Under the pieces are notes generated by a model. The model made no database searches. It had not been told where the DNA came from and saw only the letters and a program-made list of their open reading frames with translations. Shown in pieces: positions 1 through 64,000 of a stretch of DNA of 64,000 nt; within the stretch, counting starts at the first letter, position 1, and every line of letters starts with the position of its first letter. The translations under genes were made by a program, and so were the position numbers. The stretch covers positions 62,001 through 126,000 of the forward strand of contig JAAOMT010000563.1 of the NCBI GenBank assembly GCA_016748015.1, given 5' to 3'. The DNA comes from Geosiphon pyriformis uo1 (taxonomy: Eukaryota > Fungi > Glomeromycota).

Positions 1-615
1 ATGGTTATTTATAAAATATCTTAGTTTTATGTTATAATTAACAATAGAATTGTATTTTGTTAAAGCAATATAAAAAAAATTAACAATATAATTAACCAAA
101 TTTATAATTAAATCTGTTTTATTTTCTATTTTCTATTTTTTTGTTATATGCTTAAATTGTTAACTAATTGGGTATTTTTACTTGCAATTTGCTTTTTAAA
201 TTTAATGTTAAAATTAAAAAAAACCAAAAATTGTTAATTATCTTATAAAAAATTAAAGTTTAATAAAAAACCACTTTATGCTATATTTTTAACTTATATT
301 AATGGATTTGAAAAGTTGGCAAAGCAATTTTTTGTAATAATATTTTAAGTGTTTTGATTCCAATAGTAAATACTTGTAAATGAATAAAACTGCAACTACC
401 ATTTATTAAAATAGAAAAAAATGGTTTTACATATTATAAATTAGTTTGAATGGTTAATTACATATAAAAAGTGCACGGTTTATATTTACAATAAACATGC
501 ACATATACTATAATGTAAATTGTAAAAAAGCTACACTTAAAGCAATAAAAAAACTAATACATGGCGAATGGCGAATGGCGAATAGAGTATTGTGATAAAA
601 TTGGCAAAAACAAAT

Positions 616-638
616 TCGCGTGCGAGGATAAGACGCGT
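616..638. promoter_or_regulatory. MCB/E2F-like CGCG elements upstream of the BRL1-like gene
   Basis: TCGCGT at 616-621 and a perfect MluI box ACGCGT at 633-638, about 160-180 nt upstream of ATG 799, at the edge of a CpG-poor AT-rich region. Further CGCGT copies lie near 740 and 758. Confidence 0.35.
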
Positions 639-798
639 GAAAGTATACCATTTTCTCCGTTAAACTTGATGAACATGTCATGATTAGTCAGAGGATTCGG
701 CGATAGTGCTTAGCCTTAATTGGATTGGTTGGCAGAATGCGCGTTGTTATATCCGCCGCGTGTATTACCGAATCACTTTTCCAACTTATAATTTTGCC

Positions 799-3097
799 AT
801 GGCTTCTCAAGACCAAGAACCTCCAAAAGCAAGGGGCTTGGGATTTGTATCGATTCCTCAAATGTCAGAAGAGCTTGCTTCGTTGGATTCCAACAACCTT
901 TTGGGAGGCAAAAGAACTTTAGAAGAAAGCCAAGATGATATCCTGAGTCATGAAATTTCTGGGCTTTCTGTAGGTCATGAAAGGTCAGGCACTTTTATAT
1001 CGAGTCCAAACCGAAGGGAGTCAGGGCCACTTTTCGGTAATTTTAGAGAGGAAACGATAAAGAGTGAACCTCAACTGGAAACAAAAAACCTTGGAATTTC
1101 TCAAGACTTCAACTTCGTTTTTAAGGCGCCTAACAAAAGGGAGTTAAATCCATATACGATAAATCAAATAGAAAAGTCTATACAATTTGACCCTCAACAC
1201 GAAAACAAGAAACCAAACGATTCCATTGATTCACAAAAAAGCGAAGATATTAATTTTGTCTTGAAGCCGCCAAGCAGACGCCAGTCCCTGCTGCCAGGAA
1301 ACTCAGAAAGTGAGAAATCACCAGCAATTCCCAATGCAGCTGATAAATTCCACGATTTTCAGCTTTCGAGAATACCAGAATCCTCAATATCAGGTACACC
1401 AACCAAACTAGACTCAAATAATAAGGATCTGGCTACCGATCAAGATAAAATATCGAATGCAACCAGATTTACCGAAGACTCTCCATTCTTGGTTTCTCCA
1501 CAGCAATCTGCTAACTTGATTAACAAAGAGACCACAAGATTTATGAGGACAATCAAGCAAGATGCATTGGAGAATAATCAATGGCCTCCAACAAAACGTA
1601 AACGATCAATCGTCTTTCTGTTTCTCTCCAATCTATACTGAGCGTTGAAAACAAAACATTATGTGACTTTTACTCGAATACCGAATCTTTCGTTCTCTTT
1701 TTCCCCAGATGCCAGTCAAATACCTTACAATGTACCTTTCCTTTTTTCCCCTAAAATGGACGGCTCTTCTGTGGCTTCGGAAGAAAATACTTATACTGGT
1801 CCAATGCCTAGAACCATATCTGGAAATGTCATTAGAAGAAGGACGCGGGAAAAAAGATACAAATATGAATCGTCCAGGATGAGGATGAGGATACAGCAAA
1901 AGAAAAGCATTTTTGATATCGAACCCATTGATAGCGACCATGAGGTCGACAATGAAAGAATGCTAGGACAAATTGCATCAAGGCAAATTACGCAAAATTT
2001 TATCGAAGGAATTCATCAACCTGTGAATCAACCTATTACTGAAACACGATATAATATTGATTTCGCTAATAGAATATCAAGGTCATTGTTAATTATATTT
2101 TCCTCCTTAATGCCAAATTTTCACTAAACCAATATTATGAATTTGACATCTCAAATACATTCACAGATGCCTGTGTCTGGTTCCTCAGATCATCATTGTT
2201 TTCTTTCTTATTTGGTTTATTGGACAATTTGCCTCTGATGTAAACTGGATTATTGGTGAAAATTTGCAAGGTAGGTGGTATTCGTCGATTTTCAAGGCAA
2301 TAACAACCCTATTTCAATTTCCGAGTTCCAAATATTCTCTTATAGATCGTATTCACGAAACAAGAGAATGTTCAAAGAACTATTATCAGAATCGATGTGA
2401 ACCTGATAATAGGGTGCCAGCCTTGAATGCTCTTTGTACTAAATGGGAACAATATCCTTTTTGAATCAGATTAAAGTTTAAAAGGAAATTTACTTTTTCT
2501 CTTCAATACCTATTTTGTCGACCTTGACCATTTCGATATTTGGACACATGCATGAATCGCAACCCAATTGTTGCCAAGTAAGTTATTATCCTAGGTTTTA
2601 AATTAAGAGTTTTCTTTCAATTATTCCGACCCGTTTCTTATTTTTATAGAGCTGAAGTATCTGCCGAGGTCATTGGCAAAGTGGTGAATCGGCTCATCGA
2701 ACAACTTTCATATAAGGCCATGGTATATCATTATATTGCTTTATCATATTCAATGACCGAGTAAATTTAATATTTCTTGAAAACTTAGGGCTTCTTGGGT
2801 GGTGCTTTTGTCATTTCTCTTGCAGTGGTGGTATATTTTCGATCACGTACTCAATCTGCACTTCCTAGTACACCTCATCATCCCGGTCTCTATTCGGCGT
2901 CAAATACCCCACTATCGTTTCCCATAACCCCTATGACACCCCTATCACCTTCCTCAGCACAACAAATTTATTCCCCAATCGGACAAGTGCAACAATACAA
3001 CCAAACACCAGTTCGACATCCATCCTCACCAAAACCTCATCAGGCTTATCGAAATACAGATATGTATTACGTTGTTTCACCTACTCATACAGTTTAA
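799..3097 (+). CDS. BRL1: Brl1/Brr6-family nuclear envelope protein (multi-exon)
   Basis: Long low-complexity N-terminus from ATG 799, then a hydrophobic segment. The spliced four-Cys domain reads ECSKNYYQNRCEPDNRVPALNALCTKWEQ|CMNRNP (Brr6-like C-C domain), followed by a second TM segment (GGAFVISLAVVVYF) and stop TAA 3095-3097. Confidence 0.8.
2452..2547 (+). other. U12-type AT-AC minor-spliceosome intron in BRL1
   Basis: 5' splice site ATATCCTTT (2452-2460), branch site ACCTTGAC (2521-2528), ends in AC at 2546-2547. Removal gives in-frame KWEQCMNRNP and restores the conserved Cys. Confidence 0.9.
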
Positions 3098-3414
3098 ACC
3101 CAGCGATACCAAATTTGGGAGGAATTCATTTATTATCTTTGTGTCCCAATTGATTTTGATCATGGTTGAGTTCAAATAATTAATTTTAAAGTTCAGCACA
3201 CTAATAATTTAGCATTCAAGTGTATAAAAATGCAGCTCAGTAACCGTTTATTGATAAGCAAGAAAATGATAATCATTTTTACAATGATTTATCTGCTGAA
3301 CATATTCAAACAAAGATTGAACATATTCAAACAAAGATTAACAATATTCTGTTTAGATTTGCAAGTATATAAATATAAAATACAAGATGGAAGACATTTG
3401 GTAGTTCATCAACT

Positions 3415-5567
3415 TCAGCCACCACCACAACCACCACCACAACCACCACCACAGCCACCACCACAGCCACAACTACCAGCAGAATGATCTGTACTAATGG
3501 AAACATCCAATGTCATAGCATTGCTTGCTAGGCCTGGTGATCAACCAAAAAATTGAGATTAAATATCTTTAGAATATTTTCAAAAAGTTCAAAACAAGAT
3601 TTAAAGTTAGAAGTACAATCAATACCGTTACTGTCGCTTATTCCAGATGAGTCGCCTCCATAAAAGAACGATCCATTGTTCCTAAAAAAAAAATTTTAGA
3701 TTCGTAGAGAAATCCAAGAAGGTTTCTTCAAAATGAATAAAAGTTGGCAACCAAACTAACCTTTTGATTTTTTTCTCTTGAAGTACTTTTGATTCATTGG
3801 TCTTTTTAGCTTTCTTTATTTTCCGTTTTAAATAAAACGGAGACGATATCATACCCTTCAATTTTCGCAATATTGTATTCGTATATTTTTCGGAATTGTG
3901 AATACAATAAGGTTCTTGATACTTCTTGTACCAAGCACACATTGTAATTTTAAGCGCGCTAGAAAGAATGATTTTAGGTATGGTATCATCATGGTCAATA
4001 ACTCGGCCAATTTCAGATTTAGTCATCTGACGGTAGAGTGAAGCGTGAAGAAGATGGGTATGCCAAGCGAGATCAATATCAAGTGCTGGAACCAGACAAG
4101 TTTTTGGGTTTTCTTTCATTAATAACAAGAACCTATCATATCGAATGGTTGCTTGCGAAAGTATTTGCATATTATTGATCCAATTGGGATTATCGTGAAT
4201 CATTTTCTTTGTAAATTCGCGTTGTCGAATAATAGCAGCTATAAGGCTGATGGAGAATGGAAATGGGATGTCACAGTAAGAGCTGTAAATACGATCGATA
4301 ATTCCTTTTCGTATTTTTTGTAGTTCGCCACGTTTTTCTAAAGTTTCGATGATTTTTCCAAAAGTGGATTTTATTTTCGACCATGTGCATTTCGAAGCAC
4401 TGTTTCGTGATTGAGTGAGAAGGTCGGTGAGGATATTTTGATTCAAGCCAAATAATATTTCAGAATCCGCTCGGGCCAGAGATTCAGATTTTTGGCCAGT
4501 GGCTAAATCGACTAAAAGACCACTTAACACCAAAATGAAATGCACAGAAAACGGGATTGGTTAGAAAGCTCGAGATGATTTAAAAATGAGGATATAGAGA
4601 ATTACCCGACAAAATCTTGTTTATTGTTCATGTATTTTTCCAAGTCATCTAAAAATCTTTTTGCACTTAGTTGGTCGCGGGATAGGTGTTTTAAACATCG
4701 GGTGCAAGGTATTACGTGATTGGCGGTCATGAATTTTACGTAATCCGATCTGAAGAGATTATATTTATTCAGACATTGGCATCCCTTCCTTTAAATTTTG
4801 GGAATACTCATCGGTAAGTTGAGAATAAAGATATTAAGCATATGCTCACGGGCTGACTGTCACAAATATCTTGCACCATCCGCATTCAATCTTAAAACTT
4901 GAGTCATCTAAGGGATCAAGAATCCAAGGTTGGGAAGTTTTTTCCTCCCAGACTTTTTTCGAGTGTTGTTCGATGTCACCAGATTGATTCAAAGACCACA
5001 TTTCATGCTTTCAAAAAATAATTGAGAAAAGGCCAGCAAATATGAGATGAGGTTTAAAAACCTGGATATGATGAACAAATTCTCAAAAAAGAAAGAGAAA
5101 AGCAAAATTTTAAAGACAAGAGGTTTACCAATCTTTTTAATGGAAAATCAAGATTTTCTAATCTTCCATCATTATATCGTAACATATCCTCATAATAGCG
5201 TAAGGGGGAAAGACAATGTGCGTGCCATACATAGCATACATCTAGAATTTATAAATATGGTAGAAGCTTGCTTCTTTTACACTTTTGAACCATGTAGCTT
5301 ATTGAACTCACCAATAGGAGGTAAATATGTGACTTCAAGGATTCGATCATGAACCTGGACTGTACCAAGCTTTTCATGAGTGAGTTGTTCCTTTTCGTCT
5401 GTTCGTAGACATTCCAACCACAACATGTATCGGTTCTGAGCACGTAACAGGTATTTTATGTCTTGTTCCGGGTTTGTGGTTTGTTCTAACACGCTAAACT
5501 TTGACAAAAGGGCCAAGTGAGCTTGGAGGGTGTTGGGGGTAACCACCTCCAAAAATTTCTCACCCAT
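3415..5567 (-). CDS. Glycine-rich domain-containing protein (GRDP/DUF1399 family), multi-exon
   Basis: Two DUF1399-type motifs, LPPI|DVCYVWHAHCLSPLRYYEDM and LVPALDIDLAWHTHLL...IDHDD. The C-terminus is GSCGCGGGCGGGCGGGCGGG followed by TGA at 3417-3415. Confidence 0.8.
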
Positions 5568-6541
5568 GTTTAGGAGGGTGGTTTTTTCAAAAGATGAAAA
5601 AAAGGCAGTGGAAAAACTTTGTAAAAAGTTAGGAGTTCTCGAATTTGATTGTGTGTATTACATATCAAGACTTTAAAAGATGCGATATTTTCTAATCTAA
5701 TCATAATTCAGTTGTTTGTCTACTACTCGTTTAGGATAATTTAGACAAGACAATGGAGAACTTTGTTTGGTCTAGCTAAAGTTTCATTTAATTTTGTTAA
5801 CAACTTATCATTTTTCACACCGTGGAAAACAAAGAAATTAAAAGAACTCGTCCAGAAGCTCATGTTAATACAGCATTCATATGTAAAAAGAATCTACCAA
5901 AATTATCATAAATAAATAACTTGAATTTTTTGTAAAATTTGTAATTGAAATTAAAATATTAATGTCAATAATTATAAGCTTTTTTGTATTTCATTTTTAA
6001 AACAAAAAATTTTAACAAAATTTATTTTACTTAAATATTCAAATACAGTATTCAAATAAAATTATCAAAAAATACAAAAAACAAATTAAGGTTATAAAAT
6101 AAATATTAAAACATTTAACAAAAAATAATTTTAATATAAATATTTTATAAATATTAAATACCAATTTGATAAATTTTCAAGATTTACCAATTCAGAAATA
6201 AAATTTAAAACAAAAAAAAATTATTTGTTTTGTTATCTAATTAAAATTATTTTACTTAAACATATATATTTTATTCAATTTAAAATATTAAAGTTTTTTA
6301 AAAATGTAAATTTAATCTAACAAATAAATTATGTGTATAAAATATAAAATATTTGTTATATTTGTGATCTAATCATTAATTACGTTTCTGATCTTTTTAT
6401 CTTTATTATTATCATTATTAAGTTGCTAGACTCAAATATTATACAGAAAATTAAAATTTTATTGCACTACTCTTCAGCTCACAAAATAAGTTGTTTTGAA
6501 AGGTTCATTTCCCACTATAATTGCCTTTTTATAACTTCCAA

Positions 6542-8964
6542 ATGAACACCATAACAAAAGAGTTGTCTTTACGAGATCAGCAAATTGGTAGGTCATGATT
6601 TGATATATCAAAGAGAATTGTTTTTGAAAAGATTTCTTGTATTCTTGAACTTTCATGTTGTTCATAATAAGAGGCAATAATCACTATGCTGAACCTCAAC
6701 ATAAAGCCTGACCCTACAATACCTACAACTTCTGAGGCTTTGGTTGATACTTCCCATGTCGATCTTGTATGGAAGGTGTTAATATTCGACGATTTTGGTC
6801 GAGATATCATATCTTCAGTGTTAAAAGTAAACGATCTCCGAGAAAATGGTGTGACTGTCCACATGTAAGTTTTGAAAATGAAATAGCGAAGAGGTCTAAC
6901 ATCCATTTACTTGCTCATTCTGCCCGTATATCTTTTTTTTTAATTCACAGGTCATTGAAAAGCGACCGACAGTCTATTGCTGATGTTCCTGCGGTATATT
7001 TTGTTGAACCCACTTCCGAGAACATTCAACGTATTAGTGAGGTAACACCACTCGTTCATAAGTTTATGTACACCAAGATCAATAAATATTGGTTACTAAC
7101 TGAAAAATGATTTATTTCAAAGGACGTATCTAGAAATCTATACGAGTCTTATTACATTAATTTTCAAAATTCGATTCCTCGAACTTTACTCGAGGAACTT
7201 GCTGCCGCCACGATACCAACAAACACATCTAATATGATCGCTCAGGTTTACGATCAATATTTAAACTTCATTGTTCTAGAATCAAATTTATTTTCCCTCA
7301 ATCAAAAAAACATTTACCATTCGTTAAATGATCCGATTGCTGCTGAGACTTCAATCGAGCGAGTAATTGATTGTACAGTGAATTCTCTTTTTTCAGTCTT
7401 AGTGACGATGGGTGTTATTCCGATCATAAGATGTCCTCGTGGAAATGCAGCCGAGATAATTGCTCAAAAGTTGGACGGTCGTTTGCGGGATCATATTCTG
7501 AACTCGCGGAATAATTTATTCGCAGAAACTACTGCGACATTGAGCTTTCAGAGGCCTGTTTTGATAATTCTTGACAGAAATATAGATTTGGTTCCGATGT
7601 TGAGTCATTCCTGGACTTATCAAGCTTTGGTACATGATGTATTAGATCTGCATTTAAACAGGATTACCCTGGAAAAGGAGGAGATGGGACGAACAACGAA
7701 AAAGAGTTATGATTTAGATAGTAAAGACTTTTTTTGGGCGAAAAATGCGGCAAGTCCTTTCCCCCAAGTAGCAGAGGACATTGATGTAGAATTAAATCGA
7801 TACAAGTCGGATGCTGCAGAGATTACTAAGCTTACCGGTGTAAACTCTTTGGATGATTTTGATCAATCCGACTTTTCTCATAATACTCAACATTTGAAAT
7901 CTGCAATCACTGCCCTTCCCGAGCTTACAGCACGTAAACAAACTTTGGATATGCACATGAACATTGCAACTTATTTATTGCAAGGTATTGGGGATAGAAA
8001 GCTTGATAATTTCTTCCAACTCGAGGAATCAATTACGCGTCAGAACAAATCAACAATACTCGATGCTCTTAAAGACCCCGAGAAAAAATCTTCACAGGAT
8101 AAGCTTCGTCTCTTTATAATATTTTATCTTTCTGTTGATGAAGTCACGCGGGAGGATATGTCTGATTATGAAGCTGCCTTACGTGAGGCTGGTTGTAATT
8201 TAGCTGCGCTGGAGTATGTCAAAAAGTAGGTAATATTTCTAAACCTCTAAAATTGAATCTTTAGTTATGCCTATATTAGAAATCAAGATTTTTTTATCAG
8301 AGTCCGAGAAATTACTCGGATGAATATCATGTCGAATCCAGTGCCTCAGAGTTCAGGGTTCGGTTTTCAGGGCTTTAGCTCTATCGGAAATAAAGTGGGT
8401 CCTCATTTTATTTCAACCTAATTCCATTTAGATTAATTTTAAAGCAAATCATATATTAATCCACTAAATAAATGATAATTTTTCAGCTCACCGATCGACT
8501 CAAAGAAGGTGGATTAGGTGGTGGCTTTGAGAATTTAATTTCTGGGGTCAAGAATTTACTTCCAACACGCAAAAATTTAACCTTGACAAGAATTGTCGAA
8601 TCAATCATGGAACCAACCACCGCGACTGCACCTGAGACTGATGATTATCTTTGGTTCGACCCAAAATTGTCTCGAAATTCTAGCACTAAACAACCTCGGC
8701 ATAAACATGCTTTTCAAGAAGGCATTGTTTTTATGGTTGGTGGTGGAAATTATATAGAATATCAGAATTTGCAAGAATTCTCTCAGGTAAGGGGCAAGGC
8801 TTTTGACTCGTCAAAGTTCATATTCACTCTATACAAATTAATTTGCCATTATGAATTATTGGAAAATACAACAGCGCCAAGCTGTCAAAAAGAAAATTAT
8901 TTATGGGTCGACCGATATATTGAATCCGAACTCATTCCTCAAAGAGCTCGAGATGCTGGGTTGA
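6542..8964 (+). CDS. SLY1: Sec1/Munc18-family vesicle trafficking protein Sly1 (6 introns)
   Basis: Motifs SLRDQQI, WKVLIFD...[81 protein letters not shown] and YGSTDILNP. Canonical GT-AG introns; stop TGA 8962-8964. Confidence 0.95.
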
Positions 8965-9975
8965 AACAATTAACGATCTAAATCGAAGATATAGATCCGT
9001 AAAAATTTGAGCCTATTGTCACCCTATAAATACAAACCCAGGCGCCATTGGTTGGGAGTGAAGAAGCAATCTTAACTTTTTGATTACCTTTTATTTTTAT
9101 TTCTCTTAATGGATAATTGCTGTGACTGATTTTACGTACAATTTGGACTTAATTTAAATAGTTTGAGTAAATATCAGACCGAAATTTTGCTATTCCTATT
9201 TGAGCTTCATATTAATGTCTATCAATAAAAATACTTCGCAATGCTTATTATTTGCCTGTCTTGCCTAAAAAGAATGAATATCTTTTTCCCATGGTAGTTT
9301 TACATAAACGTATATTGTAAAGTAAATCTTTTTGCAACATATTATAATTAAAAATTGATTTGTATATAAAAAAACTATTTTTGAAAATAATAAACACATT
9401 TTTTAAATTAAAAATTAAAAAACTTTTGTTTTTAGTGCCAGCCTTCTTGTGTTGTAATTTATTTTGTGAATGCAAGTTTATTTTAATTTCAAGTAAATTT
9501 AGGCTTTGGAGAATTTTTAAGTCAAAGAAAAATATTACATTACACATGTTTCGATAGATTGTTTAAACACCAACATTCATTAGAGCTGTGAATTCAAAAC
9601 AAATGATAAGATTGTATTCTACTCATCTCATTTTCCTGTGATCAAAGAATATTTCCCCAGATTATTTGATTTTGATCCTTACTGTTTTCCCGAAGTAATT
9701 ATACAGATCCAGTCAAAAATTTCTTATTGTATCAACAGAGAACCTTCAAAATTCGACAAAATTATAACTAAATTAATAAAAAATTTCAAATCGTCGATTC
9801 AACTATTATTTCTTGCAATTCCTCACTAGAGATTCCAAATATTTTAAAATTAATTCATATATTCATATATTGTGTGTTGGTTATAGATTAATGATTCAAA
9901 GGAACTAAAACTTTGTTGGATTGGTAGTTAATTCTTCTTTCCCTGTAATTTAGATGAGAATGAAATTTATTAAAA

Positions 9976-10440
9976 TTGTTCGAGCATCGGAATTTGAGGG
10001 ACCTCTCGAAAGAACCCTGGATGTCACTAGTTTCCACCGGTCTGCCATCAGAGATGGCAGGCAGAAAAGCCGGTGGCTTACCTGTACAAGCAGAACGTTT
10101 GCCGTCAGGGATGGGAGGCAAGGTCGTTCTGCTTGCACTTCTGCTCACCGGTCGTCAGAGATGGCAGACTGATGAGCAGGCGTTGCTTCGAGATCACCGT
10201 CAGAGATGGCAGGTGATTGTCTCTCGTCGCACTTGCAGCAGCGTCCGCCGTCAGAGATGGCAAGTAGGACGTGTGAAAACGAATAAACTCACCTTAGCCA
10301 TTCTCACAGTACCCTCAAGGGCGCCGACAAATGCGACGGTCAAAATAACAGCGTAAACACCAAGAAACGCTTTGTTCAGTTTTCCACCTCTAAGATAAAG
10401 GGGTTTATGGGAAGACTTGTTGACCAAGACGAAACCGAAT
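9976..10440 (+). ncRNA. Candidate structured non-coding RNA with five motif-capped hairpins (family unassigned)
   Basis: Five copies of RTCAGRGATGGSA start at 10047, 10104, 10154, 10199 and 10250, each at the apex of a different complementary stem. A closing helix pairs 9994-10002 with 10309-10318, and a second paired domain spans 10338-10425. It is a GC/CpG-rich island in an AT-rich intergenic region with no credible ORF. Confidence 0.6.
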
Positions 10441-10965
10441 AAATGGTTGTCATAATATAGTTTTCCGAGTTTTTATTAATTCAAAAGGGGTATGTTACAT
10501 CCAATTTTTTTTACCTGAAAATGTTTTTGTAATTCAATCACTCTATTTTCTGGGGGTTTACCGAATAATCCCATTTTGTGTCAAGAAGAGGGAAGGATTT
10601 GTATAAAATAAACCTGGGAATATACAAGTAAAACGTTTTATGATAAAACTTTTTAAGTGAGTTCGAGGACCTTTAAAAATCTAGTCATTTCCGATTTAAC
10701 TAGTGTCTGCACCCTCATAATTCTGGCCGCCACTAAGAAATGGTGAACCTGGGGTGAATTTATTTTTAGGAACACTAAACTTGGATATTTGACCTTTAGT
10801 TTGATGGATTTTAACGCCGACCATTTTACAAAAATTCTGTACCGGAGGTTTTTGCTTAGTATCGAATTTTGAAATTTCAAATTAGTTCAAAATGTCTGGT
10901 TGAATATTGATATTTTAGTTTTAACACATCTCACACTAATCAAAAGGAAAACGCTTGATGTGATG

Positions 10966-13900
10966 CTATTCCGTTAAGTTTCTGGTTTGCGATGATGGCT
11001 GCTGTTTTAGTTGCTGTCAATGGGTGAAGAGAATAAAGAAAAAGAATGAACTTGATGAAAAATTAATAAATCAAGATTAGGGTAGAAATTTAATTGGCAC
11101 AGTATTCTACGACACTTATATCGTGATTGGTTTAACAGTATTGATTTTTTATATCGAGTTGAGCGTATTTTGGAAATATTGTAAAGTTCTCGAAGAATAG
11201 TGCGTTAAAGTTCTTACCCCAAGACAAAGATTAGGTGACAACTTACCTGTTGCCTCCAGGCATGCGCAGTTGCCAAAAATTTGAGATTGGGTAGCTGAGT
11301 TTGATCATCAGGGAATATATAATCAAAGTATTCTTCCCAAGCTACACCAGCTTGCCCTTCAGTTTCGTCTAGTTTTCTTCGTTTCTTCACCACCTGCGGC
11401 ATTTTACCTACAACAACAGACAAAGTTTCTGGCGAGCCTTGATTTTTTTCGAAGTCCTTCCATGATTCGAGGAGAAGAACACGCTAGCAATTTAAATGTT
11501 TTTTTTTATAGATATATACAAGATTCAATTGATGATATCTTCTTGTATTTAAAAGTAAATAAGAGACATACCTCCTCCTTTAATTCTTTTTCTTTCAAAC
11601 TTTTATATGCATCTTCAAAAACTTTTCTTGCTCTTATTATGGATGCCTTTCGATCATCGTCAGCATTCAATTCGAATTGGGCAAAACTAATCCATACTTT
11701 AACATGACCAGTTTTTCTTAGAAGGCGTTCATACAAACTCCGGGTTTTATCAAATTCCTCCTCTGTGAATTCAAAGTCAATGTATGCTTTCCAAAGGAAC
11801 TCGGGCATATCAAGCACCGGTTGATCAACGGCCAGCTCAAAGATTGCTCGACACCTGTCATAGTCGCCCAGCATGCGCTCTAACTCTGCAAACTTGATCC
11901 ATGCATAACAGTTAGCAGGATTATGCTCCAAATATTTTGTATATAAAGTTCGACAACGATCGAATTCGCGAAGCTACAAAAGAACTGTGTTAATTCATTT
12001 TCTGTGAAAGATTTCTTCATTATATTTACTACATACTTGCAACTCTAATTCAATATATCCTTTAAAGAGCCTATCCTTTGGGCACATACCTCAAATACAA
12101 AGCTCAGTAAATGTTATTGAGGATGATTAAAGACTCACAATAATCTAACGCATTTACAACTTGCCCTTACCTATAGCTTTTCCCAAAGTTAAACGTGCTG
12201 TCTGTAAATCTAGTCTTCGTATCTCAAATTGGGCATATAGTAGCCAAATCTTTGCAAAGGTAAATTTTTTGTGGGGTATCAGACCAAGGCATTCAGTATA
12301 GATTTGCTTCGTTCGATCCAAGTCCTTAGGAGGTTATTGATTTTTTAGATAATATCAGCTGCAAACAATCAACGTGACCAACCAACCAACCAACCTTGGT
12401 GACAAGTTCTTCGAATAAAGCGTAGTTGATCCACAAATATATATACCGCCGCCAAAACCGCTTCTCTTTGGTGGGAGGCACCTGTGCAATAGCACGCTCA
12501 TAAACCTCACGTACTTTTTCAATATCCTCGGCGTTCTCTTCCAGTCGAGCGTAATCAAACCATATATCATAATTTTTTGGGTTAGCTTTCAATTCCTATA
12601 ATAGATGGGTTTAAGAACTAGAAATATTGGAATAAACTAAATTTCACTTATAGTAACCTCTTCATATTGTAGACGACGTTTTCCTACTACGACATCTTCA
12701 ATTCCCTGTTTATCCCCATATTGTTTTTCAAAATGGGTATAAGCATTATATAAAGCTTCGGACTTTGAACGTGGTAGCTTTTCCAAAGCGTATTTGTAGA
12801 TAACACGCGATCTCTCGAACTAGCAAAATTTCATATAAAATAAATCATCGATAAGGGTCATGAAACTTAATATCATATGATCAACCAGAAATTTTTCCTA
12901 CCTCTTTTGATCTTGTCTCAAATTTTGCGAAGGCAATAAAAATTTTTTGTTCCATATGATCTTCCCCCAACATTTCTATAGCCTGACTAAAAATCTCTCT
13001 GCATTTTTCTAATATGAACAGACAACATGATTAACGATAGATAAAAGGAAAAGCCCATTTTACTTATCATTATCTTACAAAGAATATAGATCACCTAAAT
13101 TATTTTGTTCTTCTTCAAATTTGATCCACTTCAGCCAATTTTTCGACTGAGGATGAACATTCACAAATCGCTCATATATAGCTCTTGCTCTATCTATTTC
13201 ATTATACCGCCTTTCCATTTTTATATAAGCGTTCCACGCAGACTCATCGGGTTCCCATTGCATCCAGCGCTCAAATATTTGCCGTGCTCCTGCAACATTC
13301 CCAAGCATCTCTTCCATATAAGTATATTTAAACCTAATAGAAATTGATTGAATAAATAACTGAAATTTGTTACCATGCCAAAATTAAAGTCTTTTGTATT
13401 TTTATCAAATACCAGAATTGATCCACTCGAGGAAGTAATGTTACAGCGCGATCGAACAGATTTCTTGCGTGATTAATATTCCGATTCTTCATTTCCATTT
13501 CAGAATATTTAATATACACAGTGATATTGCGGGAATCAACATCCAAGGCTCGTTCATAGATTGAGCGCGCTCTTTGAAAGTAAAAGATATGAGGAAAGAA
13601 AATATCTATGCTGTCATTAAAGGCGATCAGGATAAAACTATTTTCACCTGTCCAATTCTTTCTGGCTTTCTTCCCAAGCCGCATATTTCAGCCAGCTTCC
13701 GACATTTAACCTATTTCTTCGAATAGAATCTTCAAACTCTTTTCGTTTTCGTAATCTATATTCAGAAAGTTCTTCTAGATCGGATATTTTTTGACGCGGA
13801 GCTTGCTTGGCAGTTTCTTGTCGCTCCTTTGCTTCGCGAAGAATTTGTTCGGCTGTGATTTGAATTGGAGCCGGATTTTTATTTTTAATCTGGCAGGATA

Positions 13901-14024
13901 AGATACATATATATGTCAAAATAAAGGCAATTCAGAAGTGCGGCGTCCAAAGTGATCAACAAGAGCCTACTTTTGGGGGACCACGCTGTTGTTTGTATAA
14001 ATTGGGCACTTGTGATGGATCCAT
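10966..14024 (-). CDS. CLF1: Crooked-neck/Clf1 (Syf3) HAT-repeat NTC splicing factor (multi-exon)
   Basis: [81 protein letters not shown] and [15 protein letters not shown] at 14024; the last exon (11013-10966) is tentative. Confidence 0.95.
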
Positions 14025-14443
14025 TTTAATATACGTTTACCAAGATACAAATTATAGATAATTAAAAGCCCAAACTTGTTTTAAAGGATGGTTTTGTTAT
14101 ATAGCACAACACGTTCTCAATTACCAAAATTGTTCGAATCGCTTTATCTTTGAAGATCTTAGAACTCGTTGTGATTGGATTCCGGCTGGTAGGATCCTGT
14201 TTTTAATGAAAGTGAGTCACTGATCTAAGGTGAAAATTTCAGAACGAGTCAAGCATGTTTAAACGATACGAAATGCAAATGGTTGCCAAAGGTTTTGAAA
14301 ATCTTAATATTTGAACATTTGAAAACGAGTTTTCATATCTTCTACCACAAGAACCTAGATTTTGCCACTCAAATAAAAATTTTGGTTAAATCGCAAAAAA
14401 ATAGACTTGTTTTTAAAGTACTGAACACACGTCAGTTACCCTG

Positions 14444-15114
14444 ATGGGAGACAAAGAAAATTCTAATTTCGATGGGAGTATATGTAACAACTTGACCTTT
14501 TTCAAAGGTATGGGAAAATAATACCTGTATTTTTATAAGAAATCTGAAATTTATCGTTACAATATATAATCAATATTTTACAACTAACAACTTTTAATTC
14601 AAAGATTTAATGAAAGAATATAGGAAAATAGACGACAATATCATGATTCGACTAAACACTACAGATACGCATTCTGTAACTTCCTGTGAGGATTTATTTA
14701 AACAATTGGCTGGGGCTTATACGAAACGAGAAAAGGCCATCAAGTCATGTTTAAAGGTAGTTTTTTTGATTCAAGGTTTAATTCCCAAAAAGTTGACTCA
14801 GATCTGCCATTTATACTTTCTTCAGATTTTGGACGAAGAATTATCACAAAAACTGAAGGCCCTCGAAGACGATCCTTTTGATAGTGTTATAAAGAGCCAG
14901 GTGTTTGTTAGCGAATCAAAGGTAAATAAAGTCATTTTTCTCGATTCCTTATATAACCCGATATCCTAAATATTATTTTCGTCAGCGGCGAATGATTGCT
15001 AACGAGATGTCGGTTGAGGAAATTGTACGTGAACGAAGCCTGAATGTTTTCAAAAATAAATGTCGAATATTCAAGATACCGCCTGATTTTCAAGAATTTA
15101 TTGATAGAACTTGA
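14444..15114 (+). CDS. MIX23: Mitochondrial IMS protein Mix23 / CCDC58 / Cid2 family (3 introns)
   Basis: Spliced sequence includes CNNLTFFK|DLMKEYRKIDDNIMIRLNT, C..LFKQL...Y.KREKAIKSC and NEMSVEEIVRERSLNVFKNKC. It lies head-to-head with CLF1, about 420 bp apart. Confidence 0.85.
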
Positions 15115-15797
15115 TATAAACTAGATCTGAGTGGAAAAACGCAAGGCTTTTTGTTTTTTCATCATTAAAATTATTTTTCGGAATTGGGAATTTATTTGAC
15201 CAAATAAATATTTTGTGCAAATTCAAAGATTCCTCTCAGAGGGGCAATATTCCAAAAAAAGGGAAACTACCAAGAAACACAAGTATGCGGAGAAGAAATC
15301 ATTTGGTAACTAATGACTACATCATTCCGAATTTAATCCGGAAAATCCCTAACCAAATCCCTCCATTCCTTTTTTTGGTATTTGCTCAACTTGTGCCACA
15401 CAAAAGATTTAAACGTTATCAACCAAAGATTACGAGCAATCTTCCCACGTTATCAAACAATTCAAGGTGACTTGTGAGGAAAGTTGCATAAAGCTATTAC
15501 ATTAACGAGACATTTACAAATGCTAAATCTGCAAAGGAACAATAAGGTCGTGTAAATGTACAAAACCCTGCCTTGCATGGTATAATCCTTTCCGATCATT
15601 CGTTATGGCGACGACTTTTCAGTATACTTGCTGATATGACGAATAGCCTTTTCTCTATAAACTTTTGATCATCCAATTACACCATATTCTCTTATATATT
15701 TACTATATAACCGTAAGTCAAAAACCTAGAACTTTCACTTAACCGCGTATTTTCATAAAAATAAACAAGAATTTTATAGTCATATAAAAGTATTGGT

Positions 15798-16956
15798 ATG
15801 TCTATTAAACCTGAACACCTTTCTTTTGTTGAGGATCAAACGATTGCCAAAGTATTAGCCGAGAAACAAATTATACAGTCTCTTATTGAACTCCCAGTGA
15901 GTGCAACGATCGAAGAGGCCTTTGACCTTTTGTTGGCTGAGAATATTTTGAGTGTACCAGTTTATCGGATATGGAAGAATCACCGAGAACCAATAGCTTT
16001 AGTCAGCGCCTTTGACCTGGTCACTTTTGTATGTCTACAGGTGAGAAATAAAACTACTGAGACACAGCAAAAGAAGTATGTTCGATAAAATCAGTGGTTG
16101 GTGTTAATTTTATCTATAATAAAATGCAAATCAATCAAATTATAATTTATAGCCGATATTTGATGATTTAAACGGCCCGATCAGCGATCAAGATGAATTC
16201 AATGGGAAATCCGTCTTTTTACAAAAATCTATCGGAGAACTCATCGGTCTCACTCCAGAAAGCACCCATCTTACTATACGTCACCCAGACGATAGTCTTC
16301 ACGATCTTATAACACTCTTTACTCGACATAAAGTTCATCGAGTTCTTGTGACTGAACAACAGCCAACTGGGGATGAAGATATTCGCGAAGTTATCAACGC
16401 AGACCTGGTTCAACCTTGCTTCATATCACAAACTGATGTGGTCCGATTTCTTTTAAAACATAATCACAAGCTTGGCAAGGTTCTGGATTTACCAGCTTCA
16501 ATGGTAGCTGGCCGTGCAACTCGGTTACAACCACTCAATATTGAACGCCAACACTTAATCAATAGACCTTCATCAATTACTATTCACGATCAAGCTTTGG
16601 CGGCATTTCGAAAAATATACCAAGATGGGGTGAATGCAGTGGCCATTGTTAATGATGATGGTGTTCTTGTGGGAGAAGTCTCAGCAGCGGATCTTCGTGG
16701 ATTGAATCGTGAAAGATTAAGTGATTTAAAAAAACCGGTGATCATATTTCTGGATTTATGTAAAGGAGGATTGATAAAGCCACATACATGCCGTCCTCGA
16801 TTCACTTTGAGCCAAGTTATGTCTGGAATAATGCTGAAAAAAACTCATCGTGCTTGGGTGGTGGATGAAGATGATGTCCCTATTGGAGTTATTACTCTTA
16901 GCGATATTCTGAGCATGTTTTTACCTGACACAGCTGATGATTGGTATCATGCTTAA
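15798..16956 (+). CDS. CBS-domain (Bateman) protein, AMPK-gamma/Sds23-like; one intron ~16041-16152
   Basis: Four CBS-like repeats: EEAFDLLLAENILSVPV, HKVHRVLV...ISQTDVVRFL, GVNAVAIVNDDGVLVGEVSAADLRG and HRAWVVDEDDVPIGVITLSDIL. Confidence 0.85.
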
Positions 16957-17741
16957 AATTGGGAACCTTTATGACATGTACCGATAATATGCGTTAGGGA
17001 AAACTTTTTGAGGGTTATATTTTAGAAGGAAATAGATATTTGATTTGCTTTTCTTTTTGCATTCATTTATATTCTTGCTATCAATTTTGTATATATAAGT
17101 TATATTTAGCTTTCAACAGATTATTGAGAATTTTGAATAAACCAAAATGTGCTTTGGAATGAAATAAATTTTCCAAATATGAATGGTTGAAGAATGTTCG
17201 AGGCTCAGCCCGCTGAATACATCATCTCTATCAATTATATTGGAACATTTAAGTATCTGTTATTTTGATCGTCTTGAATTCAAAAGTAATTTTTTAAAAT
17301 AATCGGATTCGTACATTATAGGGTACGCAGCAAAACTGACGGGAATTTTCAAGTTCTCCGGGATTTGAAAATTTTCTAGGCCTATCCTCTTTAAACCGCA
17401 GAACATCAAATATCTATTGGTACACGGACGCGCTATAACATTAAAGTTGAAGCGGAGTTTACAATCTGTCTTACAATTTTAAAAAAGTATCATTCCATCA
17501 TTGATTATAAACTCAGACTGTGCAAATGCGATTAGCGATTAGAAAATCGTATAATTTTAATAAATTTGAGAAAGAAATATTACACAAACTAACTACTTAA
17601 AGTAAAGACTAAAACGTCTTCATTTTCCATGATATATAAACTTGGGGGATTTTTTATTATTATAGGCTAGCGGGAATTCAAACCAAGTCACCTATTTCAC
17701 TTTTTTTCATTTTATACTGACCGGAAAGGACATTAGCTAAA

Positions 17742-21509
<3,768 letters not shown>

Positions 21510-22190
21510 GAGAAGGGTGATTTCAGCGTCTCGGAAGGCGTTGAATTGAATTTGACCGGGTGTTTACCTTGGGTATGAAAGTTAGTAATTTATATAAAGA
21601 GGTCTCAAAAAGCCGGAAAGGTTACGCACGATTCCTTATTGTAATTTGCTAGTACTTCTAGGATAAGGGTTAACATATATTATATAGTACGGTACGCGTT
21701 CATAGAGATTAGTTTCCCATTCCATTCAATTCACCTATTTTTTTTACTTTTTACAATTTTTGTGGACAAATTTAGACTGAGAACAACATCATAATTTTCA
21801 CTCACACACCATCACCAATTTTTTCCCTTGTAATAAAACCCTCGAAATTCCCAATCAAATTTTTTGTGGAAATAAAATTAAATGAAGCAATGAATCGGAA
21901 GTAAAAAAAATGTTATCACTCTAATTTTCAGGCCATCATTGAAATCAGTACATAAATATATCACGCCTTACTTTGATCCCAGAATACCGTGGGTTATATT
22001 ACATTCAAACATTACATAATTAATGCTTATATGGATTTCAACCAAAAGTCTCATTTATAGTACATTGAAATTGGAGAAGCAGGTATTATAACATTAGACA
22101 AGAGATTATTCTTTTTATCTATATCTCAAAGTGCCAACTATTGATGTGTCTATTAAATTAAAGAGGCTGAATTCTTTCTTTCTGCAATGA

Positions 22191-23321
22191 TTATAACAAT
22201 AGGTTGGAGATTATGGTAGTTATAAATAAAACAGAAATAAAGGAAAGAGGTAATAGCGAAGTTGCAAGGGAGCTTGCAGCAGTACCATCCTTGCTAGCAC
22301 TATCACTAGCACTGTTACTTGAATCTTGCGGACTGTCCGAGGTGCTGCCTTTGGTAGTCGTTGATGATGAAGTGGTATTAGAAGCTTTAATATTTGCCAC
22401 ATTTCCAGAAAGAGTTTGATAAGGATTTTGGTCACCGAGACAAGAGGCGATAGTTTGAGGCCGGTAACCAGCTTTTTTAATTATAGGAACAATAATTGGT
22501 ACAGCATTAACAGCAATTCTATGAATATCATGTTCAAGAGAACAAACACCACGTCCAGAATTAGGTGTTTGCATCCAATTTGTGAGATTAGAGACAATCC
22601 AATCAGGATTGAATTTTGTTCCACTTGCAGCGGAGAAGTCACCACTATCGAAACTCCAGCCGACTATAATATATCCTAACAATTTCATAATGGCGCGAAC
22701 CCGATTATCAATATCACCCTGAGGAGGACGCATATATTTGGGAACGATACCAGTCGAATCTTTGATGATTTTTTCGGTCCAAAGCATTTCAGCAATAATT
22801 TCTTCGTTGGTTTGAGTGGTTAAGGGAGTATGAGACCAAGTGTGAACACCGATCTGATGTCCAAGTTGTAAAGTTTTGTTCAGAGTGGCCGGAAATTCGA
22901 CCACACGTGATCCAACAATAAAGAATGTTGCTTTGATTTGAAGAGTATCAAGTATCTTCAAGAGATTTCCGGTTTCTGATGAGGCCGGACCATCATCAAA
23001 AGTAAGGCCCCAATCATTTTTATTCGGGCAAAAGAAAACATCATCTTTTGATTCACAATGATCACAACTCCAGGCACAGTTCGGATTGCTTGCGCCTTTT
23101 GGTGGGCAGTCACTTATAGATTTTCTTACTGGAATATTTGGAATTTGGGTCATATCAATTTTACGGAACCAAGGTTGATTAATTGGTGGTGGAGCATCCA
23201 TTGGTGGCCACCCTGTTAATTGCGCTTGCTTGCTTCCAGGAATAGAAACAGCAGGGGGATCGGCAGCCATCGCCGTAACAGTCAAACTAAGAAAAGCTAA
23301 AAACAGATGGTTCAACTTCAT
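22191..23321 (-). CDS. Secreted, probably GPI-anchored CE4 (NodB) chitin/polysaccharide deacetylase; intronless
   Basis: Signal peptide MKLNHLFLAFLSLTVTAMA, CE4 motifs TFDDGP, HTWSH, RPPQG, DSGDF and LEHD, a Ser/Thr-rich stalk and a hydrophobic C-terminal tail. The first ATG is at 23321; the ORF track starts at an upstream GTG. Confidence 0.92.
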   Translation of the reverse strand: MKLNHLFLAFLSLTVTAMAADPPAVSIPGSKQAQLTGWPPMDAPPPINQPWFRKIDMTQIPNIPVRKSISDCPPKGASNPNCAWSCDHCESKDDVFFCPNKNDWGLTFDDGPASSETGNLLKILDTLQIKATFFIVGSRVVEFPATLNKTLQLGHQIGVHTWSHTPLTTQTNEEIIAEMLWTEKIIKDSTGIVPKYMRPPQGDIDNRVRAIMKLLGYIIVGWSFDSGDFSAASGTKFNPDWIVSNLTNWMQTPNSGRGVCSLEHDIHRIAVNAVPIIVPIIKKAGYRPQTIASCLGDQNPYQTLSGNVANIKASNTTSSSTTTKGSTSDSPQDSSNSASDSASKDGTAASSLATSLLPLSFISVLFITTIISNLLL

Positions 23322-23554
23322 TTTCACGAATGAAAGGTTGGTTTTGAGGAGATTGAAAACTATGAATTTTCCTTTTTTCTATAAAGGTAATATTCCCAAT
23401 TAGTGAGTGAGTGAGGCTCCCAGGTGATGAATGAAATCAGCGGTTTTTAAGGTTGCAATTTCACTTGACAAGTAAGATTTGGACCAGCCACTTGAGCAAG
23501 AGTTTTAGGAGAGAAGTGAGAAGAGGGTGGTGGGATTTAAGTGAGAGAGCGTTA

Positions 23555-23636
23555 GGAAAGGAAAGGAAAGGAAAGGAAAGGAAAGAGAAGGGAAGAGAAG
23601 GGAGCGGAAAGAGAATGGAGTGGGAAGAAAGGAAGG
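23555..23636. repeat. (GGAAA)n / polypurine tract upstream of the deacetylase
   Basis: ggaaaggaaaggaaaggaaaggaaag... followed by an almost purely purine run. Confidence 0.8.
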
Positions 23637-23989
23637 AGTCAATGATTGAAAGGACTGAAAAGGATGGAGTATAAATGAACAAACCACTTGAAATGAGAAA
23701 ATCATTTTTTTATATAGATGAATCTTAGCTGCTGCATGCTAATAATTATTTTCGTTTTTCCGGTAATACATTGTACACAAATTTGGAACCACATTTAATC
23801 ACGGTTAGGCCGAACACGCATTTATAATTTATATTTTGTTTGTGACAAAAGGATTTATTTTAGTCACTGATCAATTGTTTATTATTTTGGTTGACGAACC
23901 AAATTTTGATGACATAAGAGTTTAGATTTTCAATAAATGAAATACGTTATTGGTGTTGAAAAAAAAAAATTTTGTCAAACAATTTTCAA

Positions 23990-25175
23990 ATGACTTCTTT
24001 ACCCGATAACAAAAATAATGCGAAAGATCCAACCATACGTCCTCTGAAAAAATTTCAAAATTATGTCGATTACGATTTTTCTAAAATGCGTGATTCTCAT
24101 GGGGGGTTTTTATTTGACGAAGAGGAAAATGTGACGGGAGGCAAGCAAAAGAAACGAAAATGGCAACCTGTTTTTCAAGAGGATCCAAGAAATGGTAAAT
24201 TCATGTTGGTTGAAAATTTTTCAGGAGAAAAATTTAGTCTTTTTTTACACTAGATTTAAGTATGGATATATCAAAAAATCCTAAATGTAACGAGTGTAAA
24301 GAATCAGTTGACCTTGATTACCAAATTAAAGAAAATTTCGGTGTATTGGTCTGCATTGAATGTAGAAAAAGTCACACAGATAAATATAGTTTGTTGACAA
24401 AAACCGAGGCAAAGGAGGTAAGTAATTAGAGCAAAAGACACTTATAAGCTTTGAAGTAAAAAATTTTTAGTTACTAATTATTTTACATTGGTATATGTAG
24501 GATTATCTGTTGACTGATTGTAAGTTTTTCTCTCAATATATTTAGGATTAGTTGGCTAGTTTATTTTAAAAAGATTTTTATTGTTGCAATTTTACACAGC
24601 TGAACTTCGAGATAGCGAGGTATTGCCTCATTGGTTAAAACCTAATCCTCGTAAAGCGACCTGGAATAGCATGATGCTATACCTTCGGATGCAAGTAAGT
24701 CTTCCATATTAAATTAAATAATTTTACTTTACAATTATTCCCAATCGAAAAAAGTTGAATATCACTAAATAACATCAATCGTGTACTATATTCGAACTTA
24801 AAAAATCAAGGTCGAGGAGTTTGCATTTAAAAAATGGGGTGGTGAGGAAGGTCTCGATAAGGAATATGAACGACGAGTAGCAGATAAACAGAAAAAAAAA
24901 GAAAAACAGTTTAAAAAGAAAATCTCTGGTGAGATTTTTTCAAGATTTTTATTAAAAAATATTCTTCATAATATCTTTTTATTACATTACATTACATTAA
25001 ATTATATCATTTTAAAGATCTAAGAAAACGTACCCGAACTGACGAAGTTGAAAGAAGCAGATCAAGTAGTATTCATAAGCATGATTGGGGTGACTCTGTA
25101 CTGAATCCTGAAACAGAAATATCTACGCAAACTTGTAACACTTGTGGTTTGAAGATTGAAGTTGTTGAGTTTTGA
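23990..25175 (+). CDS. RAD14: XPA/Rad14 nucleotide-excision-repair damage-binding protein (5 introns)
   Basis: YVDYDFSKMRDSHGGFL, zinc finger CNEC...CIEC, KYSLLTKTEAKE|DYLLTD, KPNPRKATWNSMMLYLRMQ|VEEFAFKKWGGEEGLDKEYERR and the C-terminal HKHDW...CNTCG. Stop TGA 25173-25175. Confidence 0.92.
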
Positions 25176-25719
25176 TTTTATTCAATGTTTTTGATTCTTG
25201 ATTTTCCTTTAAAAATATTTGTATATATATACATATATATATATATCATTTAAATGCAAGTTTTTCCGGTTATTAATACTAATAATCTAAATGAATTGAG
25301 AGTGATATTGTGGATTATCACTTTTTATAATCAAAAACAATGAATTCTGTGAAGACTTTTATTCTTTATCAGAGACTCTTTGGAAAACATTAATTTTCGG
25401 AGAGCATAAACAAAAAATGTCTTTTCTCAAATTTTCTTCCGGGAATTTTAAAAAGAAGATAATAAAAAAATAGATATAATTTTAATTAATTTGTAGCATT
25501 TAAAGATAATGTTTTTAATTTTAATTAAATACAAAAAAATAAAAGTTTTAATATGATTAATAAAAAATATTTACACTTTTATTGATTTTTGGATCAATTC
25601 AAAAACCAAACCAAACCAAATTTGAATTTCAATGTAAAAACATTAATTTTTGATATATTAATAATTAAATGGTATTAAATAATAATTTCGAAGCTTTTTT
25701 AAAAATTTTACTTTTTAAC

Positions 25720-25725
25720 AATAAC

Positions 25726-25765
<40 letters not shown>

Positions 25766-25951
25766 TATTAATGTAAAAATGTGATAAAAATAATTATTGT
25801 TTACATAAATTATAAATAATTATATCTTTTAAATAAAATATTATTTAAATATTTTTAAATAGATAAATTTATCTGGGTGGTTAGTTACCGTCTAAAAAGC
25901 GCACTATCCTCTTTTACTTTAGAATATGTATACGATTGATTTATATACATC

Positions 25952-26031
<80 letters not shown>

Positions 26032-26053
26032 TAATAATAATAATAATAATAAT
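25720..26053. repeat. (AAT)n microsatellites (two tracts, ~25720-25764 and ~25955-26053)
   Basis: Long runs of aat triplets seen directly. Confidence 0.9.
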
Positions 26054-26287
26054 TGTATTCAACTCATTTATGATAATAAAGCAATTTAAAAAATAAAATA
26101 AAGTCTAAATACTTTTATCATATTAAAACTTTAAAATAAAATTTTTTAAATAAATACTACTTTATTTTATTGAAGGTAAATAAAGTATATTTGAAAATTC
26201 CAATAAAAGAAAGTTAGTATATTAATTTACATAATAGGAAAAATCAATGAATTAACCGATTATCACTTATAATTTATATAAATTAAC

Positions 26288-27934
<1,647 letters not shown>

Positions 27935-27963
27935 NNNNNNNNNNNNNNNNNNNNNNNNNNNNN

Positions 27964-28333
27964 TTTTGACGAGAAAACATTTGTATCATCCAAGTAGACA
28001 ACAACGGATTGCCACAGAATTCCGGAGTAAATTACGTCCATTAGTCTTTGGAATGTCGCGGGAGCGTTTGTTAATCCAAATGGCATTACATTGAACTCAT
28101 AATTGCCATTTTGTGTTGTGAATACTGTTTTATGCCTGTCTTTTGGGTCCATTTCCACTTGCCAGTACTCACTGGTCAAGTCCAGTGTAGAAAACCATTT
28201 TGCTCCTCCAAAAACGTCGAAGATTTCGTCAATTAATGGTATTGGGTATGAGTCTTTGGTTGTTTTGCTGTTTAGTTTGCGATAGTCAATGCAAAATCTA
28301 ATTTTTCCGTTCTTTTTCCTTACTAAAACAACT
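27964..28333 (-). mobile_element. Ty3/Gypsy reverse-transcriptase fragment isolated between two N gaps
   Basis: RFCIDYRKLN...DSYPIPLIDEI...FSTLDL...YWQV...NVMPFGLTNAPATFQRLM...VVVYLDD, flanked by N runs at 27935-27963 and 28334-28589. Confidence 0.85.
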
Positions 28334-28712
28334 NNNNNNNNNNNNNNNNNNNNNNNNNNNNNNNNNNNNNNNNNNNNNNNNNNNNNNNNNNNNNNNNNNN
28401 NNNNNNNNNNNNNNNNNNNNNNNNNNNNNNNNNNNNNNNNNNNNNNNNNNNNNNNNNNNNNNNNNNNNNNNNNNNNNNNNNNNNNNNNNNNNNNNNNNNN
28501 NNNNNNNNNNNNNNNNNNNNNNNNNNNNNNNNNNNNNNNNNNNNNNNNNNNNNNNNNNNNNNNNNNNNNNNNNNNNNNNNNNNNNNNNNAAATAACTATA
28601 TATTTGTTATTGTGATTTGTTTAACATTAAAATAGAAAAGTTTTATTAACGGACGCTTTTCAACCGTAAACTTTCGAATCTCAATATGTTAAATTCAAAC
28701 TTAAAGTGAATG

Positions 28713-28743
<31 letters not shown>

Positions 28744-29197
28744 TAGAATTAAAGATTCAAAAATAAAATTAATGATTTAAGCATTACACTACAATTTAAT
28801 AAAATGATATTTGAATTTTCAGTGAAAAATCTTTTAAACACAAAAAATACAATATGTAGAAAATATTGTTTAATTTTTATCTCAAAAAAAAACCCCCCCA
28901 ATTTGAAATATATATGAAATTTGATAAAAATAAAAAACCAGGTGTATTAATTATTCATATATATTTTATTATACCTTTGTTAAAATATATATACATGATT
29001 TCTTAAATAACATATTATTTGCAATTAATTTAAATAATTAAAATATTTTTTTTAAGTTGGTAATATAATGTTACATAAATTGATTTTAAGTTAAAGAAAT
29101 TTTTATTTAAAATTTTTTTCAAAAATCTAAAATATGTATACATTTATTTATCTATAAACAATTATTTTTATTATAATATTTGAAATAACAACTTAAA

Positions 29198-29200
<3 letters not shown>

Positions 29201-29255
<55 letters not shown>
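29201..29255. repeat. (TTA)n microsatellite
   Basis: Run of tta triplets seen directly. Confidence 0.9.
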
Positions 29256-29256
<1 letters not shown>

Positions 29257-29670
29257 AGTAAGATTTAATTAATATTTAGTATAATACAATAAACCAAGTT
29301 TTTTAAAATAGATATATCTTATGTACTTATTACATATAACTAACTATTTAAGTTAATTAAAACTGTATTATATATTTATATTAATCATAATACTATTACT
29401 AAAACCAAAAAAACAAACAAACAAAGCAAATACAAACCAAAATTTATATTATAAGTCTTATTAATATTAAATAACTATATATATTAATAAATAAAACAGT
29501 TAATAAATTAAAAGAAAAAAAACACAATATTATCTTTTTTTACCAAATTATATTTATTTATATTAACTTAATATTTAAATTTATTAAGCCAAATTCTATT
29601 TTTGTGTCTAATTACTAAATTTTATATAAATTTAATATTGTAAATTTATTATTATTATATAATTAGCCAC

Positions 29671-30550
29671 TGTTACAGGTGATTATTTCTGTTGTCAAAT
29701 TAAATAACAAATCTGTAACTTGGTGCTCAAAAGCTATTTCTGTGGATGAGGTTCTGTAAGTGTTGTATCTGAAGGTTTTGATGGAGTCCTTTGTATAATG
29801 AATAGAGATTCAATAGTGTCGATAGTAGATGTATCTTTCTAAGAGTTTTCCCAATTTCTTTCTTAGTGTGGTGGCCAGATTTAGCCTGGCAGTTGTGCCC
29901 TTCTGGTAAGCTATCCAATAATATATAAAATCCTACCCTTATTTCTGGGTCTTTTACCAGGCTATTCTTGACGTCAATAACTCAGTGCTTAATCTTTTAA
30001 TCAATTAGTATACAACAACAAAATCAAAAAAGAAAGAAAATAAAATAAAGAAAATAAAAATAAAGAAAATAGAGAAAATAAGCCAAAGCAATTTGGTACG
30101 CTAGTATCTTATCAATAGCCATGATCAAGAGCTATTGTTCCAGTGTAGTTAAGTATCAATTACTATCAACATAAAGTATTAATAGTAGAGAATGGGTTGA
30201 GATATAGAATAATTATTTATTTGATGATTGGGAACTGGAATGTTTCTTAGATTAAATCTAAACTGGGAGGTCTGTCTTTTCAGCTTCTAATCCTGCTGCT
30301 ATATATACATAATTGAAATTCCTCAATTCCTCAATTCTTTATGACAGAAATCCTAGAATTCCTGGAATCTTGTGATTCCTTTGAGAGGAATTCTGCAATT
30401 CTGGAATCCTGCAATTCCTTATTGGGAAATCTTGAAATTCCTGGAATCCTGCAATTCCTGAGAAGAATCCTGGAATTTCACATTTACTATGCCTACTTCT
30501 AATTAGCTACTATTTATGCTAATATATTTTCTATATTTCTATGAGTAACA
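29671..30550 (-). repeat. 3' LTR
   Basis: TGTTACAGGTGATT...TATGAGTAACA, homologous to 38942-39832. An adjacent polypurine tract lies at 30551-30566 (AAAAGAAGAAAATAA on the - strand). Confidence 0.92.
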
Positions 30551-33500
30551 TTATTTTCTTCTTTTAATATTGAGCTCTGTCAAAATCCAACTCATTTAAT
30601 TCCCCCTCTTAAAGTATTTTCTGGATTTCATTTTCAAGAATTACTTGTGTTATTTGGGTCTGTAATTTTTCAAATTGAGCATTGGTGATCTTTCCCAATT
30701 GATTACTGGTAATCATATCTATTGCTTTGTTAAGTAATATTTCTGGTCTATCCTGAAATGCTGTGTGTATTTGGTAGATGGCTCGGGTCTATGTGGATAA
30801 GTTGTTTTTTCTTACAAAATGTTCTAATTGTTGTAGTATTCTTTTGTCGAATAATCGCTTTGTTTTATCCATATATAGATTTTGGATATTTATGTATTGT
30901 CTCAAGTAAAAATAACAATAGTTTCTTGGAAATTGTTGTATCTACCAATTCCAAGTTTTTTTAGTCAACTCTTAATATAGTGCCTCTTTTGTCAACTCTC
31001 TTATTGCTAATTTTACTTTTGCAATGATTTTGTCCACCATATTTTCAGTTTTCTTCTGTGTTCTGGGTTGCAATGTCTTTCTAGTATCTTGATATCGAAT
31101 AGTTTGTTGATTGATTGTAATCTCCATTTTCTGGTGTTGGATCAACTGAAAGAGTTGTTGTGCTAGTGAGTGAATGTTGTCTGTAATTTCCATTTTTCTG
31201 ATATTTTCTGTTACATCTACCATGTCTTTATATATTCTTTTGCTGAATCAATTTAATGTCTTGTTGTCGATAATAACAATTGGTTCCAGATTTCATGGAA
31301 TTTCATCTGGTTGAACTAGTATTCTCTGTACTCCTAATTGTAGAATATTATTGGTAGATGGTAGTGTAATGTTGTGGTATGGTTTCAGTCGATCTCCATG
31401 TGCTGCTTTGGTTAAAATTTTGTTATCCAGTCTTAATTTGTAAGCTCTATTTTCTAGAATTTCTTCTATGTGAAATGGTCCATTCCATTTGGGGTCAAAT
31501 TTTCCACTCCATTGTTTTTCTGCTTTGGTATGATGTAGTAATACTTTGTTTCCAATCTTGAATTCAACTGGTTTGTCTGATAGTTGACTATTATGTCTTT
31601 CTTTCTGTTTTTCTTGTGACTTTTGAATATTATCAGCTGCTCTTTTTTGTTTGTTTTCTAATGTTTCCATTAAGTCATATGTTCTTCTCAGCAATGTTTC
31701 TTGAAAATTCTCTTCTGTTATTGGTTCAGCTGGATATGTATTAATTTCTCTCTCTACTGGTAATGTTGCTGTTCTATCATATACTAATTCAAATGGTGTT
31801 GCTTGTGTAGTATCTTGCTTCATTGTCTGATAAGCAAATAATACTGATGGTATGAACAAATCTCATTCGTTCTGGTTTTCTTGGCTGAGCTTGGCAATTG
31901 CTTTACACAATGTTTTGTTGAATCTTTTGACTAATCCATTGGTTTGTGGATGGTATGGTGATAATAATGGTTTCTTAATTCCAAATCTTTGGCTTAATTC
32001 TGTTAATGTTCTGTTCACAAAATGAGTTCTTTGGTCTGATAATAATTCTTTTGGACATCCATGTCAACAGATCAAATTCTGATAAATGAATTCAACAACG
32101 GATTCTGTATCCGCTTTTTGAATTGCTTTTGCCTCTGGCCATTTAGTGAGATAGTCCATGGCTACTGCTATGTACCTGTTTTTTCCACTGGTGATTGTTA
32201 ATGGTCTGACTAGATCAATTCTAACACAGTCAAATAGTTGTTCTACTTTGATTGGTCTTAATGATTTACTGGGTTTTGTACCTCCTCTCCACTAACAAGC
32301 ATTACAATTTTGAACATATTGAATGATGTCTGGATACATTAATAGCCAATAGTATCTTTTTTTGGTTTTTTTCATGATTGCTTCTTTGTGAAAATGTCCT
32401 GCTGTTGGATTTGAGTGCATATTGAATAATATGGTCTCTTTTTCTGGTTCTATAACTACTCTGGTTGGTTGATCTGGATTTTTTCTATTTTTCTGATAAA
32501 GTATATTTTGGTGAGTGATAAAATATTTTGATTGTTGTTTGATACTCTTTCGTTCTGTTTGAGATAAATTCTCCTTGAACTGTTGAGTGTTTATATAATG
32601 TTGCAGTTGTTAATATTTTTGTATGTTCATCTTTTGTTACATTTTTCATTGGTATTGTTCTGGTTTTGTTATATTTTTGTGTTAAAATGTTCTTAGATTT
32701 GTCTCATTCGTGACAAACTGTCAGCATTTCCATTGTTTTTTCCTTTTTTGTAATGTATAGTATAATTGTATGGTACGAGTGCCATTTTCCATCTTGACTG
32801 TCTTCCATCTCCAAATTTTTGTTTTTGGAGTGATGTTAATCTCTTGTGATCTGTGTATACTTCAAACTTCTGGTTCAAGTATTCTCTCTATTTCATAACT
32901 GTCCAGTATATTGCTAAGTGTTCTTGTTCCAGTGTTCCATAGTTCTTTTCAGTTGGCATTAAACCTCTGTTGGCATATGCTATTGGATGTTCTCTGCTGT
33001 CTGGTCCTCTCTGAGATAATATTGCTCTCAATGCTTGGCCAGATGCATTGGTGGTAATGATAAATAGTTTGCTGTGATCTGGATAAATCAGTACTGGAGC
33101 TTGAATGAGCTTTCTTTTCAAAATGTCAAAAGCTTCTTGTTGACTTTCTGCCTATTCATATTTGGTATTCTTGGTTTGCAGTTGGTTGAATGGCTGTGCT
33201 ATTTTGGAAAAGTTCTTGATAAAATATCAATAGTAGCTGGCAAATTCCAAGAATGATTTCAGTTCTGTCATATTAGTCAGCACTAGAAAGTTCTTTACTA
33301 TCTCTATTTTCTCTGGATCTGTTTTGATGTCGTCTTTGTTGACTATGTGTCCCAAAAATTTTAGCTCTGTCTTGCCAAAAAAACACTTTGTTGCATTTAA
33401 CTTTAGCTCTGTTCTTCTTAGTCTTTCGAACACTTGTTGAAGATGATGAAGATAATCATCAAATGTTTTTGAGAATATGTTGGTGTTGTCCAAGTATACA

Positions 33501-36500
33501 ACTACTGATTTCCACAATAAGCCAGTATAGACAATTTCCATTAGCCATTGAAAAGTGGCTGGTGCATTGGTTAAACCGAATGGCATTACTTCAAATTCAA
33601 AATTCTCTTCTCTCATGGTGAATGCCGTTTTCTTTTTGTTGGCTGGATCTATGGCTACTTGCCAGTAACCACTATCTAAGTCTAACATTGAGAACCATTT
33701 GTTTCTGCCAAAAGCATCAAATAATTCCTGTATCTGTGGAGTTGGATAGCTGTCTCTACAAGTTACACCATTGAGTTTTCTGTAGTTCACACAAAATCAG
33801 ATCTTTCCATTCTTCTTATGGACGAGTACCACTGGTAATAACCATAGGCTTATTAATGGCTAAATTAGCCCATTGTCAAGCATTCAGTTTATTTCTTGAC
33901 GAATAATTTCGTGGCTGACTGGTGGCACTCTGTATGCTCTTTGTTTAATTGGCATTACATCTCCAGTCTTGATCTAATGCTGGATGATGTCAGTTTGGCC
34001 AAACTTATTTTCGCTGGCAAAGATGTCATTGAACTGGTTAAGCAACATCTTGAGTTGTATACATTAAAGTGGATCTAAGTTTCCCATGTTTATTTGTTTT
34101 AATTGTTTTGGTTGGAGCAAAAATACATTCACTTCGTTCATATATTGTTTATGATGTGATATTGACATATTCACAAAGTTGTGGAAAGTCTGGAATGGGG
34201 TTTGGTGGTTGATCCTTCATTTTAGTGTTTAAGTATCCAATAATAGTTCCGGCTGGTATTTCTATGACATTTTCTGTATTGTTGTAGATGGGAATTTTGA
34301 TGTGGCTGTAATTTTTGGCTGGTATGTGGAGATTGATGAGTCCAACTTCTCCTAATTCACAAAAACTGGCTTCTGCTTCAAAAATTTGTGCTTGGTCTTT
34401 TTCTTTCTTTTCTATTGCTAGCATGTACTGGTTATATGATGAAATAGAAATAGCTTGACCGGTTGAGATAATTTTTTCTTGGCCAACAATTTTTTCCTCC
34501 ACCATATTAACTGGTACATCTATTCTACTCATTGATCCGAATTCTTGTATTCCTCTTGCTGTTATTCTTAATTCCTCCTTCTTTCCCACTAATACTAACT
34601 TAGCTACTCTAACCAGAGGCAGGAATATTGCCTGTGCTATTTTTTCATTGGGCTCTATTATATAGGCTTTTTCTGAGTCATTTTGTAGCATAGCGATGAT
34701 ATTTTCTACATATTCCACGTCAATTATTCCTCCTCTTATATTAATCCCTTTTTTCACTAAACTACTCCTAGATGCTAATTAAACCATTATTGTTGCTGAA
34801 ATTTCTAGTGCTACTTTCAGATCAATGCAGGTGCGTGAATGTGGTTCCAATTTGATGGTCTCTTTTTCTGAATACCTCAGATCAAACTCTACATCAGTAT
34901 TATGCGCACATTCTGGCATAATACCTTCTTCATTGTCACTATATCATTTTAACTCTTGTTCCTTGGAGAGATCTGGTAGTGCAATGTATTGTTCATAGTT
35001 TAAATTGGAGTTTGAATCTGAGTCTGAATCATCTTTGTTGTCATTGTTATTTTGAACAGAGCTGGAACCAGTGTTTTTGTTGTCATCATCGGAGTCTGGA
35101 TCATGATTGATCAGTGATTCTGATTCCAATGCACAGCTGCTGATTGGTTCTTTTTCTTCAGGGATTGTATAGATTATGTGTGGTGGTGGATTGTAAATAA
35201 AGTCACAATTGTCACAATATTCAAAGTCACTAGGAATTAAATAATGGCAACACAGTCTTGTATTTAACTATGCTAACCATTGTTCTTGCTCTTCTCTAGT
35301 GGGTGCCAAGTTTTGGTAGTGTTCATGGAACTCTTCTGGTTCCAAAAAATTTATGACTGGCTCTGCATCCCAGTCAAGCTCAATGGGTTCTGGTGGGTTG
35401 TTTTTAATTGTTCTGATTTCTTTTGGTGATGTGTCTTCAATTTTGGTGATTGCCATCTGCCATAATTCATCATTGTCGTGTGGACAACTGTCCAATTGCT
35501 GTACAGCTCTTCTCCAGGTGGCTTCTATGGGTGTTTCTTTCTCAACCCAGTCGCTAATGAGGATCATGTATTAGCAGGACACATCGCACATTCCTCCTCT
35601 CCCCGGAATGTCATTCCACATTCCTTCATCGAGAAGAGTTTCTCCACAGGCTATACATGGTGTATTATTCTATTTTCCCACTCATTTTGGTTTTCCAAAA
35701 CATTTGACATGGCATGCGTGACAATAGAACTTGGTTGCCGTCTGATATTTTTCATCGTCACCACAGCATGTGCCCATTGATGACAATTTCTTGTCACAAT
35801 TAATGCATATCAGTTTGGGTCGGCGATAGGTTAATGATTGTTATTGACCATAGGTGTATGGGATATAAGTGTTGTTGGCTTGAGTGTTTTCTTTTTCCCT
35901 CTCTTTCTCTTTGTCCTTTTCTTTTTTCTACTCCCAACTCAATGGTTCTTCCTGTTTGTTGTCAGTCTAGGTCAAATCGTCTGTTTCCCAAGTCAGTTCT
36001 TCTTTTTGCTTTCTCTTAGGGTTGTCGTTCTATGAAAGTATCAATAGTAGTTTGTTGTGGTCGGTATCAGCCCAGAAGACTTGGTAAGCTTCCCAGGTAG
36101 GTTTTTTTTTCTCCTTCTCCAGTTCGATCAATAGTTTCTCTCTTGGAGGAGTCTTGAAATGGCCACATATGGCCGGTATACATATATGTCAGCCCTAATA
36201 TGTTAGCTGGAGTTTTTGGGTGTTCCAGTCTAATGTTACATTAACTTTGGATAGCCAGTCATTACCAATGAGAGCTTGGTATTGAGTGGCTTCCATCACT
36301 AGAACTTTAATAGGAGTTATGATGTCATTGACTTTGAAAGGGAAGTCGTTGATTTCGCCAATTGGAGTTTTGGTTGCTCCATCAGCTGTGATGATTCTGG
36401 TGCTGGCAGCTCAATCAACTTGGCAACCTAATTGATCCATGAGTTGTCGTGTGATGATGCTGCCTGCTAAACCACTGTCAAGGATCAATTTGATGGATTG

Positions 36501-38921
36501 TCCCTCGACTTTGATGTCAGTATACATCGCAGTGATTGGTTTGGCTTCAAGAGTGACTCCACTAAATAGTGGCATTGCAGTTGTTTCCTTGAATTTGAAT
36601 GAGAATATAGCAGCCAAAGACTCGTCTTTGGTGATGGTAGCAGGTAAGATATTACTGGTGAGTGGTTGTTTTTGGGCGAATGCCAGGTTATTGGTTGAGA
36701 CATCTTCTGGGGTAACCAGAAGACTTAAATAGTTCTGGGGTTGACTGGCACCCAAATTCCACTGGCGTAATCCAGATAGTTGCTGTGAAAAACTGGGGAT
36801 CAGTTGATAGACTACCATCACCGATCTCCAGCTCTGTTGAGTTATTCTCAGTCTTTGGGTTCTGTTGAGTAGTAAGCTTTGGGGTGGTGTTTGAATTTGT
36901 TTAGATTGATAGATTATTTGTGGCTGTGGTTGTTAATAAATTACTTGTGGTTGTGGTTGATAGATTGGAGCTTAATACACTGAAGATTGATAGACTGATG
37001 ACTGTATTACTGGTAGGTAAGTGGATTAGTTTTGATTTGGATATTGATTCAGAGTTTGAAACCAGCAATCAGGGTTTCGATATTGATTTTCTGATTATTG
37101 GTTATTTAAACACTGGTGACAGTCAATTTGGATATGTTTTTGTTTACCACAATAGTGGCAGATATGCATTTTCTGTTGCCACTGTTGATTGGTTGATGAA
37201 GATGGATGTGGTTGATTTTGGACACAATTAGAGTTTCCTTAATTATTGCATTGTTGTGGAGGCTGATAAATGGTGTGATTGTTAGCTAAGTATCTTTTCA
37301 ATCTCTTATTAATTGATTCACTGAACTTTTCCAATTTGGAATCCAATTCAGATGATCTGTTCATTACTAGATTAATGGCTTGGGCATGGTTAGTCTCTGA
37401 CTCAGCAGATTCAAAATCTCTGGCACGTGTGACTGTGTCTTGAAGGGTGCCTGGATGCAATGGATGTACATGTTGCAAGATACTGCTGTGCAGGCCACAA
37501 ATAAACTGGTTGAGGATCTGTGGGACTGTGAAATAGTTGGTGTCAATTGCTTGAATTTGGTGCAGATTTTGATGGAAGCGTCCCAGGTAAGTAGTGACCA
37601 CTTCAGTTTCTCCTTGTTTCATGGTGGTGAATGTATTGACTAGGCGATTGATGCTGTTATTGTTGCTGAAGTATCTTAGGAATTCCACTTTGAAGGCATT
37701 GAAATCTTGTGGTTTATTAACCAAGCTCTGATACCATGAATTGGTGGTATCCTTGAGAAAGTAGAGAATGGTTTGCATTGCTCGGGTGTCATTCCATCCA
37801 TTGGCTGCAATGGCTTTTTCTATATCATTCAGCTATACTTGAGTGTCATTCTCTTCGCCAGTAAAGTTGTCAAGTTTTGCAATTGGTGTATAGGCCATTG
37901 AATCTAAGTTAGATGGTTGTGGTGGCTGTTGAAGCAGTTGTTGTTGTACTGGTTGTTGGGGTGGTAGTTAAAGTGACTGTTGTATAGGTTTGGCTATGAG
38001 ATTAATCGGCAGTTGATCAATAACAATTACTGGAGATAAGTTTTGCTGATTAATTAATTTGGAATTTGGATTGTTTTGCCTTTGATGATTCAGAGTTTTG
38101 ATTTCCGAATTTTCTAGATTTAGATTTTGCTGAGTTTGAAAATTTGGGGTTTCAACTTCTAGGTTTTCAGTAATTGGATGCTGGGAAGTGAATTCTTGAT
38201 CCTCTGATTCTTTTTCCTCTTTTTCTGAGTCTGCTGCTTCCCATGGATCAGAGATTCTGAAATCTGGTGGAGACAATGGTGATCAAAGTCTTGATGGAGT
38301 TGATAATTGTAAATTAAATTCCTTAAAGTATTTGCCGTATGGTCCTAATAATTCTGTTTTCCATTGTCTACTTTGGAATGGGAATCGTCCAAATGCTAAT
38401 GTTGCAGTTGATGGGAATACATCTGTTGATAATATGTTGATGGCGCTTCCAGGTGTATAGTGGTAGGATGGGTTGCTTGGGGATTTAATTCTATTTTTCT
38501 TCCAAGTAGGTGGCTGTATTTTTCTGGGTGTTACTGTTAGTGTTTATAGTTTTTCCTTGCCTTTACTAGTGTATGTAATTAGATATTTTTGTTGAGTATG
38601 GTGTTCAATTTCTTTGTTGATCTTAGTAATGATGGATGTAAAATTATGATTTGTTGGCAAGTTGGTGTTTTGAATTAACTCCCTATAGAAAGTTTCTCTT
38701 GCTGATTCAGTATTCACTGGTGTTCCTAATAAAAAGGAAATTTTTTCGTTGATGTAAAAATTGAAGGCTGATTCGGCAGATATATAATTGTGATTTAATC
38801 CCAAATATTGACAATAGTATTGAAATAAGAATTTTGTGAATCCTAAATGGTTTGCTCCTATATTTTCTGATTCTGCCACTTTTGGATGGTGTTTGTTGGT
38901 GCTGGTTCTCTGTAGAATTAT

Positions 38922-38939
38922 ACCTCACAGGAAGCACCA
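38922..38939 (-). other. Primer-binding site of the Gypsy element
   Basis: TGGTGCTTCCTGTGAGG starts 2 nt after the 5' LTR on the - strand. It is complementary to a tRNA 3' end ...CCUCACAGGAAGCACCA. Confidence 0.75.
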
Positions 38940-38941
38940 AA

Positions 38942-39832
38942 TGTTACAGGTGATTATTTCTGCTGTTGAATTAAATAACAAACCCATAACTTGGTGCTCA
39001 AAAGCTACTTCTATGGATAAGGTTCTGCAAGTGTTGTATCTGAAGGTTTTAATAGAGTCCTTTGTATAATGGACAGAAATTCAATAGTGTCGATAGTAGA
39101 TGTATCTTTCTAAGAGTTTTCTCAATTTTTTTCTTAATGTGGTGGCCAGATTTAGTCTGGCAATTGTGCCTTTCTGATAAGCTATCCGATAATATATAAA
39201 ATCCTACCCTTATTTCTGAGTCTTTTACCAGGCTATCCTTGACATCAATAACTCAGTGTTTAATCTTTTAATCAATTAGTATACAACAACAAAATCAAAA
39301 AAAAAAGAAAATAAAATAAAGAAAAATAAAAATAAAGACAATAAAGGGAATAAGCCAAGACAATTTGGTACATTAGTATCTCGTCAATAGCCATAATCAA
39401 GAGCTATTGTTCCAGCATGGTTAAGTATCAATTACTATCAACATGAAGTGTTAATAGTGGAGAGTAGGTTGAGATATAGAATAATTATTTATTTGATAAT
39501 TAAGAACTGGAATGTTGCTTAGATTAAATCTAAATTAAGAGAGCTGTTTTTTTAGCTTCTAATCTTACTGCTATATATACATAATTGAGATTTCTCAATT
39601 TTTCAATTCTTTGCAACAAGAATCCTGGGATTTTTGGAATTCTGTGATTTCTGATAAGAGAAATCCTGGAATTCTGAAATCCTGCAATTCCTCATCGGGA
39701 AATTCTGAAATTCCTGAAATCCTGCAATTTCTTTGAGAAGAATTCTGGAATTCCACATTTACTATGTTTACTTCTAATTGGCTAATATCTACTGACTAAT
39801 AATACTATATTTCCTATATTCTATGAGTAACA
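38942..39832 (-). repeat. 5' LTR
   Basis: TGTTACAGGTGATT...TATGAGTAACA, with the same internal imperfect (ATTCCTGGA/GCA)-type tandem repeats as the other LTR. Confidence 0.92.
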
Positions 39833-42800
39833 GTGTGTATTGTCAAAGCCAATGCCAACAAACAAATATGGGATTTAAGAGACAGCTATTGTGCTCTCCT
39901 ATATACTCTGCTGATGGGCACAACTGTCCACAATTTCTTGGATCTGGTCCAGTTATATGGTGGGAAAACTTGCTATATTTTTAGGAACTTGATATTTTAT
40001 GCATAAGCCTACTGTACTGTCATATGTTTTGATTCTGAAGATGTCAGAGAGGCTGCCATTTGCTCTATGCCAGTGTTTAAGAGTGTTAACCTCGTCTGAG
40101 CTGGTTTGTTTTCTCCTAAGTGTGTCACATGTGGTAATTTTGGTCATGTTTCTTTTGAATGTGACAGTAATAAGAAAAACTTTGGGCAGAATTTCAAAAA
40201 AAGATTTTTTTGTTCTGATTTGGATAAGAGGCACCTTGTGCTCATCTATGCCAAAAAGCAAGCTTTCATGTCTCATCCAATCTTTTTTGGTGGTGCAACT
40301 TGGGCTTCTGTGGTAAGCAGCTCCTCTAAAAATTTATCTTCTACACTGTTTATTGAGACCAATTTGGACATGGGATCAGTCAACAGTTCAATGCCTGTGG
40401 TTATGATTCTGCCTTTGCATATTAGTGTCCTTGAGTGTTCACTTAAGAATGTGTTTGACCAGGTGGCTGACATTTCATGTAAGCTAAACAGATTGCTGGC
40501 TGTTTCATTGGTGAGTTTTTCTGTTTCACCCACTCCCGAACACAACCCGGTGCTGGACATGACTGTTGATGCTTCATTATTTGTTTCTCTTGTGTTTGGT
40601 GTGGTTACTGTCATCTTCCAAGACATTTCTACAAGTGGTTCCCAAGTTTTAACTGTGAAAGTGAGTGGCCTGAAGGCTAACCTGATGGTTTTAGAGAATT
40701 TAATTAAAGCAATAATAAATAAGTTGAACTTTTTTGGTTCTGACAGTAATGTGATAACCCATTCCCTTCCCCAATGAGTAGTTTGGCTTAGAAAATTACT
40801 ACTTGTAATGTTAGAAGTATGAATGTTCCTGTTAAGCAGAATAACATTATTAGATGGCACACAGTTTCAAATAATGACATTTCAATAATTACTGAGACTA
40901 AGCTTTGCTCCTATGTCAAGTCTTGGATTGCAAATAAGTTTTCTAGTGTGAAGATGTTTACTTCGGGTCTAAATGCTGGGTTTTTAGGTGCAAGTGTCAC
41001 TTTAATCATAAATGAAAATTTAGCCAAACATGTTTCAAAAATCTTTGAGATTCTGGATAGACTTTTGATAGTCCATTTGCTATTCAAAAACAAACAATCT
41101 GTTTCTGTGTTGGGTTTATATGCAGAGGCTTTTCTGGATAAGCATATAATCTAGGCTGGTCTCATTAATTCTTTTATAGCCAAAGCTTGTAATGAGAGTA
41201 CTTTTGTTATATTAGGTGGTGATTTCAATGAAAATAGGAACAAATATAGCTCTAGCTTTAGTAAATATATGGATCTAGGTCTTGTCAATACATTAATCAA
41301 TAGTTCTTACATTAAAACTTCTACTTGGAAGAATTCCAAGAGTGTTAAAAGAACCATTAATTACATTTTTGTTTTACAAAGTTTGAGTAATGCTTTAGTA
41401 AACAGACAAGTTGTAGATGTGGATGAGTTTTTCAGCACTGATCATAGTTTTGTTTAAATTATAATTGGTTTTGGTAGAATTTTGAATCCTGTCTTAAGGG
41501 TTATTTGTGTTCAAGCCAACAAAGACAAGTGGAAATTTAATGTCAAAAATGCAGACAGGGTTAAATAGGAGTGGTATAGGATTGCATCTCATGATAATTT
41601 CACTATGTTTTCTGATGAATTTGCAGATTGTCATTGTTTATCTGATCTGGATGGCATGTGGAGCATTGTTTGCAAAGCCATTTGTTTTTTAGCAAATAAA
41701 GTTTTCTCAAAAACCTGGTCTAAAGATTTTGATAGTGGTTTTATCAAGTGTTCTTTTCACTATCATAGATTAGAACTTTTGGTTTCTAAGTTGGTAAAGG
41801 CTTCACATTCTGTGTCATCTAATGAGTTTGTCTTCTTGTTAAATGTTTGGGTGTCTTTGGATTTTGTTAATGCTTCTGCTATTAAATCTTTTTTTCTTTT
41901 GGAATCTCATTTTGATGCTATTAGATCAGCTTTGATGAAGATTAGAAAGTTTTATCATTCTTTTAAGATGATGGAATTAAAATGTGCTAAGGACTCTCAA
42001 ATCAGACTGGCAATTGACAAAAAGATGAAAAACTTTGAGTTGAATAAGGACCAAACTATTAGAAGTGTACTTGAGTGGCCATTTTGCAAAGTTATATTGG
42101 ATTACTTGGTTGTAAATAAGGACCTTATTTTGGAGCCTGGTTTGGTTAAATTTCATGTTGATAGAATTATAAAGGGCTAGACCAGAAAGCATGTGATGGT
42201 TGATGACATTTCAGATAAATGGCTTTGCCAATTTCAACTCTTAGAGTATGTCTTTGATGATGTCTTTTTGAATGTTATGCATCCAATTGAGATAAATAAA
42301 TTTCTTGGTGTGGTTTTGAATTTGCCTAATAATAAAACTGCCAGTCTTTCTGATATTACAAATAAGCTATGGAAACATTGTGACAGGTCTGTTTTAGATT
42401 TGCTTTTGGTGCTTTTAAACTTTTGTTTGATATGTGAATCTGTTCCAGGTTCTTGGAAGGAGGCCTGGGTGTCTATGATTCCTAAACCCTATGACTGAAA
42501 AAGAGTTTTTATAAATACCTGACCCATAGCACTGATTGAAACTGTTTGTAAAATTCTTTCTAAGATTCTCTTTAATAGGATCTCTGTAATGTGTAGTAAA
42601 TATGACATTCTTTATGGTGACAACTTCTCAGTTCTTAAAGATATAACAATGCAGTCTTCTATTTTTGCTATTGGTTTAGTGGTTAAGAATGTTTTGGAAA
42701 AGAATTGTGAACTTTGGCTAGTTTTGTAAGACATAAAGAAAGTGTATAATTTGGTTGGTTGGGAACATTTCAGAAGAAGTTTGGTCAGAATCAAAATGTA

Positions 42801-45600
42801 CAGTAGATTCATAAAATTTTTTGGGAGTATTTACAATAGTTGCAAAAACAGAGTGATGACTGATTTTGGGTTGACTGATAGTTATAGTGTTTATAATAAC
42901 TTGAATCAGAAGAAAGTGTTTTCACTTCTCCTTTGGCATATTTTTTTATGACACTTTGCTATGCAAAGTAAAGAGACAGGAGACAATGTGTGATTATAGA
43001 CTGAATTTGTATTATGTTGCCAAAACTGGTTACATAGATCCCCAGGATAGTTTGATTTTTTTTCTTGCTGCAGATGCATTTGTCAATGATACTATATGAG
43101 TTGGTTCTAGTCAGGTGACTACACAACACATTCTCAATGTTGCCAGTAAATTTTTCAGAATAAATAATATCTTAATCAACAACAACAAGACTGTAGTGAT
43201 TCCAATTAATTGCAGGATAGTCACTCCTTTTTTATCTGTCAGTGGTGCTCCTATTTTTATCTCTAAAAAGGGGGTGTCTCACCGATATCTGGGTATTTTT
43301 CTTTTTTCTAATGAGTTGTCTAAGCCTAGCTTGGCCAAAGCACATTTGGATGTTTGGTTTTTTGCCAATCTTGTTTTGAGAAAAGCAATTTCAGACAAAC
43401 AGTTTTCTTACTTGGTTTCAGCAGTTTTTTATCCTATTATTGATTACAGAATCTAATTTAGCTTTGTTTTTGCTAGTATGTGCCAAAAGTGAAATGTTTT
43501 AATTTGGAAGGGCCTGAAATTAAAATTAGGTCTGCCTCTGGACTTTTCTAATGATGTCTTGCACCACTTTTTATTTTATGGCTTAAAAACTTTTGAGCAG
43601 ATCCAAGCTGAAAGCAAAATTGCTGCTGTGATATGCTTTGCCAATTTTGTTAGAATTTTGGGCCAATTATTCACATATAAGTTGCACAACTTACAGGTCT
43701 TGAGTTAGTGTCTTGTGCATCCCTTGTATTTTTTAGCTCGCATTAGTGTTAATTCTTTGAACAACTTCTTGGCAGATATGGTTTGGGTCTTTCTCGGCTC
43801 TGGTTTATCTTTGGGTAATTTTATGTGTAGTGCTTTTTGCTTCTAATATGGAGCTCCTTTATCTGGTATCTTTGGTGAGTTGATGTATTTCAGGTGTCTT
43901 CCCTTCCTTTGTTGTTATAGAATTGCTTTTGTTGAGCAGCTTTGGTGCCAAAATGGTGCTGTCTTTGACTAGAAAACTTTTAAGTGGTAGAAAAGACTTG
44001 ACCCACATAATCCTGTTCCTATCTGGTTTGTTACTGCTGTTCAGTATCTCTATGATTCTGGTTCTCTTAATGCCAGCTCTTTCCCTCTGGATGTTGCTGC
44101 TGCAAAAAACATTCTTGAATTTCATGAGTTTAGGTCAGTACATAATTGGTTGTCTGGCATTGGTGCCTCTGGCTTTTTTGTGTACACAGATGGTTCTTTT
44201 AGTAGCTTGAGGAATGTTAATATGAAAACTGGTGCTGCTGCATTCTTTGAGGACATTAACTTAGGTTTTGGGGTGGAAGTGACTGGCATGGTGTCTTCTA
44301 TATTGGCAGAGCTTTAAGCCATTGCATTGGCCTTTGAGTATATGTCTAGTTTGAGTTTAGTCTGTCTATTTTCTGACATCCAAGCTGCTTTGGATGCATG
44401 TAAATTTGAATTATTGTTGTTGGTTCCAGATTTTTGAAACAAATGTTGGGTTGAATGTCAACATATTGCTGGCATCATATGTGAAAGAAATTTGAATGTT
44501 GGCTGGTATAAGATTAAAGAACACTTAGGTGTTTCAGATAATAATCAAGCTGACTTACTTACTGGTGTTTCTTCCCATTTAGGCCAGCTCTTTCCTTTCT
44601 GGCTTAAGGAATGTTTTGTTTTGGCTAATAGCAGTATTGTTTTTGAAAACTTTAGACACTTTGTTCATGATATTTTTCAGCCTATTCATTGTGCATGCTG
44701 GAAATTAGGCTTTGGTGCCAAAATTGTGGACAGTTATCTGCTTACAAATATTAATTGGTTTAAATCATCTCTTGTTTGGCATCCTAACTTCCACATGGCT
44801 GCTGGCTTTATAAGTTACCACTTTGCTGGCTTCTGTTTCTATTTTATGAAAGCTTTACACCATAAACTGCCTGTTGCTGTTTGCAAACACTTCTATAATA
44901 AACGTTATTCTAATGTGGTGTGCTTGTATTGTGGTAATGTCAAAGTGTCAGACCATGTTTTCCCTTGTGCATTTGATGTGGCTGTTTGGTTTCAATTGTT
45001 TATTGATTTTGTTTTTGCTTAGAGAGCTATTTCTGGTTTATCCCATGTCTTCTTTCATATATCACAAATGTTATCTAATTGTTTGGCTAATTTGAGACTG
45101 GTTGCTTTGCTGTGCAAAGGTTTTGTGCTCATGGATTGGTACCAGGAGGTCACTTCCTGCTTTGATGACTCTAATATTGCATCTAATAAGATAGTTAAGT
45201 TTGTTCATGATTTGTGCTTGTCTTTTAGGAATGATATTTGGCTGGTTCACTCTAAGCATTGTGTTTTTATGGAGAAACATAGTCTGATTCCTTACAATAG
45301 TTCAATCTCTGTTTCAGTATCCAATAGTGTGTTAATACTTTTGGCCCAAGTGATTAAGTTGCTTGGTATTAACAATGTGTTTGGTGTTAGTTTTGGGTTG
45401 TGCAGTTTCTGTTGGTTTTTCTCAGGTATAGATAATTTGGTTTTTGTGTACATGGGTGTATAGTGTAGTTCTAGTTGGCTTGAGTGGCTAGTTACGTGTA
45501 AAAAAAGCATAATTCATACCTAGTATAGATCATTATTTTGATGTATTGTCACTAGGCAGTATTTGGACTTCACTTATTAAAATAATAATAATAAAAAATA
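39833..45600 (+). mobile_element. Degenerate non-LTR retrotransposon (L1-like LINE: ORF1 with CCHC knuckle; ORF2 APE-RT-RNase H-CCHC), 5' part missing
   Basis: ORF1 remnant CVTCGNFGHVSFEC. ORF2 starts at ATG 40774 with ITETKL, GDFNE, TDH, an RT FVND-like motif, RYLGIF, RNase H YTDGS and CLYC..DH.F.C. A-rich tail near 45580; many stops. Confidence 0.9.
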
Positions 45601-48600
45601 AATAAATAAAATACAAAAAATAATATATTTATAAAAAACATATTATAATTTAGAAAAACTTTTATTATACTAGTCAAAAAATTGTTTATTAAATTAATTC
45701 TTAACTTTATAAAATACTATAGTAAATAATTAAAAACCCAACTTAATATTTGTAAATTCAATAATTTATAATTAAATAAACAACTAAGAATATTACTAGT
45801 ATTTAAAAAATTTATTAATACAATTATTTTTTTAATCTGTATTTGTTTAAAATTTTTAAGTTATACAAAGATAGATAATAAATAGTTTTACAAAAAAATT
45901 TTTTTAGTAAACTAGCTTTTATTTTCAAATTTTTTTTTAATTAATATTTCTTATTTATTATATATACTCTTAAATATAATATTATAATTAAAACTCATAG
46001 TTTTTATTAGTTATTATATGTATTAGCTACTAATGTTATATAATTAACCACCTTATTTTAGATAATGATCATTGACCTGATCAATAACTTAACCATTGAT
46101 CTAATTATTAATCTAATCATTAACTACTTTTAATAGTTATATAAACAATAAGTCTCTTAGATATAAAATCAAGATAACAATTAATTAAGAATAAATAAAA
46201 TAACAACTATCATCTTAATTTTTTTCTATCACTTATTTTCTTTTTCTTACTTTTAAGTATTCGAATATTTTAAGATAAAAGATTACTTGTTGATATTTAC
46301 TTACTTTTTTTCTGACTTATATAATTATAGTATTTGAAAATTATTAAACAAAATATGACTAAAAAGCATATTTGATACTTGATATTGAATTCTAAGAGTA
46401 TTAATGTAAACCATAGAATTATACCAATATGTTATTATTTGTTGACAATATAGATTATCTATTTATCTTCAGATTTTTCAATTATCTTTTGAAAAAAATA
46501 GTGACTAAAATATTTTAAAAGACTAATCTCACATATTGAATCCATATTCATTTAATTCACTTCTTGAAATTGAATTTTTTTTGATTAATTTTATTATTTT
46601 ACAATCTTGTTCTCTTTTATTATATTACTTTAACTCATAACAATAAAATTGAACTGAGTTTTGTAATTAACAATAAATTGTAATATAATTGAAACTAAAT
46701 AAAAAACTGTTTATCTGAAATAGTTTTTTTTAAGACCATATTAACAAAAAATTTTATATCTGAATAAGTTTTTACCAAATTGAATTTAAACAGATCTTTT
46801 GATGACAAAAAAATATTTAAATACTTATAAAAATTTTTTTTCATATAATAAAAATCAATACATTACTTATTAATAATAAAGCTTCCTTAATTTTTTAATT
46901 AATAAAAATAATTATTGTTTTTTTATTGTTAATTAAAATGTTATTGATATTAAAAAACTTACTTACAATATTTAATATATATTAAATAACAGTTTAATTA
47001 TTTTTTATTCAATTAATATTATTAATAAAAACATCAACTGTTAAATAAAAAATCAATTCAGTTTGGTTTTTAATTTTGTCAGTTTGAACAATAAACTTAA
47101 TATCAATATAATATCTACATAAACTTTTATGTCTTTTTACTTTGCATATAAAAAAATTATAAAAAATTTATTAAAACAACAAAAAAAAATTTTAATCTAA
47201 TTTAAACTATTATATATTTGGTATTTATTAATCAATTTATAATCTGTTATAACTTAATTAATTCTGTTATTGTAAATATTATTAAAAAATCTTATAAACT
47301 GTTTGTATATTTTTATATAAACTAAACTATTTTTTAAATAATATAAATCAACAGAATTATATGCTTTTTACATATTTTACAAGACCAGTTAAAGCTCATA
47401 ATTTTTTTTTAAAACATTTTTTATTACTAAATCTACTGCAAAAATTGAAAACTAAGTAATAATGCTTTTTAAAACAAAAAAATTGTATTATAAAAAATAT
47501 AAAATTTGCTACAAACTAAAAAAATTCTGTTTAAAAAAAGCTTAAAAAAATTTTCAAGCAGTTTTAATTAAAGCAATAGGTTTGATATCAATTAAAACTC
47601 TTTTTTATTTATATAACTTGAAAATTATAAACACTTAAGCTTTCTTCCAAGATTAAAACCAAATTTATATATTAAGCAAAAGTTTAATAGATTCAAAAGC
47701 ATTTTTAAAACAAAATTATTAAAATGCTTTTATAATTTATTAATAATATTAAACAAGTCTACAGTCTTTTTATTAAGCAAGTTTTTGATTATACTATTAT
47801 CTAAATAAAAAAACCAATCCAAAAAATATTGAAAAAACATGATTAAAAAATATAATAACTTAGAAAAATGTGATAATACAGAATAATACATTATAACTTA
47901 AAATAATACAAGATAATACATAATAATATAAAATAACTAGTTATAATATAGAATAATTAATTATAATATAAAAAAATAAAACAATAACAGAAATAGTAAG
48001 TAATAATTAATAATAACAAGCAATTAAAAACAATTTTGTAAAACTAGAAATAGATATAAAAACAAGTAGTTTTAGCAATAAAAAAAAACAATCAAATAAA
48101 CAGATAAAAATAAATAAAAAATACATCTTTTTACTTATATCTATTAAATTTATCTTATCTATATATTTATATTATTTTAAATAAAGAAAATATTTAAAAT
48201 TAAAAGAATTACTTATCCATAATTCATGAATTCTGTATTTAAACTGGACTAATTATTCACTTATTTTTGTTTTTAGTCAGATGTTTTTAGCATAAAATAC
48301 CTTAAACAATAACAATTTATACCAATTACTCTTGATTATAGCAATTGATAATATTAATTTATTTTATTTTATTTTATTTTATTCTTTTGTGGAATAACAA
48401 TCTTGTAAAATCAATTGTCTGAAAATGAACTTCATAATAGTTTAATAAAAAAAAAAAACTTTCCTTAAGATTGAATATTAACATTATCTTGTTAGCTTAC
48501 CAAAAGAGTAAAAAAACATTGTTAGATCCTAGTGACTATATTTGACTAGCTTGGAAAAAATAGCTTATATACTTAAACTACAAACAACCAAAACATTTTT

Positions 48601-49139
48601 TTGTGTCTTATAACCAAAGAATTTTATAAGTAAAACTAACAAAAAACCTTCAAAAACTGATATTACTAATCTATTTTAAATATTTAGAATAAAAACCTTT
48701 AAGCTTTCTGTTATCCAAATTTAGAGCACCAAATATTATTATATTAACTTATTAAATTTATTCATAACAACACATAACATTTTATTATATACAATAATAC
48801 TTATAATATCAAAAAAAATATTATTATTAACATAAATTAATATTATTTAACATTAATTTTTTTCTTATTAACTTTTTATAATTATATTAATCTTAAATTT
48901 AACTTTGCTAAGATTTAAAACTAGTTTATTATTAATAATCAAGTAATCTAAAATTATTTTTTAAAATAAATATTTTAAAACATTAATATTTTTTAAATAA
49001 TAGTTTATTTATAAATAATAAACTTTTTTTATTAATATTGGTTTTTTTTAAAGTTAAAATTAAATTATTAAAAAAATATAAAACTTTTTTTAAATAAAAA
49101 TTTGAATTTGGTTTTTAAGTTATAATTTTTATTTTATTT

Positions 49140-52100
49140 TTTTATTATTATGCGTTTAAAAAATGAAGTTCAATCACTATCTAATACATAGAGCCAAACT
49201 AAGAGGTCTAAACTAAATGTAATTCATGCACTTTCTACATGTGGCTAGCCACTCAGGCCAGACAAGGCATCACTACACACCTATAACAACCTGCAGGTTA
49301 AAATCCAAACCAAAAAAGAACAGACAAGTCTGACAATGGCCAAAACTAACAGCAAAAGACTCCAAAATGCCAAGTAGTCTAATCATATCATCTGACAAAG
49401 CAGAAGCTACATGACAAGGCAGACCAGAAACCAACTCACCATTTCTAACCAAACCAGCTCTTTCCATATTCACCCTATACTTAGTTCTAATCAACCAGAC
49501 CTTAGTATAATACAGCTCAACCACACCTCTAACAAAATCAATGACAACATCAGCAGTCCTCTTCTTATTCTTAAAAGCACCAATGGCTTCAAGACACCAG
49601 TCCGACATTACAAAACCCTTACACAAAACCGAGTAAAGACCAACATTTGAAGAACAACTATCAAGAAACATCAAAGTGGCAGAAGGTGTCAAAAAACAAG
49701 GACCCAACAGAGAGACCCACAAAGCAAAAGCCCCAGCCAAAATCTTCTTCTGAATGTTGGCATCTGAAATGCATGAAAAAACATGATCAAACAACTTCAC
49801 TTCACCACACAGTAAGCAAAACACACCAGGATACCCTTTGTCATATAACCTCTTCCGAACTGTAGGTGGTGGTAAACAGCTTTCATTAAATATGACCACA
49901 GACCAGAAGGCTTTCAACTAGTAAAACCAGTAAGCATATGCGAATCAGGATGCCATACTTTTGAGGTAGCTGCCCAGTTTATACACCCCACCAGCTCACC
50001 TGAAATTACATCACAGCCAGGACTAGCTTCTCAGTGAGCGTGACAAACAGACCTATGTAAGTCCTTAACAAAATAATGAGCATTGTCAGACAAAATCATG
50101 TCATCTGCCTTCAAAAAACATTCCCATACCCTCACAGGCATAAAAAACTGAGAACGAGTAGCAGCACCAGCAGCAAAATCAGCTCTAATATTACCATAAA
50201 CCCCAGAATGTCCCTTAACCTTAATCCAACTCACACTAAGATCTTTTTCCCTAATAAAATTGAAAATATGACATCTTTCCACCCAACATGGAATACAAAA
50301 ATCAAACACAGCAAAAGACATTTCAGACACACAACCATCAATGGCAGCTTGGCTGTCAAGATGCAATACCACCACACTAGAAGATGGAATACACTTCAAT
50401 GCCAACACAACAGCCTACAACTCGGCCAAAGTAGATGACAACAGCCCAGAAACACCAACACCAATACTAAGATCCACAGAAGGAAAGTAAGCGGCCATGC
50501 TGTCTACAATGTTACCAGACCCAGTATTCACCAGTGAACTATCTGTAAAAACTTCAAAGAAACTAGACCATAACCCATGCAGACAATCTTGTACTCCAGA
50601 AAATTCCTTAGAGTTAAAAATGTCTGAACCAGAACACCCAACAGACTGAGAAGAACCAGATGGCAGAATACCACTACCAACCAAAAACTCACTGGTCAGA
50701 CTAAACCAAAAAGAGACAGGCCCCCTTGGATCAAACCATTTCCACCAACAAAAAGTTCTCCAATCCATCACACAATCTTTTTTATTAAGCAACCTATCTG
50801 CGAAAGCAACTCCAAAATGTTTCAAGGAATGAACAGAATCATAATAAAGAAAACCACCCAGAACAGACGACATAGAAAAAACACCAGGATTATGAAAAGC
50901 ACTAGGCAGGTAATTCACCAAAAAGAGTCCATCATGCAAAAAAATCCGAACCATACCAGCCAGAAAATTGTTCACAGGACTAACATGCAACCTAACAGGA
51001 AACTGCAAAGGATCCAAGGGAGTCCAACCCAAAACCTGTAAATCCAAGAATTTGTGGTTAAATAATTGCCCCAGGATGCCAAAGGCATTAGAAAAGGAGA
51101 CCACAGCACTCAACTTGCTCTCAAACTGCAATTGCTCAAAAGATTTCAAGCCATATAATGAAGAGTAATGTAAAGCTGCATTAGGAAAGTCACAGGAGAG
51201 GCAGGTCTTGATTTTGAAACCCTTCCTGACCATGACATCCCACTTGTGACACACATTCAAAGACATGAAGCTGAACTGAGTATGATAGCTAATAATAGGC
51301 TGCAAAACAGCTGACACCAAATAAGAGAACTGTTTATCCGTAACTGCTTTTCTGAGCACCACATTGACAAAAAATTGAACATCAGAATGGGCCTTAGCAA
51401 GACTGGGCTTGGACAGTTCATTGGTGGACAAAAATATCTCCAAATAACGATGAGTCTTACCCTTTTTGACAATAGAAATAGGCTGACCGCTAATACTCAA
51501 AGAAGCTACCTATACACCTTGATTAATTGGAATGACCACTGTCTTTTTATTATTAATAAAAATGTCATTGATCAAAAAAAACTCACTAGCAATATTCAGA
51601 GCATATTGCATGAATGCTTGGCAATCTCCAACCCATATTGTATTATCTACAAAAGCACCAGCCACAAAGAAAGAGATTAATCCACCAACATTCTCGATTC
51701 TGCCAGTCTTTGCCATAAACTTAGTATCAATTCAGTATTCACACAAATGTTCATGTCATTTAACTTCACACAAAAGTGGATCATAGAAGATCCTCTAAAG
51801 AAGAGGAGAAAAAACCTCCCTCTGATCCAAGCCATCATGTACTACATAGCCATCTGAGAGACCAAAATCTGTCATGACCCTATTAATCCTATCTGTATAA
51901 ATGCCACCAAAGAACTTGATAAACTTATCACGCATTTTAATATGCCTCAAGCTAGCTTCCAAGTGATGCCAACCAATTGAGTCATATGCCTTGTGCATAT
52001 CCTACAAGACTGGCCAAAGTTTCTGATTTTTTTCCAATGCATCTTCAATCATCAAGTCTACTGCAAACACAAGAAACTGTGTAGACATACCCTTTAAAAC

Positions 52101-55100
52101 AGAAAAATTGTTCTCATGAAGAATGCCAAACTTGCTGCAAACGGCCGAGATTCGGTCTAAAAAAATTTTGGACAAGATCTTCCTGGCAGTCTCGATAAGT
52201 GCAATCAGCTGAGTGTTCATTAGAACTCCATCCCAGTTGTAAGGTTTAGGAATCATAGAAACCCAAGCCCTTCTCCACAGAATGAAAACACCTCCTGATA
52301 CCAGACATGCATTCAAAATATCCAAAAGACATCTCAACATCACTTCCCCACCATGTTTCCAAAACTTATTAAAAATGCTAAACAAGCCAGCAGCCTTGCC
52401 ATCTGGTAGACCTATGACAACCGAAAGTAGTTTATTCTTATTGATTACACACATTCTTCACATAATTCAAAGGAGCATATTGGTGGGCCCAGAGATCAGG
52501 CAAAACTGGCAACACACCCCTCTTTCTTGTCCACTCCTCTATGATCTTATTAACTTTAAGCTTCACATCACCTGGCTCCAACACCAGCTCTTCATCCACC
52601 ACCAAATGATCCAAAACCACTTTGCGGAAAGGCTGATCCAAAACACTTCTAATCATGCCACTCTTATCTGAACAAAATTTTTCCATGTGTCACTCTATTG
52701 TCTTCCTGATAGAAGCTTCCTTAGCCAACCTCGACTCAAACAGCTTTGATTTTCTGTAATCTTTACGCACTAATAATAAATGTTTAAAAATTGCCTCAGA
52801 TTTCACACCAGATCCACACAAGTCAGCAAAGACATGAGCTCTGGTATTATCAAAAGTCGACCACTTCCCCACAAAGTGCTCAATCCCAGACATGTCCCCA
52901 GAGCAGAAGCACTTAACAATTTTGGCAACCAAAAGCTCCAACCCAAAAAACCTAGAAAAATGCTTATTTTTAGAGCACTGAAACTTACTGAACCAACATC
53001 TCGAGAATATTTCATCAGCTGAAGCAACCATCACCTCCTCCAGGATTGACCATGCAGTATCAACATTTTCAAAAGCCAAAGCACTAGAAAACTTATCCGT
53101 AGCTGCCAAAAGCATGGCAGAGAAACAATCTTTGAATCTAGTCTATCTGGGGCCATCCACATCCTTAATCTTAAACTTCTACTAATTTTTATTAGCCTGT
53201 TTGCACAAACTATTCAACTGAATGTCCAAAAGTCCACTCAAGCCAACCGAGACCAAAACAGCATTGTAATTAGTATTAAAAAACTCAGAAACAGACTTGA
53301 CCTAATGACTAGCAAGAGCAGATGCCAAAGTACCACTAACAAAAATGTAATCAATTGTCTTCTTAGCCCCTCTGAAATTGCTCCATGTGAAAGCCCCCAC
53401 CAATTGATGGTTGGTAAATGCATTGACCAAACCCAATTTCAAACAGAACCTGAAGCTTGTACTTCTACCTGAACCATTCTTATTAAAGTCCTCACCCAAA
53501 ATCACAAAGGTGCTGGAGTTAACAGTCTTAGCTATAAGAGAGTTCATTTCCACAGCCTGACAAAAATGAGTTTCAGCCAAAACACCAGCATACAAACCCA
53601 ATAATGTAACCGACAACTTGCTCTTGAATAAAAGCCATATTGAAATCAATCGACCAGGAACCTCCTCCACTTTGAACACATGATGAGCCAAGAAATTGTT
53701 CACAATAATAGCCACACCAGCACCTAAAAAACTCTTTTCCAAACCAGAAGCAAAAACTCAAACACCCTTAAATTTATTAGCTATCCAAGGCTCAACACTG
53801 GAATATAGCTTGGTTTTTGTAACAAAAGACACCATATTGCCTAACCACTTATGCCAGCATACCACATCTTCCTGTTTAGCAAGAATATTGATTCCACGAA
53901 CATTGCATATAGCAAACTTCCAAACCAGGTTACTCATTGGGGCACAGAAGATGACAGAGAACCCGAACTAGAACATAAAAGATTTAACCTAGCCAACACT
54001 AAACCAATAAAAGCTTCCAATGAAGCCAACTTAGTTTCTAGACCACCAACTTTGCTGGTGAGAATCTTGGAGCTGTTTAAACTAAGATTATGCATACCAT
54101 CAACCACAGAAGAAAGACAAGAAGCACCTGGCACCGAAGTGCTGTCCAAAATTCAGCATTGAATTTTTAAATGCAGCAGCAGCAATAGGAGACCCAAGAG
54201 AAGATAGCACCAAAGACACCAGTTCAACAAAGCTCAACCTCTTTACTATACCAGAAACTTGGTCAGCCAATAGCCCAAGAGAGTGTTCTAAAGATGCCAA
54301 ACATTCACTTAAGAAAGAATTGTCAACAGATGATAGAGGAGCAGCACCACCCAAACCAAAGGCACCAGAAGGAAAAAAACCAGTGCCAAGACCAAAGTCA
54401 AAAAGTGGGTGGCCAGAGAATGACACATTAAAGACAATCTGAGCCCAAAACTTGCCACCAAAGGCAGTTAGATGAGAAATAGGAACATTTTTTTTAGCAT
54501 ACAACTTAGCCAGTCAAAGGCAATTTGAACCAAAGGCAGGCTTTTTAAGAGAAACAAAAGGCTTAGGAGTAGATGCATCTGAGGCATCACACTCAAGAGC
54601 CAAATGACCAAAACACCCACACTTCCCACACTTAACTAAATCCAACCTAGCCCATAAGAATCATACACCACTGAAAATAGGTTTGGTATGAAAGGCAGAA
54701 TCCAAATCTTCCTCAGATTCAAAGCCAACCACAGTACAACAAACCCTATTGCCAGTTTCAAAAGATCGATTGATAATGCAAGTCTTCCTGCCAGTCCTAT
54801 CCAAAAGAGTACCAAGATTGTGCGCAGTTGTTCTTACTGGCAAAGTAAACAACAGCGCCCTGAAGCAATCTCTAGACACCCAAATATCCTGATCTCCCAT
54901 GGCTTTGGCCACACACACTGAATCTTTTCCGATTAAGAATGATCACTTTGAGGCCAACAGATCAGCTTGACTCAATTCAACAAATTCCACTACAGTCTTT
55001 TGCCACATGCTGATCAACTGGATCTTGATAGACTTAATCTTTCCAAAAGTGAATACTGCAGTGACAATCATCTCCTTTGGTGTATTCATGGGAATTTCTT

Positions 55101-55798
55101 TGATGACTACGGCCCGATCTGAGCACACTCCTTGTTTTTTGAAATCGGTGTTTACAATGATCCCATTTTCTCTGGCCAATAATGCAGCCTTTTTTATGCT
55201 TTCTTCAGAAGTGAAGATAGATCAGATAATCCCTTCAAATTTTAAGGAGGTAGTGGCCCTCCCAAAACCATTGACTGAAGAAAAAATTTTTCTAATTAGC
55301 CAGATCTTTGCCATTGCTGAATTATCTTTCACAGCCGAGAAATTAATATCCAATGCAAATGATTTCTTAATCGATATTTCCACAAGAGTCTTAATAATTT
55401 TAGGATTGATCCACTTTTTCTCCAAAGAGATAGACAAGTGAGGAGGAAGCACAATTTCATCATCATCCATAGTAAAATTAGGAGAGCCAAGTAGAGAGCT
55501 GAATATTGTACCAGTATTAACACAATTTGCTTTGAGAGTAGTAGCAACTGAGCCCAGCAGGGACCTCTCATTTATACCAGTTAAGCCCATATCCTTATCA
55601 TTACCAGACATACTATCTACATCAGAATATACACTACCACTAGGCTCAGATTTACTCAAAGAGATATTTTTTTTGTCACCAAAGTGTTTAACATTCCCAA
55701 GAACTGCTTTTTTTTTCTGAGCAAAAGAACCACCAGCAGGACCATAGAAAGCACCTTTGGGCGCCTTTTTTTTGGACATATTACTGCTCGAAGCAGTC
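49140..55798 (-). mobile_element. Degenerate LINE (same architecture), near full length
   Basis: ORF1 from ATG 55779 (MSKKKAPKG..., RRM-like KEIP...FGKIKSIK, CCHC knuckle). ORF2 from 53937 with APE, RT (AFVDN), RNase H (LDSQAA, KVKGHSG..GN..AD) and CLLCGE..DH.F.C. A-rich tail near 49140. Confidence 0.9.
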
Positions 55799-58700
55799 TT
55801 TTTTTTTTTTTTAACACATTTAATGAGTATAGCCCAATCGCTATCTAGTACATAGAACCAAACTAAAAGACTCAAACTAAACGCGACTTACGCACTTTCT
55901 ACATGTGGCTAGCCACTCAGGCCAGACAAGGCAACACTACACATCTATAATTACCTGCACACTGTCATCCAGACCAGAAAAAAAACAATAAGACTTCCGA
56001 TGACCAAAGCTAACAGCAAAGAAATTGGCCACACCAAGCAACCTCACAATACCATCAGACAAAACCGAAGACACACCACAAGGGAGCCCAGAAACAACAC
56101 CAACGTTACAGACCAGACCAGCCTTCTCCATCACCACCCGGTGGCTGGCCCTAGCTAACCATACTTTAGCATGATATAACCCAACAACAAACCTGACAAA
56201 ATCAACAATCCGAGCAGCGGCCACCTTTCTATCCTCAAAAACACTGCAAGCCTCCTCATACCACTCTTCCAGCACAAACCCTTTGCACACCAAAGTGTAC
56301 AGCCCAACATCAATGAAACATCGAGACAAAACTCGCAACACGGCAGAAGCAGGAAAACCACCAGCCAAAGCTGATCAATGAGCAGAAGCCTCCGCCAAAA
56401 TCTCACCACAGACACTGGACTCATGAACACAAGTAAAAGCATGGTCAGAGAACTCCACCTTACCACAACACAAACACAATACATTAAGGTAGCACTTATT
56501 ATACAACCTCTTCCTTACTGCCACTGGCAACCTCCTGTGCACAGCCTTCATAACATAAGTGTGAAGCATTGATGATGCGCGGCTAGTAAACCCAGCAAGC
56601 ATATGAGAATCAGGATGCCACACCTCTGCCATGACAACCCAGTTTATGCAACCAATCATCGCATCCGGAACCACATCACAACCAGGCCCAGCTTCCCAAT
56701 GAGCACAACAAATTGATCAAAAAATATTCTTGACAAAATGACGGGCGTTACCAGAAACAGCGACACCCTCAGCAACCAAAAAATGTTCATGCACATTGGC
56801 ACAAAGGGAAAAGGGAGACCCAGAGGCAGCCCCAGCAGCCAAGTTAACTTTTACATTACCAGGAATCCCAGAGTGTCCTTTCACCTTAACCCAACTCACA
56901 CTAAGATTTTTATCCCTGACCAAATTGAAAATATGACGCCTTTCCAGCCAGCATTGATTACGGAAATCAGGGGCAACCAAGGACATCTCAGATACACATG
57001 TGTCAATGGCAGCCTGGCTGTCAAGATATAACACCACAGTACTAGAAGAAGGAACACACTCCAAAGCCAAAGCAACAGCCTGTAACTCAGCCATAGTAGA
57101 TGACAAAAGGCCATAAACAGTGACACCAATGCTTTTATCCAAGACCGAAAAGTATGCAGCAGCACCACAGGCGACCTCAACAGAGCCTGCATTCCTCAAA
57201 GACCCATCTGTAAAAACTTCAAAAAAGCCCGACCAAATGTCATGCACCCCATTTTTTACTGCAGAAAATTCCTCAGACCCCAAAATGTCCAAACCAAGCT
57301 TTTCCGCAGAGTCAATAGAACCAGAAAATGAGTAACCCTGACCCTTCAAAAACTCAGAAGAAACCATGAACCAGTGAGGCACAGGGCCACGCAGATCCAA
57401 CTTTTTCCAACGACAAAAAGTTTTCCAATCCAACAAAATGCCCTTCTTATCAAAAAGCCGATCACCAAAAGCGACACCAAAACATTTAAGAGATTTGACC
57501 GAATCAAAATACAGAGACTTTCCAAGAACAGAGGACAATGGAAACTGACCAGAACTACGAAAAGCAGTGGGGAGGTTGTTTACCAAAGCAAGCTCATTGT
57601 CCAGAAAGATCTTTACCATCCCAGCCAAAAAATTGTTCACCAGACTAACACGCAACCTAACCGGAAACTGCAAAGAATCCAAAGGAGTCCAACCAAGAAC
57701 CTGAAGGTCCAAAAACCTATGTCTAAACAAATGTCCAAGAATACCATAGGCATTAGAGAATGCTATCAAAGCAGCAACCTTCCCTTCTGACTGCACCTGC
57801 TCAAAAGGCTTTAGGCCATACAATGAGGAATGATGCAAAGCAGTGTCTAAAAAATCACGGGGGAGACAAGCCTTGGACCTAAGACCCTTTCTAACCAAGA
57901 CATCCCACTTGTGACAAACATTAGATGAGACAAAACTGAACTGAATACGATAGGCAACAATAGGCTGCAAAACAGCCGACACCAGATAGGAGAACTGTTT
58001 GTCTGTAATAGCCTTCCTAAGCACAACATTGACGAACAAAACATACATCCGCATGAGCCTTGACAACACTCGGCTTGGAGAGCCCTTCAGTTGACAGAAA
58101 AATACCCAGATACCGATGTGCTTTTCCTTTCTTGGCAATAGAAATTGGCTGACCACAAATGTTCAGTAAAGCAACTTTAATGCCCTGATTGATGGAAATA
58201 GCTACTGTCTTCTCACTATTGATAGAAATATCATTGATCACAAAAAATTCACTGGCAATGTTCAGAGCATATTGAGTAGAAGCTTGACAATTTCCAATCC
58301 AGATTGTATCATCAACAAATGCACCAGCCGAAAAATATGATGTCAAACTGCCACCACTCTCAATTTTGCCAGATTTTGAAACAAACTTAGTATTAATCCA
58401 GTACCCACACAATTGTTCATGCCTCTTAACCTCACACAAAAGCAGATCGTAAAAAATTCTCCAAAGAAGTGGCAAAAAGACCTCATCCTGATCCAGCCCA
58501 TCATGCATCTTATAACCACCAGACAAACCAAAGTCAGTCATCACCCTATTAACTCTATCCTCATGAATACCACCAAAAAACCTTATAAACCTCTCACACA
58601 TCTTGACATGCCACAAACTGGCTTTTAAATGGTGCCACCCAACTGAATTGTAAGCTTTCCGCATATCTTGCAAGACCAACTATAACTCCCTACCCTTCTC

Positions 58701-61700
58701 AATAGCATCCTCAATTACCAATCTGACAGCAAACACTGGAGATTGGGTAGACATACCCTTCAGCACCGAAAAGTTGTCACCCTGAAGAACATTGAACTTG
58801 CTACAAGCCATTGAAATACGATCAGACAGAATCTTGGAAAGAATTTTTCTGGCTGTCTTAATCAAAGCAATGGACCGAGTGTTCGTAAGAACTCCATCCT
58901 AGTCATAAGGCTTAGGAATCATTGACACCCAAGCCCTTTTCCACAAAATAGGCACCATACCAACAAACAAACATTTATTAAACAGCGCCAATAGGCACCC
59001 CAAAACCACCTCACCACCATGCTTCCACAACTCATTAGGAACACCAGACAAACCAGCAGTCTTGCCATCAGGAAGACCACCAACAACAAAGAGTAATTCG
59101 CCCATACTGATTGCACTCATAACACCCAAAAAAGCATCATCCCGAACATGGTCCAAAGGCGCATACTGATGAGCCCAAAGACCAGGAAGCACTGACTGCA
59201 CGGAGCGTTTTCTCGTCCACCCCTCCATTATTCTATCCACACTAAATTTCACCTCTTCAGGCAACAAAACCAGATCATCATCAACTATCAAGTGATCCAA
59301 CACAACCTTGTGAAAAGGCTTTTCCAACACACTCCTGATCATACTACCCTTATCTGAACAGAAATTATCCATGTGCTTCTCAATTGCCTTCCTAACTGAA
59401 GCTTCCTTAGCCAACCTTGATTCAAACATTTTCGACCTCCTGTAATCTCTGCAAACCAATGACAAATGCTTAACAACAACATCAGATTTAACACCCAAGC
59501 CCACCAAGTCCTTGAAAACACAAGCCTTTACGTCATCCAGAGTTGACCATTTACTCACAAAACGATCAGCACCCAGCAAGTTACCAGAGCAAAATTTTTT
59601 GACAATCTTGGCCACCAACAATTCCAGACCAAAAAACTTAGAAGAATGTTTGTTTCTCGAACACTCGAATTCACTAAACCAATGCCTCGAAAATGTTACA
59701 TCAGCAGAATTCACCACAGCCCTCACCAAAACTGTCCACATTGCATCCATATCACCACATATTTTGGCATCAGAGAACACCTCACCCAAAGACAAAAGTT
59801 TAGCTGATGAGAGATCCTTAAACTTAGCCCATCCAACACAGTCAGCATTCTTGATTTTGAACTTCCAATGATTTTTATTCGCCTGCTTGCGCAAACTATT
59901 CAATTATACATCTAGAAGTCCACCCAAACCAACTGAAACCACAACTGCCTTGTGATTGGTGTTAAAGAAATCCGAAACAGAGACAACTTGATGACCAGCA
60001 ACAGCAGAAGACAAATTACCACCAACAAAAATATAATCAATCATTTTCCCAACCCCTCTCGAATTGCTTCATGTATAAGAATTAGCCAAATAATGACCAA
60101 CAAATGAATTGACCAAACCCAAACTCAAACAAAACTTGAAACTAGCACTTCTACCAGATCCATTCTCATTAAAATCCCCACCCAAGATAACAAAATTGCT
60201 GGAGTTGACTGCCTTTGCAATAAGAGAGTTAACTTCAGAAGCCTGACCAAATCTAGCCCCAGAGGAGGCACCAGCATACAACCCCAAAACAGTAACCGAG
60301 AGCTTGCCCTTAAACAGGAGCTGAACAGAAATAACCCGACCAGGAATCTCTTCCACCTTAGATACATGATGGGCCAAAGAAACGTTCATAACAATTGCAA
60401 TCCCAGCACCCATAAAACCTTTATCCAAGCCAAAAGAAAATATTCGCACTCCATCAAATTTGTCCTTTATCCATGGCCCAGAAGAGGACTTCAACTTAGT
60501 CTCAGTGATGAAAGAAACCATATTCCCCAAGTTCACATGCCAACAAACAACATTTGCTTGTTTCACAGAAACATTGATACCCTGAACATTGCACGTAGCA
60601 AATTTCCAAACCAAACTACTCATTGAGATAGAGGAAAAGCCAACGAACCCGATCCAAAATACAGATAATCCAATCTATCCAAAACTGAGTGAACTGAAGC
60701 CTCAAGAGCCACCATATTCGACTCCAAACCACCAATCTTGGCAGTCAAAACCCTAGAACTGCTCGGACTGAAATCAACAATCAACTCACCAACATTGGGA
60801 GGAAAAGAGGCAGACAATAACAATGTACTATCCAAAGCCAAACCTGAGTCCATATCTGAAACAACGGCAGTTGGAGACACCAAAGGAAGAGCTGAGGGAG
60901 AGGGTGCCAATGACACCAAGTCAACAAAACTTAATTTCTTTAAAATAAGTGACACTTGGTCTGAGAGAATTTTCATGGAGTGTTCCAGCACAGCTAGGCA
61001 ACCACCTAGATCAGCAGCACCAGACGAGGAGGAATCTATTGAAAAAGCCTTCGAACCAAAGATTGAACCAACACCAGGAGCACCTGAAGAGACAACATGA
61101 GAGGGAGAGCTGCCTGCCACTTGGGCCCACGTCTTTCCACCAAAAGAAACTGGGCAGGCAATCGGTGCCTGCTTCTTCCTATAAATATTGGCCAATCATA
61201 CCCTATCCTGAGAAGTCGCCGCATGTTTCTCATAACCCCCAGACCCCCTACTCACAGAGCAATCAACAGCAGTATGACCAAACAGTTTGCAATGAGCGCA
61301 ACTGGCCAAAGAAAGACTGGTCCAATGCAAACCCACACCTTTGAAAACCGGAACTGAACCAATAGCAGCCAACTTAGATGCCTCACTTTCAAAACAAATC
61401 ACAGCACACTGATCACGAACATATAAAGTTGGGTTATGGCCTATAAAACAAGTTTTCCCACCATAAGCCTTCACCAATTCAGACAAATCATGAGCAGTCG
61501 TGCCAACTGGAAGAGTATAAAGCAACGCCTGATGCTGATTCCTAGATACCCACATTTGTTTATCTACACACGCCTTTGCCATGCGAACAGAATCTTTTCC
61601 CATAAGCACAGACCATCTAGCCGTGACCAAATCAGCTATCTCAGATGATTCATATTCCACTAGGGCCTTTTGCCAAAGACCAATAAGCTGCACTTTAATT

Positions 61701-62700
61701 GAAATAATCTTGCCAAACTTGGAGAACACTGCCTCAATCGCCAATTTGGGAAGATCTATTGGGATTTCTTTGGTGATCACCTCCTGATCTGAACAGCTGT
61801 TTACTTTTCTTAGATCATCATTTACCAAAATTTTTTCACAGATTGCCATTTCCCTTGCCTTAATCAAACTTTTTTCAGATGTGAATAATGACCTTATTAT
61901 TCCAGGAAATTTTGAGGGAGTCGAAGCCCTCCCAAAACCATTAACTTGATAAAAAATCTTTTTCACACAAATCAACTTATCACTAACAGTTTTTCCAGGA
62001 ACAGCAGAAAGTTCAATATCCAATACAAAAGATTTTACCAAAATAAAATTCTGAATCTCCCAATCATGTGACACAATTGGCAGCAACTGATTGGATCCAT
62101 TGAACGTGTGAGGAGGGAGCTCCAAAATGTCGCCAGCACTACCCATATCAATGAAAGAAGGCTGCTTAGGCAGGTGATCAAATACATATGTTCTCATTCT
62201 CAAACCCTTTGGCGTAGCATTACCCATTAGTTTGTCATCCCCAGAAGCGTCGGAATTGACGTAGCTCGTTTCTTCCACAATCGTGTTTTTCATGTTCTCA
62301 ACGTCAGAAATCCCTCCAATACTTGATTCCTCACTGTCCATTTTGCTACCCCAAGATTTTTTCCAGTCGTCAACACCACCATATAGCATGTTCACAAGCA
62401 GAGAGCCAGCCGACAAATTCACAACAACACCAGAATCATCAGATTTCTTTGCTTTCTTGTAAGACGGACCACGAGCGTAAACACTCTCAATGTACATCTT
62501 TTTTTTATTGCCAGAATGGGTCCTCACACCAGCCGAACCAGATGCTGACCCACCAGCAGAAAAGCCTACTGGATCCATTGTCATGAACAGAGGTGTATGT
62601 AAAGAAATAACTGAAGAGAACAGAAGGGAATAAGGGAAAAAAAAGATATTTCTTTGACTACCCTATGCTCTCGTTGTGGTCAGGGGATCAACAAAAGAAA
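55799..62700 (-). mobile_element. Degenerate LINE, least decayed copy, with poly(A) tail
   Basis: ORF1 62584-60620 has one internal stop and CAHCKLFGHTAVDC. ORF2 60623-55937 has ITETKL, GGDFNE, AFVDDT, RYLGIF, FTDGS...AELQA...LDSQAA...KGHSG and CLCC..E..DH. The poly(A) tail is the T run at 55799-55812; the 5' end is approximate. Confidence 0.92.
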
Positions 62701-64000
62701 GGATTTTTTTTATTAGCAGTTTTCAAATTCATGATGAAAGAATTATTTAAAGAAATATTGAAAGATTTGACAAGAAAAAACAGAAAACTTCTTTTTTAAA
62801 AATGTGCCTTTTTTAAGGATTTTTGGAGGTAAAAAAGAAAGAAGTTTTTATTTTTGTTAATTAATATTATTTAATTATTTTTTATTTTTATTTAATTTTT
62901 TTATTTTTAATTTAGTTTTTTATTAATTTTAATTTTTGGTTTAAATATGACTTTGAATATATATATTTTTTATTTAATTTTTTTTGATAAAGTTTAAAAC
63001 TCTTTATTTTTGAATTTTATTGTATTTAATATTATTATTTTAAAATTAAATAGCTTAAAAATTAATATAATTAAGTTTACAAGCTTTTTTAATATTGTTT
63101 TCTTAAAATTAAATTTTTTGTTTATTAATAATATTATTTTTTTAATAATTTGTTTAATGTAAAAAATTATTATATGTAATATTAAAAACATAAACAATTT
63201 TATAAAACAAAAAAATATGTAAAATAATATAAAAATATAAATAATATAATTTTTATTATTATTAAACAAAATTAAAAAATTAAATTAGATTTTGAATTAT
63301 AAACAAATTGAATAAATATATATATTTATATTTGATTTAAATTTTAATTACTTGAATTTTGAAATTATAATTATTATAAATTTTAATTTAATAAAATATA
63401 TCTGTAAAATTTTTAAGCTTTTAAAATAACTTTTGATAATTTACTTATTATTTAAAAATAAATTTTTAATTATTATTTTAGATTTATATATTAAAATATT
63501 ATTATGTATAAAACTTAAATTAAATTATGTTTTACATACTAAAACTGTAAATATTAATATATTTATAATATTAATTTTAAAAAATATTTGGATTTAAATT
63601 TGTGTAACTTTTTAGTAAATTGCTTTGTAACTAAATTTTTAACTTGAAAAAACTTTAAAAAAATTAAACAAATTATTAATTCTGTTTTTATTATTTTTGT
63701 TATTATTATTATTAACTAGAATATATATATAATATATTTAAGTTTTTTAACTTTAATTACAAAGCTGTTTTGGTTTGAATAATATTTTAGATGTTTAATT
63801 TAATAATTTATATAAATAAACAAATAAAAATCTTTAAAAATATAAAATTAAAGATGTTAATAATACTAAATAAAACTATTTTAAAAATTTTTTTTTTGTT
63901 AAAAATTATTATTATTGTAAATATATTTAATAAGTGAAAAAAAAACTGAAAATTTAAACATAATATAATTTTTTATTTAAATATATTGTGTTTATTAACT

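Follow-up and report, generated by a model that had tools for sequence, protein, structure and literature searches.

The window, as we term the whole stretch of 64,000 nucleotides that was analysed, derives from the glomeromycotan fungus Geosiphon pyriformis and carries a SLY1 gene and a CLF1-like gene with HAT repeats (together 7234-11931). A 331-codon Sec1-family exon of SLY1 at 7234-8229 has 100% identity with the Geosiphon SLY1 protein P0190 and 71-83% with other Glomeromycota. The stop codons of the two genes, at 8964 (SLY1) and ~11214 (CLF1-like), flank an array of five hairpins. Between these neighbours, on the minus strand at 9928-10574, lies a three-exon COX7a gene of 64 codons, which is easily overlooked as its exons measure 60, 123 and 15 nt. 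The parts of the gene are as follows.

10515-10574, minus strand: exon 1, 20 codons, MGLFGKPPENRVIELQKHFQ, with GT directly after
10416-10514, minus strand: intron 1, 99 nt, 30% GC, GT...AG, at the same position as in Ambispora
10293-10415, minus strand: exon 2, 41 codons, ending ...GTVRMAK
9943-10292, minus strand: intron 2, 350 nt, GTGAGT...ACAG, 51% GC (core 55%), containing the whole hairpin array
9928-9942, minus strand: exon 3, GKKN and stop

The match of exon 2 to PF02238 reaches 25.9 bits, over a cut-off of 22.1, and the exon is 46% identical to the Ambispora leptoticha COX7a protein P0269 up to the same exon end. It is also the only above-cut-off COX7a match in the 128-Mb assembly, and the gene is thus single-copy. 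Exon 1 has a weak match to the N-terminal part of PF02238, and 9 of 11 of its residues equal residues 10-20 of P0269. Intron 2 has GT...AG borders, joins exons in frame and occupies a position common to the orthologues, as expected of a spliceosomal intron. The preliminary description had proposed a stand-alone RNA in the intergenic spacer between SLY1 and CLF1; the spacer location is wrong and the stand-alone reading is not supported, as the array lies wholly within intron 2 of the minus-strand COX7a gene. The same applies to the helix 9994-10000/10312-10318 that was thought to close all five arms into one multibranch domain, because its 3' arm, CCCTCAA, is coding sequence of exon 2 (codons A-L-E-G). 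The reading as an orphan intergenic ncRNA stemmed from the overlooked 64-codon gene, and a GC-rich structured island should be declared a stand-alone RNA gene only after a search for small intron-rich genes such as COX7a.

The array is built around a 13-nt motif. The pattern RTCAGRGATGGSA matches five times in the 64-kb window, always on the plus strand, at 10047, 10104, 10154, 10199 and 10250 (the last copy ending at 10262), with spacings of 57, 50, 45 and 51 nt. The chance expectation is ~0.4 matches, and none of 100 shuffles of the window contained five. Each of the five units gave a hairpin when folded separately; they are listed here without assignment to a strand.

10034-10076: H1, motif 10047-10059 ATCAGAGATGGCA; outer stem CCACCGG/CCGGTGG, inner perfect 8-bp palindrome
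10087-10135: H2, motif 10104-10116 GTCAGGGATGGGA; outer stem of 11 bp
10140-10180: H3, motif 10154-10166
10189-10226: H4, motif 10199-10211; its plus-strand unit 10196-10216 aligns with the sense-strand junction of exon 2 and the 5' splice site
10238-10274: H5, motif 10250-10262

A repeat search extended the shared block to as much as 18 nt and recovered the arm pairs of H1-H3. The island at 9976-10340 exceeds its shuffled versions in folding stability on either strand (z -4.41 and -4.23) and forms the most structured and most G+C-rich (0.55-0.60) 150-nt stretch of the 64-kb window. Pattern count, shuffles and separate folds therefore agree on what had been described from the letters alone, i.e. 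five copies of the motif on hairpins with differing but complementary flanks. Between H2 and H1, at 10076-10084 on the minus strand, the sense strand reads ...UGUACAG/GUAAGC, a 3'-splice-site-like YAG followed by a consensus 5' splice site; this is the layout of a recursive splice site and may be due to chance. The second most structured stretch of the window after GC correction lies at ~36150-36850 (plus strand) and 37050-37250, with residual z values of -2.5 to -3.7 at 41-45% G+C.

The array is unique in the genome. The 365-nt island matched only itself in 128 Mb, and neither a 15-mer pattern nor a two-motif pattern had matches elsewhere in the 128-Mb genome. A covariance model of the 23-nt unit (R1) was searched against the genome with 150 of ~6,900 first-look candidates scored; among these, the five copies reached 32-36 bits and the next match 19.5 bits. 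A search of the whole window against Rfam 15 at gathering thresholds returned no matches, as had been expected for an RNA of no known family, and the permissive mode yielded nothing in the island and chance-level matches (E 1-8) outside it. A two-motif scan of metagenome contigs found more than 120 loci, all tandem repeats or isolated chance matches, none of which exceeded 23 bits with R1. Seven loci in bacterial or archaeal genomes and eight in viral contigs were likewise unrelated to the array, again with no score above 23 bits under R1, and a literature search for the motif retrieved unrelated PCR primers only.

Several known kinds of element were compared with the array and rejected. A transposon, MITE or introner-like element does not suit a single copy in 128 Mb whose inverted repeats are internal to the units and not terminal; the occurrence at one locus also disposes of high-copy dispersed transposon repeats, which had been named as the outcome that would undo the first account. 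A tandem (mini)satellite was dismissed as Tandem Repeats Finder detected no tandem array and flank identity is 0.18-0.28. An iron-responsive element is defined by the six-nt loop CAGUGN, an upper stem of 5 bp and a 5'-side C bulge. Here, the loop CAGRG is closed directly by U-A, with neither a sixth loop base nor a 5' C bulge; the sole bulge is a 3' A, and Rfam gave no IRE match. The Smaug/Vts1 loop CNGGN fits H2 (CAGGG) only, the other four copies reading CAGAG, and the earlier remark that the loop fully fits neither of these two consensus sequences was correct.

Box C/D snoRNAs carry C (RUGAUGA) and D (CUGA) boxes by a terminal stem, and H/ACA snoRNAs consist of hairpin, hinge and hairpin with pseudouridylation pockets and with H and ACA boxes. 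Inspection of both strands of the array showed CUGA several times on the sense strand, but without C boxes, and Rfam gave no snoRNA match; the units are only 38-49 nt long and, by inspection, have no pockets. These arguments hold less strictly for novel guides. The array is not a tRNA. A hammerhead was discarded by eye, with CUGAUGA found in H3 only, as were a K-turn, an AGNN/Rnt1 loop and an Ire1 CNGNNGN loop, none of which holds across the copies. A coding repeat or Kex2-type peptide precursor is incompatible with the 50-nt spacing, which shifts the frame between copies 2 and 3, and the ORFs across the island matched no Pfam family. A NUMT or mitochondrial hairpin repeats were set aside because the motif is absent elsewhere in the assembly. 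As for a mimic or sponge of U6, the Geosiphon U6 sequence ACAGAGAAGAUUAGC has only 6 nt in common with the motif. The U6 snRNA gene itself (L153:1501-1620, 93 bits) has a TATA-like box ~30 nt upstream and a T-run terminator, and its ACAGAGA box is followed by AGAUUAGC, as in most eukaryotes.

Other housekeeping genes of the same genome also have oversized introns of ~380-450 nt, namely eIF3L (L162:1057-1501), CLU1 (L165:1917-2296) and BCAT (L167:~2350-2700), which are moderately structured with mixed helices. A genome-wide class of the same element was rejected on these introns, which have 39-41% GC and no repeated loop motif. As far as these three introns can tell, the COX7a array does not appear to be simply a member of a common class of structured introns.

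The copies of the 13-nt motif are 91% identical to each other in the ungapped register. Identity falls to 46-56% over the five bases on each side and to 18-28%, the random level, in the flanks beyond 5 nt from the motif. Outside a 17-nt block, the spacers have no more direct 6-8-mers in common than shuffled sequences do, and a strong excess of inverted 6-8-mers (P ≤ 0.002). The helix of 5 bp that closes the motif reads CTGCC/GGCAG, TTGCC/GGCAA, CGGTC/GACTG and TCACC/GGTGA in H1-H4 and is poorer in H5. Four of its five variable pairs are changed on both sides, and the covariation score was equalled by none of 500 shuffles; covariation, which had been proposed as a test, is thus supported for this closing helix. 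Among the 87 stem pairs, 76 are Watson-Crick, nine are G-U on the plus strand and two are A-C on the plus strand (equivalent to G-U on the minus strand), with no other mismatches. All 11 non-Watson-Crick pairs are hence of the wobble type, and transversion mismatches number zero. The five units look like old tandem copies of one stem-loop. If they do share an ancestor, the stems were rebuilt by compensatory change while the core stayed fixed, which would argue for selection on the folded single strand of the array.

The two strands differ in how the conserved block is presented. On the plus strand, the apex can fold in two registers. One, CCRUC-AGR-GAUGG, is paired in all five copies, with a G-U pair in four and A-U in H1; the preliminary description had noted an A-U/G-U exchange between copies. 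The other, GUCA-GNGA-UGGC followed by a bulged A, is stacked on the closing helix with 91% of cells paired; it consists of a 4-bp stem with a GNRA tetraloop (GAGA or GGGA), and the sole variable base of the core is the N of GNRA. On the minus strand, a C-A mismatch leaves the block as a mostly open 13-nt loop closed by the 5-bp helix. Hairpin energies favour the plus strand in four of five units (sums of -105.6 kcal/mol for plus vs -89.7 kcal/mol for minus), and so does folding of the exact intron 2 (-136.6 kcal/mol, z -5.55, vs -119.4 kcal/mol, z -4.20). The wobbles had been taken to suggest selection at the RNA level and to give the strand. The count of nine G-U pairs on plus vs two on minus and the energies do lean that way; however, the number of independent wobbles is ~5 vs 2, which is not significant, because four of the nine share one motif position. 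The sense strand is certainly transcribed, as it is part of a single-copy housekeeping gene, and the minus strand is the sole strand known as transcribed, in the form of COX7a pre-mRNA. It is also the minus strand that bears the complementarity to the splice junction and the 5' splice-site hairpin described below.

In Ambispora gerdemannii (L126:3976-4324) and A. leptoticha (P0269; L147:2121-2454), the annotated COX7a genes are divided into the same three exons. Their introns follow residues 20 and 59, where the Geosiphon exon ends coincide, and both genes finish with GKK and stop after the same intron, vs GKKN and stop in Geosiphon. Intron 2 is 75-77 nt long with 16-17% GC in both Ambispora species, and neither the hairpin array nor the motif occurs in intron 2 of these two orthologues. 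The Geosiphon intron is ~4.5-fold longer, at 51-55% GC compared to 16-30% in the other COX7a introns measured. Since the Ambispora intron at the same position is short and devoid of hairpins, the array is, judged from these sequences, a lineage-specific addition of ~270 nt to an old intron, acquired after the split from Ambispora. No COX7a gene or motif was found near the SLY1 loci of Diversispora, Gigaspora, Rhizophagus clarus and Paraglomus. A homologous-protein search with the Geosiphon exon 2 gave no matches, and one with the Ambispora exon 2 matched A. leptoticha alone. SLY1, COX7a and CLF1 are neighbours in Archaeosporales, with varying order and orientation: in A. leptoticha (L147:2121-5454) COX7a is convergent with CLF1, in A. 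gerdemannii it lies upstream of SLY1, and in Geosiphon it converges with SLY1, which implies local inversions.

The conserved block of the units is complementary to the junction of exon 2 with the 5' splice site of the same intron, and two features of the pre-mRNA are needed for what follows.

10289-10310, minus strand: end of exon 2 and first 4 nt of intron 2, the target complementary to the conserved loop block of the units in alignment and duplex tests
10272-10308, minus strand: predicted local hairpin, end of exon 2 paired with intron nt +6 to +21, pair probabilities ~0.9-1.0

The plus-strand unit of H4, ACCGTCAGAGATGGC--AGGTGA (10196-10216), aligns with the sense-strand junction ACTGTGAGA-ATGGCTAAG/GTGA (10310 to 10289; the slash marks the exon border) with 19 of 21 nt matched, two mismatches and three gap positions, and H3 and H5 also align with it over the motif. 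On the pre-mRNA, the invariant block CCUGCCAUCUCUGACGG accordingly has its complement in the final ~17 nt of exon 2, and in H4 the complementarity includes the 5' splice site. Pairing is not perfect (5+3+5 bp, one bulge and one mismatch), and H2 has two weakening changes. The best alignment score was equalled by 1.3-1.6% of shuffled or GC-matched controls (P 0.013-0.016) and the duplex energies of -18 to -27.7 kcal/mol were reached by 0.7-1.1% of controls (P 0.007-0.011), values to be read as P ~0.01-0.05 after correction, the complementarity having been noticed post hoc after several other candidate partners had been considered. With the 17-nt conserved block alone, the junction ranked 25th-26th in duplex stability among 12,767 windows of the 64-kb sequence. 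We grade the complementarity of the loop block to the junction as moderately significant on these sequence comparisons.

The exon partner GTGAGAATGGC is identical in Geosiphon and both Ambispora species because it codes for the conserved VRMA. A motif matched to a local exon that is fixed by its coding (TVRMA) would explain both the invariance across copies and the absence at other loci. In addition, the 5' splice site lies at the centre of an imperfect palindrome made up of the exon 2 end and the first 21 nt of intron 2. The predicted hairpin at 10272-10308 holds the 5' splice site GUGAG in a five-base loop, with four G-U pairs that are valid on the sense strand only, and in these models it resembles an adjacent sixth inverted copy. 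When the pre-mRNA is modelled thermodynamically, the exon 2 end favours this local partner and the units favour their own hairpins. The predicted minimum free energy structure of the sense strand would enclose the array in a multibranch that brings intron nt ~7-25 to the region after H1.

We propose, at a probability of roughly 0.4, that the array is a cis-acting structured expansion of COX7a intron 2 derived from an inverted copy of the exon 2/5' splice-site junction. Such a copy would have formed the core of an ancestral stem-loop, which would then have been amplified to five units within the intron; we infer this origin, as we do any effect on splicing. The array would be transcribed as part of the COX7a pre-mRNA, where its stems may compact an intron that, at 350 nt, is oversized for a genome with short introns, and the junction-complementary loops may compete with or aid the presentation of the 5' splice site and so set the splicing efficiency of COX7a. 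Several observations run counter to this cis-acting model. The duplex with the junction is imperfect and weaker in H2, and in the pre-mRNA models the exon 2 end and the units pair elsewhere. The plus strand folds better and has the neat GNRA apex, with the C-A mismatch falling on the sense strand, and one masking element would suffice, which leaves five copies unexplained. More tentatively, and possible rather than probable, the intron could be self-targeting, with five selected stem-loops antisense to its own junction forming a multivalent RNA switch that controls COX7a splicing or, after excision of the intron, the COX7a mRNA; alternatively, it could form a natural MS2-like array for an RNA-binding protein.

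The array may instead be a neutral, functionless relic: replication or repair errors (snap-back, template switching) would have multiplied an inverted duplicate of the junction inside the intron, where it was tolerated through its self-folding. Read in inverted orientation, the unit does resemble the junction; one more inverted copy directly adjoins the 5' splice site, and Ambispora has no array. The motif has also decayed per site (3 changes in 65 nt) to nearly the extent that the stem mismatches (11 of 87 pairs) imply. We nevertheless hold such a relic to be unlikely, as flanks at random-level identity without a direct k-mer excess, combined with a fixed 13-nt core and compensatory stems, would need selection if the units share an ancestor, and every one of the non-Watson-Crick pairs is of the wobble type with no transversion mismatch. 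In another reading, the intron or a stable excised form would present five loops to an RNA-binding protein, either as an intronic switch for COX7a splicing or stability or as an intron-derived sponge or scaffold. An invariant block of 13-17 nt on differing, covarying stems is the classic signature of a protein-recognised stem-loop; the mostly open sense-strand loop on its 5-bp helix would suit single-strand-binding domains, and introns of highly expressed housekeeping genes commonly host stable RNAs. However, the covariance search of the 128-Mb genome, in which 150 of the ~6,900 first-look candidates were scored, gave no second site and thus a single target locus, with Rfam empty and no fit to a known loop consensus (IRE, SRE, AGNN, K-turn, by eye). 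Since the motif is complementary to the junction of its own intron, a cis role is more economical than a trans-acting protein with only one locus to bind in 128 Mb, and we regard the protein-binding array as quite unlikely.

The opposite strand offers a further candidate, namely an independent plus-strand ncRNA, antisense to COX7a intron 2, with five GNRA-capped hairpins serving as a scaffold or sponge. It would account for the better energies in four of five hairpins and over the exact intron, for the excess of G-U pairs and for an apex with a bulged A in which only the N of GNRA varies in the core. Against these points, the independent wobbles do not differ significantly between strands, the proposed closing helix lies in a coding exon, promoter or terminator evidence is absent, antisense genes nested in short fungal introns are rare, and the plus strand could simply have inherited its G-richness from a purine-rich exon end copied in inverted orientation. 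Such a gene is therefore improbable in our estimate. Highly improbable is an element acting as DNA, whether as an intronic enhancer with five sites for a DNA-binding protein or as palindromes that form cruciforms. The core does have a partial palindrome, CCATC-AGA-GATGG in H1, and the copies are ~50 bp apart, but differing, covarying flanks and G-T wobbles are unexpected for double-stranded sites, and the 57/50/45/51 spacing is out of helical phase.

The cis-acting expansion has several relatives in kind. In the Neurospora NMT1 TPP riboswitch and the autoregulatory hairpins of RPL30 and RPL22, intronic structure decides the availability of splice sites. The COX7a intron would be similar in having predicted structure beside, or complementary to, its 5' splice site. 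Unlike those systems, it has no ligand-binding fold, known protein site or Rfam match, and its complementary element is present five times, each within its own hairpin. Introner-like elements and MITE-derived introners of fungi and algae are multi-copy families that create new introns; the COX7a intron resembles them in being longer than normal with an unusually stable predicted structure, whereas its array is single-copy and sits in an old intron position common with Ambispora. In engineered MS2 and PP7 arrays, identical loops are combined with non-repetitive stems and linkers and with a bulged A under a short capped stem. The plus strand of the COX7a array shares the identical loops, the differing stems and the bulged A below a capped stem, but the array is natural and unrelated in sequence to the phage operators, and we know of no coat-protein-like binder in fungi. 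Display of one apical sequence on several differing stems is also found in the GGA loops of CsrB/RsmZ and in IRE and SRE arrays, yet the COX7a loop fits no such consensus and the array is intronic, eukaryotic and confined to a single locus. Pre-mRNA structures that bind their own protein products exist (PMC12350175). Budding yeast has zipper stems and other structured introns, RPS17B among them, which are lineage-specific and show little sequence conservation (PMC12350175). The COX7a array differs from them in comprising five tandem local hairpins with one invariant loop block and apparently no single long-range stem, in an intron expanded ~4.5-fold over its orthologues with GC far above other COX7a introns.

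If functional, the array would represent a natural case of an intron that has grown by reverse-copying its own splice junction, with the five copies under selection. It would also provide a compact and testable model for the control of splicing by intron RNA structure in an essential gene of the respiratory chain, and would place such control in an early-diverging, unculturable symbiotic fungus.
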